This document shows, piece by piece, positions 1 through 64,000 of a stretch of DNA of 64,000 nt (positions are counted from its first letter, which is position 1; each line of letters starts with the position of its first letter). A model generated the notes under the pieces. That model saw only the letters and a program-made list of their open reading frames with translations, was not told where the DNA came from and searched no databases. Location of the stretch: the NCBI GenBank assembly GCA_963708725.1, contig CAVPTL010000008.1, positions 733,697-797,696 on the forward strand, read 5' to 3'. The position numbers were made by a program, and so were the translations under genes. The stretch is from an uncultured Actinomycetes bacterium (GTDB taxonomy: Bacteria; Actinomycetota; Thermoleophilia; Gaiellales; JAICJC01).

Positions 1-490
1 GCGCGTGATGGGGACGGTGCACCGGAAGCCCGAGGTCTTCAGCGATGGCCGAGAGCGCGCGCAGCTGTGGATCTGGGTGCTGCTGTTCGACCTCCCACAG
101 CCGATACAGCTGGGCGGTGTCGATCAGCGTGCGCGGTAGCCGAACGCCGAGCCCGCGCAGGGGCTTTGACAGGAACCCACGCTCGACCCACTCGGCATGC
201 GCGACCACCTCGGCACCGGTGAGAACCTCGGCCAGCGGCGCGAGCGCCTCGGGCGCCGCGGGTGCATCGCGCAAGTCCTGCTCTCGGATGCCGTGAATCA
301 GTATCGATTGCGCCGGCAGCTCGCGCTGCGGGTTGACCAGCCCGTACACCGACGCCCCCGCCACGATCCGGCCCCGCTCGATCGGTATCGCGCCGAACGA
401 GATCACGCGATCGGTACGGGGGTCGAGTCCCGTGGTCTCGATATCGACCGCAACCAGCCGTGCCTCACGCCACGATCCACGGCGTGTCAT
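1..490 (-). CDS. DEDDh 3'-5' exonuclease (DNA polymerase III epsilon-like); 3' end cut by the window edge
   Basis: Manual minus-strand translation from ATG 490..488 gives MTRRGSWREARLVAVDIETTGLDPRTDRVISFGAIPIE..., which contains the DIETTG Exo I motif. The ATG overlaps the upstream gene's stop (487-489) as ATGA. It is absent from the ORF track because no stop lies inside the window. Confidence 0.75.
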   Translation of the reverse strand, partial: MTRRGSWREARLVAVDIETTGLDPRTDRVISFGAIPIERGRIVAGASVYGLVNPQRELPAQSILIHGIREQDLRDAPAAPEALAPLAEVLTGAEVVAHAEWVERGFLSKPLRGLGVRLPRTLIDTAQLYRLWEVEQQHPDPQLRALSAIAEDLGLPVHRPHHA

Positions 491-2340
491 CGGTCGAGCG
501 CCAGCAGCGACTCGACGCCCCGCTGGATCCGGGCGACCGCGCGGAACGCCTCCTTGAGGTATGTCCGCGTGAGCGGCGAGAGCGCGCTGGGGGCGATGTG
601 GTCATCCAGCGGTTCTCCGGCGTCGAGCTGGGCGATCTGGTGTTCCATGCGGAGGTCGGCAAACAGCGTGAATGCGTCGCGCAGCACGGCAACATCTCTG
701 GCCGGCAGCGTTCCGGCCGCCTCGGCGGCATCGAGCCGAGCAGCGGTCGAGGCTGAGGCCACGCCGGCTTCCATTGCAGCCGCGCGCGCCAGATCGGTGA
801 TCGGGAGCAGGCCGCCGGTCTTGATGTCGAGCTGGCCCCGGTGTCGGCCATCATGCTCCACCACCAACCCCCTCACGAATCCCAGCGGGGGTCGGTTTGC
901 CAGCGCGAGCTGGCGCAGCAGCCGCAGCATCTGCGGGTGCCGACGGGCGTGAGTGAAGGTCGCGTTCAGGCGCGGCTCGGCCAGCTGCCCGTTCCACACT
1001 CCGCGGGCGTCGACGATCACGCTCAGCAGGATCACCGCCTTGGGCTGGCCCGGATTCTCGAGCCACGACTCGACGTCCTGATTCCATCGCGAGATCGACC
1101 GTCGAAACAGTCGGTTGGAAGCAGTCGCGCCCTTCCCGCACTCTGCGGTGCCTGCGGATACCTGGCCACTGGTCACGAGCGCGGCCAGCTGGGCGAGCCA
1201 GGCGTCTGCGGCTGGGTCGGCCTCATCCCCATCCCACGCGATCGCGGTATCGGCATCCGAGCCCGGGAACGCTTCGCCACGGGCGTAGCTTCCAAGTGCG
1301 AACCAGGTGTAGGGAACCGGGGGTGGGCCCAGCGCAGTCTCGGTCAGCTCGATCAGTCGTCGCGTGAGCGCGTCGTTGACCGTGGCCATCACCCGGCCAA
1401 TCGCGCTTGCCGTGGCGCCGGCCTTGTGCAGATCGGCGACCACCGGGCGGAGTCGGCGACCGGTCTCGATCAGCTGCTCGCGAGTGTCGGCGTTACGAAT
1501 CGCTGAGCGCAGGTGAAATGGCCAGCGGGCCTCGACTGCCATCAGGTCGGTGTCGGCCACGACTCCCACCAGGTTTCGCTTGGCATCCAACACCGGGAAG
1601 TGGCGAACTCCCCGGTCAAGCATCTCGAGCAGGACGTCACCCGCCGTGCGGTCGGCCGAAACGGTGCGGGCCGGCGCGGTCATGATTTCGCGCAGCTCCG
1701 TTTCGGGGCCGGCACCTGCCGCCACGACCCGGGTTCGAAGGTCACGGTCGGTCACGATCCCAAGCGAGTCGCCGAGATCGACCAGCACCGACGAGGAGCC
1801 CGCCGCGGCCATCTCGGTGGCCGCCCGCTGGACGGTGGTGGACGGTTCGCAGACGACCGCGGAGTGCGGTACGAGATCTCGCACGAGTCGCTGCCCGGGG
1901 TCGACCCGATCCGGGCTGCCGGTTCGGGAGTCACGCAGTTCGTAGCTGCCGCCGGCGGAGTGGACGAGGTATCGAAGCGCCGCCGGGCGGGCGAGCACCG
2001 GGCGGATGATTGCGCCCGGGAGCCTGTAGCAGAGCGTGTCTTCGACCGTGCGTACGGCCACGCCGAGCAGCTCGCCGGTGAGCAGCGTGTTGTGCCCGAA
2101 CATCTCGCCTTCGCCGAGCTGGTCGACCACGCGGTTATGGTCGACGAGTTCCACCAGCCCGCGGCGAACGATCCACACGTGCTCCGGGGGCTCGGCTGCC
2201 TGAAGCAGAATCGTGGTGCCGGCGGCATGAAACTCGATTTCGCAGGCGGCGGCCACGCGCTCGACCTCCTCGGGCTCCAGCGTGTCAAACGGTGGCGTCT
2301 TTGCGAGGAACTCGGCAATGTCGTGCATGTTTCGGATCAT
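487..2340 (-). CDS. cNMP-binding / tandem CBS / DUF294-type putative nucleotidyltransferase protein
   Basis: 617-aa ORF. The N-terminus has a cyclic-nucleotide-binding pattern (GEGEMFGHNTLL), the middle has CBS-pair-like segments, and the C-terminus has a nucleotidyltransferase-like part (GSYARGEAFPGSDAD). Confidence 0.8.
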   Translation of the reverse strand: MIRNMHDIAEFLAKTPPFDTLEPEEVERVAAACEIEFHAAGTTILLQAAEPPEHVWIVRRGLVELVDHNRVVDQLGEGEMFGHNTLLTGELLGVAVRTVEDTLCYRLPGAIIRPVLARPAALRYLVHSAGGSYELRDSRTGSPDRVDPGQRLVRDLVPHSAVVCEPSTTVQRAATEMAAAGSSSVLVDLGDSLGIVTDRDLRTRVVAAGAGPETELREIMTAPARTVSADRTAGDVLLEMLDRGVRHFPVLDAKRNLVGVVADTDLMAVEARWPFHLRSAIRNADTREQLIETGRRLRPVVADLHKAGATASAIGRVMATVNDALTRRLIELTETALGPPPVPYTWFALGSYARGEAFPGSDADTAIAWDGDEADPAADAWLAQLAALVTSGQVSAGTAECGKGATASNRLFRRSISRWNQDVESWLENPGQPKAVILLSVIVDARGVWNGQLAEPRLNATFTHARRHPQMLRLLRQLALANRPPLGFVRGLVVEHDGRHRGQLDIKTGGLLPITDLARAAAMEAGVASASTAARLDAAEAAGTLPARDVAVLRDAFTLFADLRMEHQIAQLDAGEPLDDHIAPSALSPLTRTYLKEAFRAVARIQRGVESLLALDR

Positions 2341-2354
2341 CCCACGCCTGCGGT

Positions 2355-2383
2355 TTGACGGCGAAGGAAGTGACTGCTAACTT
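2355..2383 (+). promoter_or_regulatory. Candidate sigma-70-type promoter, TTGACG-N17-TAACTT, 7 nt before the TetR ATG (leaderless)
   Basis: TTGACG lies at 2355-2360 and TAACTT at 2378-2383, with a 17-nt spacer. The start codon is at 2391 and no SD sequence precedes it. Confidence 0.5.
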
Positions 2384-2390
2384 AAGACGC

Positions 2391-2972
2391 ATGACGATCG
2401 AGAGTGAGATCAAGCAGGACGGACGGGCGGCCAGGATGCCCGCGGCGGAGCGGCGCGAGCAGATCGTGAAGGCCGCGGCGATCGAGTTCGCGGCGCGCGG
2501 CTTGCATGGCACCGCCACCGAGGACATCGCGAATCGAAGCGGGATCACCCAGCCGTATGTGTTTCGTCTGTTCGGCACCAAGAAGGCGCTCTTTCTCGCG
2601 GTCGTCGAGTATCACTTCGATGAGGTTCAGCGGCTGTTCCAGGCCGCCGTCGATTCGGTGCCGGACGCGAGTACCGAGCTGCGTCTCCGGGCGATGGGCG
2701 AGGCCTACGCGCTGCTACTGCGCGATCGCACGATGTTGCTGATGCAGATGCAGTGCTACGCGGCCTGCGGCGACGACGAGGTGCGCGCTGTGGTGCAGCG
2801 GCGGTATGGAGCGTTGTATCGCTGGGTGGAGGAGGTGACCGGTGCCGATGACCTGGAGATGCACCAGTTCTTCTCGACCGGGATGCTCATGAATGTTGCG
2901 GCGGCGGTGGATCTGGTCAGTGTCGCCGAGCCGTGGGTCGCCAACTGTCTCGCGGTTCCGAACCGGGCCTGA
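2391..2972 (+). CDS. TetR-family transcriptional regulator
   Basis: This is the in-frame ATG of ORF 2292..2972. The N-terminal HTH reads RREQIVKAAAIEFAARGLHGTATEDIANRSGITQPYVFRLFGTKKALF. Confidence 0.85.
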   Translation: MTIESEIKQDGRAARMPAAERREQIVKAAAIEFAARGLHGTATEDIANRSGITQPYVFRLFGTKKALFLAVVEYHFDEVQRLFQAAVDSVPDASTELRLRAMGEAYALLLRDRTMLLMQMQCYAACGDDEVRAVVQRRYGALYRWVEEVTGADDLEMHQFFSTGMLMNVAAAVDLVSVAEPWVANCLAVPNRA

Positions 2973-3034
2973 GGGTTCGAGTTTTTTTGATCCATGAAGT
3001 TAGTAACCACTTACAATCTTGGAGAGGGAAGGTA

Positions 3035-4447
3035 ATGACGCAAAGAACACAGGCAATCTGGACATTCGCGATCGTCTCGATCGCGCTGTTCATGACCACG
3101 CTCGACAATCTGGTCGTGACAACCGCACTGCCGACGATCCAGCGGGATCTGAACGCGTCGGTGTCCGAGCTCGAGTGGACGGTCAACGCATACACGCTGA
3201 CGTTCGCGGTGCTGCTGATGATGGGTGCAGCGCTGGGTGATCGGTTCGGTCGTAAGAAGCTCTTCCTGATCGGCCTCGTGATCTTCACCGGGGGCTCGGC
3301 GGCGGCGGCACTGGCGCCATCCATCAACGCGTTGATCGCGGCCCGCGCGATCCAGGGGGCCGGCGGGGCGATCGTCACTCCGCTCACCTTGACGCTCCTG
3401 TCGGCGGCGGTTCCGGCCGAAAAGCGTGGCGTCGCGCTGGGCGCGTGGGGTGGTATCTCCGGTCTCGGAGTCGCGCTTGGTCCGGTGATCGGCGGAGCCA
3501 TCGTGCAAGGCATCTCGTGGCAGTGGATCTTCTGGCTGAACGTGCCCATCGGCTTGATCGCTCTGCCGCTCGGGGCGCGCTTCCTGCGCGAGAGCTACGG
3601 GCCTGCCAAGTCACTCGATCTTGGTGGAGTCGCTCTTCTCACCGCGGGCATGTTCGGGATCGTGTTCGGTCTGGTACGCGGTAACAGCGTCGGCTGGTCG
3701 AGCCCGCAGATCATCGCATCGCTTGCGATCGGAGTGATCCTGACCGCGTTGTTCGTGGCCTGGGAGCTGCGCGCACGCGAGCCAATGCTGCCGATGGGCT
3801 TCTTCAAGAGCCGGGCCTTCAGCGCCGCGAACGCTTCGTCTCTGATGATGTTCTTCGGGATGTTCGGGTCGATCTTCCTGCTGACCCAGTACCTTCAGAA
3901 CGTCCAGGGCTACTCGGCCCTGAGCGCCGGCCTCCACATCCTGCCGTGGACGGGTATGCCGATGATCGTCGCGCCGATCGCCGGTGCGATGTCTGACCGC
4001 ATCGGCGGGCGGCCGTTGATCGCGACCGGGCTTGCGCTCCAGGCAATTGCCCTGGCGTGGCTGGCCGCGGTGCTGTCACCGACCGTGGCCTACAGCGCGA
4101 TCGTGATTCCGTTCATGCTGGCCGGCGTCGGGATGGCGCTCTTCTTCGCGCCGATGGCGGCGGTCGTGCTCGGCTCGGTCGGGCGCAGTCACGCCGGCCA
4201 GGCGTCGGGTGCCAACAATGCGATCCGCGAGCTCGGCGGCGTGTTCGGAGTTGCGGTGCTGGCCGCCATCTTCACGCACGCGGGTGGCTACGGCTCGGCG
4301 CAGAGCTTCACCGACGGAATCACCCCGGCCCTGTGGACGGGTGCCGCGGTGGTCGGCCTGGGAGCCGTCGCCGGTGCACTCATCCCCGGACGTCGCGGAA
4401 CCATCGGCGTCCAGGAGGCGAACTCGATCGCAGCCGAAGCCGCCTGA
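3035..4447 (+). CDS. MFS drug/H+ antiporter (DHA2/EmrB-like)
   Basis: In-frame ATG with a GGAGAGGGAAGG RBS. Motifs include LDNLVVTTALPTIQRDL and DRFGRKK (motif A), and there are many TM segments. Confidence 0.85.
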   Translation: MTQRTQAIWTFAIVSIALFMTTLDNLVVTTALPTIQRDLNASVSELEWTVNAYTLTFAVLLMMGAALGDRFGRKKLFLIGLVIFTGGSAAAALAPSINALIAARAIQGAGGAIVTPLTLTLLSAAVPAEKRGVALGAWGGISGLGVALGPVIGGAIVQGISWQWIFWLNVPIGLIALPLGARFLRESYGPAKSLDLGGVALLTAGMFGIVFGLVRGNSVGWSSPQIIASLAIGVILTALFVAWELRAREPMLPMGFFKSRAFSAANASSLMMFFGMFGSIFLLTQYLQNVQGYSALSAGLHILPWTGMPMIVAPIAGAMSDRIGGRPLIATGLALQAIALAWLAAVLSPTVAYSAIVIPFMLAGVGMALFFAPMAAVVLGSVGRSHAGQASGANNAIRELGGVFGVAVLAAIFTHAGGYGSAQSFTDGITPALWTGAAVVGLGAVAGALIPGRRGTIGVQEANSIAAEAA

Positions 4448-4463
4448 TCCGATCGGAAACTGG

Positions 4464-4496
4464 GTGAATAAATGGTGCCTGGCACCATTTATTCAC
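4464..4496. repeat. Palindromic intergenic repeat copy 1 (33 nt, perfect, centre T); putative bidirectional terminator
   Basis: Sequence gtgaataaatggtgccTggcaccatttattcac, between the MFS stop (4447) and the ftsH start. Confidence 0.85.
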
Positions 4497-4522
4497 CCGG
4501 TGGTTTGCCCGTCACGGAGCCG

Positions 4523-6505
4523 ATGAACCCGGGCCACTACACTTCGGCGATGGCGGATTCCAATCCTCGTGCCGCCCGGAGCTCGGGCCCCGATCCAAAG
4601 CCGCCGTCGCGCTGGCGAGTCGAAGGAGCATCCAAGGCCGCCGGTGGCGGCGGGCGCCGGTGGTTGCCGTTCGGCATCCTGATGGCCGTGCTGCTCGGCG
4701 TCAACTGGATCATCTCGTCGCACTTCAACGCCCCGCCGCCGCGACCGACCGTCTCCTACACCTTCTTCATCGAGCAGGTCAAGAAGGCGAACGTCTCTGA
4801 GATCAACACCACCGGGCTCACGGTGCAGGGCTCGTTCATCGGCTCCACGGCGCTTCCCAAGGGCACTTCAGACAGCCCGTCGACCCGCTTCCAGACCGAG
4901 ATCCCGACGTTTGTCGATAACGATGCGCTGAACGCGCTGCTCGACAAGGAGCACGTGATCATCAACGCCCACAGCGCCGACTCGGCGCCGCCGTTCTGGG
5001 AGCAGCTGCTGCTCGGATTTGGCCCCACGATCCTGCTTGTCGGTCTGTTCATCCTGATCTTCCGGCGGGCGAGTGCGGGGTCCGCCCTTGGTTCCTTTGG
5101 CCGATCGCGGGCCAAGCGCTACCAGGAAGGCGAGAAGCGGGTCACGTTTGCCGATGTCGCCGGTATCGACGAGGCCGAGGAAGAGCTGGCCGAGGTCGTC
5201 GACTTTCTCAAGACGCCGCAGAAGTACACCGCCCTGGGTGCCCGCGTCCCCAAGGGCGTGCTGCTCTCCGGGCCGCCGGGGACGGGCAAGACGCTGCTCG
5301 CCCGCGCGGTCGCCGGCGAGGCGGGCGTTCCGTTCTTCTCGATCTCGGCGTCGGAGTTCATCGAGGCGATCGTGGGTGTCGGTGCCAGCCGCGTGCGAGA
5401 CCTGTTCGTGCAGGCCAAGGAGACGGCGCCCGCCATCGTCTTCATCGACGAGCTCGATGCGATCGGACGCTCGCGCGGTGGGGGCGCATCGATTGGCGGC
5501 CACGATGAGCGCGAGCAGACGCTCAACCAGATCCTTACCGAGATGGACGGGTTTACGGGCACCGAGGGCGTGATCGTGATCGCTTCGACCAACCGGCCCG
5601 AGGTGCTCGACTCGGCGCTGCTGCGGCCCGGCCGCTTCGATCGCCGCGTCTCGGTCAGCCCGCCCGATCAGCTCGGCCGCGAGCAGATCCTTCAAGTGCA
5701 TACGCGCGGCGTTCCGGTCTCGCCAGACGTCGACCTCGGCGCCCTGGCGTCGAGCACCCCGGGGATGGTCGGAGCCGACCTTCAAAACCTCGTCAACGAG
5801 GCCGCGCTGACCGCTGCACGCCGGGGTCACAAGGCCGTCCAGACTGCTGATTTCACCGACTCGCTCGAGCGGATCGTGCTGGGTGCCGAACGCCGGATCA
5901 TGATCTCGCCCGAGGATCGCGAGCGCACCGCCTATCACGAGTCCGGCCACGCGCTGGTTGGAATGGTGATCCCCGGTGGCGATCCGGTGCGCAAGATCTC
6001 GATCATCCCGCGTGGGCGCGCGCTGGGCGTCACCTTCCAGAGCCCCGATGCCGATCGCTACGGATACACCGACGAGTTTCTTCGCGGCCGGTTAGCCGGC
6101 ATGCTCGGCGGCCGCGCCGCCGAAGAGGTCATCTACGGCGATCTGACGACGGGCGCCGAGTCAGACCTCGAGCAGGCGACCCGGATCGCTCGCCAGATGG
6201 TGGGCCGCTGGGGCATGTCCGAGCAGATCGGACTGGTGTCGGTGCTTCCTGGGCCCAACGATGAGCCGACGCTCTTCCCCGGTGGCAACGACGGTGTCTC
6301 TGAGCGGACTCGACAGATGGTCGACGACGAGGCCCGCCGCATCATCGAGGAGGCACACCGCACCGCGCTCGAAACCCTGGCCGCCCATCGCGACCAGCTC
6401 GAGGCCCTCGCGCGCGCTCTGCTCGAGCGCGAGACACTCGACGAGCTCGACGCCTACCGGATCGCCGGTATCCAGCGTGACCCGGTGCCCGAGCCGAGCC
6501 TTTGA
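4523..6505 (+). CDS. ftsH: ATP-dependent zinc metalloprotease FtsH
   Basis: Walker A GPPGTGKT, the AAA second region of homology, and the zinc motif HESGHAL. The start is placed at the in-frame ATG after ACGGAG, downstream of the palindrome; the ORF-track start at 4472 lies inside the palindrome. Confidence 0.93.
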
Positions 6506-6506
6506 G

Positions 6507-7277
6507 ATGGCGCGCACAGCGATCCCCGGGTTGGTGGTCGCGACGGACACGGCGGTCCCCGGCGGCCTGATCCGCGGGCAGGTGTCGGGAGGGCCGGAGG
6601 AGCTGCGCTTGATCCGGTTCGAGGGATCCCCGGCGGGAACGGCTCCGGTGGTTCTGGCCCGGGCGGCTCCTGACGCGGATGGCGGGTTCGAGTTGACGCT
6701 GCCCGAGAACTCGGCGCCGACGTTCAAGAGCACTCGCTGCTCGATTGCCTACGGGGTACGAGCGGGCTCCAAGCGCCGCACGCGCACCGATCCGGTGGTG
6801 CCGGTGGTGGTGGTGTCACCGCTCGAGCACGTGTCTCTGACCGAAAGCGGCCCGCTCCACGACCGCATGATCGCGCGGTTTGACGCGCGCCACTTTCACC
6901 TCGAGCTGTCGCATGCCGACGTTCAGGGTGGTGGCCGCATCAGCGGGCGGGTGCATCTCGACCGCGGCGATCCGCCGCCCGTGGTCACCGTGACCTCGCG
7001 GTGCGAAGAGGTCTGGAGGATCGATCGGATGTCGCTCAACATGAAGCGGCCGCCACTCTGGAACTACGAGGGGCTGTGGCAGGAGCGGCGGGAACTCGAA
7101 TGGCCGCTTGGGCAGCGCTGGTTGGGATTCGACTTCGCGCTGCCCGCGCACCTCCCACCGGCCGTCGAAGCCAGCTCGATCGCTTGGCGCTATGAGGTGG
7201 AGGTGTCGCGACCGACTCGCTTCGCGATGCAGGAGCGCGCTGTCGCCACGCCAATCGGCTTTGAAGTCGTCCTGTGA
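6507..7277 (+). CDS. Hypothetical two-domain beta-rich protein, possibly arrestin/Spo0M-like
   Basis: In-frame ATG one nt after the ftsH stop (TGAgATG). Two similar halves are visible (G.I.G.V...LP...P..F/.Y.V patterns). The family assignment is pattern-based only. Confidence 0.5.
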   Translation: MARTAIPGLVVATDTAVPGGLIRGQVSGGPEELRLIRFEGSPAGTAPVVLARAAPDADGGFELTLPENSAPTFKSTRCSIAYGVRAGSKRRTRTDPVVPVVVVSPLEHVSLTESGPLHDRMIARFDARHFHLELSHADVQGGGRISGRVHLDRGDPPPVVTVTSRCEEVWRIDRMSLNMKRPPLWNYEGLWQERRELEWPLGQRWLGFDFALPAHLPPAVEASSIAWRYEVEVSRPTRFAMQERAVATPIGFEVVL

Positions 7278-7304
7278 ATAACGGTGCCTGGCACCGTTAT
7301 TCAC
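7274..7304. repeat. Palindromic intergenic repeat copy 2 (31 nt, perfect, centre T; dyad extends to 7271-7307)
   Basis: Sequence cctGTGAATAACGGTGCCTGGCACCGTTATTCACagg. The TGA at 7275-7277 ends the plus-strand gene and the TCA at 7301-7303 ends the minus-strand gene. Confidence 0.9.
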
Positions 7305-9172
7305 AGGTGGCGGTCGAACCAGTCGCGCATTCGCGCCACCGCGTCGATCTGATGGTCACGCTCGTCCCAGCCGTGGCCCTCGCGGGGATAGATCACGAGT
7401 TCGGTGTCCACGCCCTCCGCGGCCAGCGCGTTGTAGAACTCCTGGCCCTGCGCCAGCGGCACGCACAGGTCGAGCTCACCGTGCATCACCAGGGTGGGAG
7501 TCTTCACCCGGCGCACATGCACCACCGGTGAGCGGCCGAAGTACTCACCGTCGGCGGCATAGGGATCGGCTTGGAGAAACAGCTCATCGAAGCGCGCGAT
7601 GTTCGACGTGTTGTGGAACGAGAGCCAATCGGTGACCGCCGCGATCGCCACCGCCGCGCCGAACCGGTCGGTCTGGGTCACCGCCCACGCGGCCATGAAC
7701 CCGCCGTAGCTTCCACCCATGATGCCCACCCGAGCGCCGTCGACCAGTCCGCGTTCGGCAAGGGCGTCGACGCCGCTGAGGATGTCACCGAGGTCACGGC
7801 CGCCCATGTCACCCAGGTTTGCCTCGGTGAACTCGCGGCCGCGGCCGATGCTGCCGCGCGGGTTGGGCAGAAACAGTGCGTAGCCGGCGGCGGCTTGCCA
7901 CGAGCCGAAATGACGCGGGTGGGCGGATCCGTAGGCGGCGGTTGGGCCGCCGTGCACGAGCACGATCAGCGGTGGCGGCTCGGTAACCCCTTGCGGCGTG
8001 ATCAGAAAGCCTTCGAGTTCGAGTCCGTCGCTCGCCGTCCAGGTCACCGCTGCTCGCACCGGCAGCTCGATCGCAGAGGCTGCGTTCACACGCGAAAGTG
8101 CCGTCCACGCCGATCCTGGCTGGTCGAGAGTGAGGGAGCGAAGCTCGGGCGGATGCTCCCACGACGAATGCGTCGCGACCAGCGATCGGCCGTCGGGGGA
8201 GAGCACCGCCAGCGGGAAGTTGTGGCTACCGAGATCGGCCGCACCCTGCCACAGCAGCGACACCGAACCCGCGAGGTTCACGGTCGCAACGGCGAACTCG
8301 AGGTGATGCATGCCGGTGCACACCAGCGTCTCGGGATCAACCCACCGAACCTCCGCCGCGTCGAACCCGACGCTGATCGTTTGGATGTCGCCAGAGCCGG
8401 TGACCACGGTGATGTCGCCATACAGCACACCGCGATCCGACGCCAGGGATTCGACCATCGCGATCGCGCCGGATTCGGGCTCGAGGCTGATCGACGCCGC
8501 CTGTAGCCGAGGGGTGTGGACGGTTGTCGCCTCGTCGCCGACGATGCGCACCACCCGCGCGTCGTACCACCCGTTCTCCGAGGGATCGTGTGAGACCAGG
8601 GCGGCGATGTCGCTTCCGTGCCAGTCGAACTCCCAGATGTTGAGCCCCGCCAGGGGCAGCTGTGTGGTCGCGCCGGTCGTGACGTCGATCCTCCACAGGC
8701 GGCGCCAGTGGCTTGCCGGCCGCACGATCCGCGGATCCTCCTTGACCTCGCCAACGGGGGTTGCGGACTCGGCTCCGGCCTGGTCGGCACCCACATCGGC
8801 GGCGAGTGCCAGCATGGTGGTCCCGTCGCTCGACCAACGGAGGTCTTCGACAGACCCCGCCACATCTCCGACTCGGCGGATCGAGCCGTCGGGGTCGAGC
8901 AGGTGGATCGCGCCCACCTTGGCCTGCTCACGATCCGACACGAACGCCAGTGTGCGCCCATCGGGCGACCACACAGGCAGCCGGTCGCTGCGAGGCCCGT
9001 CAGACACCCGATCGGCCCCCGAGCCGTCGGCCGCGGCGACCCAGATGCGGGCGGATCGGCCGACCTCGGGCAGGGTGTATGCCTGTTCGACGGTGAACGC
9101 CACGCGCGTGCCGTCGGGCGAGACCGCGGGTTGGCAGGGGTGTTCGAGATCGAGTAACCGGTCGAAGCTCAT
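7301..9172 (-). CDS. S9 family serine peptidase (prolyl oligopeptidase / acylaminoacyl-peptidase-like, beta-propeller plus alpha/beta hydrolase)
   Basis: Start placed at MSFDRLLDLEHP (ATG 9172..9170), an ATGA overlap with the upstream MFS stop. PDG/WSPDG propeller repeats are present, with the nucleophile motif GGSYGG. The 139 codons upstream in the ORF track are Arg/Gly-rich and implausible. Confidence 0.85.
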   Translation of the reverse strand: MSFDRLLDLEHPCQPAVSPDGTRVAFTVEQAYTLPEVGRSARIWVAAADGSGADRVSDGPRSDRLPVWSPDGRTLAFVSDREQAKVGAIHLLDPDGSIRRVGDVAGSVEDLRWSSDGTTMLALAADVGADQAGAESATPVGEVKEDPRIVRPASHWRRLWRIDVTTGATTQLPLAGLNIWEFDWHGSDIAALVSHDPSENGWYDARVVRIVGDEATTVHTPRLQAASISLEPESGAIAMVESLASDRGVLYGDITVVTGSGDIQTISVGFDAAEVRWVDPETLVCTGMHHLEFAVATVNLAGSVSLLWQGAADLGSHNFPLAVLSPDGRSLVATHSSWEHPPELRSLTLDQPGSAWTALSRVNAASAIELPVRAAVTWTASDGLELEGFLITPQGVTEPPPLIVLVHGGPTAAYGSAHPRHFGSWQAAAGYALFLPNPRGSIGRGREFTEANLGDMGGRDLGDILSGVDALAERGLVDGARVGIMGGSYGGFMAAWAVTQTDRFGAAVAIAAVTDWLSFHNTSNIARFDELFLQADPYAADGEYFGRSPVVHVRRVKTPTLVMHGELDLCVPLAQGQEFYNALAAEGVDTELVIYPREGHGWDERDHQIDAVARMRDWFDRHL

Positions 9173-10479
9173 TCCACTCCGATCGCGTCGGTGGACTCCG
9201 GAATGGGTGCACGGTAGCGCCACAGCGCCGGCATCGCGATTGCCGTGACGGCCACGCCCACGATGCACGCCAGCCCGCCCGAGACCAGCGAGAACCGCAC
9301 CGAGGTCAGCCCGGCGACTGCTCCGGACTCGACGTTTCCAAGCAGCGGGCCGGTCGAGTAGCTGACCTGCTCGATACCCGCCAGCCGGCCGCGCAGGTTG
9401 TCGGGGATCGACTGGTTCCAGATCGTCATCCGAAAGAGCCCCGAGACCATGTCGGCGCCGCCGGCGAACACCAGCCCAACCAGCGCAAGCCACAGGCTGT
9501 CCGACACGCCAAAGATCAGGATGCCGACTCCCCAGAACACCGCCGCGACGCACACCGCACGGCCGTGGCGACGAACCCGGCTCGTCCACCCACTGGTCGC
9601 CGTGACGATCAGCGACCCCGCCGCGGGAGCCGCGTACAGCAATCCGAGTACCCCCGGCCCGCCGAGATGGGTCGCCGCCGCGGGAAACAGCGCGTCGGGC
9701 ATGCCGAAGAACATGGCCACGATGTCGACCGCGTAGGTGCCCAGGATCACCTGGCGGCTGCGGGCGTAGTCCCAGCCCTCCCGGATCCGGCGCAACGAAG
9801 GGGCTGCGGCTTCGGGTGGGGGCGGCACGGCCCGCATCAGGCCCAGCGCGATCAGCGACACGACGAAGGTCACCAGGTCAACGGCGTAGGTCGACCCCAG
9901 GCCGATACCCGCAATCAGGAGTCCTCCCAGTGCCGGGCCGGCGACGCCTCCCACCGTGTAGCGGAGGGAGCTCAGCGCTGCCGCCGCGGGAACTTCATCT
10001 CGGTCGACGAGCCGGGGCACGAGCGCGTCGAGCGATGGGCGTTGCAGCCCGTCGAGGGCGGCTGCGACCCCCGCCACCACGAACAGCAGCCACACCTGTC
10101 CCAGAGCGACGTTTGCCAGCAGCACAGCGGAGAGCAGCGCGAAGGCCACCTCGGTCAGCAACACCATCCGGCGGCGGTCGAAGGCGTCGGCCATCGCGCC
10201 ACCGATCAACGCCGTGGTGACCAGCGGCACCAGCTCGACAACACCGAGCAGCCCGACCACGAGCGACGAGTGGGTTAGGTGATACGTCTGATAGGGAATC
10301 GCCACATATGTGACCGTCGACCCCAGGTACGTAACGCTCTGACCGATGAACAACAGGCGGAAATCCCGATGACGCCGGAGCGGCCCGATGTCAAGCGTTG
10401 CCGATCGAAGTTTGCCGCCGAACCCGCGCGGCGCTTGGGGCGGGTTGGGTCCGAGCCGATCGGGTTCGGGGAGACTCAT
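9169..10479 (-). CDS. MFS transporter
   Basis: Start placed at MSLPEPDRLG (ATG 10479). It has 12 TM-like hydrophobic segments. Confidence 0.8.
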   Translation of the reverse strand: MSLPEPDRLGPNPPQAPRGFGGKLRSATLDIGPLRRHRDFRLLFIGQSVTYLGSTVTYVAIPYQTYHLTHSSLVVGLLGVVELVPLVTTALIGGAMADAFDRRRMVLLTEVAFALLSAVLLANVALGQVWLLFVVAGVAAALDGLQRPSLDALVPRLVDRDEVPAAAALSSLRYTVGGVAGPALGGLLIAGIGLGSTYAVDLVTFVVSLIALGLMRAVPPPPEAAAPSLRRIREGWDYARSRQVILGTYAVDIVAMFFGMPDALFPAAATHLGGPGVLGLLYAAPAAGSLIVTATSGWTSRVRRHGRAVCVAAVFWGVGILIFGVSDSLWLALVGLVFAGGADMVSGLFRMTIWNQSIPDNLRGRLAGIEQVSYSTGPLLGNVESGAVAGLTSVRFSLVSGGLACIVGVAVTAIAMPALWRYRAPIPESTDAIGVE

Positions 10480-10528
10480 CGAGCGAGCATACGGATCCGT
10501 CGAGTGACCCGTCCCCCGTTTCGGGTAC

Positions 10529-10556
10529 TTGCGGCCCGGCGCCAGCCACGTAAGCT
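10529..10556 (+). promoter_or_regulatory. Candidate promoter, TTGCGG-N16-TAAGCT, 6 nt before the ATG (leaderless)
   Basis: Hexamers at 10529-10534 and 10551-10556; ATG at 10563. Confidence 0.35.
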
Positions 10557-10562
10557 CCAGGT

Positions 10563-11522
10563 ATGCGCAGAGTAATCGCCGCAGCGGCACTGTTCGCGGC
10601 GTGCGTAGCGGCGTCGCACCCCACGCCGGCTGAGAGCGCACCCGAGTGCAACTACAACAGTTCTTCTCGCACCGTTGAGATCGACCTCAGCGCCGGTGAT
10701 CCTTCAACGCGGATCGAGGTTGCCTCAGACGGTCGGCTCCGGGTCGGCGTTTCGAAGTGCGGTGCCGCCAGCGTCACCAACACCGACATCGTCAACGTGC
10801 TCGGAACGGGCGGCCCGGACACGTTTGACATCTCGCTGCGCGACGGCCTCTTTACCGGCATCGTGTTTCGCGTAAACCTCGCCGGTGGTCGGGACCTGCT
10901 GCGCGTGTTCGGAACCACCGGACCTGACCGGATCACCGTTGGCACCGCGGGCATCGATCTCGATCCGGCCACCCACCGTGGCCGTGACATCAAGCTCTCC
11001 AACGTCGAATCGATCCTGATCAACGGTCTCGCTGGCAAGGATGTGCTGTCCGGCCAGGGCGGTGGGGTCGACGGCGGCCCGACTCATATCCCGCTGAACC
11101 TGATCGGCGCCGGCGGTAACGACCGTCTCACCGGCGGGGCGGGCAACGATGTCCTGTCGGGGAGCGACAACACCGACGTGCTGGACGGCAAGGGCGGGAA
11201 CGACCTGCTGTTCGGAAACAAGGGCTCCGACACGATCCACGGCGGCACGGGGTTCGATGCGACCTTCTACCAGGGCCGATCGACGCCCGTGATCGTGACC
11301 GAGGATGGTCGCGCCAACGACGGCAGCCCGTCGTCGGGCGAGCGCGACAACATTTATCCCGACGTCGAGAAGATCGTGGGCGGGAATGCCGGAGATCACC
11401 TCACCGGTGGTCCCGGCCCCAACGTCCTGATCGGCGGCCCCGGCAACGACCATCTCGATGGCGGCGGCGGGCACAACCGTTGCAACGGCGGCCCGGGCAT
11501 CGACCACCTGGTTCACTGCTGA
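10563..11522 (+). CDS. Secreted calcium-binding protein with hemolysin-type (RTX) nonapeptide repeats
   Basis: Signal-peptide-like N-terminus MRRVIAAAALFAACVAASHP. Repeats include GGAGNDVLSGSDNTDVLDGKGGNDLLFGNKGSDTIHGG. Confidence 0.75.
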   Translation: MRRVIAAAALFAACVAASHPTPAESAPECNYNSSSRTVEIDLSAGDPSTRIEVASDGRLRVGVSKCGAASVTNTDIVNVLGTGGPDTFDISLRDGLFTGIVFRVNLAGGRDLLRVFGTTGPDRITVGTAGIDLDPATHRGRDIKLSNVESILINGLAGKDVLSGQGGGVDGGPTHIPLNLIGAGGNDRLTGGAGNDVLSGSDNTDVLDGKGGNDLLFGNKGSDTIHGGTGFDATFYQGRSTPVIVTEDGRANDGSPSSGERDNIYPDVEKIVGGNAGDHLTGGPGPNVLIGGPGNDHLDGGGGHNRCNGGPGIDHLVHC

Positions 11523-11554
11523 CCGCCGGGCGCTGAGCCGGTACGATCGCCGGG

Positions 11555-12328
11555 ATGAACGCCCCGGTGCCACCGGCCGACGACTCTGCCGGCACGATCG
11601 AGATCACGCGCACGGGCGCGATTGCGCTTGTTCGGATCAGCCGCGAGCGCAAACTGAACGCGCTCTCGTCACACATCGAGTCCGAGCTGAAACGAGCGCT
11701 TCTCACCGACGAGGTCACCACCAGCCGGGTGGTGGTGATCACCGGCGTGGCGCGGGCGTTCTCGGCGGGCGCAGACCTCTCCGAACTGCCGAACCCGACG
11801 TCCGAGCAGATCATGGAGTACTACAGGCGCACCGGCGACATGCATGAACGGTTCGCCGACCTGCCTCAGCCGACGATCGCAGCGATCTCGGGCTGGTGCC
11901 TGGGTGGGGGCTTCGAGCTGGCGCTGGCGGCCGACCTGCGGGTGGCGCACAGCGACGCGACCTTCGGACTGCCCGAGGTCGAGATCGGCATCATCCCCAG
12001 CTCTGGGGGAACGCTGCGACTGGTGCGTGCCGTCGGGCCTGCGCGGGCCAAGGAGCTGATGCTGCTGCGCACCCGGCTGACCGCGGTCGAGGCGCTCGAG
12101 TTGGGGCTCGTGACCGAGGTCGTCGAAGGTGACGTGGTGGCCCGCGCACTCGAGATGGCCGAGCAGTTGGCACAGCTGCCGCCGCTGGCCGCCTCGATCG
12201 CCAAACAGGCCTGCGACCGTCTACCCGAGGCGGGACGCGATGCTGGACTTCTGATCGAGCGGCTCGCCTACGCCGCATTGGCCAACACCGACGAGTCGCG
12301 GGCGAAGAGCGAGCGGTGGAGTAGCTAG
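11555..12328 (+). CDS. Enoyl-CoA hydratase/isomerase (crotonase) family
   Basis: 257 aa, with the motif GVARAFSAGADLSEL and oxyanion-hole context. Confidence 0.88.
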   Translation: MNAPVPPADDSAGTIEITRTGAIALVRISRERKLNALSSHIESELKRALLTDEVTTSRVVVITGVARAFSAGADLSELPNPTSEQIMEYYRRTGDMHERFADLPQPTIAAISGWCLGGGFELALAADLRVAHSDATFGLPEVEIGIIPSSGGTLRLVRAVGPARAKELMLLRTRLTAVEALELGLVTEVVEGDVVARALEMAEQLAQLPPLAASIAKQACDRLPEAGRDAGLLIERLAYAALANTDESRAKSERWSS

Positions 12329-14411
12329 GTGACCGCGCGCGACCCGCGTTTCGACGTGCTGTTCGAGCGGGTACAGATCGGCCCTGTGACGCTGCCCAAT
12401 CGCTTTTACCAGGTCCCCCACTGCACCGGGTTCGGCGTCGAGAAGCCGATGACCCAGGCGGCGCATCGCCGGATCAAGGCCGAAGGCGGCTGGGGCGGAG
12501 TGTGTACCGAGTACGCGGCGGTGTCGCGCGACTCCGACGAGACGCCCTACGTTTCGGTGCGGATGTGGGACGAGGGCGACGCGGAGGCGCTGCGGCTGAC
12601 AACCGCCGCGGTTCACGAGTACGGCGCCCTGGCGGGGATCGAGCTCTCCCACACCGGCGCACATGGCGAGAACTCCGAGTCGCGACTGCCGTCGATCGCA
12701 CCCTCGCAAGTCGCTGGGGATTTCGCGTTGGGGGCGGTGCCCAAGGCGATGACGATCGCCGACATCCGCCGCGTCCAGGATGACTGGGTGCGGGCGGCGG
12801 AGCTGAGCCGCGATGCGGGCTTCGACATCGTCTACGTCTACGGTGGCCACACCTATCTGCCGGGGCAGTTCCTGTCGCCGTACTACAACCGCCGGGATGA
12901 CGAGTACGGCGGCTCGCTTCGAAACCGGGCCCGGTTCTGGCTGGAGACGCTGGAGCGGGTTCGCGACGCGGTCGGCAACCGCTGCGCCGTCGCATGCCGA
13001 GTGGCGGTGTCGCGCGGTCAAGCCGAGGCCGGCATCGATCTCGACGAGGGGCTCGAGTTCGTGCGTATGGCCGACGACCTGGTCGACCTGTGGGATGTGA
13101 ATATCGGGTCAATCGCCGAGTGGTCACAGGACTCGGGGCCGTCGCGGTTCTTCGCCGAGGGCTGGCAGCTCGAGTACACCGGCCGGGTGCGCGAGGCGAC
13201 CGAAAAGCCGATCGTGGGTGTCGGCCGCATCACCGATCCCTACCTGATGGAGCGGATCGTACGAAGCGGTGCGTGGGACTTGATTGGGTCGGCCCGGCCG
13301 TCGATCGCCGATCCGTTTCTGCCGGTCAAGATCCGCGAGGGCCGGCTGGATGAGATCCGGGAATGCATCGGCTGCAACGTCTGTATCTCCAAGGCCGACA
13401 CCCGTCGCCACCTGGGCTGCACTCAGAATCCCACTGCCGGCGAGGAGTACCGCCGGGGCTGGCACCCCGAGCGGGTCGATCCGGTCGCGGCGCCTGACCG
13501 TGACGCCCTGGTAGTCGGGGCCGGCCCGGCGGGGATGGAGTGCGCGATCACCCTGGCAAAGCGGGGGCTGCGGCGCGTCCGCCTGGTCGATGCAGCCCAA
13601 CTCACCGGCGGACATCTGCGGTGGGTGACGCGTCTGCCCGGCCTGGGTGAGTGGGGACGGGTGGTGGCGTATCGCACCGTGCAGGCTCGCCGGCTGCCCA
13701 ATCTCGAGATCGAGCTGGGGATTCGCATGACTGCCGATGATGTGCGTGCCGCCGGTGCCGACATCGTGGTGGTTGCGACCGGATCGCACTGGGCCACCGA
13801 CGGACTCAACTCCGCCACTCGCGGCCCGATTCCCGGCGCCGATGCGGCACTCGCCCACGTGCTGACTCCGGAGCAGATCGTGCTCGAGGGCAAGCGGCCG
13901 CCGGGTGGCCGCGTCGTGGTGTACGACGCCGACGGGTACTACGCGGCGCCCGCGGTCGCCGAGCTGCTGGCAGCCGAAGGATTCGCGGTCGAGTTCGTCA
14001 CCTGTCACGACCAGGTGGCGCCGTTTGCCGCCGAGACGCTCGAGGATGCGCTCACGCGCGAGCAGCTCCACGCGGCCGGCGTGGCGCTTCGCAGAGCCAC
14101 AACGGTCACCGCGATCGACGAGGCCGGAGTGGATGCCGAGGACGAGTTTGGCGAGCCGGTGCGGATCGCCGCCGACGCGACCGTGCTCGTGACTCAACGC
14201 GTCTCCGACGATGCGTTGTGGAACTCGCTGGAGGGGCTCCCCGACCTGTATCGGATCGGCGATTGCGTTGCGCCGAGGCTGATGGCCGAGGCGATCTTCG
14301 ATGGCCATCGGTTGGCTCGCGAGCTCGAGAGCAGTGATCCCTCGGTGGCGTTGCCATATCTTCGTGAGCGTCCCGGCGATCCGCTTCGGCTGGGGCCGAA
14401 TCCGGGAGCGC
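12329..14411 (+). CDS. Trimethylamine/dimethylamine/histamine dehydrogenase-family flavoprotein (OYE-like FMN domain, 4Fe-4S, ADP-binding domains); 3' end unresolved
   Basis: Motifs: YQVPHCTGFG, CIGCNVCI, VVGAGPAGMECA, and the C-terminal region GDCVAPRLMAEAIFDGHRLARELESSDPSVALPYLRE. The frame has no stop until 15790, and after about 14380 its translation turns into Arg-rich nonsense. The end coordinate given here is arbitrary. Confidence 0.75.
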
Positions 14412-14864
14412 ATGCGCCTCGGTGGGGTGCCGCAGACGCCCCGGCGCCGCGAGGTCGAACTGGTGTCTGGCACGGCGGTGGAGATCGCCGCTCGGCTCGA
14501 CCCGTTGCTGCGCGCCGCCGGAGGCGACGTCGTGATCGCCGCCGGCCGTGGCGCGGGTTCGGATCTCGAGCCGTACCGGCGGCTGGCCGATCGCTACGGC
14601 GGCCGGTTCGTGGTCACACGGCCGCAGGTCGAGGCGGGACGGGCCACGCGGATGGAGCTGGTGGGCGCGTCCTCCGAGACGGTCACCCCGGCTGTGTACC
14701 TCGGTTTGGGAGTCAGTGGGTCGATCGCGCACGTCCTGGGGATGGCCGACAGCGACCGCGTGATCGCGGTCAACCTCGACCCCGACGCGCCGATTTTCGA
14801 GCACGCCGATCTCGGTGCGATCGCCGACGCCGCCGACGTGGCGCACGCGCTGGAGGCGGTGTGA
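14412..14864 (+). CDS. Electron-transfer-flavoprotein alpha-subunit C-terminal (FAD-binding) domain-like protein
   Basis: Lies in the +1 frame relative to 12329. Sequence: VVIAAGRGAGS..., PQVEAGRATRMELVGASSETVTPAVYLGLGVSGSIAHVLGMADSDRVIAVNLDPDAPIF. The start is uncertain, and the frame is open from at least 14301. Confidence 0.6.
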   Translation: MRLGGVPQTPRRREVELVSGTAVEIAARLDPLLRAAGGDVVIAAGRGAGSDLEPYRRLADRYGGRFVVTRPQVEAGRATRMELVGASSETVTPAVYLGLGVSGSIAHVLGMADSDRVIAVNLDPDAPIFEHADLGAIADAADVAHALEAV

Positions 14865-16184
14865 GCGCGCCTGTTGTCGTCCTCGGCGGAGGCTCGACCG
14901 GTGAGGCGTTCGCCGGCGCCTTGCGTGGCTTCGAGCCAGAAACGCCGATCACGCTGGTTGAGCGCGAGCTGGTCGGCGGGGAGTGCTCGTACTTTGCGTG
15001 CATGCCCTCCAAGGCGCTGCTGCGGCCGCCCGAAGCGCTTGCGGCGGCCCGTTTGGTGCCGGGTGCAGCCGAGGCGATCACCGGCCGGCCGGACATCGAC
15101 CGCATCTTTTGGCACCGCGACCAGGTCACCGATTCCGGAGACGACAGCGCTCAGGTCAAGTGGCTCGAGGACAAGGACGTCACCCTGGTTCGCGGCAACG
15201 CCCGCGTGGTTCGGCCCGGAGTGATCGGGGTTGGCGATCAGGAGATCGCATACGAGCGGCTCATGATTGCGACGGGGTCGGTGCCGTTCATCCCGCCGAT
15301 CGACGGCCTCAGCGACGTGGACTATTGGACGAGTCGCGAGGCGACCTCCAGCCACACGGTGCCCGCCAGCCTGATCGTGGTCGGGTCGGGGCCGGTCGGG
15401 TGCGAGTTGGCGCAGTTCTTTCGTCGCGTTGGCAGCGACGTCACCATCGTCGCCGCAGCCGACCGGCTGATCGAGCGTGATCACCCCGACGCGTCGAAGC
15501 TCTTGACCGACGCGTTCGAACAGGAAGGCATATCGCTGCGGCTCGCCGCGTCGATCGAACGGGTTGAGCCGGGCGTTCGTGTGCACCTGAGGGGTGGCGA
15601 GACGCTCGAGGCCGAACGGTTGCTGGTCGCCGCCGGCCGGCGTGCGAACGTGCACGATTTCGGGTTCGAGCAGCTCGGCGCTGACGATCTCGAAGCGCGG
15701 AATCGAGGTCGACGATCGAATGCGCGCCGCCGACGGCGTGTGGGCTGCGGGCGACGTCACCGGGATCGCCATGTTCACCCACGTGGGTAAGTACCAGGCC
15801 CGTGCTGCCGCCGCGGATGCCGCCGGCCGGCCCGCGCACGTCGATTACACGGCCATCCCCGCGGTCACCTTCACCGATCCCCAGGTCGGGTCGGTGGGCG
15901 ACACGTCGGGCAAGGGCACGCTCTCGGGCGAGCGCACATCCGTCGCGCGGCTCTCGACCTACGAGCGGCCGAAGCGCCCGATGCTCCTGAAAGTGTTCGC
16001 CGACCCCGAGCGACGTGTGTTGGTCGGAGCGGTCGCGGTCGGTCCGGAGGCTGGCGAGTGGCTGGGTCAGCTGACGCTCGCGATCCGCGCTCAGGTTCCG
16101 ATCGATGTGATCGCCGACACGATCCAGCCATATCCGACCTTCTCGGAGATGGTGCACTTCGCGGTCGACTCGATCAGCGAATAG
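14861..16184 (+). pseudogene. FAD-dependent pyridine nucleotide-disulfide oxidoreductase with a frame disruption near 15680
   Basis: GTG 14861 overlaps the upstream stop (GTGA). The N-terminal part (VVVLGGGSTGEAFA, GGECSYFACMPSK redox-active Cys context) is in one frame. The C-terminal part (GIEVDDRMRAADGVWAAGDVTG..., dimerisation domain) continues in the +1 frame as ORF 15594..16184. One extra base near 15680 explains the break. Confidence 0.75.
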
Positions 16185-17022
16185 CGATCCGGAAGGCCGC
16201 GGTGTGTGACTCCCCCGGCGCGAGCGTGTGCAGACCGGCTCCGGTCTTGAGCGCGTTCGTCGGGGCCGTCATCGGCTCGAAGCAGATCAGCTGACCGCCC
16301 GGCGGCGTATAGATCTGGGCATAGCTGTAGCCCTCCAGGAATGTGACGGTGATGGAGTGACCGCCATCCGAGACGCCGAACGTGATGCCGTCTTCCACCG
16401 GTCCGAAGGCGTCGTCGAAGCTGCGGTCGTCCAGCGGGCCGCTTTCAATGTCGCTGGGATGGCTGGTGCCCGTGGGCAGCAGGCGCGCGTCGAGCTCGAG
16501 CTGCGGCATGGCCGGCACGGTGATATCCCATTCTGAGCGATCGGCGCCGGGCGGGCTGAGATATGGGTGGTACCCGAACGCAACCGGCACCTGCTCCGCC
16601 AGCGCGTGCAGCGTGGTTCGGATCGTCAGCCCCGCCTCGTCGACGTCAGCCTCGACCACCAGCCGGTGCGGGTGGGGGAAGACCTCGAGCGCTTGTGGTG
16701 AGCGTTCGGTCGAGTACTCGCCGACGATCCGATCGGCGCGCTGGTCGAGCAGCTCGAACGGCAGCGCGGTGGGGATCACGCCGTGAATCGGGATGCCGTT
16801 TGGGTCGCCATGCAGGAGCGAGGATGTCAGCGGCACATCCAGTCGGTTCGCCCACGGGTGAAGCAGCGGGATCCCAAACGTGGAGGCATGGTCGCGGTAG
16901 CCGTCGACTCCACCGCGCTGGGTGAGCAGCTGCTTGCCTCGATACGTCAAGGACGCTCCCACCATCGCAAGTCGCGGGACGAATGTCGCCTCGAGCTCGC
17001 CCGCGGCAATGGAGACGCTCAT
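16174..17022 (-). CDS. Aldose 1-epimerase family protein
   Basis: Start placed at MSVSIAAGELEATF (ATG 17022), an ATGA overlap with the upstream stop. Motifs HPWANRL and HPYL are present. Confidence 0.7.
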   Translation of the reverse strand: MSVSIAAGELEATFVPRLAMVGASLTYRGKQLLTQRGGVDGYRDHASTFGIPLLHPWANRLDVPLTSSLLHGDPNGIPIHGVIPTALPFELLDQRADRIVGEYSTERSPQALEVFPHPHRLVVEADVDEAGLTIRTTLHALAEQVPVAFGYHPYLSPPGADRSEWDITVPAMPQLELDARLLPTGTSHPSDIESGPLDDRSFDDAFGPVEDGITFGVSDGGHSITVTFLEGYSYAQIYTPPGGQLICFEPMTAPTNALKTGAGLHTLAPGESHTAAFRIAIR

Positions 17023-18413
17023 CGCAGCCGCTCCGGGATGAGGTCGCGGGCGAACACCTCGTCGACCGTCTCGGGCCGCTTGATCCACTCGGCCTCGGCG
17101 CCGTGGACGAGCACGGTTCCGGGGCGCGGCAGAGCGTTCCAGTTGTTGGCGCACGCGTCCTGGTAGGCGCCGGTGTCGAGAAACGCGATCACGTCGTTGA
17201 CCTCCGCTCGTGGGAACTCGATCTGCTGGGCGAGCACGTCGAATCCGCAGGACTGGCCGACGATGTCGGTCGTACCAACCGTCGGCGCGTCGGCCCGCGA
17301 CACCAGCACCGGCCGGAAATATGCGTGTTCGATCAGCAGGTCGGCGAGAAACATCTCGGTGGTGTCGGTCTCGACCCACGCCCATGGGATCGGCTCGAGT
17401 TGGCGCTTGAGCCCTCGCACCGTTGTGAGATGCAGGCCAGCGTCGGCGTGCAGCGAGCGGCCGGGCTCAACTTCGAGTGCGACCCCCTCCGGGTCGAGTC
17501 CACCCTTCGTGAGCTCGGTGGCGAGCGTGCCCGCGATCGCCGTGGCGTAGTCCGCGATGGGCGCGGCATCGGAGCCGGTGGGAGATGTCGGGTCGTGCGG
17601 CGCGGGGAATCCGCCGCCGACATCGATCTCCTGCGGACGCCAGCCGCCCCATGCGGCGCTCAAGCGGGTGATCACCTCGGCAAAGCTGGCCGCCATCCCG
17701 CGCCAGACCTCGGGGTCGGCACTGTGGCGGCCGAGATGGGCCATCACTCCGGTCAGCTCGACGTGTCGGGAAGCGATCGCGGCCGCACCCACCTCCCGCG
17801 CCTGCTCGGTGGGGATGCCTGGCTTGTAGCGGTGGGCTGCGAGCCGCACGTCGACCTCGGGAAAGAAGTCCGAGCGGGTGGACAGGCCGTCGTAGTCCGG
17901 GCGCAGCCGCAGGCGCACCCGCGCCCGCGTGCCGTGGCGGGCGGCCGCTGCCTCGACGGCGGTCAGCTCGGGCGCACTGTCCAGCGTGATCCGTGCCCCA
18001 ACCTCGACCGCCCGATCGATCACCTCGGCGGTCTTGGTCGAACCGTTGACCGAGATCAGGCTGGGCGGGACTCCGGCGAGTAACGCCGCGTGCAGCTCGC
18101 CCGGCCCGAAGGTGTCACACCCCGCACCTGCGCGAGTCAGCGTGCGCCGCAGTGCGAGTGAAAGGTTGGCCTTGATCGAGGGCAGCACCCGCACCTCGCC
18201 GTGCGGCCACGCCGTCCGAAAGGCGGATCCGATCGACTCGAGGTTTCGCAGCAGCTGATCCTCGGAGATGACGTAGACAGGCGTCCCAAACCGTTCGGCG
18301 ATATCGACCAGATCGCACTGCTCCAGCCACAGATGTCCGCCGCGGATGCTCAGTCCAGCATCGATTGGTACCCCGGTCACCGACGCAGTGTACGCGTGTA
18401 CGCTGACCGGCAA
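17019..18413 (-). CDS. PLP-dependent decarboxylase, fold type III (diaminopimelate/ornithine decarboxylase family)
   Basis: Motifs FGTPVYVISEDQL, SIKAN (PLP lysine context), DVGGGF. The start is uncertain: TTG 18413 or GTG 18380. Confidence 0.82.
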   Translation of the reverse strand: MPVSVHAYTASVTGVPIDAGLSIRGGHLWLEQCDLVDIAERFGTPVYVISEDQLLRNLESIGSAFRTAWPHGEVRVLPSIKANLSLALRRTLTRAGAGCDTFGPGELHAALLAGVPPSLISVNGSTKTAEVIDRAVEVGARITLDSAPELTAVEAAAARHGTRARVRLRLRPDYDGLSTRSDFFPEVDVRLAAHRYKPGIPTEQAREVGAAAIASRHVELTGVMAHLGRHSADPEVWRGMAASFAEVITRLSAAWGGWRPQEIDVGGGFPAPHDPTSPTGSDAAPIADYATAIAGTLATELTKGGLDPEGVALEVEPGRSLHADAGLHLTTVRGLKRQLEPIPWAWVETDTTEMFLADLLIEHAYFRPVLVSRADAPTVGTTDIVGQSCGFDVLAQQIEFPRAEVNDVIAFLDTGAYQDACANNWNALPRPGTVLVHGAEAEWIKRPETVDEVFARDLIPERLR

Positions 18414-19580
18414 TGCGTCGCTCGGCTCTTGCCATTCTGGTACTCGTATTCGTGGAGGAGCTGACGTTGTTCGCGATCATCCCGATCGTGCCGTTGTACT
18501 CCTCTCAGCTCGGCCTCTCAAAGGTGCAGTCGGGTGCGGTGCTGTCGGCGGCGGCGTTCGCGGTCGTACTCAGCTCGATACCGGCGGGCATCCTTGCCGA
18601 TCGCGATTGGCGCGCGGCGCGTAACGATCGCCGCCGGTTGCCTGACGGTGGTCGCTTGCGTGCTCCAGGCGTATGCCGGTTCATTCGAGACGATCCTGAC
18701 CGCGCGGCTGTTGTTCGGGGTCAGCTCGGCGGTGGTGTGGTCGTCGGCGCTGTCGTGGCTGTCGGATGTGAGCACCGAGGACACCCGGGCGTCGGTGGTC
18801 GGTTTGACCGTGACGGCCGCGGGGGTGGGCAGCCTGGTCGGTCCGGCGTTCGCGGGTTACGTCGCCCAGCACTTCTCGATCGAGGCGGCGTTTCTGTCGA
18901 TCGCGGTCGCAACCGCGGTGATCACGGGGGCGCTGTTTTTTGTCGGCGAGGGTGTACCTCACGCCATCGAGACGACCTCGCTGCGTCAGGTTGCGGGGAT
19001 CGTGACCGGGAGCCCGCTGATCGTGGGGGCACTGCTGATGATGTTCGTCGCGGGTTTCGTGGACGGCATCGTCAATCTGCTGGCGCCTCTCGAGTTGGCG
19101 GCCGACGGTCTCTCGTCGGGTCCGGTCGGGCTGGTGTTCTCGATTGCCGCTGCGATCTTTATCGGTGTGAGTGGCGTCGTCTCGCGCGGCGGTTTGGCGG
19201 CGTCGCCGCGCGCGGCCGGGGCCGCGTGTCTGATCCAGGCGGTCACGATGGTGCCGGTGCTGTTCTCGCTCGCGACCGCGTCGGTGATCTTTGTGGTGCT
19301 CGCACGCGGGCCGACCACAGCCGTCGTGTACACGGTCGCGATGCCCGTCGCCGTCATGGCGTCACGGCGGCACGGCATCGGCACGGCCACGGTCGCCGGG
19401 GTGGTTGGGGCGACCTGGGGCTTTGCCAGTGCGATCGGGCCGCCGATCGCGGGACTGATCGCCGACTCGGCGAGCGACCAGGCCGCCTATGCACTGGGCG
19501 CCGTGATGCTCGTTGGCGCAGGTGTGTGGCTGCTGCGCGGGGCGGTGCAGCCGACTCCCGCACCGGAGCCCCTTGGGTGA
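18413..19580 (+). pseudogene. MFS transporter with a frame disruption near 18605
   Basis: TM1-2 (MRRSALAILVLVFVEELTLF...IPAGILADR) are in one frame. The remainder (IGARRVTIAAG... to PEPLG*) is in the +1 frame as ORF 18534..19580. Removing the g at about 18605 restores motif A, GILADRIGARR. Confidence 0.75.
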
Positions 19581-19607
19581 ATAACGGTGCCTGGCACCGT
19601 TATTCAC
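19577..19607. repeat. Palindromic intergenic repeat copy 3 (31 nt, perfect, centre T)
   Basis: Sequence gtgaataacggtgccTggcaccgttattcac. The TGA at 19578-19580 is the stop of the MFS gene. Confidence 0.9.
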
Positions 19608-19632
19608 TCGCCTCGGCTAGCGTTCGCCGGCC

Positions 19633-20823
19633 ATGGATTTTGAGCTCACTCCCGCGCAGCGCGAGCTGCGCGATCGCGCGGCCCGCTTCGTCGACGAGGA
19701 GTGCATTCCCCACGAGGTTGCGGCCGAGCTGAACCATGGGCCGCTCGACCCGGCCATTGTCAAGCGGATTCAGGAGCGTGCGCGTGACGCTCGGCTGACC
19801 GGCGGAAATCACGAGACCACGTACGGCGGCCAGGGCTGGAACGCGTTTGAGCAGGTGCTCGTGCAGGAGGAGCTCGGCCGCAACACCAACGGCATCTGGT
19901 GGGTGATCGGCGGCGGCTACAACGTGCTCTCGCGCGGCACCCCTGAGCAGATCGAGCGCTATCTGCTGCCGACCCTGCGCGGCGAGCGTGCCGACGCCTA
20001 CGCCGTCACCGAGGGTGGCTCGGGATCCGATCCGGGTGGGATCAGCACCACGGCCGAGCGCACCGCGGGCGGCTGGCGGATCAAGGGCGAGAAGTGGTTT
20101 GTGACCTCGGGCGACGTGTGCGACTTCGACATCGTCATGACCAACGTGATCGACGGCGATCGGCGCCTGCCGACGCTGTTTCTGGTCGACCGCGACCGGC
20201 CCGGCATCGAGATCGTCGACAACCCGCCGTTCACGCATAGCTATCCCCACGGCCACCCCACCGTCCGCTACGACGTCGAGGTCGCCGAGGATGCGGTGCT
20301 GGGGGGTCCCGACGCGATCGGTCGCGGTGACGAGATGCAGAATGAGTGGTTCGTCGAGGAGCGGATCCATATCGCCGCTCGGTGTGTCGGCGCGATGCGC
20401 CGGCTGCTGGCCGAATCGGTCGAGTGGGCGATGGAGCGCGAGCAGTTTGGCGAACGCATCTACGACTTCCAGGGCGTCAGTTTTCCGCTGGCCGATTCGG
20501 CTGCGGATTGTGCCGCGGCGCGCCTATTGACCTATCAGGTCGCTCAGATGGTTGACGACGGCGCCGATCCCAAGCTCATTCATGGCCGCGCCGCGATGGC
20601 CAAGCTGTTCGCCTCGGAGGCCGCCTACCGCTGTGCCGATCGGGCTGTGCAGACCTTTGGTGGCCGAGGCTATATGCGCACCTACACGGCCGAGCGTTTC
20701 CTGCGCGAGCTGCGGGTCGACCGGATCTGGGAGGGCACGTCCGAGATCCAGCGCCTGATCGTCGCCCGTGGGCTGGAGAAGCGCGGCGTGGAGCGCATGC
20801 TCTCGCCTCTGCGCGAGGTGTAA
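19633..20823 (+). CDS. Acyl-CoA dehydrogenase
   Basis: 396 aa with typical ACAD layout, ending in the C-terminal motif IWEGTSEIQRLIVAR. Confidence 0.88.
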   Translation: MDFELTPAQRELRDRAARFVDEECIPHEVAAELNHGPLDPAIVKRIQERARDARLTGGNHETTYGGQGWNAFEQVLVQEELGRNTNGIWWVIGGGYNVLSRGTPEQIERYLLPTLRGERADAYAVTEGGSGSDPGGISTTAERTAGGWRIKGEKWFVTSGDVCDFDIVMTNVIDGDRRLPTLFLVDRDRPGIEIVDNPPFTHSYPHGHPTVRYDVEVAEDAVLGGPDAIGRGDEMQNEWFVEERIHIAARCVGAMRRLLAESVEWAMEREQFGERIYDFQGVSFPLADSAADCAAARLLTYQVAQMVDDGADPKLIHGRAAMAKLFASEAAYRCADRAVQTFGGRGYMRTYTAERFLRELRVDRIWEGTSEIQRLIVARGLEKRGVERMLSPLREV

Positions 20824-20832
20824 CCGCGGCGG

Positions 20833-20861
20833 TTGATCGCCGACCGGCGATTGCGTACTGT
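20833..20861 (+). promoter_or_regulatory. Candidate promoter TTGATC-N17-TACTGT with the shared TACTGTATCCA motif (gntR-family gene)
   Basis: TTGATC lies at 20833-20838 and TACTGT at 20856-20861, followed by ATCCA. Confidence 0.5.
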
Positions 20862-20904
20862 ATCCATCATCCAACCGTCCGGTCGTCAGATTCAGATCGC
20901 AAGC

Positions 20905-21510
20905 GTGGTCGATCAGGTCCACGCCATCCTGCGGGAGCAGATCCTCAACGGAGAGTTGCCGCGTGGCTCGCGGCTGCCTCAGGAGACGATCGCCGCGGAG
21001 CTCGGCGTGTCACGCACGCCGTTGCGCGAGGCCTTGCGGCGGCTGGCGAGTGAGGGGCTGGTGACGCTTCAACCCAATCACGGCGCGACCGTGGCCGGCC
21101 TCGACTTCTCCGACCTGCATGACGCCTGGGTGGCGCGGCTGGCGATCGAGCCCTCGGCCGCGCGGCTGGCGGCTGAGCGCCGCGACCCGGACGAGCTCGA
21201 GCGGATGGCGGCGGCGATCGCATCCCAGCGGCGGGTGGGCGACGCGGCCTCGGGCCTCGACGCCAACCGCGAGTTTCACCTGGCGCTGGTCGCGGCCTCC
21301 GGAAACCGGCACTTCGATCACTTCGCCCACATGCTGTGGGTATCGCGAATCTCGGTCGCGATCTACACCGCCCAGGCCAGCGAATCGGCCGGCGTCGACG
21401 GCTGGGCGGACGAGCACGAAGCGATCCTGGCCGCGATCACGGCAGCCGACGGCGACCGCGCCGAACACCTCACCCGCGCCCACATCGAGCGCCACCCACC
21501 CCTCCGGTGA
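20905..21510 (+). CDS. GntR-family regulator (FadR/FCD-type C-terminal domain)
   Basis: The wHTH reads LPQETIAAELGVSRTPLREALRRLASEGLV. The start is moved to the in-frame GTG 20905 because the ORF-track start at 20833 coincides with the predicted -35 hexamer. Confidence 0.82.
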   Translation: MVDQVHAILREQILNGELPRGSRLPQETIAAELGVSRTPLREALRRLASEGLVTLQPNHGATVAGLDFSDLHDAWVARLAIEPSAARLAAERRDPDELERMAAAIASQRRVGDAASGLDANREFHLALVAASGNRHFDHFAHMLWVSRISVAIYTAQASESAGVDGWADEHEAILAAITAADGDRAEHLTRAHIERHPPLR

Positions 21511-21537
21511 ATAACGGTGCCAGGCACCGTTATTCAC
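21507..21537. repeat. Palindromic intergenic repeat copy 4 (31 nt, perfect, centre A; dyad extends to 21504-21540)
   Basis: Sequence ccgGTGAATAACGGTGCCAGGCACCGTTATTCACcgg. The TGA at 21508-21510 is the gntR stop. Confidence 0.9.
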
Positions 21538-21550
21538 CGGCGCTACAGGT

Positions 21551-23089
21551 CTAGATGGCGGTGTCCGGCGGGGCCGGCGTGAAGTCGAGGTTCTCGTCCA
21601 GTGGAGCGACGCCGCGATGTTCGGCGGCGTGCTGGGCGGCGTTCTTCACGTTGTCCGGTCGTGCGACCTTGACCACGACGAACCACACCAGTGCAATCAC
21701 GACCACCGCCAGCGCCCAGTAGAACGCGAGCCAGTTGTAGTTGGTTGTGTCGTGCGGAGCCGGCTTGAGTGCTCCGTAGAAGCCTTGCAGCGGAGTCAGC
21801 ACAGCCACCAGCACGATCAGGTACTGCCACCATTTGCCGCCGTGACGGGCGAGCAGTACCAGGCCACCGATGGCGAGCAGCAGGTACACGATCTCGATCG
21901 CGAACGAGCCCGCCGTCGCCGAAACGATGAAGGTCGAGAACTCCTTCGACCCGAAGATCGGCACGAACTTGTCCATCGTGCTGGTCGTCGACATGATCAG
22001 CAGGAACACACTGCCGACCACGATCACCAGGTTGCCCACCCATGGAGTGTTGTGCCGCGAGGTCTTGGCGAACACCTTGGGCAGCAGGCCGTCGCGGCCC
22101 AGCGCGAAGTAGCCGCGGCCGAGAGCCACGCACACCGCCAGTCCGAGTGCGGTCGCGTCGAGAATCACGACCAGGTCGATCAGGGTGCCCAGCCACGATC
22201 CCACGTACTGCTTGGCCATCGTGTCGAGCGCGGCCGGGTCGAGTGCCCACGCGCCCTTCTCGATCGCCGCTTTGCCGTAGCCGATCGTCATCGCGTAGGC
22301 CATGATCACGAAGAACACCGAGGAGGCTGCGATCGCCCCGAGCACGGCGCGGGGAATCGACTTGTACGGGTCGCTCGACTCCTCGCCGATCGATGCGGCG
22401 GCCTCGAATCCGACGAACAGCAAAATGCCGAGCAGGATGCCGCCGAGCACCCCGCCGCCGGTGACGCCGAACAGCGATGTCTGGCCGGGGTTGAACACCT
22501 GGAGCGTGTTACCGTCGGCGCCGCCCTGCGCGATGATCGCCACCGCGAGGATCAGCATCGGGATGAACGAGATCGCCGCGAACGCGAGCATCGCCCCGAT
22601 GGCCAGCCGCACGCCGAGGTAGTTGAGGATGAGCACGATCACCATCATGATCCCGCCGAGTACCCACCAGGCGGGCGCGTTTGACGCGTCGCCGATGTGG
22701 TTGACCCAGAAGCCGTTGAGCAGTACGCCGAGGCCGACGTAGATACCGCCGCCGCCGAGAAACAACGTGCCGACGAAGAAGATCCCGGCCGCGATGATGC
22801 CGACATAGGGATGCGTACCGTGGGTCAGGTACTCATAGACGGCGCCTGCGCCCGCGTACCGACGAGCGTGCAGCGACAGCGCGTATCCGATCGCGAGCAC
22901 ACCGAGGCCCGCGAGCAGCACCGCCAGGGCGGCGTTGAACCCCGCGCCTGTGGCGGGATTGGAGACTGCTCCGAGAACCAATGCGACCGAGAACATCGGC
23001 CCGATTGCAAGTGCCTGTGCGATCGCGTGGATCGTCGTCAGGTTGCGTTCACCCAGCTGGCCGCTGGGGGCGGGTGCGTCACTGGCCAT
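21551..23089 (-). CDS. APC-superfamily amino acid permease
   Basis: 512 aa with about 12 TM segments and typical APC composition. A GAAGGAG RBS precedes the ATG. Confidence 0.82.
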   Translation of the reverse strand: MASDAPAPSGQLGERNLTTIHAIAQALAIGPMFSVALVLGAVSNPATGAGFNAALAVLLAGLGVLAIGYALSLHARRYAGAGAVYEYLTHGTHPYVGIIAAGIFFVGTLFLGGGGIYVGLGVLLNGFWVNHIGDASNAPAWWVLGGIMMVIVLILNYLGVRLAIGAMLAFAAISFIPMLILAVAIIAQGGADGNTLQVFNPGQTSLFGVTGGGVLGGILLGILLFVGFEAAASIGEESSDPYKSIPRAVLGAIAASSVFFVIMAYAMTIGYGKAAIEKGAWALDPAALDTMAKQYVGSWLGTLIDLVVILDATALGLAVCVALGRGYFALGRDGLLPKVFAKTSRHNTPWVGNLVIVVGSVFLLIMSTTSTMDKFVPIFGSKEFSTFIVSATAGSFAIEIVYLLLAIGGLVLLARHGGKWWQYLIVLVAVLTPLQGFYGALKPAPHDTTNYNWLAFYWALAVVVIALVWFVVVKVARPDNVKNAAQHAAEHRGVAPLDENLDFTPAPPDTAI

Positions 23090-23151
23090 GTCGCCACTCC
23101 TTCGTACGGACGAAATGAGTACGCGCCGATCGGCGCGAGAGAAGAGTGGAT

Positions 23152-23180
23152 ACAGTATTCAGTTCGGTCGGCGCCGTCAA
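23152..23180 (-). promoter_or_regulatory. Candidate promoter TTGACG-N17-TACTGT with the TACTGTATCCA motif (permease gene)
   Basis: On the minus strand, TTGACG lies at 23180..23175 and TACTGT at 23157..23152, followed by ATCCA. The perfect 14-nt palindrome gcgccgatcggcgc lies in the 5' UTR. Confidence 0.5.
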
Positions 23181-23193
23181 GAGCGGCGGCGGG

Positions 23194-23628
23194 CTAGCAG
23201 CTCACGGGGCCGATAACTTGCGGCGCCGACATCGCGCTGTACGAGGACTCCGACGAGAATGTGGTGGCTACCTCGATATACAGGTGGCCGCTGGATATAG
23301 GGGAGTGCCAGTACCCGTTGGACGCCGGCAGCGCCACGACGCCCATGCTCGTGTACGGCCCTCCCGACGACGTTGCGTAGAACGCTGCGACGGAGTCGCC
23401 CCCCGAACCACCGGGGACAGTGAAGCTCACTTGAACAGTTGTTACACCGGCACCGAAGCAGCCGGCATAGCCGGCAGTGACGCTGGTTGGCGTCAAAAGC
23501 GGCAGGCCGCTGGTGAACGCGGTCGTGTCCGATGTGGTCGACGTCCAGGTGGCAAGCGCCGCACCCGTCGGCGCAGCGAGGATGGTCGCGACGGCGAGTA
23601 TCACCCAGAGCGTCCGCGACCGGGTCAC
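23194..23628 (-). CDS. Small secreted protein with a SipW-cognate-like signal peptide (accessory subunit candidate)
   Basis: GTG 23628 overlaps the signal-peptidase stop (GTGA). The N-terminus VTRSRTLWVILAVATILAAPTGAALATWTSTTS resembles the G-x-x-A-x-aromatic-T/S junction of the upstream paralogs. Confidence 0.55.
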   Translation of the reverse strand: MTRSRTLWVILAVATILAAPTGAALATWTSTTSDTTAFTSGLPLLTPTSVTAGYAGCFGAGVTTVQVSFTVPGGSGGDSVAAFYATSSGGPYTSMGVVALPASNGYWHSPISSGHLYIEVATTFSSESSYSAMSAPQVIGPVSC

Positions 23629-24143
23629 GTTTCCCACCAGACGTCGCTCTCTCGCCGGCGCCATTCACGCAGCGCGAGTTTGCCGACCGCAACCGCTGCG
23701 ACCAGCAGCCCCGCACCGGCCAGCGTCACCGGCGAGCGCACCGCCACGATCACGTATCCCGCCCAGGGTAGGTCCTGCTGGGCCACCCACACAGTGCGGT
23801 CGGCGAGCCGTGCCCGCCAGGGGTCGACCACTGGGTTGGCATCCCCGCGGGTGGTGATCACCGGTCGCGCTCCGGCCATCTGGATTTTCACCACGCGGTG
23901 CATGACGAGATGGTGGTCGAGCACGGGGATGTGGTAGACGACGACCTGGCCAACTCGCAGTGCGGAGATCGGCTCGGGTGTCACGAACGCGGCCGAGCCG
24001 GTGGGATAGGTCGGCGTCATGCTGCCCGAGAGCACCGGCAGCATCCGCACCCGCCCGCTGAGTTGGGCGGCGACGAGCGCCAGGGCAGCCACGGCGATGA
24101 TGCATGCCAACCCGGTCGTGAGCCGGCCCGCAAGCGTCCTCAT
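23625..24143 (-). CDS. Signal peptidase I, SipW/archaeal-eukaryal (Ser-His) type
   Basis: N-terminal TM, then LSGSMTPTYPTGS (catalytic Ser box), MHRVV (His box), TRGDANPVVD, and a C-terminal TM. Confidence 0.8.
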   Translation of the reverse strand: MRTLAGRLTTGLACIIAVAALALVAAQLSGRVRMLPVLSGSMTPTYPTGSAAFVTPEPISALRVGQVVVYHIPVLDHHLVMHRVVKIQMAGARPVITTRGDANPVVDPWRARLADRTVWVAQQDLPWAGYVIVAVRSPVTLAGAGLLVAAVAVGKLALREWRRRESDVWWET

Positions 24144-24165
24144 GATGTCTGACTCTTTAGCCTGA

Positions 24166-24762
24166 TCAGTGGCCGGTGAAGACGAGCCGGATGCCCGAGG
24201 TCTTGGCCTCGAACGAGTTGTCGGCGGTCGATGGCAGCGTGAAGGTGACCACCAGGTGGTCGGTATTGCCGCCGTCGACCGCGGTCAGGTTGTCGAGCGA
24301 GAGGTTCGACCCGATCACCGGTCGCGCGGCCAGGACGCTGTCGGTGGTTCCCGGGCAGGTGTAGGTGAAGTTCGGCGACGTCCCGCTCTCTGTCCATGAC
24401 GTCGAGCAGCGGTCGATCGTGAACTGCAGGCCGTCGGTGGTATCGGTGTCGAGAATCGAGCTGGGGCTCGCGGTCGTGGTCAGCGTGATCGAGGAGAGGT
24501 CGACCGAGCCGGAGTTGACCAGGTCGACGCTGCGCTGCACCGAGTCGCCCGGCGTCTCGTCGGTCGCGTCGACGTCGAGCCGGTTGCTCTGGCCACCGGT
24601 GGCGCCGACGTCCAGCGTGAGCGTCCCGGTCGAGAACGTGTGGGTCACCGCATTGGTGGAGCTGGTGAACCCGGCGTACACGCCGATACCGGCGATCAGG
24701 AGCGCGATCACGATCACCACCGGCAGGATGAAGAATCGTTTACGTCTGTCGTGAAAGCGCAT
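24166..24762 (-). CDS. TasA/camelysin-like secreted protein, paralog 1
   Basis: The signal anchor ends in GVYAGFTSST. Conserved blocks: GDS.QRSVDLVNSGSVDLSSITLTTTASPSSILDTDTTDGLQFTIDRCS...TYTC. Confidence 0.72.
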   Translation of the reverse strand: MRFHDRRKRFFILPVVIVIALLIAGIGVYAGFTSSTNAVTHTFSTGTLTLDVGATGGQSNRLDVDATDETPGDSVQRSVDLVNSGSVDLSSITLTTTASPSSILDTDTTDGLQFTIDRCSTSWTESGTSPNFTYTCPGTTDSVLAARPVIGSNLSLDNLTAVDGGNTDHLVVTFTLPSTADNSFEAKTSGIRLVFTGH

Positions 24763-24840
24763 CAGCGGTGCTCCGTTGCCGGTTGAAGGTCGTTCCAGGT
24801 CGCCCCAGTAGTCGGACGGGCGTGGCCCCGGTTGAGCGCG

Positions 24841-25554
24841 TCACTTGTCGGTGGCCGCGCGCTGGGTGCCGGTGAAGGCGTAGGTGATCGTCGAGCTGAG
24901 ACCCTGGGTGGAGTTCGATGTGCCCGACGGCAGGGTCAGCGTGACCCGCAGGTGGTTGCTCGCGCCGGCTGTGAGCGTGAGGTTCGAAAGCGTCAGGTTC
25001 GACCCGATCACCGCGCGCGATGCCAGCACACTGGTGGTGGTGCCGCTGCAGGTGTAGGTGAAGGCCGGCGAGGTACCCGCCTCGGTCCAAGCCACCGAGC
25101 ACTTGTCGATCACCATCTGGAGGCCGTTGGTGGTGTCGGTGTCGAGCAGCGAGCTGGGGCTGGCGGTGGTGGTCAGCGTGATCGAGGCGAGGTCGATCGC
25201 GCCGGAGTTGTTGAGATCGACACTGCGCTGCATGGTGTCGCCTGCGACGATGCCGCTGGCGTTGATGTTCAGGCGGTTGGTCGACGCCCCGGTGGCTCCC
25301 AGGGCCACGGTGATCGTGCCCGAGCCGATCGTGTTCGACTGCGAGGCGGTGCTGGTGTAGGTCGCGTACACCCCGGCTCCACCGAGCGAGGCCGCGAGTG
25401 CGATGCCCCCTAGCGCGACTGGCCTGATGGCGACCCCTGCTCCCTGCCTACCGGAGAAGAACAGTGGATAGGTCGCTGTGAACCGGAACAGTCGCAGCGA
25501 GACGATCATCGCGGCAAACACGATCACGGTCAGATCGGTGGCGAGGGGGTGCAT
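24841..25554 (-). CDS. TasA/camelysin-like secreted protein, paralog 2 (start uncertain)
   Basis: Same conserved blocks as paralog 1, and very close to paralog 3. The ORF has a longer hydrophobic N-terminus, so the true start may be internal. Confidence 0.7.
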   Translation of the reverse strand: MHPLATDLTVIVFAAMIVSLRLFRFTATYPLFFSGRQGAGVAIRPVALGGIALAASLGGAGVYATYTSTASQSNTIGSGTITVALGATGASTNRLNINASGIVAGDTMQRSVDLNNSGAIDLASITLTTTASPSSLLDTDTTNGLQMVIDKCSVAWTEAGTSPAFTYTCSGTTTSVLASRAVIGSNLTLSNLTLTAGASNHLRVTLTLPSGTSNSTQGLSSTITYAFTGTQRAATDK

Positions 25555-25583
25555 CAGCTCGATCCCGCGGCCCGGCCTCGGGC

Positions 25584-26204
25584 CTACTCGTTGGTGGCGG
25601 CGCGCTGGCTGCCGATGAAGGCGCAGGAGATCGTCGAGGACAGCCCCTGGAGCGTGTTCGGGGCGGTCGCCGGCAGCGCCAGCGTCACCCGCAGGTGGTT
25701 GCTGGCGCCGGCAGTCACGGTCATGTTGGAGAGCGCGATGGCCGAGCCGATCACGGCCTGGGACGCCAGCACGCTCGAGCTGGAGCCGCTGCAGGTGTAG
25801 GTGTACGCCGGCGATGTGCCGGCTTCAGTCCACGGCACCGAGCATTTGTCGATCGTGATCTGAAGGCCGTTGGTGGCGTCGGTGTCGAGCAACGAGCTGG
25901 GGCTGGCCGTCGTGGTCAGGGTGATCGAGCCGAGGTCGGTCGAGCCGGTGTTGTTGACATCGACGCTGCGCTGCATCGTGTCGCCGGCGACGATCCCGCT
26001 GGCGTTCACGTTCAGGCGGTTGGTCGAGGCGCCAGTCGCTCCCAGGGCGATCGTGACAGTGCCCGACGACACCGTGATCGATTGCGTAGCGCTGGCGGTG
26101 AAGGTCGCATACACGCCGACTCCGCCGGCGAGGGCGACCAGCAGCACCACGCCGACGACGGCGGCAAGAAAGCGGGGACGGCGGATTCGGGCTGAAGTCC
26201 TCAT
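25584..26204 (-). CDS. TasA/camelysin-like secreted protein, paralog 3
   Basis: MRTSARIRRPRFLAAVVGVVLLVALAGGVGVYATFTASAT..., with the same conserved blocks and Cys pair. Confidence 0.72.
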   Translation of the reverse strand: MRTSARIRRPRFLAAVVGVVLLVALAGGVGVYATFTASATQSITVSSGTVTIALGATGASTNRLNVNASGIVAGDTMQRSVDVNNTGSTDLGSITLTTTASPSSLLDTDATNGLQITIDKCSVPWTEAGTSPAYTYTCSGSSSSVLASQAVIGSAIALSNMTVTAGASNHLRVTLALPATAPNTLQGLSSTISCAFIGSQRAATNE

Positions 26205-26242
26205 CGCCCCGGTAGTCGGACACCCTCAGCCCGTCTTGAGAG

Positions 26243-26839
26243 CTAGTGGTTTCCCGCGGCCCGCTGCGTGGCGTTGAACGTCCAGGTGCAGGTGGACGTG
26301 AGGTAGAGCATCGAGGTCGAGGGGCCGGGGAGGTTGACAGAAAGCCTCAGATGGTTACTCGCACCCCCGGTGAGCGTGAGGTTCGAGAGCGCGATGCCGG
26401 TGCCGGCAATCGCGCGGGAGGCGAGCACCGAGGTTGTCGTTCCACCGCAGGTGTAGGTGTAGTTGGGGCTGGTGCCCGACTCGGTCCATGCCACCGAGCA
26501 CTTGTCGATCACGATGTGCAGGCCGTTGGTGGTGTCGGTGTTGAGGGCGGAGCTTGGGCTGAAGCTGGTCGTGAGCGTCACCGATGCCAGGTCGGCGGTT
26601 CCCGACACGTTCAGATCGAAGCTGCGATAGATCGTGTTGCCGATGACCATGCTCGGCGCCGCCACGGAGAGCCGGTTGGTCGAGGCGCCGCCGGCACCAA
26701 GCGCAACCGTGACGGTGGCCGACGACACCGACTGGGCCTGCGATGTCACCCCCGTGTACCCGGCGTACACACCGAATCCGGCGAGCGCCGCGGCGATCGC
26801 GATCACGGCGATGCCGGTTGCTCCCAGATGGCGCATCAC
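26243..26839 (-). CDS. TasA/camelysin-like secreted protein, paralog 4
   Basis: The most divergent paralog (GVYAGYTGVTS...LTTSFSPSSALNTDTTNGLHIVIDKCS...TYTC). Confidence 0.7.
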   Translation of the reverse strand: MMRHLGATGIAVIAIAAALAGFGVYAGYTGVTSQAQSVSSATVTVALGAGGASTNRLSVAAPSMVIGNTIYRSFDLNVSGTADLASVTLTTSFSPSSALNTDTTNGLHIVIDKCSVAWTESGTSPNYTYTCGGTTTSVLASRAIAGTGIALSNLTLTGGASNHLRLSVNLPGPSTSMLYLTSTCTWTFNATQRAAGNH

Positions 26840-26892
26840 GCCCGGGAAATCGGCGTGAATCCTTTCGAGTTAAGACCGCGCGGAGGGCGACC

Positions 26893-27726
26893 TCAGCGTT
26901 CGAACTGCACCGGATTTCGCAGCGTGCCCACGCCGGGAACAGTGATCTCGACCACTTCGCCGTCGCGCAGATACCGCGGCGGCGTCCGCGAGTCGCCCAC
27001 CCCGGCCGGTGTGCCGGTGGCAATCACATCGCCGGGCTCGAGGGTCATCCCCTGCGAGACGTACTGGATCAACTCGACGATCGAGAAGATCAGATGCTTG
27101 GTGTTGGAGCTCTGCATCGTCTCGCCGTCGACCGTGGTGGAGATGGCGATGTCGTCGAACTCGAACCCGTCGGCCGAGGCGACGCAGGGGCCAAACGGCG
27201 CGAAGGTGTCGAAGCTCTTGCCCAGCGTGAACTGCCGCAGCGGAGTTTCGAGCTGCGCACGACGGCCCGAGACGTCGTGCATGATCGAGATCCCGCCGAC
27301 CGCGTCGCGAGCGACCAGCTCGTCGGCCCGGTAGGTGCGACGACCGATCACGACCGCGACCTCGCCCTCCCAGTCGGGCCGGGTCTCCTCACGCGGGATC
27401 ACGATCGCCGCGTCGGGGCCGATCAGGGCCGAGGGGAACTTGGCGAAGACGACCGGTACGTCGGGCATCTCGAGCTTGGACTCCTCCGCGTGGTCGCGGT
27501 AGTTGAGCCCAATGGCGACGATCTTCTCGGGTACCGTCGGATGCAGCAGCGTGACGTCGGCGACGGCGAATGTCTCGCCGGCAGCCGATTCGAGGGCGCC
27601 CCAGTTCTCGATCGAGGGGATGAAGCCGTGCACGTCGCTGCCGCCGGCATCGACGATTGTGTCGCCCTCCAAGCGCCCGATCCGGGGAGCTCCCTCGGCG
27701 CCGACGCGATACCTCACTGCTTTCAT
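26893..27726 (-). CDS. Fumarylacetoacetate hydrolase (FAH) family protein
   Basis: 277 aa. The C-terminal FAH block reads GDVIATGTPAGVG. The ATG overlaps the upstream stop (ATGA). Confidence 0.82.
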   Translation of the reverse strand: MKAVRYRVGAEGAPRIGRLEGDTIVDAGGSDVHGFIPSIENWGALESAAGETFAVADVTLLHPTVPEKIVAIGLNYRDHAEESKLEMPDVPVVFAKFPSALIGPDAAIVIPREETRPDWEGEVAVVIGRRTYRADELVARDAVGGISIMHDVSGRRAQLETPLRQFTLGKSFDTFAPFGPCVASADGFEFDDIAISTTVDGETMQSSNTKHLIFSIVELIQYVSQGMTLEPGDVIATGTPAGVGDSRTPPRYLRDGEVVEITVPGVGTLRNPVQFER

Positions 27727-28088
27727 CGACCTTCCTCCGTCCTCAACACTTTGAGCGCGTTGATCGCGCGTGGAACGCCAGCATACGGTGTTGTCTGAAG
27801 AATCGTCTCTTCTATGTCACTCACCGGTACATCGATTGCCCGCAGCGCCTGGATGTGAGCGGCCACCTGGGGTTCGCAGCCGCCGAGCGTCACCAGACAC
27901 GCCAGGATGATCAACTCCCGGTCGCGCGCTCCCAGCCCGGGTCGGGTGTGTACCTCGCCGAATGTCCAATCCACCAGCCAATCGGCCATGGGGCTACCCA
28001 TCCGCTCGAGGAACGCCTCACCACCGGGGTGATCCCCCAGCTCGGCGAGCCTCGCGAGGCCGCGTTCGTGCCGTCCTTCGGGGTCCAT
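27723..28088 (-). CDS. Carboxymuconolactone decarboxylase (AhpD-like) family protein
   Basis: Start placed at MDPEGRHERGLARL (ATG 28088) after a GGAAGGAG RBS. Motif RELIILACLVTLGG. The ORF-track N-terminal extension overlaps the divergent gene and is implausible. Confidence 0.72.
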   Translation of the reverse strand: MDPEGRHERGLARLAELGDHPGGEAFLERMGSPMADWLVDWTFGEVHTRPGLGARDRELIILACLVTLGGCEPQVAAHIQALRAIDVPVSDIEETILQTTPYAGVPRAINALKVLRTEEGR

Positions 28089-28100
28089 CTGACTCCTTCC

Positions 28101-28129
28101 TTGACCGCTCGGCGCGGATCGCATACTGT
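28101..28129 (+). promoter_or_regulatory. Candidate promoter TTGACC-N17-TACTGT with the TACTGTATCCA motif, 8 nt before GTG 28138 (leaderless)
   Basis: TTGACC lies at 28101-28106 and TACTGT at 28124-28129, followed by ATCCA. Confidence 0.55.
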
Positions 28130-28137
28130 ATCCAATC

Positions 28138-28986
28138 GTGGCAAAGGGACGTGTTCGCGTGCAGATCGACGGTGGCCCCCAGTGGGGCCAAATCGACGCT
28201 GACCGAATCACGCTCGACTCCGGGGAGCATCTCGATGCGGCCACCGCGCAGTTCCTTGCACCGGTCGAGCCAACGAAGATCATCGCCACCCATCTCACCT
28301 ACCGTAGCCGGGTGGAGGAGTACGCCGCCCGGGTGCCGCCCTACCCCTCGTACTTCATGAAGCCGCCGACGACCCTCAACGGCCACGGCGGGATTCTGCG
28401 GAGGCCGTCCGGCTGCCGGTTTTTGAACTACGAGGGCGAGGTCGCGGTGGTGATCGGCAAACCGATGCACGGCGTGCCCGAGGATCAGGTGCTGGACTAC
28501 GTCGCGGGGTATGCGCCGTGTAACGATGTCGGCCTGCACGACTTTCGCCATGCCGACCGCGGCTCGATGCTGCGGGTCAAGGGCCAGGACGGTTTCTGCC
28601 CGATCGGACCCGCGCTCGTGCCAGCCGCCGACTTCGACCCGACCGATTTCACGCTTCGCACCTATCTCAACGGCGAGGTGGTGCAGGAAGGCGGCGCCGG
28701 CGATCTGATCTGGCCGATCTCCTACCTGCTCGCCGACCTGTGCCGGTTGATCACGCTCGAGCCGGGCGACATCGTGCTCTCGGGCACGCCGGCCAACTCG
28801 CGGCCGATGGAGCCGGGCGACGTCGTCGAGGTCGAGGTCTCGGGCCTCGGCCGGCTGTCCAACACGGTGGAAGAGTGGGACGTCGACCTCTCGGGGCCGG
28901 GCGATCAGCCCGAGGTCTCGGCCAACACGCTGCACGTCGCGCTGGCGATGCCCGAGGACGAAGCCGAGCGCACGGTGGGCGGATGA
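28138..28986 (+). CDS. FAH-family isomerase/decarboxylase (HpaG-like)
   Basis: 282 aa with NYEGEVAVVIGK and GDIVLSGTPANS blocks. It is the first gene of a translationally coupled plus-strand operon. Confidence 0.8.
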   Translation: MAKGRVRVQIDGGPQWGQIDADRITLDSGEHLDAATAQFLAPVEPTKIIATHLTYRSRVEEYAARVPPYPSYFMKPPTTLNGHGGILRRPSGCRFLNYEGEVAVVIGKPMHGVPEDQVLDYVAGYAPCNDVGLHDFRHADRGSMLRVKGQDGFCPIGPALVPAADFDPTDFTLRTYLNGEVVQEGGAGDLIWPISYLLADLCRLITLEPGDIVLSGTPANSRPMEPGDVVEVEVSGLGRLSNTVEEWDVDLSGPGDQPEVSANTLHVALAMPEDEAERTVGG

Positions 28987-29903
28987 TCGCGATTCGCCGC
29001 ATCGATCACGTGTGCCTGCGAGTGGCCGACGTGGACGAGGCGGCCGCGCGCTGGGGCGTGCAGTTTGGGCTGACGCTCACCGAACGAACCGCCGATCGCG
29101 CCTACCTTCGCTGTGGCTATGAGCCGTACAGCCTCGAACTGGTGGCCGGCGAGCCGGGCCACGATCACACCGGCTTTGAGCTGCGCCGAGGTGTCTCGCT
29201 CGACGATGCCGCCGCCCACCTGACGGGCACAGGGGTCGCCCACGAGCGCGACGGCGACCGGATCTGGCTCGGCGACGCCGAGGGAAACCGGATCGAGCTG
29301 ATGCCCTTTCGCCACGACGGCGACCGCCGCCCCGACATCGCCCGCTCGACCAGCGTCCTGCCGGGCTTTCGGCCGCGCAAACTCGGCCACGTCAACTTCC
29401 TGACCGGCGACCTGGCCGCCCAGACCGCCTTCTACACCGACGTGCTCGGCATGGGAGTGTCAGACCGGCTCGGCACCGGCGGTGCGTGGTTTCATGTGAA
29501 CTCCGAGCATCATGCGGTGGCGTTCGTCAACCAGGGCCACCGGCATCTGCACCACCTGGCGTTCGACATGGTCGATTGGAGCGGCCTGCGGGTCGCCTTC
29601 GATCACCTCGGCCAGCACGGACGCTGGCTCGGCTGGGGGCCGGTACGTCACGGCATCGCCCAGAACATCTGCGGGTACGTGCGGATCACCGAGGAGCCCA
29701 TGTTCGTCGAGCTCTACTGCGACATGGAACAGCTCGAACCCGACCACGAGCCACGCGACTGGCCCGACGACCGGCATTCGTCCAACACCTGGGGGCCGCT
29801 GCCGCCGCGTTCGTATTTCCGATTCGACCCGGAGGCCGTTCGCTACGAGCGCGACAGCCTCGAGATGCTGGGCGAGAAGCTGCCCCCGCTGGAGGTGACC
29901 TAG
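28983..29903 (+). CDS. Type I extradiol ring-cleavage dioxygenase (VOC superfamily; homoprotocatechuate/catechol 2,3-dioxygenase-like)
   Basis: ATGA overlap at 28983. It has two VOC modules (IDHVCLRV..., LGHVNFLT..., HHLAF). Confidence 0.78.
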   Translation: MIAIRRIDHVCLRVADVDEAAARWGVQFGLTLTERTADRAYLRCGYEPYSLELVAGEPGHDHTGFELRRGVSLDDAAAHLTGTGVAHERDGDRIWLGDAEGNRIELMPFRHDGDRRPDIARSTSVLPGFRPRKLGHVNFLTGDLAAQTAFYTDVLGMGVSDRLGTGGAWFHVNSEHHAVAFVNQGHRHLHHLAFDMVDWSGLRVAFDHLGQHGRWLGWGPVRHGIAQNICGYVRITEEPMFVELYCDMEQLEPDHEPRDWPDDRHSSNTWGPLPPRSYFRFDPEAVRYERDSLEMLGEKLPPLEVT

Positions 29904-31367
29904 ATGGCGACGACCAAGCCCGCGGTGGCTGCGCGCACCGGCCAGGAGTTCCTGGACGGACTGCGCGGCGATGCGCGCGAGATCTGGCTGAACGGCGAGA
30001 AGATCACCCACCCGCTCGATCATCCCGAGCTGGAGGCAGCGGCACGATCACTCGCGCGCGTGTACGACCTCCAGCACGAGCACGCCGACGAGATGCTCGC
30101 CCCCTCACCGGATGACGGACGGCTCGTGAACGTGTCGCATCTGATTCCTCGCTCGCGCGAGGATCTCGTGCGCCGCCGCCGTGCGATCGAGCTGACTGCC
30201 GCCGCCACCGCCGGCATGATGGGCCGCACCCCCGACTACCTCAACGTGACGTTTGCGTGCTTTGCCGGTCGCTCCGACGTGTGGGCGCGCCGCGACAACG
30301 AGCAGGGCGCCGCCAACATCGTGGCCTACCAGCGTGAGATGCGCGATCGCGACCTCTCGACCACCCACTCGATCATGAACCCGCAGGTCGACCGCACCAA
30401 GCCCGAGGCCGAACAGGCGGCAGGTGAGGTGGCGCTGCACAAGATCGGCGAGACCGAGAACCACATCACCGTCCGCGGCGCGCGCATGCTCGCGACCCTT
30501 GCGCCGTACGCCGACGAGCTCACGATCTATCCGGGCTCCGACATCCGTCCACAGGACGGCAGCTACGCGCTCTCGTTTGCGATCCCGATGGCCACGCCCG
30601 GCCTCAAGTTCATCTGCCGCGACTCGTATTCCAAGCAGCGTGACCCGTTCGACTACCCGCTCTCGTCGCGGTTTGACGAGATGGATGCGGTCGCCATCTT
30701 CGACGACGTCGAGGTGCCGAAGAGCCGCGTCTTTCTGGACGGCGACACGGTCGGGTATTCCGAGGTGATCTCCGACACCGGCTGGCGCGGGCACATCATG
30801 CAGCAGGCCTTCACCCGCGCCTACGTCAAGCTGTCATTCGCCTTCGGGCTGGGCCATCTGCTCGCCAATACCACCGGCGTCGTGCGCTTCGATCACATTC
30901 AGGAGAAGCTCGGCCGGATCTCGAACATGGTCGAGCTGACCCGCTCGGGGCTCGTGTCGGCCGAAGCCGGGTCGTTCCTGGACGAGGGCGGGGTGTGGTA
31001 TCCCGATGACCGCCCGTTCCTGGCGCTGCGCGGAGAGATGCCGCGGTGGCTGCCGAGCATCAACGAGCTGCTCCAGCTGATCGGCGGCGGCGGGTTCATG
31101 GCCACACCCTCGCGAGCCGACCTCGACGGCCCGCTGCGCGACGATATCGATCGCTACTACCAGTCGGCCGGTGCCGATGCCGAGCGCCGGATTCAGCTGT
31201 TCCGGCTCGCGTGGGATTACATCGGGTCAGATCTCGGCAGTCGCGGAGAGCTGTACGAGCGGTTCTACCTGTCAGACTCCTGGAGGATGACCGCGCTTGC
31301 CTACAAGCTCGCCGACAAGGGCTTCCCCGAGTCGCTGGTCGAGCAGTTCCTGGGAGGCACCGCATGA
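29904..31367 (+). CDS. hpaB: 4-hydroxyphenylacetate 3-monooxygenase, oxygenase component (HpaB family)
   Basis: 487 aa with typical HpaB-family length and blocks (TPDYLNV, HSIMNPQVDR, GGGGFMATPS). Confidence 0.8.
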   Translation: MATTKPAVAARTGQEFLDGLRGDAREIWLNGEKITHPLDHPELEAAARSLARVYDLQHEHADEMLAPSPDDGRLVNVSHLIPRSREDLVRRRRAIELTAAATAGMMGRTPDYLNVTFACFAGRSDVWARRDNEQGAANIVAYQREMRDRDLSTTHSIMNPQVDRTKPEAEQAAGEVALHKIGETENHITVRGARMLATLAPYADELTIYPGSDIRPQDGSYALSFAIPMATPGLKFICRDSYSKQRDPFDYPLSSRFDEMDAVAIFDDVEVPKSRVFLDGDTVGYSEVISDTGWRGHIMQQAFTRAYVKLSFAFGLGHLLANTTGVVRFDHIQEKLGRISNMVELTRSGLVSAEAGSFLDEGGVWYPDDRPFLALRGEMPRWLPSINELLQLIGGGGFMATPSRADLDGPLRDDIDRYYQSAGADAERRIQLFRLAWDYIGSDLGSRGELYERFYLSDSWRMTALAYKLADKGFPESLVEQFLGGTA

Positions 31368-32143
31368 TCGGCGGCTACTCGCTGCCGCTGTCGCCCGCCG
31401 GCAAGGCCTCGCTGGTACCCGCGCCGCCATGGCACTACGTCGGCGACTTTCTGGTGATCGAGTACTGGGCGGATCCCGCCGCGGTGGCCGCGGCGCTGCC
31501 GCCGGGGCTCGTGCCCTATCCCGACGATCCCGGCCGGGCGGCCGCGCTGTTCGTCGATTGGCAGTCGTGCTCGGACTCCGGCGAGGAGCTGCTCGATCCG
31601 ATCCGCGGGCAGTACAAGGAGTTCTTCATCGTGGTGAGCGCGATGCTCGGCGACGAGCTGGTCACGACCTGCCCCTACATCTGGGTCGATCGCGACTTTG
31701 CCCTCGTCCGCGGCTGGATTCAAGGCTTTCCCAAGAAGCTCGCGTCGATTCAGATGACGCGGAGCTTCGGGCTCGACTGCAAGGCGGAGGGCCGCACCTT
31801 TGCCGGTACCGTGCAGGCGGGCGACCGCCGGATTGCAGAGGGCACGGTAACGCCCGAGCGTGTCGCCGAATCTGGCCCCACGCACAACGATCCACCGCTG
31901 ATCAACCATCGCCATTTTCCCCGGCTGGCCGCCGGCCGCCATGCCGATCCGGCGGTCGACGAGCTGGTGCGGGCGCGTAGCAGCGACCGCTCGATCTCAA
32001 CCATCCACGAAGGGCGGGCGACGCTCGACCTGCTGCCCTCGCCGGGTGACGAGCACACCGCCCTTGCGCCCGTGCGGATGGGCAAGGGCTTCCGGTTCCA
32101 GTTCGCCTATACCGTCGACGACCTCGAGACGGTGGCCGGATGA
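31364..32143 (+). CDS. Acetoacetate decarboxylase (ADC)-family protein
   Basis: ATGA overlap at 31364. The N-terminus MIGGYSLPLSPAGKASLVPAPPWHYVGDFLVIEYWADP is typical of ADC-like enzymes. Confidence 0.7.
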   Translation: MIGGYSLPLSPAGKASLVPAPPWHYVGDFLVIEYWADPAAVAAALPPGLVPYPDDPGRAAALFVDWQSCSDSGEELLDPIRGQYKEFFIVVSAMLGDELVTTCPYIWVDRDFALVRGWIQGFPKKLASIQMTRSFGLDCKAEGRTFAGTVQAGDRRIAEGTVTPERVAESGPTHNDPPLINHRHFPRLAAGRHADPAVDELVRARSSDRSISTIHEGRATLDLLPSPGDEHTALAPVRMGKGFRFQFAYTVDDLETVAG

Positions 32144-33591
32144 GCACGCTCGTCGCCGGCGTGGATGTCTCCCCTGAGCATCTGATCGGTGGGCGGCGGG
32201 TGGGCTCGGCCGAGACCTTCACCGACATCTCGCCGATCGACCAGTCGGTGATCGCCGAGGTGGCCCGCGGTGGCCCGACCGAGACCGAGATGGCGGTTGC
32301 CGCCGCCCGCGATGCGTTCCCGGGTTGGGCTGCGCTCGGGCCGGCTGGCCGGGCGCCGTATCTGCGCCGGCTGGCCGATCTGATCGACGCCTCGATCGAC
32401 CGGATCGCGATGGTGGAGTGTCTCGACATGGCGATGTTGCAGCGCTCGCTCCAGGCGCGCGTGATCGGCCGCGGGGCTCGCAACTTCCGAAGCTATGCCG
32501 AGCTGGCCGAAGGCTATTCCGAGCGTGTGTGGTCGTCGGGTTCGACCGACAACCGAGTGATCCGGATGCCGTCGGGGCCGGCGGCGGTGATCACCCCCTG
32601 GAACGCCCCGTTCATGCTCTCGACGTGGAAGACCGCGCCCGCGCTGGCGGCCGGATCGACGGTGATCCTGAAGCCGCCCGAGTGGGCGCCGCTGTCGTGC
32701 TCGATCCTGGCGGGGCTGACCGTCGAAGCCGGGTTCCCGCCGGGCGTCTTCAATATCGTGCAGGGAATCGGCGAGGAAGCGGGCGCCGCGCTCGTCGCCA
32801 ACCCCGGGTTGCGCCGGATCAGCTTCACCGGCTCGCCCGAGACGGGCCGCTCGATCGGCGCGTCGGCCGCAGCCAACATCGTTCCGTTCACCGCCGAGCT
32901 CGGCGGCAAGGGGCCGCTGATCGTGTTCGAGGACGCCGACATCGACGCCGCCGCGGCCAAGGCCGCCGGGCAGTACGACGATGCCGGTCAGGTGTGTTTG
33001 GCCGGCACCCGGCTGCTGGTGCAGGAGTCGGTCGCCGGCGCCTTCCTCGAACGGTTCCACGCCGGGGTTGACGCCCAGGTGCTCGGCGATCCCCGTGAGG
33101 ATTCGACCACGATCTCGCCGTTGATCCATCCCGACCACCTGGCTCGGGTCGAGGGTTTCGTCGAGCGCGCTCGGGCAAACGGCGACCGCATCGTCCGCGG
33201 CGGCAAGCGTTCCGATCTCGGCGGCCTGTGGTATGAGCCGACGCTGATCGAGCCGCGCTCCAACGACTCCGAGATCATCCAGCGTGAGGTGTTCGGGCCG
33301 GTGCTGACCTATCAGACGTTCCGCGACGAGGATGAGGCGGTGGCACTCGCCAACTCGACCGCCTACGGCCTTTCGGCGATCATCTACACCGGCACCGAGG
33401 AGCGAGCGGAGCGAGTCGGCCGGGCGGTGCGGGCAGGCACCGTGTGGGTCAATACCTTTCTCGTTCGTGATCTGACCGCGCCGTTTGGCGGCACCGGCAT
33501 CTCGGGCATCGGCCGCGAGGGCGGCGATCACGCGCTCGACTTCTACTCCGATCTCAAGACGCTCCAGATCTCGCAGGGAACGACGACGTGA
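32140..33591 (+). CDS. NAD-dependent aldehyde dehydrogenase (5-carboxymethyl-2-hydroxymuconate semialdehyde dehydrogenase-like)
   Basis: ATGA overlap at 32140. Motifs ELGGKGP and the catalytic Cys context GQVCLAGTR. Confidence 0.85.
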   Translation: MSTLVAGVDVSPEHLIGGRRVGSAETFTDISPIDQSVIAEVARGGPTETEMAVAAARDAFPGWAALGPAGRAPYLRRLADLIDASIDRIAMVECLDMAMLQRSLQARVIGRGARNFRSYAELAEGYSERVWSSGSTDNRVIRMPSGPAAVITPWNAPFMLSTWKTAPALAAGSTVILKPPEWAPLSCSILAGLTVEAGFPPGVFNIVQGIGEEAGAALVANPGLRRISFTGSPETGRSIGASAAANIVPFTAELGGKGPLIVFEDADIDAAAAKAAGQYDDAGQVCLAGTRLLVQESVAGAFLERFHAGVDAQVLGDPREDSTTISPLIHPDHLARVEGFVERARANGDRIVRGGKRSDLGGLWYEPTLIEPRSNDSEIIQREVFGPVLTYQTFRDEDEAVALANSTAYGLSAIIYTGTEERAERVGRAVRAGTVWVNTFLVRDLTAPFGGTGISGIGREGGDHALDFYSDLKTLQISQGTTT

Positions 33592-34835
33592 CCATCTCGC
33601 CGGCGGATGTCCACCTCGATAACGACGCGTTTTCGCAGCGCGTCCCTCACGAGCTGTTCGCGCGCATGCGCGACGAGGCGCCGGTGCTCTGGTACGACTG
33701 GCCCTACGGCCGCGGCTTCTGGTCGGTGACGCGATACGACGACATCGTGACGGTGCTGAAGGATTGGCGCACGTACTCGTCCGAGGTGGGTGGCACCGCG
33801 CTCGAGGATCTCGATCCCGACCAGGTCGAGGCCCGCAAGTCGATGCTCGACGCCGACCCGCCCGAACATTCCAGCCTGCGCGCGATCGTCAACAAGGGGT
33901 TCACGCCACGCGCCGTCGCCGCCTACGAAGATCTGCTGCGGAACCTGACCCGCACGATCCTCGACGACGCCCTGCCCAGGGGCGAGTTCGACTTCATCGA
34001 GGAGGTCGCCAAGCAGCTGCCGATCCAGGTGCTGTGCCGGATCCTCGGCGTGCCGCTGGTCGACGACGAGAAGATGATCGACCTCGGTGACCGCATGATC
34101 GGAAATACCGATCCCGACTCGGGCGGGCTGCACCCGGGTAGTCCCGAGAGCGATCAGTACCGGCTGCTGCCGTTTCGCAGCCCGTACGCGAAGGAGCTGT
34201 TTGACTATGGCCACGACCTGGCGGCCAAGCGGCGGGAGGATCCCCGCGATGACCTGGTGTCCAAGCTCGTGGCCTGGGAGGACGACGACGGCCGCCGCCT
34301 GACCGAGCAGGAGTTCGACACGATGTTCCTGCTGCTGGTGGTTGCGGGCAACGAGACCACGCGCCAGTCGATCGCTCACGGGCTCGCGGCGCTGGTGGAG
34401 CACCCCGACGCGATGCAGCGGATGCGCTCCGACCCGGAGGTGATGAAGACCGCGGTCGAAGAGATCATGCGCTGGTCGTCGCCCGTGATCCATTTCCGTC
34501 GCACCGCGACCACCGACACCGAGCTGAACGGCGTCTCGATCAAGGCGGGCGACAAGGTGGTCGTGTGGTTGATCTCGGGGAACTTCGACGAGCGCCAGTT
34601 CGAGCAGCCATACACGTTTGACATCACTCGCAAGCCCAACCGCCACGTCACCTTCGGGCGGGGCGGGCCGCACTTCTGCCTGGGCGCGCATCTCGCGGTG
34701 CTCGAGACGCGGGTGATGTTCGAAGAGCTTTTGCCGCGCGTCGGTTCGGTGGAGCTGACCGCGCCGCCCAGGCGCCTGGAATCGAACTTCACCAACGCGT
34801 TCAAGTCGATGCCGGTGCGCGTCACACCCGCGTAA
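33588..34835 (+). CDS. Cytochrome P450
   Basis: GTGA overlap at 33588. Motifs AGNETT (I-helix), EIMRW (ExxR) and FGRGGPHFCLGAHLA (heme Cys loop). Confidence 0.9.
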   Translation: MTISPADVHLDNDAFSQRVPHELFARMRDEAPVLWYDWPYGRGFWSVTRYDDIVTVLKDWRTYSSEVGGTALEDLDPDQVEARKSMLDADPPEHSSLRAIVNKGFTPRAVAAYEDLLRNLTRTILDDALPRGEFDFIEEVAKQLPIQVLCRILGVPLVDDEKMIDLGDRMIGNTDPDSGGLHPGSPESDQYRLLPFRSPYAKELFDYGHDLAAKRREDPRDDLVSKLVAWEDDDGRRLTEQEFDTMFLLLVVAGNETTRQSIAHGLAALVEHPDAMQRMRSDPEVMKTAVEEIMRWSSPVIHFRRTATTDTELNGVSIKAGDKVVVWLISGNFDERQFEQPYTFDITRKPNRHVTFGRGGPHFCLGAHLAVLETRVMFEELLPRVGSVELTAPPRRLESNFTNAFKSMPVRVTPA

Positions 34836-34871
34836 GATCTTCCCAAATCGTGTCCGAAAGAAGGATCGCCG

Positions 34872-36203
34872 ATGTCCAATTCCGCGCTTGAGCTGCTGAT
34901 CGAGGAGGGGGTCACCACGGTTCGGCTGGCCTATTCCGACCTGCACGGGATCGCCCGCGGCAAGGAGTTCCCCGCCGACTACTTCCAGCACCTGATGCAC
35001 GACGGGGCGCCGCACTGCGAGGCCATCATGACCGTCGACCTCCAGCACAACGTGATCTCGGGCTTCGAGCACGGCTTTCAGGACATCGTCGCCCGTCCCG
35101 ACGAGTCGACGCTGGCGCGGCTGCCGTGGGATCCCGAGGTCGCATGGCTGCTCGGTGATCTCGAGCGAATGGACGGCTCGCCGTACGGCGTTGATTCCCG
35201 CGCGGTGCTGAAACAGGCGGTCGCGCGGTTCAACGAGCGCGGACTCTCGCCCGTGATGGGGCCCGAGCTCGAGTTCTATCTGTGCGAGCCGGATCCCTCG
35301 CGACCGCAGGGCTACCGTCGCTATGTCGACAACCCCAGTCATGTGTACACGGTGGGGTCGGTGGCCGATCCGCGCGGGATCCTGCGGCGGATGTTGCACG
35401 CCGCGGTCGACCTCGACCTGGGGGCGTTTGCGGCCAACCACGAGTATGGGCGATCCCAGTTCGAGATCAACCTGACCCATAGCGACGCGCTGGACGCCGC
35501 CGACCGCGCGTTCATGTTCAAGGCGATGGTCAAGGAGATGGCCGCCGCCGAGGGCCTTTTGGCGACGTTCATCGGTAAGCCCTGGAATGACGACGAGGGG
35601 TCGGGCTTCCACCTGCACTTCTCGCTGGTGGACGGCGACGGCGTCAACCTCCTGGCGGACGAGAACGGGCCGGACGGACTGTCGGAGCTCGCGCGCCAGT
35701 TTCTCGCCGGCGTTCTGGAGCACGGCCAGGCGCTGATGGCCTTCCTCAACCCCACCACCAACGCCTATCGCCGGATCACCGAGATGGCCCAGGTGCCGAC
35801 GCTGGTCAGCTGGGGCCACGACAACCGGCTGTGCATGGTGCGCGTGCCGCGCGAGCGTGGCGCCGCCACCCGGCTCGAGGTGCGTGTGGCCGACGGTGCC
35901 TCCAACCCGTACCTGGCGACGGCCGCGGTGCTGATGGCAGGTCTTGACGGGATCGATCGCAAGCTGGAGCCGCCGCCGCCGCTGGAGGGTTTGATCTACG
36001 AGCAGCCCGGAGTGGAGAACTGTCCGCCGCTCCCGCGCTCGTTCGACGCTGCCATCGCGCACCTGGCGGAGGATGCGTATCTGAACGAGGCGATGGGCGA
36101 GGAGCTGGTTCGCGTCTTCCTCGAGATCAAGGGGGCCGAGCTGGCACGGGCCAACGCCTACACCACGGACTGGGAGTTCAACGAGTACACCCACCACCTC
36201 TGA
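34872..36203 (+). CDS. Glutamine synthetase-family ligase (type I/III-like; gamma-glutamyl-amine synthetase candidate)
   Basis: 443 aa with GS catalytic-domain blocks (GPELEFYL, EINL, GSGFHLHFSL, NAYRR). Confidence 0.8.
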   Translation: MSNSALELLIEEGVTTVRLAYSDLHGIARGKEFPADYFQHLMHDGAPHCEAIMTVDLQHNVISGFEHGFQDIVARPDESTLARLPWDPEVAWLLGDLERMDGSPYGVDSRAVLKQAVARFNERGLSPVMGPELEFYLCEPDPSRPQGYRRYVDNPSHVYTVGSVADPRGILRRMLHAAVDLDLGAFAANHEYGRSQFEINLTHSDALDAADRAFMFKAMVKEMAAAEGLLATFIGKPWNDDEGSGFHLHFSLVDGDGVNLLADENGPDGLSELARQFLAGVLEHGQALMAFLNPTTNAYRRITEMAQVPTLVSWGHDNRLCMVRVPRERGAATRLEVRVADGASNPYLATAAVLMAGLDGIDRKLEPPPPLEGLIYEQPGVENCPPLPRSFDAAIAHLAEDAYLNEAMGEELVRVFLEIKGAELARANAYTTDWEFNEYTHHL

Positions 36204-36275
36204 GGCTGGTCCGTTGGGTCTGCCGCTCCGCTCACCACTCGATCCTTGCCACAGACCCAACGGCCTGCGCCTCAG
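36200..36275. repeat. B-type hairpin element B1 (nested inverted repeats around a core shared with 61669-61697)
   Basis: ctgaggc (36200-36206) pairs with gcctcag (36269-36275). ccgttgggtctg (36211-36222) pairs with cagacccaacgg (36252-36263). The core gctccgctcaccactcgatccttgccaca lies at 36225-36253. Confidence 0.7.
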
Positions 36276-36289
36276 GCGCCGGTCGCATT

Positions 36290-36321
36290 TGAATAAATGG
36301 TGCCAGGCACCATTTATTCAC
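36290..36321. repeat. Palindromic intergenic repeat copy 5 (16-nt arms, centre A, first base degenerate)
   Basis: Sequence tgaataaatggtgccAggcaccatttattcac, between convergent gene ends (36203 and 36351). Confidence 0.85.
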
Positions 36322-36350
36322 GTGACAGAGCTGACACGGAGTTGTGACAG

Positions 36351-37208
36351 TTAGCCTGTGGGGACGGTGAACTGGCCGTCGCCGACGATGACGGCGTGGC
36401 CGCTTACTTTGACCGCAGTGATGGCGTCGGGTGAGCTACCTTCGACCTTGGCGTAGAGCGTGCTGGGGCGACCGATCTCGGCGCCCTGGGAGATCGTGAT
36501 CTCGGTTCCGATCGGCACCAATCCGTGGCGAACCGCATGGCAGGCAAGCGGACCGGCCGCCGACCCGGTCGCCGGATCCTCGCCGCTGATCTGGGCGGGT
36601 GCGAACATCCGCGTCTTCCACTCCGTACCCGACCCGCCGAAGCAGTTGAAGCCCGAACCCTCGTTCCCGGTCGAGAGTTGCAGCCGGGCAAGGGCCGCGA
36701 TGTCGGGATCGAGTGCCGCCACCGCCTCGCGTGAATCCAGCACGACGTAGACATGCGCCATACCGTTGTCGTACACCTCGACCGGCAGCTCGGAGCGCTC
36801 GACGCCGAGGATCGCAAGCAGCTCGTCCGCGTATGCAAACGGCTCCACCGTGGGAATCGGCTGTGCCATGGTCGCGTAGTTGCCCTCGACCAGTACCTCC
36901 ACCGGCCCGGCCCCGGTCTCGAGCACCAGCCGGTTGAGGCCGCGCTGACCGGCGAGCACAACCGCGGTGCCGATCACGGGATGGCCGGCAAACGGGATCT
37001 CGGCCGTCGGGACGTAGATCCGGATCCGCGCGGTGTTCTCGGGGTCGTCCGGCGGATAGACGTACACCGTCTCGGAGAAGTTGATCTCTCGCGCGAGCCG
37101 CTGCTGGAGTGAGTCAGAAACCGCGGCGCCGTCGTCGAACACCGCGAGCTGATTGCCCTCGAGCGGCCGGTCGGTAAAGACATCACAGATCGTGAACTGC
37201 ATGGCCAT
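36351..37208 (-). CDS. PhzF-family isomerase/epimerase
   Basis: 285 aa. The N-terminus MAMQFTICDVFTDRPLEGNQLAVF is typical of PhzF/YddE proteins. Confidence 0.82.
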   Translation of the reverse strand: MAMQFTICDVFTDRPLEGNQLAVFDDGAAVSDSLQQRLAREINFSETVYVYPPDDPENTARIRIYVPTAEIPFAGHPVIGTAVVLAGQRGLNRLVLETGAGPVEVLVEGNYATMAQPIPTVEPFAYADELLAILGVERSELPVEVYDNGMAHVYVVLDSREAVAALDPDIAALARLQLSTGNEGSGFNCFGGSGTEWKTRMFAPAQISGEDPATGSAAGPLACHAVRHGLVPIGTEITISQGAEIGRPSTLYAKVEGSSPDAITAVKVSGHAVIVGDGQFTVPTG

Positions 37209-37341
37209 GGTCCGAAACGTAACAGTTTTGTGACGTTTTCAGGCTCAGGCTGGCTCCTGGTTTCCGGATCGCGAGACCGTGGTCTGGCTGGTTGGTTCAT
37301 CGCTTTGGCTTGCGCTCGCCGTGAGGCGCCGTCGCCAGCTT

Positions 37342-38479
37342 TCAGCGTCCTGACAGCCCCCATGCGGCGTCGTACGCACCGCGCACGTCAGCCTCGCTCC
37401 AGTCGAGCGGATCCATGCTGAGGCAGTAGTCATCCAGCGCGGCGGGCACCATCGCCTCGATCAGATCGGCATCGAGTCCGAGCGAACCACACGTGGGAAA
37501 CTCGACCGCCGCGAGGATCCGCCGCACAGCGCTCACTGCCCGTGAACCGTCCGCCGCTCCTCCGGCCGGCTCGCCCAGTGCGTCGGCCGACTCGCTCGAG
37601 CAGCGGCGCACACACGCGGCGGTTGGTATCCAGCGCCTCGGCAAGGAACAGCCCGACGGTGAGACCGTGCGGCAGGTGTGCAAGCCCGCCCAGCGCGTGA
37701 CCCAGGCCATGATCGGCTCCGCAGTCAGAGAGATTCATCGAGAGCCCGGCCATCAGGCTGCCGAGGCTGGTCTGCGTACGGGCTTCACGGTCGTGCCCGT
37801 CGCTGACGGCCGCGGGAAGGCCCTGCGCGAGGTACCGACATGCCTCGAGCCCGAGTGCGATCGAGCCAGGATTGCGGTTGCGGACGATCACTCCGCCGAT
37901 CGCCTGGGCGAGGGCATCGACTCCACATTCGCGGGTGGGCGCGGTCGGCAGGTCGAGCGTCAGCAGCGGATCAACCAGGGCATGCTGGGCGCGCATCAGC
38001 GGGTGGGCGGCACCGCGCTTGCGGGTGCCGACGGTCACCACCGCGCCGCCGGAGACTTCCGACCCGGTGCCCGAAGTCGTGGGCACGGTGACAAGTGGCA
38101 GCCGGGGCGCCGTGACCTCGACCTCGAATCGGGTGAATCGTTCGAACGGCTCGCCTTGACCGAACTCGAGCCGCGCGGCCTTGGCGAGATCCATCGTGGA
38201 TCCGCCACCGATGGCCACGATCGCGTCGGCGTTTTGCGCATGCAGCGCACCGGTCAGCTCGGAGATCATCTCGAAGGTCGGCTCACCGCCAGGCTTCAGG
38301 TGGAAGCCGGCGCACGCCTCGATCGCCTCCGCCACCGCGGGGATCGCGGCCACCGGCTGCTCGGTGACCACCAACGCGTTGGTCGATCCCAGCTCCTCCA
38401 GTACCGCCGTCAGGTTCCCCACCGATCCGGCGCCAAAGGCGATCCGGACCGGCAGGTGGAACCCAAACGGCTCGATCAC
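37342..38479 (-). pseudogene. Iron-containing (group III) alcohol dehydrogenase with a frame disruption near 37588
   Basis: The N-terminal 297 codons are in the frame of ORF 37430..38479 (GGGSTMDLAKA, HALGGLAHLPHG). The plausible C-terminus (ADALGEPAGG...NP-like tail...AAWG) is in the neighbouring frame as ORF 37342..37710. One extra base at about 37588 explains the break. Confidence 0.75.
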
Positions 38480-39954
38480 GCGGAGGCGGACACCGGCTCG
38501 GGGGCTTCGCCTTCGGTCAACGCGTACTCGGGATCGTCGGCACGCGGGATGAAGAGCAGCGTCAGCACAAACCCGATGGCCGAGATCAGCGCCCCGACCA
38601 GGAAGGCGATCGAGTAGCCGTGAACCGACCCTTGCAGCGTCACGATGACGGTGGGCGCGCCGGTTGTCGCATGATCCTTGATGTAGTCAAAGGCCTCGGT
38701 AAACGCGACCGTCGAGAGGATCGCCGTGCCGAGTGCGCCGCCGATCTGCTGCGACGTATTGAGGATGCCCGAAGCGATGCCCGCCTCGTTGGGCTTGACT
38801 CCGACCAGAGCTGCGATCGATACCGGCACGAACGAGAAGCCGAGGCCGATGCCGGTCAGGATGAACCCGGGCGTGAGGTCGATCAGGTACGAGCCGCCGA
38901 CCGAGATCTGACTGAAGTACACCAGGCCCAGCGCCGTCAGGCCCATTCCCACGGCGAGCACTGTGCGCACCCCGACCCTGGTCACGAGCGCCTGCGACGC
39001 GCCGGCCGAAACGATGATCATGCCCGACACCAGCAGGTAGCCGACACCGGTCTTGAGCGGCGAATAGCCCAGCACCTGCTGCATGTAGAGGGTCAACAGG
39101 AAGAACATCGAGAAGATCGACGCTCCCAGCATCAGCGCGACGCCGTTGGCTGCCGACAGCGAGCGGTTTCGGAAGATTCCCAGCGGCATCAGCGGTGCCT
39201 TCACGCGACTTTCGGTCGCGATAAAGCCCGCCAACATTGCGAACGCGGCCACGAACAGCCCGATCGTGCGTGGCGCGCTCCAGGAATGATCGACCGTTTG
39301 TACGAGGGCGTACACCAGTACCGACATGCCACCGGTTGCGAGGATTGCGCCGAGCAGGTCGAACGAGCGTGTGCCACCTTCGATCTTGCTCTCTTGCAGG
39401 TACTTCGGAGCCGCGGCGATGACCGCCAGGCCGACCGGGACGTTGATGAAGAAGATCCATGACCAGTTCAGCTCCTGGGTCAGGATGCCACCGAGAAGCA
39501 CGCCGGCAGCGCCGCCCGAGCCTGCGATTGCGCCCCAGATACCCAGTGCTTTGTTGCGCTCGGGGCCTTCCTCGAAGGTCGTGATCAGAATCGACAGTGC
39601 GGCCGGCGACACCATCGCCGCGCCGACGCCCTGGATCGCGCGGGCAATGATCAGGGTGGTGTCAGAGTTTGCAAAACCGCATGCGCCTGACGCCACCGAG
39701 AACAGCAAAAGGCCCGCGATGAAGATCCGGCGCCGTCCCAGCAGGTCGCCTGCGCGACCGCCGAGCAAGAGCAGCCCGCCGAATGTGAGTGTGTAGGCGT
39801 TGATGACCCATGAAAGATTGGTCTCGCTGAAGTGCAGCGAGTTTTGAATCGACGGCAGCGCGACATTGACGATCGCGATGTCGAGCACCACCATGAACTG
39901 CACCAAGCACAGCAAAAACAGTGCCATGCCCTTATGCTCGTTTGAGTCCGGCAT
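38476..39954 (-). CDS. MFS drug/H+ antiporter, 14-TMS DHA2 (EmrB/QacA) family
   Basis: 492 aa with LDIAIVNVALPSIQ and GDLLGRRR motifs. A GGAGGGGG RBS precedes the ATG at 39954. Confidence 0.85.
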   Translation of the reverse strand: MPDSNEHKGMALFLLCLVQFMVVLDIAIVNVALPSIQNSLHFSETNLSWVINAYTLTFGGLLLLGGRAGDLLGRRRIFIAGLLLFSVASGACGFANSDTTLIIARAIQGVGAAMVSPAALSILITTFEEGPERNKALGIWGAIAGSGGAAGVLLGGILTQELNWSWIFFINVPVGLAVIAAAPKYLQESKIEGGTRSFDLLGAILATGGMSVLVYALVQTVDHSWSAPRTIGLFVAAFAMLAGFIATESRVKAPLMPLGIFRNRSLSAANGVALMLGASIFSMFFLLTLYMQQVLGYSPLKTGVGYLLVSGMIIVSAGASQALVTRVGVRTVLAVGMGLTALGLVYFSQISVGGSYLIDLTPGFILTGIGLGFSFVPVSIAALVGVKPNEAGIASGILNTSQQIGGALGTAILSTVAFTEAFDYIKDHATTGAPTVIVTLQGSVHGYSIAFLVGALISAIGFVLTLLFIPRADDPEYALTEGEAPEPVSASA

Positions 39955-40011
39955 CCCCGTCCCCCTCCTGCCTCTTTTTCGATACGAGACTGTGGTGTAT
40001 CATTAGTCCCG

Positions 40012-40602
40012 ATGGATGTCAAACCTGAACAGCGACCGCGAGGCCGCCCTCGAAATCCCGATTCCGATCAGCTGATCGTGGCTGCGACGCTGCGGCTTTT
40101 GGCTGCCCACGGCTACGACCGTTGCTCGATCGAAGCGGTCGCCGACGAGGCCGGTGTGACCCGCGCGACCGTCTACCGTCGCTACCCCACCAAGGCCGAT
40201 CTGGTGACCCAAGCCGTCTGTGCAATGGAAAACATGCCGGAGGGCGACCTCCTGGGCGATCCGCGCAGTTGCCTGATCTGGATGATGACCCAGTTTCGTG
40301 AGGGCATATCGGCCGCCGACGGCGTCTCGATCGCGTCATCGCTGTACGTGCAGCGGCGGGAGTATCCCGACATGCTTGCCCGCTTCCGCGACACGGTGAT
40401 GGTGCCGGGCCGCGAAAAATTTCTCGCCGCTCTCCAGGCTGGGGTCGACCAGGGTCACCTGCGTCCCGACGCCGACCTCGAACTCGCCGTCGACCAGCTG
40501 GTCGGCGCGTATCTGAGTCGCACGTTCGTCGGGTACGAGTTCGAAAAAGATTGGGCCGAGCGGATCGTCGATCAGGTGTGGTCCGGCCTCGAAGCTGCTT
40601 GA
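40012..40602 (+). CDS. TetR-family transcriptional regulator
   Basis: HTH reads AATLRLLAAHGYDRCSIEAVADEAGVTRATVYRRYPTKADL. It is divergent from the MFS gene. TATCAT lies at 39998-40003, 8 nt before the ATG. Confidence 0.85.
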   Translation: MDVKPEQRPRGRPRNPDSDQLIVAATLRLLAAHGYDRCSIEAVADEAGVTRATVYRRYPTKADLVTQAVCAMENMPEGDLLGDPRSCLIWMMTQFREGISAADGVSIASSLYVQRREYPDMLARFRDTVMVPGREKFLAALQAGVDQGHLRPDADLELAVDQLVGAYLSRTFVGYEFEKDWAERIVDQVWSGLEAA

Positions 40603-40611
40603 ATACGGGGC

Positions 40612-40893
40612 ATGTGCAGAAACATCCATACCCTGTATAACTTCGAGCCGGTTGCGACTCCTGAAGAGATCCACGCTTCCTCGCTCCAGTACGTGCGCAA
40701 GGTCAGCGGGTTCACGAAGCCGTCGCAGGCCAACCAGGCGGCGTTCGATCTCGCGGTCGAGGCGGTTACGCGGGCAACCGCCGAGCTGCTTGACTCGCTC
40801 GTGACCACGGCGGCGCCGAAGGATCGCGAAGTCGAGGCCGCTCGGGCGCGCGAGCGGGCCGCCAAGCGCTACGGCACCCCTCAGGTCGCCTAG
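40612..40893 (+). CDS. DUF2277-family small protein
   Basis: MCRNIHTLYNFEPVATPEEIHASSLQYVRKVSGFTKPSQAN... matches my recollection of DUF2277. Confidence 0.7.
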   Translation: MCRNIHTLYNFEPVATPEEIHASSLQYVRKVSGFTKPSQANQAAFDLAVEAVTRATAELLDSLVTTAAPKDREVEAARARERAAKRYGTPQVA

Positions 40894-40895
40894 CC

Positions 40896-41312
40896 TCAGG
40901 CCGGCTCGGCCGCCATCTGCTGGAGGATTCTCGCGAGCGTTCGCTGATCCTCGGGCGAGAGCCGGGAGAATTCAGCCGGCGGCTCGGCCATGCGCTGGAG
41001 CATCGTCGCGCGCAGGCGCTCGCCTTCGCGGGTGATCACCAGCACCTTGACCCGGCGATCGCTGGCGCCCGGCCGGCGCTCGATCAGACCGCGGGCTTCG
41101 AGCCGGTCGACGATCCCGGTCACATTGGACGCATCGCAGGCAAGGCCACGGGCAAGCCTCCCCATGGGCACGCCCTCACCGGGCTCGATCATGCGCAGGC
41201 AATAGGCCTGCACCGGCGATAACTCGAACTCCGCCGCGATCGCGGGGACGCGTGCCCGCTGCGACATCAGCAGGTCGAAGAGACACTCCCAGGAACTCAT
41301 GAGCCCAATCAT
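40896..41312 (-). CDS. MarR-family transcriptional regulator
   Basis: 138 aa with wHTH RLARGLACDASNVTGIVDRLEARGLIERRP..DRRV. Confidence 0.85.
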   Translation of the reverse strand: MIGLMSSWECLFDLLMSQRARVPAIAAEFELSPVQAYCLRMIEPGEGVPMGRLARGLACDASNVTGIVDRLEARGLIERRPGASDRRVKVLVITREGERLRATMLQRMAEPPAEFSRLSPEDQRTLARILQQMAAEPA

Positions 41313-41367
41313 AGTCGATCTTCTAGATATTTGACAACCTCAACTATCTGGTGCAACAATACGACGC

Positions 41368-43659
41368 ATGGCTAACACACTGCTTCTCATCCCACTGGAC
41401 GACACGGTCGTCTTCCCGAATATGTCTGTAACCCTGCCGATCGACGTCGGCACCGAGGAGCGAGTGCTGCTCGTTCCCCGGCACGAAAACGAGTTCGCCA
41501 AGGTCGGCGTTGTGGCCTCGGTGGACGAGCACGTGCGGCTTCCGCGCGGGCTCCAGGCGGTCTCTCTGACCGCTCTTCATCGCGCGACCATCGGCGCTGC
41601 CCAGACGGGCACCGACGGTGAGCTGCGCGTCACCGTCGAGGAGAACCCCGACGAGCTGCCCGCGCCGGTCAAGACCCGCGAGCTCGAGCGCGAGTATCGC
41701 GCCGTGGTCGAGGAGAAGCTGGAGCTGCGTGGCGACGACGGGCGCGTTTCGGCCTTCCTTCGCTCGATCAGTGATCCGGGCGCCCTGGCCGACACGTGTG
41801 GGTATTCGCCCGACGTGAGTTTCGAAAACAAGGTGGAGCTGCTCCAGACCCTCGAGGTGATCGAGCGGCTGACGCTGGCCCTCAAGTTGCAGCGTGAATC
41901 GCTGGCCGAGGCCCAGGTGCGTCAGCGCATCCGCGACGACGTCGAGTCTGGCACCCAGAAGCAGCAGCGCGAGTACTTCCTGCGAAAGCAGATGGACTCG
42001 ATCCGCAAGGAGCTGGGCGAGGACGACGCGTCGATCGTCGATGAGTACCGCAAGAAGATCGACGAGGCCGGTATGCCCGACGAGGTGCGTGAGCAGGCCG
42101 AGCGCGAGCTCAGCCGGCTCGAGCGGATGGGCGAATCGACGGGCGAGTCCTCCATGATTCGCACCTACATCGACTGGCTGATCGCTGTGCCGTGGTCGAA
42201 GCGCTCGGACGAGCGTCTGGATCCGGTGCACGCGCGAGAGGTGCTGGACGCCGATCACGCGGGCCTCGAGGACGTCAAGGATCGGATCACCGAGTACCTG
42301 GCCGTTCGCAAGCTGCGGGCCGACCGTGGCGTTGCCGACGACCGTCGCTCGGGAGTGATCCTCACGCTGATCGGGCCTCCGGGTACCGGCAAGACCTCGA
42401 TCGGCGAATCGATTGCGCGGGCCACCGGCCGCGAGTTCGTTCGCATGTCGCTCGGCGGCGTGCGGGACGAGGCCGAGATCCGCGGTCATCGCCGCACCTA
42501 CATCGGGGCCCTTCCGGGGCGACTGGTGCGGGCGCTGCGAGACGCTGGGACGATGAACCCGGTGATCATGCTGGACGAGGTCGACAAGGTCGGCGCCGAC
42601 TGGCGTGGTGACCCATCCTCGGCCCTGCTCGAGGTGCTCGATCCGGCTCAGAACCACTCGTTCCGCGACCACTACCTCGACGTTGAGCTCGACCTCTCGC
42701 AGGTCTTGTTCATCGCAACGGCAAACGTCGCGGACTCGATTCCTGGGCCGCTGCTCGACCGCATGGAAGTGATTCGTTTCGACGGCTACACGACCGAGGA
42801 GAAGGTCGCGATCGCCGACGGCTATCTGTGGCCGCGGCAGGTCGAGCGAAACGGCCTTCTGCCAGAGGAGGTCTCGATCTCCGACGACGTGGTGCGCTCG
42901 GTGATCACGGAGTACACCCGCGAGGCGGGTGTGCGACAGCTCGAGCGCGAGCTGGGATCGGTGCTGCGAAAGACCGCGACCAAGATCGCGTCGGCCAAGG
43001 TCGAGCCGCCGGTGACGGTGGATCTCGAGGCGGTTCGTGACGCTCTCGGCAAGCAGAGGTTCTTCCAGGAGGCCGCTATCCGCACCGCTGTTGCGGGCGT
43101 GGCGACCGGCCTCGCGGTGACCGGGACGGGCGGCGACGTGCTGTTCGTCGAGGCAACCGCGGTTCCGGGTGGCAAGGATCTCGAGCTGACCGGACAGCTG
43201 GGCGACGTGATGAAGGAGTCGGCCAAGATCGCGCTGAGCTATGTGCGCGGCCACGCCGATCAGCTCGGTATCGAGCCCGAAGCGTTCGAGAACAAGGGCT
43301 TCCATGTGCACGTACCCGCGGGAGCGATCCCCAAGGACGGGCCGAGTGCGGGTGTCACGATGGTGTCCGCTCTCGCGTCGCTTTTGTCAGGACGAAAGGT
43401 GCGTCACACCGTCGGCATGACGGGTGAGGTCACCTTGCAGGGACGGGTGCTGCCGATCGGCGGCCTCAAGCAGAAGGTGCTCGCGGCCCATGCGGCCGGG
43501 CTCACCGATGTGATCCTGCCGGAGCGAAACCGCGCCGATCTCGAGGATGTCCCCGAGGATGTGCGTGAGCAGATGAAGTTCCACCCGGTGATGACAATCG
43601 ACGAGGTGCTTGCCCTGGCTCTGGAGCCGGCGCACGCATCCAACGTGGCGGCGGCCTGA
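41368..43659 (+). CDS. lon: ATP-dependent Lon protease (LonA)
   Basis: N-terminal LON domain, Walker [10 protein letters not shown], and the protease Ser context KDGPSAGV. Confidence 0.93.
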   Translation: MANTLLLIPLDDTVVFPNMSVTLPIDVGTEERVLLVPRHENEFAKVGVVASVDEHVRLPRGLQAVSLTALHRATIGAAQTGTDGELRVTVEENPDELPAPVKTRELEREYRAVVEEKLELRGDDGRVSAFLRSISDPGALADTCGYSPDVSFENKVELLQTLEVIERLTLALKLQRESLAEAQVRQRIRDDVESGTQKQQREYFLRKQMDSIRKELGEDDASIVDEYRKKIDEAGMPDEVREQAERELSRLERMGESTGESSMIRTYIDWLIAVPWSKRSDERLDPVHAREVLDADHAGLEDVKDRITEYLAVRKLRADRGVADDRRSGVILTLIGPPGTGKTSIGESIARATGREFVRMSLGGVRDEAEIRGHRRTYIGALPGRLVRALRDAGTMNPVIMLDEVDKVGADWRGDPSSALLEVLDPAQNHSFRDHYLDVELDLSQVLFIATANVADSIPGPLLDRMEVIRFDGYTTEEKVAIADGYLWPRQVERNGLLPEEVSISDDVVRSVITEYTREAGVRQLERELGSVLRKTATKIASAKVEPPVTVDLEAVRDALGKQRFFQEAAIRTAVAGVATGLAVTGTGGDVLFVEATAVPGGKDLELTGQLGDVMKESAKIALSYVRGHADQLGIEPEAFENKGFHVHVPAGAIPKDGPSAGVTMVSALASLLSGRKVRHTVGMTGEVTLQGRVLPIGGLKQKVLAAHAAGLTDVILPERNRADLEDVPEDVREQMKFHPVMTIDEVLALALEPAHASNVAAA

Positions 43660-43730
43660 CCGCCTCGCCAGACGTCTCGCGCTACCTCGAGCGCATCGGC
43701 TACGCCGGTGCGCTCGAGCCGTCTCTACAG

Positions 43731-44432
43731 GTGCTCTCAGACCTGCAGTGGGCGCACATGATGACGGTGCCGTTCGAGAACCTGACGATTCATCTCGGCG
43801 GGCGAAACGTGCTCGACCCGAAGCGGAACTACGAGAAGATCGTGGTCGAGCATCGGGGAGGCTGGTGCTTCGAGCTCAATGGGACGTTTGCCTGGCTGCT
43901 GGCCGAGCTCGGCTTCGACGTCACGGTGCTGAGCGGCGGTGTGCATATGGGCACGGAGTTCTCAAACGAGCTCGACCACATGGTGCTGCGGGTCGACCTC
44001 GGCGAGCCGTGGCTGGTGGACGTCGGCTTCGGTGAGAACTTCACCACGCCGCTTCGGCTGGTAACCGGCATCGACCAGCCGCGCGACCGGCGCGTCTACC
44101 GGCTCGAGCCGGATGGTGAGGCGCTGATCCTCAGCCACGACGGTGAGCCGGACATCCGCTTCTCGCTCACTGCTCGGACGCTCGAACAGTTCCAGCCGAA
44201 CTCCGACTTCCTCCAGACACACGAGACGCCGTTCACCCGCCAGCCCAGCTGCTCGATGGCCACGCCGGACGGTCGCATAACGCTCTCGGGCATGCGGGTG
44301 ATCGAGACACGCGACGGCGAGCGCACCGAGTGGGTGCTCGACGACGATGCTGCGCGGCTGGCGTTTCTGCGCGATCGCTTTGGAGTGGTGGTCGCTGGGC
44401 CGTTCATCGCGCCAGTTGTGACTCATTTGTAA
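43731..44432 (+). CDS. Arylamine N-acetyltransferase (NAT); true start probably upstream
   Basis: Motifs VPFENL and GGWCFELN (catalytic Cys). The NAT-like N-terminal sequence (DVSRYLERIGY) continues in frame upstream of GTG 43731, where no ATG or GTG is available. Confidence 0.78.
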   Translation: MLSDLQWAHMMTVPFENLTIHLGGRNVLDPKRNYEKIVVEHRGGWCFELNGTFAWLLAELGFDVTVLSGGVHMGTEFSNELDHMVLRVDLGEPWLVDVGFGENFTTPLRLVTGIDQPRDRRVYRLEPDGEALILSHDGEPDIRFSLTARTLEQFQPNSDFLQTHETPFTRQPSCSMATPDGRITLSGMRVIETRDGERTEWVLDDDAARLAFLRDRFGVVVAGPFIAPVVTHL

Positions 44433-44489
44433 CTGATCGTTGACGTAAATATCGGCCTGTGGTTCGAGTCCGATGTTAGGTTATCGATT

Positions 44490-45434
44490 ATGACTTCGAA
44501 TCCACTAACCCGCACGCTCCTGTCAGCCGCAGCTCTATCAATTTCCGCCATCCTCTTCACTGGCACGCACGCATTCGCGGACGCGTCCCCGGCGACCTCC
44601 TCCCAGGTTCAACAGGACGTGTCCGCTGCCGTCTCTTCCCAAGGCGTCAGCCCGGCAGCCGCCGTTACCACCAGCGACGGTTCGTTTTCCTCGCACGAAA
44701 ATGGAAATGTCGTTGATATCCCGCGAGACTCTTCGGATCCGGCGACCATCGCAAACGGCGGCGTGTCGATCGCGGTTGACCTGCCTTCTGACGATCCGGC
44801 CGGGACCCGTGTCGGATCGACGATCGTCTATGAGGGCGAAGCCGGTTCGAGTGCCGTCGCGGTTCAAGCCATTCCCGACGGCCTCCGAGCCTTCGTCACG
44901 ATCGACGACTCCTCCGCGGCCCATAGCTATCCGTTCCCACTGTCAGGCGACGTCGCAAGAGTCGACGAGGACACCGACGGAGGTTTGATTCTTTACGACG
45001 CCGCGGGTGCCGAGATTGGCAGCGTCGGCGTTCCGTGGGCGACCGATGCGAACGGCGCGTCTGTCCCGACGCATTTCAACGTCGTCGGAACCACTGTCAC
45101 GCAAGTCGTCGAGTTTGAAACGGACACCGCTTTCCCGGTCGTCGCCGATCCGGCGGTCCATCTCCACTGGACGACGTTCACGGTTGAGCTCTACCCGAAG
45201 GATCAGAGAGTTTTGGCGGCCGGCGCGATAGCTGTCGGAGTGCCCGCCATCGTGGCAGCCGTATGTTCGCCACTTCCAGTCACTGAACCCGTGTGTGCGG
45301 GGGCGGGTAGAGGGCTGGCCGCTACGCTCGCCACGTACGTCGCTCTGAGTTTCCATCCTCATTGTCACCTCAATCTGAGCTTCTACTACGTCCCCTTTCA
45401 TTTCGATCGGTGGTGGACGAGCCAGTGCTCGTGA
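44490..45434 (+). CDS. Secreted hypothetical protein with a hydrophobic, Cys/His/Trp-rich C-terminus
   Basis: Signal-peptide-like N-terminus (LLSAAALSISAILFTGTHAFA). It lies in a locally low-G+C stretch, and I recognise no family. Confidence 0.55.
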   Translation: MTSNPLTRTLLSAAALSISAILFTGTHAFADASPATSSQVQQDVSAAVSSQGVSPAAAVTTSDGSFSSHENGNVVDIPRDSSDPATIANGGVSIAVDLPSDDPAGTRVGSTIVYEGEAGSSAVAVQAIPDGLRAFVTIDDSSAAHSYPFPLSGDVARVDEDTDGGLILYDAAGAEIGSVGVPWATDANGASVPTHFNVVGTTVTQVVEFETDTAFPVVADPAVHLHWTTFTVELYPKDQRVLAAGAIAVGVPAIVAAVCSPLPVTEPVCAGAGRGLAATLATYVALSFHPHCHLNLSFYYVPFHFDRWWTSQCS

Positions 45435-45676
45435 GTCGGCGTTCCCGCATCTGGCAATGGGTGTGTGACGTGCACACCGGTGTCTCGCCTTGGAAGTGGT
45501 TGGTGTCTCCGATCGAAGCTGCCGCGTTAGTGCTAGGAGTGACATTTGTCATTGGCAGATCGCTTCCCTGGTCGCTGTTTGTTCTCGTTGTGGGGATCAC
45601 CGGGATCCCGCCGGATGTGTACGTGCGGGGATCGAAGCGCCTCAGGGGCCAGCGTGCCACTCGCGATCGGGATTGA
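45431..45676 (+). CDS. Small membrane protein, translationally coupled (GTGA) to the preceding gene
   Basis: GTG 45431 overlaps the stop at 45432-45434. Two hydrophobic segments are present (VSPIEAAALVLGVTFVIG, WSLFVLVVGITGI). Confidence 0.4.
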   Translation: MSRRSRIWQWVCDVHTGVSPWKWLVSPIEAAALVLGVTFVIGRSLPWSLFVLVVGITGIPPDVYVRGSKRLRGQRATRDRD

Positions 45677-45796
45677 AGGACTGCCTCGTCAGGTGCAGCA
45701 CTGATTCTTGACGCGGGGCGCCCTTGCGGCTCATTACGGGGGGAGTGAGAGCGCCTCTGTACCGATGGCGCACGTCACGACGCCGCGCCGACTCCC

Positions 45797-46591
45797 TCAG
45801 GCAGGCTGAGCGGAGCTGATCTCGGGGATCAGATCGGCCACCGAGTCGATCACACGCGACGGTCGGTAGGGGAACCGATCGATCATGTCCGACGAGGTGA
45901 TCCCCGACAGCACCAGAATCGTCTGGAGGCCGGCTTCCAACCCCGCCACCATATCGGTGTCCATGCGATCGCCGATCATGGCGGTCGACTCCGAGTGTGC
46001 ATCGATCGCGCGCAGCGCCTCGCGCATCATCAGCGGGTTTGGCTTGCCGATGAAGTACGGCTCGACGCCGGTCGCCTTCGAGATCAGCGCAGCCACCGAT
46101 CCGGTGGCCGGCAGCACCCCATCGGGGCTCGGGCCGGTCACGTCGGGGTTGGCCGCGATAAAACGCGCTCCCCCGTTGATCAGCCGGATCGCGTGGGTGA
46201 TGCGCTCAAAGCTGTAGAGCCGGGTCTCACCGAGCACCACATAGTCCGGATCACGCTCGGCCAGCACGTACCCAGCCTCGTGCAGTGCGGTGGTCAGTCC
46301 CGCCTCGCCGATGACGTAGGCGCTGCCGCCCGGCCGCTGCTGATCGAGGAAGCGCGCCGTTGCCAGTGCTGCCGTCCAGATCGACCCGGGCGGTACCTGC
46401 AGACCACTCGCCGCGAGCCGCACTGCGAGATCGCGCGGCGTGTACACCGAGTTGTTGGTGAGCAGCAAGAACCCAAAGCCCGCATCCTGGAGCGCCCGGA
46501 TGAAATCGGCCGCGCCGGGAATTGCCCGCTCCTCGTGCACGAGCACGCCGTCCATATCGATCAGGTAGTTGGTGACTTCGCGTTGAGTCAT
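45797..46591 (-). CDS. HAD-superfamily hydrolase, subfamily IIA (NagD-like phosphatase)
   Basis: Motifs YLIDMDGVL (motif I DxD), LLTNNS and GDRMDTD (motif IV). Confidence 0.82.
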   Translation of the reverse strand: MTQREVTNYLIDMDGVLVHEERAIPGAADFIRALQDAGFGFLLLTNNSVYTPRDLAVRLAASGLQVPPGSIWTAALATARFLDQQRPGGSAYVIGEAGLTTALHEAGYVLAERDPDYVVLGETRLYSFERITHAIRLINGGARFIAANPDVTGPSPDGVLPATGSVAALISKATGVEPYFIGKPNPLMMREALRAIDAHSESTAMIGDRMDTDMVAGLEAGLQTILVLSGITSSDMIDRFPYRPSRVIDSVADLIPEISSAQPA

Positions 46592-46621
46592 GCGGGACCG
46601 GATGATAACCGCCGATCCCGC

Positions 46622-47611
46622 TCAGCCGGGCGGTGGGGCGCGATTCGGCTCTGACTCCGACTTGGGGAAGTGCGGCGGCCACGGTGCATCCTGGAGGCCC
46701 GATGCCTCGTCGGCCCGCGCCAGCTCCAGCAGGCTCTCGATCGAGCCCGCGTGGGCGTCGATGCCGGCCGACGGATCGCCTCGGCGAGCAACCAGTTGCG
46801 GCACGGTATCGAGTCGCAGTTCTTCGGGTTCGACATCGGGAACCTCGTCCCACTCAAGCGGGCACGACACCCGCGCGTCGGCCACCGGACGCACCGAGTA
46901 GGCCGACGCCACCGTCCGGTCGCGAGCGTTTTGGTTGTAGTCGAGGAACACCCCATGGCGCTCCTTCTTCCACCATTTGCTGGTGGCCAGGCCCTCGCCG
47001 CGGCGCTCGATCTCGCGCGCGATCGCAAGCGCCGCCCGGCGCACCTCGACAAACCCGTGCTCGGGGATGATCCGCACATTGATGTGGATGCCGCGCGATC
47101 CGGAGGTCTTCGGAAACCCGGTGAGGCCGTGTTCCTCCAGCAACTCCTTGACCATCATCGCCACCGTACGCACGTCGGCGAAGGGGATTCCCGGCGTCGG
47201 GTCGAGGTCGATGCGAAGCTCGTCGGGATGGTCGAGATCGGCCCGCCGCACCGGCCAGGGGTTGAAGTCGATCACGCCCAGGTTCACCGCCCAGGCGAGA
47301 TGGGCCGCGTCGTTTGCGACCAGTTCCTCGGCGCTGCGGCCGCTGGGGAAGTGCACGACGGCAGTCTGCAGCCAGTCGGGAGCCCCCTTTGGCACCCGTT
47401 TTTGGAAGAAGAACTTGCCCGCCGCCCCATCCACGAACCGCTTCAGCGTGGTGGGCCGCTCCTGGAGGTGGTTCACGACCTGATCGGCCATCGTCACGTA
47501 GTACTGGACGACCTCGCGCTTGGTGAATCCGGCCTCCGGAAAGTAGACCTTCTGTGGATTCGAAACGCGGATCATGCGGCCCGCCGCCTCGAGTTCGATC
47601 GCTTCAGCCAT
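46622..47611 (-). CDS. Stand-alone NHEJ polymerase/primase (LigD polymerase-domain-like)
   Basis: Motifs RVSNPQKVYFPEAGFTKREVVQYY, DELRIDLDP and KTSGSRGIHI are characteristic of the LigD PolDom. Confidence 0.8.
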   Translation of the reverse strand: MAEAIELEAAGRMIRVSNPQKVYFPEAGFTKREVVQYYVTMADQVVNHLQERPTTLKRFVDGAAGKFFFQKRVPKGAPDWLQTAVVHFPSGRSAEELVANDAAHLAWAVNLGVIDFNPWPVRRADLDHPDELRIDLDPTPGIPFADVRTVAMMVKELLEEHGLTGFPKTSGSRGIHINVRIIPEHGFVEVRRAALAIAREIERRGEGLATSKWWKKERHGVFLDYNQNARDRTVASAYSVRPVADARVSCPLEWDEVPDVEPEELRLDTVPQLVARRGDPSAGIDAHAGSIESLLELARADEASGLQDAPWPPHFPKSESEPNRAPPPG

Positions 47612-47632
47612 GGGGTTGAAGTCTAGGGTGGG

Positions 47633-49459
47633 GTGTCAACTCCCTGCGCGGGGCTCATGTGGCGTACGGCACACGCCGATGGAGTCCTCATGGCGTTGGA
47701 TCCGTCAGGGCTGCCTCCGGCTGGGACCGGAGGGTCGAACAACACTGTCGACGTGCTGCGGCGCGTCGCGGCGACCGCGGCCGTCCACATCTACGAGATG
47801 GAGTACCTCGAGGATGGGCGGTACGTGTGCAACGAGTTCATCGGGGAGGGCCTCGAGAGCCTGCTCGGCCCGCTCCCCGAAGGCCATGACGAGGAGGAGG
47901 CCTGGGAGAACGCCGTGCATCCCGACGATCACGCCGCCTATCTCGCCTTCAACGAGGCCCTCCGCCAGGGCCGTCCCATGGAGCTCGAATACCGGCTGGT
48001 CGGCTTCGACCGCCGCACGCGCTGGGTGTGGGATCGAGCCCGCCCGCGATTTACCCAGGGCCGTCTCCTGGTCGAGGGCATCGTCACCGACGTGACCGAC
48101 CGGCACGAGGCTGGTGAAGCGCTGGCCGACGCTCAGCGAAAGCTCGCCCACCTCGCCTACCACGACCCGCTCACCGATCTGCCGAACCGGCTCAAATTCT
48201 CCGAGCAGCTCGAGCGCACCCTCGCAGAGGCGGAGCGCAACGACGCCGCTGCCGCCGTGCTGTTCGTCGATGTGGATGACTTCAAACTGGTCAACGACAG
48301 CCTCGGCCATGCCGTCGGCGACGAGCTTCTCCGTACGCTGGCAGGACGGCTGCAACAGGCCGTCAGGCAGGGCGACATGGTCGCCCGGCTCGGCGGCGAC
48401 GAGTTCCTGGTGCTGCTCTCGATGCCCGGCGAGAGCGACACCAGCATCGTGCGTTCGGCCGCCGAGGAGACCGCCGCACGGATCCGTGCCATCGTGTCGC
48501 GACCCGCCGAGGCCGGTGGCGTGGAGGTGTTCGTGTCGGCCAGTGTCGGCATTGCCCTGTTCCCGCAGGACGCCACGGTGGGCGAGGAGTTGCTGAAACA
48601 CGCCGACATCGAGATGTACCGAGCCAAGCAGGTTGGCCGTGAGAGCCAGCGAGCCGCCGTTCGCGACTCGGACGAGGCCACCGATCGGCTGGCGGTCGCA
48701 GGCCGCCTGCGTGGGGCGGTCGAACGCGGCGAGATGGTGCTCAACTATCAGCCGATCGTTGCCCTCGATTCCGGAGCGATCATGGGCGTCGAGGCGCTGA
48801 TCCGCTGGAACGATCCCGTGCGCGGCCTGGTGCAGCCGGCCGACTTCATCCCCGTTGCCGAGCGCACCGGCGCGATCGGTGGCATCTCCGACTGGGTGGT
48901 CGAAACCGCCCTGGTACAGGAACGGGCATGGCGAGCCGCTGGAATGGATCTGTTCGTCTCGGTCAACCTGCCGCCGATCCTGTGGCGGCCAAAGGCGATG
49001 CGGCGTGTGATCGACACGATCGAAAGCTACGGACTCGACCCCAGCCGGCTGATGATCGAGATCACCGAGACCGCCGCCACCGCCGATTCGGAAGGTGTCG
49101 AGCCGATGTTGGCCGATCTCCAGCGGCGAGGCCTTGGTATCGCGATCGACGATTTTGGCACCGGCCACTCGTCGCTCGGGCGGCTCAACCACATTTCAGT
49201 GACGACGATCAAGATCGATCGCTCGTTCGTGACCGGGCTGCCGGCGGATCCAAGCTCGGTGGCGGTCGTCGACAGCGTCATCAAACTCTCTCGGAACCTC
49301 GGTCTCACACCGCTGGCAGAGGGAGTCGAAACCGAGGGCCAGCGCCGATTCCTCTCCGCGCATGGGTGTGCACTGGGCCAGGGCTTTCTGTTCAGCCCTG
49401 CGGTGCCCGCCGATCAGATCGAACTGCTGGTACGGCGTCAGCGCCCGATGGCCGCCTGA
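47633..49459 (+). CDS. PAS-GGDEF-EAL signalling protein
   Basis: A PAS block (ELEYRLVGFDRRTRWVWDR), GGDEF (RLGGDEFLVLL), and EAL (EALIRW, DDFGTGHSSL). The start is uncertain (47633 or 47690). Confidence 0.88.
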   Translation: MSTPCAGLMWRTAHADGVLMALDPSGLPPAGTGGSNNTVDVLRRVAATAAVHIYEMEYLEDGRYVCNEFIGEGLESLLGPLPEGHDEEEAWENAVHPDDHAAYLAFNEALRQGRPMELEYRLVGFDRRTRWVWDRARPRFTQGRLLVEGIVTDVTDRHEAGEALADAQRKLAHLAYHDPLTDLPNRLKFSEQLERTLAEAERNDAAAAVLFVDVDDFKLVNDSLGHAVGDELLRTLAGRLQQAVRQGDMVARLGGDEFLVLLSMPGESDTSIVRSAAEETAARIRAIVSRPAEAGGVEVFVSASVGIALFPQDATVGEELLKHADIEMYRAKQVGRESQRAAVRDSDEATDRLAVAGRLRGAVERGEMVLNYQPIVALDSGAIMGVEALIRWNDPVRGLVQPADFIPVAERTGAIGGISDWVVETALVQERAWRAAGMDLFVSVNLPPILWRPKAMRRVIDTIESYGLDPSRLMIEITETAATADSEGVEPMLADLQRRGLGIAIDDFGTGHSSLGRLNHISVTTIKIDRSFVTGLPADPSSVAVVDSVIKLSRNLGLTPLAEGVETEGQRRFLSAHGCALGQGFLFSPAVPADQIELLVRRQRPMAA

Positions 49460-49460
49460 G

Positions 49461-51404
49461 TCAGCGGCTGCGCGGCGGGCAGTGCTTGGTGAGGAACTTC
49501 GTGACCCGCGCCAGCCGGTGCTCGCGCCGGTCGGGACGCATGGTCGCCATCATCACGTGCTTGCCACCCGGGTAGAGCACCATCTCCACGTCGTGGCCGC
49601 GCTCGCGCAGGGCGACAAACAGCTGCTGGTTATCGTCGAGCGGGCACACTCGATCGGCCTCGCCCTGGAGCATGAGCACCGGCGCGGTGATCGCGTTTGC
49701 AAGCCTCAGCGGAGATGAGCGCCACAGCTCCTTCTGACGCGTGATCACCGGCCCGTAGCCGATGGCGCGGTCATAGCCGGGGCCGATGCTGGATGTCCCG
49801 TGCGCGCTCGACATGCTCGCCACGCCGTTCTCCGACACGATCGCGCAGAACCGTTCGGGCGCGGCACCGGCCAGCCAATTGACCGCCCAGCCACCGTAGG
49901 AGAGCCCCATCGCGGCGACCCGCTTGGGGTCGGCGATACCGGCGTCGATCGCCCAGTCGAGGCTGGTGACCAGGTCGTCGGCGTCGGGGCCGCCCCACTT
50001 GCCCTGAATTGGCTTGATCCACTCTCGACCGTACCCGCACGAGCCCCGGATGTTGGGGAGCAGGACGCGATAGCCGAGCTCGACCAGCGCCCAACCGTCC
50101 AGCTCGGGAGTGGGCCCGTGAGCGCCGTACGGTCCGCCGTGGGGAGACAGCACCATCGCGCCCGGGCCGCGCGCGTTGGCCGGTTCGAGCACGAACGACG
50201 GGATCCCGCCGGCGTCGACCTCGGTGATCCGCGGCGCGGCATACCGGCGCAGCCACGCGCCGCCGTTTCGCGTGAGCTTTCGCAGGCCGTCGGGTTCGAC
50301 GGCGAACACCTCGGGCGGGTAGGCGTCGTCGCAGGCGGTGGTGACGACGCGGCCTCCACCGGCGGCGATCCCCGTGATGGTGGTGTCGCCTTCCGAGAGC
50401 GGCGCGGCATCGCCGTCGACCGTCACGCGCCAGACCTCGTCTCGCCCGCGACGGTTGATGACCACGACAAGCGACTCGTCGTTCTCCCAGATCGGCCCGC
50501 CGCTCGATTCGACCCGCCAGTCGTGAAGGTCGGAGCAAAACGCGATCGTGACAGGCAGGTCGAGCTTGCCCGTGAGGCTGCGTAGCTCCCCGCCACTGGT
50601 TCGCAGATACAGCTCCGGCTCGGCGTAGTCAGGCGCGTACTGCGTGTCGACGCCGACGAACGCGAGCGTGCGCCCGTCGGGTGACCAGGTGGGAGAGGAT
50701 GCGGTACCGGCCAGCTTCACCAACTCACGCACGCGGCCGCCCTTCACGCTGACCTGGTGGATCGAGGCGTTTGGGTCGACGTCTGGCAACGGCCCCGTGG
50801 CCGCCACGAACACGAGTTTTTGACCCGACGGATGCCAGGCGGCGGCGGAGACGTCGTAGTCGCCCCTGGTGAGTTCTCGGGCGCGGGCGCCGGGTCGCGC
50901 GGCCACCACGTACAGGTGGTAGCGATAGTCGAGCACGCCGCTGTCGTCGCGCCAATCGATGGCACGGATCTCGCGGGCGACCTCGTCCTTTGGGTTCCCG
51001 GCGAGAAACCGCGGGTCGCCGGCCGCTGCGATGAATGCGATCGACCGTCCGTCGGGAGAGAACACCGGCGATGACATCGACTCGTGGCGACCGCCGCACA
51101 CCAACTCCGCCTCGCCACCGTCGATGCGCATCACGTACAGGTGATCCTCCTCGTCGGGGCCGCGATCCGAAAAGAACGCGATCGTGCGCGAGTCGGGTGC
51201 AAATACCGGAGAGGAGTCCTCCCACAGGCCGTGGGTGAGCTGTCGGGCCCGGCCGCCGCGATACGGCACCAGCCACAGATTTGTCTGGTAGCGGTTGGCG
51301 GCGACCGTCCTTCGGGTGTAGACCACCCACTCGCCGTCGGGCGAGACGATCGAGCCGCCGATCGCGACCTGTCGGCGCACGATGTTGGATCCCAGCTTTG
51401 TCAC
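49461..51404 (-). CDS. S9 family serine peptidase with N-terminal beta-propeller
   Basis: Start placed at GTG 51404 (VTKLGSNIV...). SPDG propeller repeats are present with the nucleophile motif GLSYGGW. The ORF-track extension would overlap the divergent nfu-like gene. Confidence 0.82.
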   Translation of the reverse strand: MTKLGSNIVRRQVAIGGSIVSPDGEWVVYTRRTVAANRYQTNLWLVPYRGGRARQLTHGLWEDSSPVFAPDSRTIAFFSDRGPDEEDHLYVMRIDGGEAELVCGGRHESMSSPVFSPDGRSIAFIAAAGDPRFLAGNPKDEVAREIRAIDWRDDSGVLDYRYHLYVVAARPGARARELTRGDYDVSAAAWHPSGQKLVFVAATGPLPDVDPNASIHQVSVKGGRVRELVKLAGTASSPTWSPDGRTLAFVGVDTQYAPDYAEPELYLRTSGGELRSLTGKLDLPVTIAFCSDLHDWRVESSGGPIWENDESLVVVINRRGRDEVWRVTVDGDAAPLSEGDTTITGIAAGGGRVVTTACDDAYPPEVFAVEPDGLRKLTRNGGAWLRRYAAPRITEVDAGGIPSFVLEPANARGPGAMVLSPHGGPYGAHGPTPELDGWALVELGYRVLLPNIRGSCGYGREWIKPIQGKWGGPDADDLVTSLDWAIDAGIADPKRVAAMGLSYGGWAVNWLAGAAPERFCAIVSENGVASMSSAHGTSSIGPGYDRAIGYGPVITRQKELWRSSPLRLANAITAPVLMLQGEADRVCPLDDNQQLFVALRERGHDVEMVLYPGGKHVMMATMRPDRREHRLARVTKFLTKHCPPRSR

Positions 51405-51458
51405 GGACGCGGATGCTACCGATCCGGAGGGGGCCTCTGCGTTCGCTACCGTACGTGT

Positions 51459-52085
51459 ATGGACACGGTTCTGACTGTCACCGACGAAGCTGTCGAGAAG
51501 ATCCTGCTGGTGCGCGACCGCGAGGACGACGCCGGCGATCTGTCGCTGTGGATCGAGGTGACCGGCGTCGATGCGTTCGGCAAGTTCGGCTACGACCTGT
51601 GGCTCGCTCCCGCCAGCGATGCTGTCGAAGGTGACGCGATCGAGTCCCACGGCGGGGTCAAGTTCACGATCCCGCGCGCCAGCGTCGAGGCTCTCCGCGG
51701 CGCAACTCTTGATCGTCAGGGCGATCTGGCCACCGGCGGGCTGGTGATCCAGCCGGCGCACCCGCTCGGCGCGGGCACCGAGGGCGTCGCTCCTCCCGCC
51801 GAGCTCGACGGCGACACCGCAGCGCGGGTCGGGTGGGTGCTCGATCACCACATCAATCCCGCGATCGCCGCACACGGCGGCACCGCTCGGCTCGACCGGG
51901 TCGAGGGCACTGTCGCCTATCTCCAGCTGGGCGGGGCGTGTCAGGGATGCGGCATGGTGGCGGCGACGCTGGGCGACGGTGTGCGAGCCGCGCTACGAGA
52001 TCTCGTACCAGAAATCACAGAGATCGCGGACGTGACCGATCACGCGTCGGGTACCAACCCGTACTACGACCCCACGCACGCGTAG
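51459..52085 (+). CDS. Fe-S cluster assembly protein (HesB/IscA-like N-domain fused to an Nfu/NifU C-terminal domain)
   Basis: The in-frame ATG 51459 gives MDTVLTVTDEAVEKIL... The C-terminal motif is GGACQGCGM. Confidence 0.75.
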   Translation: MDTVLTVTDEAVEKILLVRDREDDAGDLSLWIEVTGVDAFGKFGYDLWLAPASDAVEGDAIESHGGVKFTIPRASVEALRGATLDRQGDLATGGLVIQPAHPLGAGTEGVAPPAELDGDTAARVGWVLDHHINPAIAAHGGTARLDRVEGTVAYLQLGGACQGCGMVAATLGDGVRAALRDLVPEITEIADVTDHASGTNPYYDPTHA

Positions 52086-52129
52086 TCCCAAACCGGACGT
52101 TCAGTTAAAGAACTGGCGCCGCGCCGCCG

Positions 52130-54664
52130 ATGCGACTGGGGAAATGCGTTCCCACCATCGCTCCAAAGCGCTGTTCGAGCTCGCCCGCGCGCTGCAAATC
52201 CGTGCGCGACCCGGCCGCCGTCGCTGCCGTGTTCGGCGCTCGTGCCCATCAGTTTTCGAACGGCCGGATGTCGCTCTGGCATTGGGATTGTGAACGCGGC
52301 GTATTGCGCGAGCGGGGAAATCAGTACGAGACCGAGCGCGTGGTCGATCAGTTTCCCAACCGATCGCGGGCGCTCGAGTCTGGCCGCCCGCTGCGGTCGG
52401 ACGGGCTGCTCCTGCTGCCGCTCTCAAGTGGCGGACAGGTGAAGGGCCTGATCGAGGTCGAAGGGGCTTCGGACGGCGAGATCGCCTCGGGCGGTATGCA
52501 GCCCTGGCACGCGCTTGCAAGCGTGGTTGCGGCCTCGCTCGAGAACGCCGAGCAGTTTGAGCGGCTCCAGCAGACGGAATCGCGGTTTCGCTCGCTGGTC
52601 GAGCAGACGCCCGCGGTCACCTACCTCGACACCGCGATCACCGGTGAGCCGGTGTACGTCAGCCCGCAGCTGGAAGAGCTGTTTTCGGTGCCGGTGGAGG
52701 AGTGGCTCGAGGGCAACGACGGCTGGGGAAAGCGAGTCCACCCGGATGATCGCGAGGCGACCACGACCGGATACCAGCAGGCTGTCGCGAGCGGCGATCC
52801 CTACCGATGTGAATACCGGCTGATCGGCACCGACGGTGTGGAGCGGTGGCTGCGCGACGAGGCGGTTACCGTCGTCGACGATCGCGGCGAGCCGTCGCTC
52901 GTGCAGGGCGTGATCTACGACGTGACCGAGCGAAAGCTTGCTGAGCAACGCTATCTCGAGGCCGAGGAGCGCTATCGGATCCTGGTCGAGCAGCTGCCGC
53001 TTGCGATCTATATCGATGCGCTCGACGAGAAGGCGACGTCGATCTACAACAGCCCCCAGAACGCCGAGATCAGCGGGTACTCCCACGAGCAGTGGCAGTC
53101 CGATCCCGACCTGTTCGAAAAGACGCTCCACCCCGACGATCGAGCCTGGGTGATGGAGGGCTTCGAACGCGCCCGCGTCTCGGGAGAACCGTTCGTCGCC
53201 GACTATCGGATCGTGCGGCCCGACGGGACGATCGTGTGGCTCCACGACGAGTCGGTGGTGGTCGCAGGGCATGACGGCGAGCCCGGCTACCGGCAGGGGT
53301 ATCTGCTCGATATCTCTCGCAGCAAGGAGGCCGAGGAGCGGCTTTCGCACCTGGCCTACCACGACGCCCTCACCAACCTTCCCAACCGCGCGATGTTCCG
53401 CGAGCACCTCGAGATCGCACTGGCCCGCGCCGAGCGATCCGGACGCGGGGTCGCCGTGCTGTTCGTCGACCTCGACGACTTCAAGCTCGTCAACGACAGC
53501 TTCGGGCATGGCGCCGGGGATGAGCTCTTGATCGAGGTGGCCGATCGCCTGCGAACCGCCACCCGCGACACCGACGTGGTCGCACGGCAGGGCGGCGACG
53601 AGTTCCTGATCCTCGTGGCCGACCTCACCGTCGGTGGCGCCGACGAGGAGTTCGACATCGCCGAGCTGGCGCTCTCGGTCGCCGAGCAGCTGCGGCTTGC
53701 GCTGGCCCAGCCCTTCCACCTGGCCGACACTGAGATCTACTGCTCGGGATCGGTCGGGATCAGCCTGTTCCCGGTGGACGCCGCCGACGGTGAGAGCCTT
53801 TTGAAGCACGCCGACATCGCGATGTACCGCGCGAAGGAGCGCGGGCGCGACGGCCACCACCTGTACCAGCGCGAAGGCGGCGACGCGATGGCGCGGTTGT
53901 CGATGGCCGGACGCCTGCGACGCGCGATCGACCGCGAGCAGTTCGTGCTCTACTACCAGCCGCTGGTCGACCTCACGACCAACGACGTGGTCGGCGTCGA
54001 GGCGCTGATCAGGTGGGCCGACGGTGAGCGCGGCATGGTCATGCCCAACTCGTTCATCCCGCTGGCCGAGCGCACCGGCATGATCGCCCCGATCTCGGAA
54101 TGGGTCATCAACGAGGCCTGCCGTCAGGGCGCAGTGTGGCGCAACATGGGGCTCGACCTGTACGTCTCGGTCAACCTCCCGCCCGTGTTCTGGCAGCCGA
54201 CCGCGATGCGCACGGTGCTCGAGACGATCGAGTCGTTCGGACTCTCGCCTGACCGCATGATGGTGGAGCTGACGGAGTCGGCGGTGATGCAAAACCATCG
54301 CGCTTCTGAGCCGATCATCGCCGAGCTGCACGAGCGCGGCCTGCGGCTGGCGATCGACGATTTCGGCACCGGGCACTCGTCTCTCGGCCGTCTGCATCAG
54401 ATGGCGGTGACCACGCTCAAGATCGACCGCTCGTTCATCTTCGACCTGCCGCACGATCACAGCGCCGATGTGCTGGTGTCGACCATGATCGCGCTCGCCG
54501 ACGGGTTGGGATTGCAGGCGCTCGCCGAGGGCATCGAGACCGACGCCCAGCGGCGCTGGCTGGTCGATCACGGCTGCCCGCTGGGGCAGGGATTCTTCTT
54601 CTCACGCCCCGTACCGGCCGACCAGATCGCCGGCCTCTACCACCGTTTCAGCGACGCAGCCTGA
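52130..54664 (+). CDS. GAF-PAS-PAS-GGDEF-EAL signalling protein; the N-terminus is probably in the neighbouring frame
   Basis: GGDEF (RQGGDEFLILV) and EAL (EALIRW, DDFGTGHSSL). A plausible N-terminus MRSHHRSKALFELARALQIRA starts at ATG 52144 in the -1 frame and joins DPAAVAAVFGARAH... if one base near 52207 is removed. Confidence 0.85.
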   Translation: MRLGKCVPTIAPKRCSSSPARCKSVRDPAAVAAVFGARAHQFSNGRMSLWHWDCERGVLRERGNQYETERVVDQFPNRSRALESGRPLRSDGLLLLPLSSGGQVKGLIEVEGASDGEIASGGMQPWHALASVVAASLENAEQFERLQQTESRFRSLVEQTPAVTYLDTAITGEPVYVSPQLEELFSVPVEEWLEGNDGWGKRVHPDDREATTTGYQQAVASGDPYRCEYRLIGTDGVERWLRDEAVTVVDDRGEPSLVQGVIYDVTERKLAEQRYLEAEERYRILVEQLPLAIYIDALDEKATSIYNSPQNAEISGYSHEQWQSDPDLFEKTLHPDDRAWVMEGFERARVSGEPFVADYRIVRPDGTIVWLHDESVVVAGHDGEPGYRQGYLLDISRSKEAEERLSHLAYHDALTNLPNRAMFREHLEIALARAERSGRGVAVLFVDLDDFKLVNDSFGHGAGDELLIEVADRLRTATRDTDVVARQGGDEFLILVADLTVGGADEEFDIAELALSVAEQLRLALAQPFHLADTEIYCSGSVGISLFPVDAADGESLLKHADIAMYRAKERGRDGHHLYQREGGDAMARLSMAGRLRRAIDREQFVLYYQPLVDLTTNDVVGVEALIRWADGERGMVMPNSFIPLAERTGMIAPISEWVINEACRQGAVWRNMGLDLYVSVNLPPVFWQPTAMRTVLETIESFGLSPDRMMVELTESAVMQNHRASEPIIAELHERGLRLAIDDFGTGHSSLGRLHQMAVTTLKIDRSFIFDLPHDHSADVLVSTMIALADGLGLQALAEGIETDAQRRWLVDHGCPLGQGFFFSRPVPADQIAGLYHRFSDAA

Positions 54665-56434
54665 TCACACCGGCAGTGCGGCGTCGCGCTCGACCAAAGC
54701 GGCGTAGCGGCCGCCCGCGGCCACCAGATCGGTATGCGTGCCGCGCTCCACGATCCGGCCCTTGTCCAGCACCAGGATCAGATCGGCCTCACGTACGGTC
54801 GAGAGCCGGTGGGCGATGGTGATGGTGGTACGACCACGGCTGAGGGTCTCGAGTGCGTCCTGGACTGCTCGCTCGGTCTGGACATCGAGAGCGCTGGTGG
54901 CCTCGTCCAACACCAGCACCGGCGGGTCGCGCAGGATCGCCCGAGTGATCGCAAGTCGCTGTTTCTCGCCGCCCGAGAAGCGGTAGCCGCGCTCCCCGAC
55001 GATCGTGTCGTAGCCATTTTCGAGCGACACCATGTGGTCGTGGATGCGGGCGGCCTTGGCGGCGGCCTCGATCTCCTCCTGGGTGGCACCGGGCTTGGCG
55101 AACTCGAGGTTCTCGCGCACCGTGCCGTGGAACAGGTAGGTCTCCTGAGAGACCACGCCCACGACGCTTCGCAGCGAGTCGAAGGTCAGGTCACGGATGT
55201 CGGTGCCATCGATCCGGATCGAGCCCTCGGTGACGTCGTAGAGCCGCGCGGTCAGGTACCCGAGCGTGGTCTTACCTGATCCGGTCTCTCCCACCACCGC
55301 GACGGAGGCGCCCGGTTCGGCCACGAACGAGATGTTCTGGAGCGTCGGGTGGCCCTCCTCGTAGGCGAAGGACACGTCCTCGAACACGACCTCGCCCGTC
55401 ACCCGCTCACGGTCGAGGGCGATTGCGTCGGGCTTCTCGTCGATGTCGATCGGGAGGTCGAGGTACTCGAACACGCGGTCAAACAGCGCAAGTGACGTCT
55501 GCACGTCGGTCTGGACGCTCAGGAGCGACGACACCGGAAAGAACAGCCTGGTCTGGAGGGTCGTGAAGGCCACCAGCGTGCCGATCGAGATCGCGCTCGA
55601 GCCGCTGGCGAGCAGGTGGCCGGCGATGCCGTAGACGATCGCGGGCATGACCGCGAAGGTGGTCTGGATCGAGGCCATCGCCCAACGGCCGGCCATCCGC
55701 TGCCGTAGCTCGAGGTCGGCCAGGCGGGACGACTCGGTGCCGAACCGCTCGGTCAGCTCACCGGTGCGCCCCATCGTCTTTGCCAGCAGCACTCCCGACA
55801 CCGACAGCGACTCTTCGACGAGTGCGGAGATGTCGGCCAGTGAGCTCTGGGTTGTGGCGGCCAGTGCGCGGCGCAATCGGCCGACCCGGCGGGTGATCAG
55901 CACGAACACCGGCAGCAGCGCGAACGCGGCCGCCGCGAGCTCCCAGTTCAGCAGGATCATCGCCACCGATGTGGCGATCACTGTGGTCAGGTTCGAGACG
56001 ATCGACGTGGCGGTGGTCGTGACCACGCTCTGCACGCCGCCGATGTCGTTGGAGATGCGCGACTGCACCTCGCCGGTGCGGGTGCGCGTGAAAAACGCGA
56101 GTGAGAGTCGCTGGAGGTGGCGATAGACCGCGGTTCGCAGGTCGTGCATCACCTGCTGGCCGACGAGATTTGACTGCCACGTCTGGGCGACACCGATCGC
56201 GCCGGTCACGATCGGGATCACGATCATGCCGGCCACGAGCAGGTTCAGCTCGGTGACGTTCAGGTTCTTGCCCTGGCTGAGGACGTTGTTCAGCAGATCC
56301 TGGAGCAGGAAGGCGGGGATGATCCCGAGCGCGGCGGCCAGGATGATCAGCGCGAACAGCCCCAGCAGCCGTTTCTTGTACGGAGAGAACAGCCGCAGGA
56401 TGCGGCGGCCGTTCTTTGGGGTGCGATTACTCAC
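54665..56434 (-). CDS. ABC exporter, fused permease/ATPase (MsbA/MdlB-like)
   Basis: Six N-terminal TM segments, Walker A GETGSGKTT, signature FSGGEKQRLAI, Walker B VLVLDEATSALD. GTG start at 56434. Confidence 0.9.
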   Translation of the reverse strand: MSNRTPKNGRRILRLFSPYKKRLLGLFALIILAAALGIIPAFLLQDLLNNVLSQGKNLNVTELNLLVAGMIVIPIVTGAIGVAQTWQSNLVGQQVMHDLRTAVYRHLQRLSLAFFTRTRTGEVQSRISNDIGGVQSVVTTTATSIVSNLTTVIATSVAMILLNWELAAAAFALLPVFVLITRRVGRLRRALAATTQSSLADISALVEESLSVSGVLLAKTMGRTGELTERFGTESSRLADLELRQRMAGRWAMASIQTTFAVMPAIVYGIAGHLLASGSSAISIGTLVAFTTLQTRLFFPVSSLLSVQTDVQTSLALFDRVFEYLDLPIDIDEKPDAIALDRERVTGEVVFEDVSFAYEEGHPTLQNISFVAEPGASVAVVGETGSGKTTLGYLTARLYDVTEGSIRIDGTDIRDLTFDSLRSVVGVVSQETYLFHGTVRENLEFAKPGATQEEIEAAAKAARIHDHMVSLENGYDTIVGERGYRFSGGEKQRLAITRAILRDPPVLVLDEATSALDVQTERAVQDALETLSRGRTTITIAHRLSTVREADLILVLDKGRIVERGTHTDLVAAGGRYAALVERDAALPV

Positions 56435-56497
56435 AAAGATTTAAACGCGGTCGAGGGCGAGATTACTCCCATGTCGCAAAGTGCGGGAATTTCGTGG

Positions 56498-56526
56498 TTG
56501 CACGGGCTGGGCGGCTGCCCTACTGT
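56498..56526 (+). promoter_or_regulatory. Candidate promoter TTGCAC-N17-TACTGT in front of structured RNA copy 1
   Basis: TTGCAC lies at 56498-56503 and TACTGT at 56521-56526. Copy 2 has TTGCAG-N17-TAACTT at the homologous position, although the spacer sequence differs. Confidence 0.5.
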
Positions 56527-56533
56527 CACTTCT

Positions 56534-56641
56534 GCGCCGCCCAAGGTAACCAAGTAGGACGAAACCGGGCGGAGGGATTGTAGAGGCGACTCGAACGTTC
56601 CTTCGGCCGGCGGACGAAAGGTCAACCAGGGCGGCGAATCC
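56534..56641 (+). ncRNA. Unclassified conserved structured RNA, copy 1 (strand not settled)
   Basis: Closing helix 56535-56542 pairs with 56629-56636. A second helix pairs 56545-56547 with 56625-56627. A hairpin spans 56600-56621 with the invariant loop GCCGGCGGA. Identity with 61451-61558 is about 80 percent, with two compensatory pair changes. Confidence 0.5.
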
Positions 56642-56649
56642 TGTTAAAC

Positions 56650-56680
56650 GTGAATACCAGTGCCAGGCACCGTTATTCAC
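56650..56680. repeat. Palindromic intergenic repeat copy 6 (31 nt, 2 arm mismatches, centre A)
   Basis: Sequence gtgaataccagtgccAggcaccgttattcac, 9 nt after structured RNA copy 1. Confidence 0.8.
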
Positions 56681-56725
56681 AGGTGTGAGCAGGTGGACAG
56701 GCGGGTAGGGAGAAGTCATGCCCCG

Positions 56726-56887
56726 ATGGACACCTCAGACATGCTGATCGTCGTGCTCGCCGTTGTGTCGGCTCTGGTCTGCGTGATGTGCTGCGCCGCG
56801 CGATTCGGATTGAGCAGTCAGGCAATCATCGCCGAGCGCGAGCAGCTCGACACGGATCACCGCGACTCCGAGGACATCGCCGCTTAG
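56726..56887 (+). CDS. Possible 53-aa single-TM peptide
   Basis: An in-frame ATG about 11 nt after GGGAGAAG gives MDTSDMLIVVLAVVSALVCVMCCAARFG.... Its TAG overlaps the TAA of the convergent cgl-like gene (TTAG). There is no homology support. Confidence 0.3.
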   Translation: MDTSDMLIVVLAVVSALVCVMCCAARFGLSSQAIIAEREQLDTDHRDSEDIAA

Positions 56888-58014
56888 CTCAGCGCTTGAT
56901 CGAGGTCGGCGATCAGGTCGCCGGCGGACTCGATTCCGACCGACAATCGCACCAATGTGCGCGGGGTCGCAAACGGCGCGTCCGCCGTCGAAGCATGAGT
57001 CATCTGTGCGGGATGCTCGATCAGGCTCTCGACTCCTCCGAGGCTCTCGGCCAGAGACCACACCGTGGTGCGAGCGACGAGCGCGACGGCTTCGTCTTCG
57101 GATGAACTCAGAAACGAGATCATCCCTCCGAAGCCGTCCATCTGGCGTGCGGCGATCTCGTGGCCGGGATGACCGCTCAGCCCGGGGTAGAGCACCCGCT
57201 CGACTCTGGGATGGCCGCTGAGGAACTCGACCACGGCAGCCGCGTTGTCGCAGTGTGCGCGCATCCGCACCGCCAGCGTCTTCAACCCCCGCAGCACGAG
57301 CCAGGCGTCGAACGGCCCGGGGATCGCGCCCAGCGAGTTTTGAAGAAACCGCAGCTGTTCGGCCAGGCCGTCGTCGCTGGTCGCGGCGAACCCGCCGACC
57401 AGGTCGGAGTGCCCGCCGAGGTACTTCGTGGTCGAGTGCAGCACGATGTCGGCACCAAGCTCGACCGGCCGCTGGAGGTACGGCGAGGCGAAGGTGTTGT
57501 CGACCACCAGCAGGGCGCCGGCGGCATGCGCGGCCTCCGCCGCTGCGCGGATATCGACGACGTTCAGGAGCGGGTTGGTGGGAGTCTCGATCCACACCAG
57601 CCGCGTGTCGGCGTCCAAATGGGCTGCGAGATCGGTGTTGCAGGTCTCGGCGTCGAGAAACTCGAACCGCACACCGCGCGGCTCGTACACCTTTGAGAAC
57701 AGCCGGTAGGTGCCGCCGTACACGTCGTTGACAGCCACCACCCGATCGCCGGGGCTCACGAGGTGCATGACGGTCGTCGCCGCGGCCATGCCGGAGGCAA
57801 AGGCCACTCCGTGGGTGCTCGACTCGAGGTCTGCCAGGCACTCCTCGAGCGCGCGCCGAGTCGGGTTCGCGGTGCGCGAGTAGTCGTAGCCGCCCTTGAG
57901 CTGACCGACAGCCTCCTGCACGTAGGTCGAGGTCTGGTAGATCGGGACGGTCACCGCGCCGGTCGACGGATCGGGTTCCTGGCCCGCGTGGATCGCACGT
58001 GTCTCGAAATCCAT
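56884..58014 (-). CDS. Cystathionine gamma-lyase/gamma-synthase family PLP enzyme
   Basis: Start placed at MDFETRAIHAGQ (ATG 58014). The PLP-lysine block is HSTTKYLGGHSD. The ORF-track upstream extension is Arg-rich. Confidence 0.88.
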   Translation of the reverse strand: MDFETRAIHAGQEPDPSTGAVTVPIYQTSTYVQEAVGQLKGGYDYSRTANPTRRALEECLADLESSTHGVAFASGMAAATTVMHLVSPGDRVVAVNDVYGGTYRLFSKVYEPRGVRFEFLDAETCNTDLAAHLDADTRLVWIETPTNPLLNVVDIRAAAEAAHAAGALLVVDNTFASPYLQRPVELGADIVLHSTTKYLGGHSDLVGGFAATSDDGLAEQLRFLQNSLGAIPGPFDAWLVLRGLKTLAVRMRAHCDNAAAVVEFLSGHPRVERVLYPGLSGHPGHEIAARQMDGFGGMISFLSSSEDEAVALVARTTVWSLAESLGGVESLIEHPAQMTHASTADAPFATPRTLVRLSVGIESAGDLIADLDQALS

Positions 58015-58034
58015 GCGGGCCAGTCTACCGGGGG

Positions 58035-59144
58035 TCAGGCGACGGCCAGACCGAGCGTGCGAGCGAGCCGGTCGAGCGCTCGCTCCAGCGGCTGGGAGCT
58101 TCGGAAGCCGCGTTCCGGGTGATAGGCGACGACGCGCAGGTGACCGGCCTTGCGGTCGGCCTTCAGGTCGGCGCGGCCAACGATGCGATCGCCCGACACC
58201 AACGGAAGCACGTAGTAGCCGTACTGCCGCTGCGGAGCGGGCTTGTAGACCTCGATCAGGTGGTCGAACCCGACCACTCGGCGGGCGAACGGGCGATCCC
58301 AAAGCAGGTTGTCGAACGGTGAGATCAGGACGGTGGCGGTGGGGCTCGCATCGAAGCTCGTCCCGGCCGGAACCAGCACGGGGGCCCCGCCGTCGTCGAC
58401 GTCGTGGCGATCCAGCAGACCCTCGCGCACGAGCGCGTCGGAGTGTGGCTGGAGTCGCGCGACGCCGCCCTTCAGCCGCGCGTGCTCGCACACCCCCCGC
58501 TCGGTCAGTGCTCCGCGGGTGGTCACCGCCCACAGTGTCACCGCGCGCAGAAACTCGGTCTCGGTGGGAATCGGCGCCTCCAGATACGCAGCCGGGATCA
58601 CGCGTTCGCTGAGGTCGTACAACCGCTGGAATCCCTGGCGCCCGGCGATCGCCAGATCACCCGAGCTCCACAGCGCCTCGAGCATGATCTTTGCCGGCTT
58701 CCGATTCCACATCCCGCCGGATCCCTTGCCCTCGAAATGACGCGAGCCCAGCGCACCGCGCTCGCGAATCTCACCGAGCACCTGGTCGGCCAGCCGCGGA
58801 TCCTTGGCGATCACCGCCCCGTGCCACGGGTGGATTCGAAACTCGTCCATTCGGCGCTTCCACATCGGCCAGTTGTCGGTCGTCATCAGGCAGGCCTCGT
58901 GCGCCCAGTACTCGAACACCCGACCCTCACCGAGCAGCTTTGAGATCGTGCCCTTGGGGTAGACACCGATGCGGGCACCGAGCGTGAGCCGGTGGCTTCG
59001 GTCCACCGTCGAGATGGAGTCGAGCTGCACCGCGCCCAGCCGGCGAATCGTGGCCTCGACATCGTCGGCGTTCGAGTTCAGACGCCGACCCGCATACCCC
59101 TGCGCCGCGATCACGTGGCGGCGGAGGGCGTTCACCGAGATCAT
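58035..59144 (-). CDS. Winged-helix YcaQ/AlkZ-family protein (DUF1006; interstrand-crosslink DNA glycosylase family)
   Basis: 369 aa with blocks RRLGAVQLDSISTVDRSHRLTLGARIG and FEYWAHEACL. The ATG overlaps the cbs stop (ATGA). Confidence 0.7.
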   Translation of the reverse strand: MISVNALRRHVIAAQGYAGRRLNSNADDVEATIRRLGAVQLDSISTVDRSHRLTLGARIGVYPKGTISKLLGEGRVFEYWAHEACLMTTDNWPMWKRRMDEFRIHPWHGAVIAKDPRLADQVLGEIRERGALGSRHFEGKGSGGMWNRKPAKIMLEALWSSGDLAIAGRQGFQRLYDLSERVIPAAYLEAPIPTETEFLRAVTLWAVTTRGALTERGVCEHARLKGGVARLQPHSDALVREGLLDRHDVDDGGAPVLVPAGTSFDASPTATVLISPFDNLLWDRPFARRVVGFDHLIEVYKPAPQRQYGYYVLPLVSGDRIVGRADLKADRKAGHLRVVAYHPERGFRSSQPLERALDRLARTLGLAVA

Positions 59145-60544
59145 CGAGCGCCGGGCTCCCGTTGGGCGGCCAGATACTCGAGCAGGTCAGAGCGGGTCAG
59201 CACGCCCGCGGGCCGTCCCCCGTCGGCCACGACGACCGCGGGGCTGCCGCCGGTGAGGTCGGCGAACACGCGGTCGATCGATTCGCCGGCGTCGACAACG
59301 TGCAGCGGCGGCTGCATCGCCTCGGCCACCTCATGCTCGAGCGCGGTGGGGTCTTTGAACACGCGGTCGAGCAGTCCGCGCTCGTGCAGCGAGCCCACCA
59401 CGTCGTCGAGCTCCGCGGGGTCTCGACGCACCACCGGGAGCTGCGAGATCGAGTAGCGCTGCATCAGCGCGATCGCGTCGCCCACCCGACGGTGGGTTTC
59501 GATTACCACCAGCTCGGGGACGCCGGTTTGGCTGCTTCGGTGGTACTGCAGCACCTCCCCCACCGTCGGCGTGGCGGTGCTGCCCCGTTCGAGCAGGCCA
59601 TGTTCCAGCATGTAGTTGTCGTCGTAGAACTTGCTCAGGTATGCACGGCCGCTGTCGGGGATGAGCGTGACCACGGTGGCGTCGGGGCCAAGGCCGCGTG
59701 CCGTCTCGACGGCCGCGAACACCGCGGTGCCGCCCGATCCGCCAACCAGCAGCCCCTCTTCTCGGGCCATCCTTCTGGCCATCACGAACGAGTCGCGGTC
59801 AGAGACGGTGATGAAGCGGTCGATCAGTGAGAGATTCATGGTCGCCGGGTAGAAGTCCTCGCCAATGCCCTCGACCAGATAGGGGTGGACATCGTCGGGC
59901 TGCGAGTAGATCGAGCCCTCGGGGTCTGCGCCGACGACCACCAGGTCGGGCTTTTGCTCCTTCAGGTAGCGCGAGATGCCCGACACGGTGCCACCCGTCC
60001 CCAGCGCGATCACCAGGGCGTCGATCTCGCCGCCAGTCTGCTCCCAGATCTCGGGGCCGGTGGTGTCGTAGTGGGCCTGCGGATTGGCCATGTTGGCGTA
60101 TTGATTGGGCTTGAAACCGCCCGGGATCTCCTCGGCGAGCCGGTCAGACACCGAGTAGTAACTCTCGGGTGACTCAGGCTCGACCGCGGTCGGGCAGATC
60201 ACGACCTCGGCACCGTAGGCCCGCAGCAGCGAGATCTTCTCGCGGCTCATCTTGTCGGGCATCACGAAGATGCAGCGATACCCCTTGATCGCAGCGGCGA
60301 TGGCCAGGCCGACGCCGGTGTTGCCCGAGGTGGGCTCGACGATCGTGCCACCCGGCTTGAGGCTGCCGTCGCGCTCGGCGGCCTCGATCATCCTGATCCC
60401 GATCCGATCCTTGACCGAGCCGCCGGGGTTGAGGTACTCGAGCTTGGCGACGACCGTCGCCGGCACGTCTCGGGTGACCGCTTGCAGCCGCACCAGCGGG
60501 GTGCCCCCGATCAGCTCGACGACGGTGGGGTACGTGCGGGTCAC
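59141..60544 (-). CDS. cbs: Cystathionine beta-synthase (PLP domain plus C-terminal CBS pair)
   Basis: GTG 60544 overlaps the upstream stop (GTGA). The PLP lysine block is NPGGSVKDRIG. The C-terminus has tandem CBS-like segments. Confidence 0.85.
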   Translation of the reverse strand: MTRTYPTVVELIGGTPLVRLQAVTRDVPATVVAKLEYLNPGGSVKDRIGIRMIEAAERDGSLKPGGTIVEPTSGNTGVGLAIAAAIKGYRCIFVMPDKMSREKISLLRAYGAEVVICPTAVEPESPESYYSVSDRLAEEIPGGFKPNQYANMANPQAHYDTTGPEIWEQTGGEIDALVIALGTGGTVSGISRYLKEQKPDLVVVGADPEGSIYSQPDDVHPYLVEGIGEDFYPATMNLSLIDRFITVSDRDSFVMARRMAREEGLLVGGSGGTAVFAAVETARGLGPDATVVTLIPDSGRAYLSKFYDDNYMLEHGLLERGSTATPTVGEVLQYHRSSQTGVPELVVIETHRRVGDAIALMQRYSISQLPVVRRDPAELDDVVGSLHERGLLDRVFKDPTALEHEVAEAMQPPLHVVDAGESIDRVFADLTGGSPAVVVADGGRPAGVLTRSDLLEYLAAQREPGAR

Positions 60545-61368
60545 TCCGGCCAGACGTGGGAGTGGAAGAAGCCTTTCCAGGCCGACCACCAGTCATCGCC
60601 ACGCGAGATCAGAAGGCGCGAGTCGCGGATCTCGACGTCGGGCCGGTAGCGGTACTGCTCGGCATGGTCGGAGCTGGCAAGCTCGACCGCGATTTCGCAG
60701 GGGTGCCCAGGGTCGTACGGCGCGACCGCGGTGAGGTCGGCGAGTGCCTTGCGGGCGCCATCCTCGACCATTGTGCGCGCGACGGTGGGGGACTTGTGGC
60801 GAGCGCTGTACCGACCCAGGCTCTGCTTGACCGCCACGGTCGAGAGGCCCTGGCCGAGCAGCTCGGTCGATTCGCGGCATACGGCTTCGTCACCGGTGAC
60901 CAGCAGCACCGGGCAGCCCCACGTGCCGCAGAGCGCGGCGTTGATACCGACCTCGCCAACCTCCACCCCGTTGAAGCTGACCGAGCGCCAATGGGTGCTC
61001 GAAACTGTGTGGTTGAGGCCGCCGTCGGGAGTCCCGGCGCGGGCGTGCTGGCCGATGAAGAGCGCGGCATCGCACCCCTGTTCGAGAAACTCGGTGTAGT
61101 CGGTCCACTCACGCTGAACGACGAACTCGCAGCGGGGATCGAGCTCGTCGGGAATCAGGGAGTTGAACGTCCAGCCGTTACCGGCGCCGTGGCAGTCCAT
61201 CACCACGACCTCGGTGGCCCCGGCGGAGAAGCTTCCGCGCACCGCGGCGTTGATCTCCTCGGTGTAGAGCTTGCGGGCCTCGAAGTACTGCGGCGTACCA
61301 CCGTCGACCTGATCCCAGGTGGTGATTCCGGCCACGCCTTCCATGTCACTGATGATGAAGACCCGCAT
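60541..61368 (-). CDS. Peptidase M55 (DppA-type D-aminopeptidase) family
   Basis: MRVFIISDMEGVAGI... is the typical M55 N-terminus. 275 aa. Confidence 0.8.
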   Translation of the reverse strand: MRVFIISDMEGVAGITTWDQVDGGTPQYFEARKLYTEEINAAVRGSFSAGATEVVVMDCHGAGNGWTFNSLIPDELDPRCEFVVQREWTDYTEFLEQGCDAALFIGQHARAGTPDGGLNHTVSSTHWRSVSFNGVEVGEVGINAALCGTWGCPVLLVTGDEAVCRESTELLGQGLSTVAVKQSLGRYSARHKSPTVARTMVEDGARKALADLTAVAPYDPGHPCEIAVELASSDHAEQYRYRPDVEIRDSRLLISRGDDWWSAWKGFFHSHVWPE

Positions 61369-61414
61369 GCGCCGCGCACTCTATCGAAGTCCGCAAACTG
61401 CGCGAAATTCGTGG

Positions 61415-61443
61415 TTGCAGACCGGGCCTACATCCCTTAACTT
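61415..61443 (+). promoter_or_regulatory. Candidate promoter TTGCAG-N17-TAACTT in front of structured RNA copy 2
   Basis: TTGCAG lies at 61415-61420 and TAACTT at 61438-61443, homologous in position to 56498-56526. Confidence 0.5.
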
Positions 61444-61450
61444 GACTCCT

Positions 61451-61558
61451 GCGCCGCTGAGGGCAGCCAAGTAGGTTGAAACCGGGCGGAGGGATCGTAG
61501 GGGCGACTCGAAAATCCTTTCGGCCGGCGGACGAAAGGCAAGCCGGAGCGGCGAATCC
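61451..61558 (+). ncRNA. Unclassified conserved structured RNA, copy 2 (strand not settled)
   Basis: Closing helix 61452-61458 pairs with 61547-61553. A second helix pairs 61462-61464 with 61542-61544. A hairpin spans 61516-61538 with the loop GCCGGCGGA. Confidence 0.5.
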
Positions 61559-61565
61559 TTTTAAT

Positions 61566-61746
61566 ACGGGGGGCGCTTGGGTGGGGTTCTGTTGCGGCTG
61601 GTTCGCGCCGGCTGTGGCTGCGTCCCACGCGACGTGCGGTGCTCAACGTGGCCGCTGGCCACGCCTGCGCTCCGCTCGCCGCTCGATCCTTGCCACAACC
61701 ACCGCGCCCTGCGCCTCACGACGAACCCCACCCAAGCGCCCCCCGT
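61566..61746. repeat. B-type hairpin element B2: 181 nt bounded by a perfect 24-bp inverted repeat
   Basis: acggggggcgcttgggtggggttc (61566-61589) pairs with gaaccccacccaagcgccccccgt (61723-61746). An internal hairpin gtggcc-gct-ggccac is present. The core at 61669-61697 is shared with 36225-36253. Confidence 0.75.
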
Positions 61747-61749
61747 GTG

Positions 61750-61782
61750 GTGAATAAATGGTGCCAGGCACCTTTTATTCAT
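61750..61782. repeat. Palindromic intergenic repeat copy 7 (33 nt, 2 arm mismatches, centre A)
   Basis: Sequence gtgaataaatggtgccAggcaccttttattcat. Confidence 0.8.
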
Positions 61783-61793
61783 GGGGCGCTTTT

Positions 61794-61822
61794 GTGACGG
61801 AATCGTTGCATTCACCTATACT
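61794..61822 (+). promoter_or_regulatory. Candidate promoter GTGACG-N17-TATACT, 9 nt before ATG 61832 (leaderless or near-leaderless)
   Basis: Hexamers at 61794-61799 and 61817-61822. Confidence 0.45.
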
Positions 61823-61831
61823 CGGCTCGCG

Positions 61832-62938
61832 ATGAAGATGCGAGCTGCGGTGTTGGAGGAGTTTGGGGCGCCGTTGGTGGTGCAGGAGATCGATCTTGCC
61901 GATCCCGCCCCCGGCGAGGTGCTCGTGCGTTTGGTCGCCTGCGGCGTCTGCCACACAGATCTCTACACCGCCTCTGGAGCCGATCCGTCGGGGTACGCCC
62001 CCACTGTGCTGGGCCACGAGGGTGCGGGCGTGGTCGAGGCGGTCGGCGAGGGAGTCTCGCTGGTTGCGGTTGGCGATCATGTGGTCACCCTGTTTTCGCC
62101 CCAGTGCGGCAAGTGCATCCACTGCCTGAGCCCCAAGACCAACCTGTGCCTGGCGATCCGCGAGCAGCAGAACCTGGGGTACCTGCCCAACGGCACCGCT
62201 CGGCTGTCACGCGACGGCGAGCCGATCCGGCACTTCATGGGCACCTCGACATTTGCGGAGTACACCGTGATGCCCGAGATCGCTCTGGCCAAGATCTCGC
62301 CAGAGGCACCGCTCGAGGGGGCTTGCCTGTTTGCCTGCGGGCTCTCGACCGGACTGGGCGCGGCAATCAACACCGCCAAGGTCGAGCCGGGATCGACGTG
62401 CGTGGTGTTCGGCGCCGGCATGGTCGGGCTCGGCGCCGTCGCGGGCTGCCGGTTACAGGGCGCCGAGCGGATCGTGTGCGTGGACATGTCGCAGGAGCGG
62501 CTTGAACTGGCCCGTGGCCAGGGGGCGACCGAGTTGATGATCGGCGGCGACGACGCCGTCGAGCGGATCGTCGAGATGACCGGCGGCTTCGGGGCGGACT
62601 ACACCTTCGAGGCCACCGGCAACGTGCGCGTCATGCGCCAGGCGGTCGAGTCGGCGCGGATGGGCTGGGGCCTCGCCACCGTCGCCGGCGTCGCGGGCCG
62701 GGGAGAGGTGCTTGAGGTGATCCCCCGTTTTCTGATCACCGGTCGGCGAATCGCCGGCTCGTCGTTCGGCGGGGTCAAGGGGCGAGAAGGCGTGCCGAAG
62801 CTGATTCAGCGCTGGCTGGACGGCGAGATCGACGTCGACCCGTTCCTCTCGCACAGGATCACGCTCGACGAGGTCAATCGCGGATTTGAGCTGATGGAAG
62901 CCCAGGACGGCATCCGCAGCGTCATCGAGTTCGGCTAG
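61832..62938 (+). CDS. Zinc-dependent alcohol dehydrogenase, class III-like (thiol-dependent formaldehyde dehydrogenase family)
   Basis: Start placed at MKMRAAVLEEFG. Motifs CGVCHTD, GHEGAGVVEAVG, structural-zinc Cys cluster CGKCIHCLSPKTNLC, and GAGMVGLG. Confidence 0.85.
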   Translation: MKMRAAVLEEFGAPLVVQEIDLADPAPGEVLVRLVACGVCHTDLYTASGADPSGYAPTVLGHEGAGVVEAVGEGVSLVAVGDHVVTLFSPQCGKCIHCLSPKTNLCLAIREQQNLGYLPNGTARLSRDGEPIRHFMGTSTFAEYTVMPEIALAKISPEAPLEGACLFACGLSTGLGAAINTAKVEPGSTCVVFGAGMVGLGAVAGCRLQGAERIVCVDMSQERLELARGQGATELMIGGDDAVERIVEMTGGFGADYTFEATGNVRVMRQAVESARMGWGLATVAGVAGRGEVLEVIPRFLITGRRIAGSSFGGVKGREGVPKLIQRWLDGEIDVDPFLSHRITLDEVNRGFELMEAQDGIRSVIEFG

Positions 62939-62950
62939 AGCCGCCGACCG

Positions 62951-63694
62951 CTACGAACTGCGTCGGAAGACCCGGCGCCATCCGCCGCGGCCGTCGTCTT
63001 CGATCGCTGCGACACCCACCGCTCCGCGAAGGTCGTTCACGTCGAGGGGAGTGTCGGCCTCGGTGGCCCGCCGGCCGCCGTTGAGGATGTGCTGGATCCG
63101 CTGGCGGTTGATGCCGTCGACCAGGATGAAGCGGGCTCCGACGATCGTGCGCCCGGGCTGGGGGCTCTCACGGAGCGAAGCGATCCGCACCTCCGCATCG
63201 ACCTCCTCGGAGAAGAACCGGCCGTGGAACATCAGCTCGTCGCCGACCCGAAGCACGCGGTTGGTGGCGAACCCGACGCCGGTGAGCGAGAGGTCGGTCA
63301 TGGTGCCGTCGACGCGGTCGCCGTCAACGACGTCACGACAGCTGAGCGCGGTCAGCCAGGCGATGCCGCCGGCCGGCTGGCGCACCGTCGTTCGCCTGGT
63401 CGTGTCGAGGCCGACGCGTTGGGCCCGCAGTTCGACCCGCGCCAGCGCTTTGGAGTGAAACTCGGCGGATTCGACGCGCAGTGCAACCATCCACGGGCGC
63501 TCGTCCTCGTCGATCACACGGCCGATCAGCGCCATCCCCGTGGAGACGCGCAGACGCGGTGCAAGCGCGACGGCCCGGGTGCGGTCGACCGCGGTCACGT
63601 TGAGCTTTATCGGCGCCCCGCCCTCGACCTCCAACTCGACCTCAGGGGCCGAGAAAAGCCGTGCAATGGCCAGGGTTGGAGTGAGCCGGGGCAT
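62951..63694 (-). CDS. PilZ-domain protein (c-di-GMP receptor candidate)
   Basis: The RRTTVRQ ... DLSLTGVG pattern fits RxxxR / D-x-S-x-x-G. The start is moved to ATG 63694 because the ORF-track start at 63802 would overlap the divergent gene. Confidence 0.6.
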   Translation of the reverse strand: MPRLTPTLAIARLFSAPEVELEVEGGAPIKLNVTAVDRTRAVALAPRLRVSTGMALIGRVIDEDERPWMVALRVESAEFHSKALARVELRAQRVGLDTTRRTTVRQPAGGIAWLTALSCRDVVDGDRVDGTMTDLSLTGVGFATNRVLRVGDELMFHGRFFSEEVDAEVRIASLRESPQPGRTIVGARFILVDGINRQRIQHILNGGRRATEADTPLDVNDLRGAVGVAAIEDDGRGGWRRVFRRSS

Positions 63695-63795
63695 TGCGAT
63701 GTTATCGGCACATTCCGACCGCAACTGTACTATCGGGTCAACCGGTCGATGACCGGGCCGTGCGGCGGGGGTCGCCGCAGTGGTCTTACCAAAAT

Positions 63796-64000
63796 ATGGC
63801 AACGATCGACATCACATTCCGCGCGATCGAGGAGCTCGAGCCCGGGGTCAAGTGGCAGGGGCTGTTCGACGCCCTGTGGCCGAGCTACCGCCGCTGGTTC
63901 CTCCAGGCCGGGGACGCGGCCCGCCCCGCCTATGCCGATTCGGTGCGGATGCTCCGCCGGCACATGCCCGAGCTGGTTGACACCTACGACCGGCTGGTCG
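63796..64000 (+). CDS. Peptidase C45 / acyl-CoA:6-APA acyltransferase-like protein; 5' part only (window edge)
   Basis: Manual translation from ATG 63796 gives MATIDITFRAIEELEPGVKWQGLFDALWPSYRRWFLQAGDAARPAYADSVRMLRRHMPELVDTYDRLV, open to the window end. The family call is from memory of C45 N-termini. Confidence 0.5.
   Translation, partial: MATIDITFRAIEELEPGVKWQGLFDALWPSYRRWFLQAGDAARPAYADSVRMLRRHMPELVDTYDRLV

Follow-up and report, generated by a model that had tools for sequence, protein, structure and literature searches.

Are conserved blocks of intergenic DNA that lie directly upstream of genes the leaders of those genes, or do they encode something of their own? The question is raised by a cassette that occurs twice in a stretch of 64,000 nucleotides (64 kb; hereafter the window) from an uncultured member of the Gaiellales. 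Gaiellales are abundant soil actinobacteria, almost entirely uncultured. We know of no regulatory RNA described for them, and a literature search on Gaiellales and riboswitches returned no paper. A preliminary description of the window had set two readings side by side, with a leaning to the first: a small RNA (sRNA) transcribed from its own promoter on the plus strand, and a cis-acting 5' leader of the minus-strand genes that flank each copy.

Genomic setting of the two cassettes

The two copies occupy 56475-56647 (copy 1) and 61392-61564 (copy 2) and are 79.4% identical over 175 nt (blastn E value 9e-37). Neighboring genes were identified with Pfam and NCBIfam, and both copies do stand directly 5' of minus-strand genes. 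The dyad that marks the edge of copy 2 is 23 nt from the ATG (61366-61368) of an M55 peptidase gene (60541-61368, minus strand), and the dyad of copy 1 is 40 nt from the GTG (56432-56434) of an MsbA-like ABC exporter (54665-56434, minus strand). The M55 gene heads the M55-cbs-alkZ-cgl operon, in which it is followed on the minus strand by genes for a cystathionine beta-synthase, then an AlkZ/YcaQ-like glycosylase, and a cystathionine gamma-lyase/synthase (cgl) that ends at 56884.

Distribution and history of the copies

Homologues were collected in 3 ways. A 19-mer scan of metagenome contigs gave 10 true homologues among 37 matches; a scan for a two-block pattern, with one genome per species, gave 11 true loci among 15 matched stretches, from MAGs of uncultured Actinomycetes (Microflora Danica), Gaiellales, and one Acidimicrobiales; and a covariance model built from 17 sequences added divergent copies in L053 (3336-3453), L047 (7418-7535), L058 (3 copies), and L100 (1 copy), where L numbers denote the loci and contigs compared. 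Within the 64 kb window, the model matches the two cassette copies and nothing else. All homologues that were found come from Gaiellales-type MAGs or soil metagenomes. The best named relatives of the M55 protein are likewise from Gaiellales, and the window's own M55 protein recurs on ENA metagenome contigs.

Searches of curated collections were negative. Rfam 15 has no match in the whole window at the gathering score, and at E values up to 10 no match overlaps the RNA on either strand in copy 1, copy 2, or the L015 variant. No copy was found by blastn in a plasmid collection. A 15-mer scan of IMG/VR returned 38 loci, none of which is matched by the covariance model, so these are chance matches. 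M55 homologues of ~70% identity that do not adjoin cbs (L059, L060, L061, L101, and L102) are not accompanied by a copy of the RNA. The cassette RNA represents a structured RNA family of Gaiellales that had not been curated before.

Genomes carry one to three copies. Window copy 1 differs from copy 1 of L053 at 8 nt and from window copy 2 at 18 nt; the duplication therefore predates those species. In L047/L058, the third copy and copy 2 of that genome are one base apart.

A conserved rod-shaped fold

All homologues span 118 nt in the model and align without indels. Structure statistics were computed on 20 distinct homologous sequences and a consensus fold from RNAalifold with 32 pairs (640 pair cells). 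The sequences share a single rod in which 99.7% of the pair cells are canonical and compensatory double changes occur at 9 of the 32 pairs. Of 500 column shuffles, none matched the observed pairing values, and sliding the partners by 1 to 3 columns as a control lowers pairing to 24-48%. Folded singly, copy 2 reaches -49.9 kcal/mol (z -2.75) and copy 1 -53.1 kcal/mol (z -4.46); five variants folded in the same way gave the same rod each time, with z between -2.75 and -5.4.

In copy 2, the rod is closed by P1 (61452-61458/61547-61553, plus strand, as for the other elements of the rod), a helix of 7 bp that is lengthened with covariation in copy 2 of L053. A small internal loop separates it from P2 (61462-61468/61537-61544; 3+3 bp), where GGC/GCC becomes GGU/ACC in window copy 1. 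Above P2 lies a first S-turn-like loop (61469-61474/61532-61537), with invariant AAGUAG opposite CGAAAG, and a short irregular segment leads on to P3 (61482-61495/61514-61527; 4+9 bp). A second S-turn-like loop (61496-61499/61510-61513), with invariant YGUAG opposite CGAAAG, is followed by P4, 3 bp of A-U or G-C pairs, which together with its capping tetraloop GCGA spans 61500-61509. After P1 follows the U-rich tail AAUCCUUUUAA (61554-61564; consensus AAUCYUUUU). The tetraloop comes in three versions, GCGA, GUGA, and GAGA, and is GNRA in all of them. From their sequence pattern, the two invariant internal loops may be sarcin-ricin (S-turn)-like modules.

P3 bears on an alternative pairing that had been proposed for the cassette. 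The pairing GGAGGGAU/AUCCUUUC exists; rather than an alternative, it is the main helix P3 itself and is supported by covariation: L015 has CGGACGAGCU/AGCUCGUUCG in its place, and in the L058 copies two P3 pairs are changed on both sides. A strand-symmetric hairpin, CCUUUCG/CGAAAGG (columns 69-75 with 85-91), was also considered as a switch and rejected, since no compensatory change supports it among the 20 sequences, 15 of which break its central pair.

Mean pairwise identity is 0.88 across the RNA, whereas the promoter spacers have diverged to 0.47, which points to selection on almost every nucleotide of the RNA. The fold is kept in both paralogues, so both copies are under selection.

The RNA is read from the plus strand

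A fold that is conserved in DNA can in principle belong to either strand, and here G-U pairs tell the strands apart. They fill 78 of the 640 pair cells, including G42-U73, which is invariant in every sequence. On the minus strand, these cells turn into A-C mismatches, and canonical pairing therefore drops from 99.7% to 87.7%. With the covariance model, plus-strand scores are 119-145 bits and minus-strand scores 15-27 bits; in the window, the RNA of copy 1 (56533-56647, plus strand, ends predicted) scores 139.5 bits versus 20.2 bits on the minus strand, and that of copy 2 (61450-61564, plus strand, ~110-115 nt, ends predicted) scores 138.8 bits. Folding energies are -50/-53 kcal/mol for the plus strand versus -37/-40 kcal/mol for the minus strand, and only the plus-strand folds beat shuffled controls. 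The cassette RNA is read from the plus strand.

The leader reading, in which the cassette would be the minus-strand 5' end of the M55-cbs-alkZ-cgl operon and of the ABC exporter, draws on position alone, namely the gaps of 23 nt and 40 nt to the start codons. Against it stand the A-C mismatches in 12% of pair cells, one of them at an invariant pair, the model scores of 15-27 bits, and minus-strand folds no better than shuffles (z 0.08 and -0.88). The start of the M55 gene argues in the same direction. In the window, L046, L053, and L100, a -10-like TAnnnT lies 8-11 nt before the M55 ATG, an arrangement that implies a near-leaderless start and would therefore exclude the cassette from the M55 mRNA. 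A minus-strand transcript that did include the cassette would first have to cross a palindromic repeat, and at copy 2 a hairpin of 180 nt as well.

Gene contexts complete the case. The RNA is found in at least 6 different ones, and its conservation is independent of its neighbors. In the clade of L008, L016, L023, L045, and L051, a co-oriented NifU-like gene lies upstream and a convergent amino-acid permease gene downstream; with the NifU-like gene so oriented, there is no adjoining minus-strand gene to be led. We regard the minus-strand leader as hardly tenable. The plus-strand sRNA with its own promoter, the other half of the preliminary description, gains support from G-U content, model scores, contexts that lack a minus-strand gene, and the promoter footprint described below.

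A promoter and an upstream dyad at fixed distance

Promoters were compared in 21 homologous copies aligned by RNA start. Every sequence detail reported earlier for the window, from the dyads and hexamers to the unrelated spacers, was located again. On the plus strand, copy 1 has TTGCAC (56498-56503), a spacer of 17 nt, and TACTGT (56521-56526), and copy 2 has the -35 hexamer TTGCAG (61415-61420), again 17 nt, and the -10 hexamer TAACTT (61438-61443); the promoters thus span 56498-56526 and 61415-61443. In both, 8 nt separate the end of the -10 hexamer from the first paired base of the terminal helix. The pattern TTGCAn-N17-TAnnnT stands in the same register in 20 of the 21 copies and is shifted by 1 nt in the remaining one. 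Mean pairwise identity is 0.77 in the -35 hexamer, 0.47 in the spacer, 0.71 in the -10 hexamer, 0.70 in the dyad, and 0.29 far upstream. On this pattern of conservation, TTGCAn-N17-TAnnnT reads as the footprint of a working plus-strand promoter that is the RNA gene's own.

The two small dyads (CGCAnnnTGCG and GAAnTTC) noticed upstream of the -35 hexamer are likewise present in both copies. Copy 1 has CGCAAAGTGCG at 56475-56485, followed by GAATTTC at 56487-56493. Copy 2 has CGCAAACTGCG at 61392-61402, a candidate regulator site centered ~53 nt upstream of the predicted RNA start, and an A/T-rich block, GAAATTC, at 61404-61410, just 5' of the -35 hexamer. In the whole 64 kb, CGCAAANTGCG is matched exactly at these CGCAAAGTGCG and CGCAAACTGCG sites and nowhere else. 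Of the 21 copies, 19 have the CGC-N5-GCG core and 13 the full CGCAnnnTGCG; L058 copy 1 lacks the dyad, and in L039 it is displaced by 8 nt.

Does the dyad serve the RNA, the divergent gene, or both? Minus-strand -10-like hexamers do lie beyond the dyads, as had been pointed out: TAATCT (56460-56465) is 9 nt beyond the copy 1 dyad, on the side of the exporter GTG (56432-56434), and TAGAGT (61378-61383) is 8 nt beyond the copy 2 dyad and 9 nt 5' of the M55 ATG. The distance from dyad to M55 -10 is 8 nt in the window and 20 nt in L100, whereas the distance from dyad to RNA promoter is fixed; moreover, the dyad is kept in the L023/L051 clade, where the divergent gene is absent. The dyad therefore belongs to the RNA gene first. 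The suggestion that the block is a shared divergent promoter/operator is thereby supported in part.

Candidates for the regulator were sought near the RNA. No regulator gene consistently adjoins the RNA loci; those nearby are a MarR gene 15 kb away in the window, a response regulator gene in L015, and a MerR gene in L100. The CGC-N5-GCG core is reminiscent of ClgR-type operators; the degenerate positions on either side of it do not fit. Sequence inspection led us to reject an ECF-sigma reading of an upstream GGAAC, since the 24 nt that separate it from any GTT are too many.

Three-prime ends and flanking repeats

In most copies, AAUCYUUUU comes after P1, and strong hairpins stand downstream of most copies. 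L050 and L010 have a poor U run, and that of L058 copy 3 is short. In the window, the hairpins are repeats. One REP-like palindrome lies after copy 1 (56650-56680); another, GTGAATAAATGGTGCCAGGCACCTTTTATTCAT, bidirectional and terminator-like, lies at 61750-61782. The palindrome, with consensus GTGAATAA-GGTGCC(A/T)GGCACC-TTATTCAC, has 7 sites in the window versus 0.19 expected, and these are generally intergenic. The terminator-like palindrome reported after copy 1 is thus present, while the same count marks it as a generic genome-wide REP-like repeat outside the cassette.

Between the copy 2 RNA and its palindrome lies a long hairpin of ~180 nt (61566-61746; -120 kcal/mol) with a perfect 22-nt terminal inverted repeat. 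It is mostly missing in the conspecific L005 and has relatives at 36224-36274 of the window, in L050, and in L044. This hairpin is a separate insertion and not part of the cassette.

Such surroundings invite the reading that the cassette acts only as DNA: either a block that serves as promoter/operator in both directions or a mobile repeat, with a transcribed part that has no function as RNA. The one to three copies per genome, of which one is inverted in L058, would fit it, as would the conserved dyad and hexamers and the REP-like and MITE-like repeats that adjoin. A functionless RNA part is at odds with compensatory substitutions, with strand-specific G-U pairs, and with a GNRA loop kept through three versions. 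Mobility is at odds with copies that sit at orthologous positions and cluster partly by position, with a cassette free of terminal inverted repeats and target duplications, and with the searches of the plasmid and viral collections, which found no copy. We judge this reading very improbable.

Downstream genes and possible control in cis

If the RNA is read from the plus strand, it could still act in cis on what lies downstream, as a riboswitch-like attenuator in which ligand-dependent P1, followed by the U tail, decides on read-through. The targets would be a small membrane-protein ORF, a class III alcohol dehydrogenase gene, and, in L047/L058, the M55-cbs operon; read-through from copy 1 would run antisense into the 3' end of the cbs-cgl operon. 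A rod-shaped RNA with conserved internal loops and a P1 that abuts a U run is what such a device would look like, and co-oriented genes do follow the RNA: the dehydrogenase gene at seven loci, the M55 gene in L047/L058, the response regulator gene in L015, the MerR gene in L100, and the small ORF in four close genomes.

The downstream genes themselves give a mixed picture. The small ORF (53 aa; 56726-56887, plus strand) lies 3' of copy 1, and its stop codon overlaps that of cgl. It is conserved with synonymous changes in L043, L044, and L048 and has a homologue in L039, 430 nt from the RNA; a promoter of its own was looked for after copy 1 and not found. The dehydrogenase gene downstream of copy 2 (ATG at 61832, plus strand) has its own -10, TATACT (61817-61822), and is leaderless (61817-61834); the arrangement CTAYACT, 8-9 nt, then ATG is conserved in L046, L048, L049, L053, and L058. 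That this gene retains its own conserved -10 and leaderless start counts against its control by the RNA, as do the strong hairpins or REP palindromes between RNA and next gene. At least 3 contexts have an immediately convergent gene and leave no cis target; in L010, L047/L058, and L050, a convergent Na/H exchanger gene ends at or inside the 3' end of the RNA. The sole candidate for an alternative pairing lacks covariation, mutually exclusive pairings of the kind an attenuator needs are not supported, and an upstream regulator site with a strongly conserved promoter is more typical of sRNA genes. On balance, control in cis by attenuation is the main rival reading and rather unlikely.

A special form of this idea concerns the cbs-cgl operon. 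In five or six lineages, copy 1 is always aimed at the 3' end of the string of cbs, alkZ, and cgl genes. L047/L058 have a third copy, which is inverted and lies in sense orientation 18 nt upstream of the M55 ATG, with no recognizable separate -10; judged by this arrangement, it is probably a co-transcribed sense-strand leader of the M55 gene. The family might then be a new class of metabolite- or protein-binding sensor that, from both ends of the reverse-transsulfuration (cbs-cgl) operon, gates sense and antisense transcription around it through ligand-dependent closure of P1 against the U tail. If true, actinobacteria would have a counterpart to the riboswitch/antisense system with which clostridia control the conversion of methionine to cysteine. 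In L058, however, the element stands at both ends of the operon and points inwards, so that one ligand would switch sense and antisense transcription alike, and antisense read-through is questionable because terminator-like hairpins and whole genes intervene. We consider such a sensor class quite unlikely.

Three further candidates were set aside. 6S RNA, a rod of ~150-200 nt whose center is a large open bubble, does not fit: the cassette RNA is ~110 nt, has no Rfam match, and its central loop is predicted to be structured. A tRNA- or tmRNA-like molecule was dismissed because ARAGORN finds 0 genes in the window. A leader peptide was rejected as well, as no start codon or ORF is common to the copies and a UUG frame of copy 2 is absent in copy 1.

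A probable stand-alone RNA gene

We consider it likely that each cassette is an autonomous plus-strand gene, under the control of a regulator, for a stand-alone structured sRNA of ~110 nt. Transcription would start 6-8 nt after the sigma-A-type promoter TTGCAn-N17-TAnnnT, in which case the first nucleotides would already lie in the closing helix P1. The transcript most likely ends at the U-rich tail AAUCYUUUU after the 3' strand of P1, and downstream hairpins, in this genome the REP-like palindromes, may back up termination. The CGCAAAnTGCG dyad ~53 nt upstream is the predicted and probable site of the regulator that controls synthesis of the RNA. Since the M55-cbs-alkZ-cgl operon and the exporter start back-to-back with the cassettes, the same regulator could affect them too.

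As to what the RNA does, our confidence is much lower than for the gene itself. Near-total conservation of the nucleotides, without an accessible seed, leads us to guess at action in trans: the RNA would bind, as a folded particle, to a protein or some other macromolecule rather than pair through a seed in the manner of classical sRNAs. The architecture, a GNRA-capped rod that bears two S-turn-like loops, also suggests a macromolecular partner. When the loops and the tail were scanned for duplexes with the translation starts of 42 genes of the window, the only matches were generic ones, between the pyrimidine tail and Shine-Dalgarno-like sequences. The company that the RNA keeps, flanking the cbs-cgl operon and neighboring class III alcohol dehydrogenase and NifU-like genes, hints at an involvement in thiol or sulfur metabolism. 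For annotation, the result places a gene in these intergenic regions, on the strand opposite to the flanking coding genes. The family would offer a first handle on RNA-based regulation in Gaiellales.

Comparison with known systems

At the level of motifs, the closest comparison is with sarcin-ricin or loop E (S-turn) motifs capped by GNRA loops, of which the sarcin-ricin loop of 23S rRNA is an example. The cassette RNA has, as a sequence pattern, an invariant GUA opposite GAA with Watson-Crick flanks, twice, and three base pairs separate the apical occurrence from the GNRA tetraloop above it. In contrast to the sarcin-ricin loop, the position of the bulged G is a C in four copies at the lower motif.

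At the level of whole molecules, the NMT1/xanthine, nadA/NAD+-I, and nhaA-I motifs are rod-shaped riboswitch candidates with conserved internal loops. The cassette RNA shares with them an irregular single hairpin, conservation concentrated in internal loops, and closure by a P1 helix. It differs in having no Rfam match at E values up to 10, no consistent co-oriented gene, genes that converge on it, and no supported expression platform.

At the level of the operon, the ubiG-mccBA operon of Clostridium acetobutylicum, a methionine-to-cysteine operon of the cystathionine beta-synthase/gamma-lyase type (PMC2566862), is controlled by an antisense RNA that is itself under an S-box riboswitch (PMC2566862; survey PMC9943018). 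Here, too, a structured RNA with its own promoter lies downstream of, and convergent with, a cbs-cgl-type operon, and a second RNA element lies at the 5' end of the operon. Unlike its clostridial counterpart, the cassette RNA is neither an S-box nor a T-box, the copy at the 5' end normally points away from the operon, and terminator-like palindromes, a small ORF, or whole genes intervene between copy 1 and cgl.

At the level of gene organization, the cassette is best compared with RyhB, controlled by Fur, and OxyS, controlled by OxyR. These are stand-alone sRNA genes in which promoter and regulator site form the best-conserved flank. No seed or target has been found for the cassette RNA, and, unlike those sRNAs, nearly the whole molecule is conserved and base-paired. 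The likeness lies in the build of the gene: its own promoter at a fixed distance, a conserved dyad upstream, paralogous copies, conservation that is independent of the flanking genes, and a short, discrete transcript predicted to end at a stem and a U run.

A third cassette copy and shared changes in the RNA

The cassette, which encodes a predicted structured RNA with its own promoter, occurs in a third copy in one lineage, where it was located on two contigs (L047:7418-7535, minus strand; L058:5877-5994, plus strand). This copy differs by a single base from copy 2 of the same genome; it is inverted and lies in sense orientation 18 nt upstream of the ATG of the M55 peptidase gene, which heads the operon that also carries the cystathionine beta-synthase gene (cbs). 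In this lineage, transcription of the M55-cbs operon apparently passes through the RNA. Two copy-2-type RNAs (L053:3336-3453 and L100:396-513) have in common two changes in the RNA alignment: A to G at column 34 and C to G at column 81. This joint change does not constitute Watson-Crick covariation; common descent of the two RNAs or a tertiary contact may explain it.

Genes around the cassettes

In every lineage checked, a conserved -10 element, CTAYACT, precedes the ATG of the class III alcohol dehydrogenase gene by 8-9 nt (start region, window 61817-61834, and homologous loci); the gene appears to be leaderless. On L100, the dehydrogenase downstream of the copy-2-type RNA is replaced by a MerR-family regulator gene (L100:1-336, minus strand) with its own -10 element, TATAGT, and a leaderless GTG start; the contig ends there.

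Within the M55-cbs operon, the longest cbs ORF (start region, window 60541-60589) runs from a GTG at 60589 and shares 49 nt with the 3' end of the M55 gene. On identical contigs, the called protein is 467 aa long and begins 4 nt inside the M55 gene, which makes 60544 the probable true start. At the other end of the operon, the stop codon of cgl is overlapped by that of a small plus-strand ORF (window 56726-56887), which encodes a 53-aa membrane protein with the motif AARFGLSxQAIIAE and has a ribosome-binding site, GGAGAAG. The ORF is kept in L043, L044, and L048, with a more distant version in L039.

The region is flanked by genes for two PAS-GGDEF-EAL proteins and one PilZ-domain protein (window 47633-49459, 52130-54664, and 62951-63802), and the L023 clade carries a further GGDEF-EAL gene near the RNA (L023:3629-5800). 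This distribution suggests that c-di-GMP signaling genes are locally concentrated around the region.

Repeat elements

A palindrome of 31-33 nt, GTGAATAA(C/AT)GGTGCC(A/T)GGCACC(G/AT)TTATTCAC, occurs at 7 sites in the 64-kb window against 0.19 expected (core positions 4474, 7283, 19586, 21516, 36299, 56659, and 61760). This repeat is of the REP-like or bidirectional-terminator kind; L047 and L054 also carry related GGTGCCAGGCAC units.

The copy 2 RNA is separated from the palindrome by an inserted hairpin element of ~180 nt (window 61566-61746; -120 kcal/mol), whose ends form a perfect inverted repeat of 22 nt. Parts of it recur elsewhere beside another palindrome (window 36224-36274, L050:1-119, and L044:2175-2282). 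The element is mostly missing from the conspecific contig L005: either the assembly may have collapsed in L005, or the hairpin may be a MITE-like insertion.
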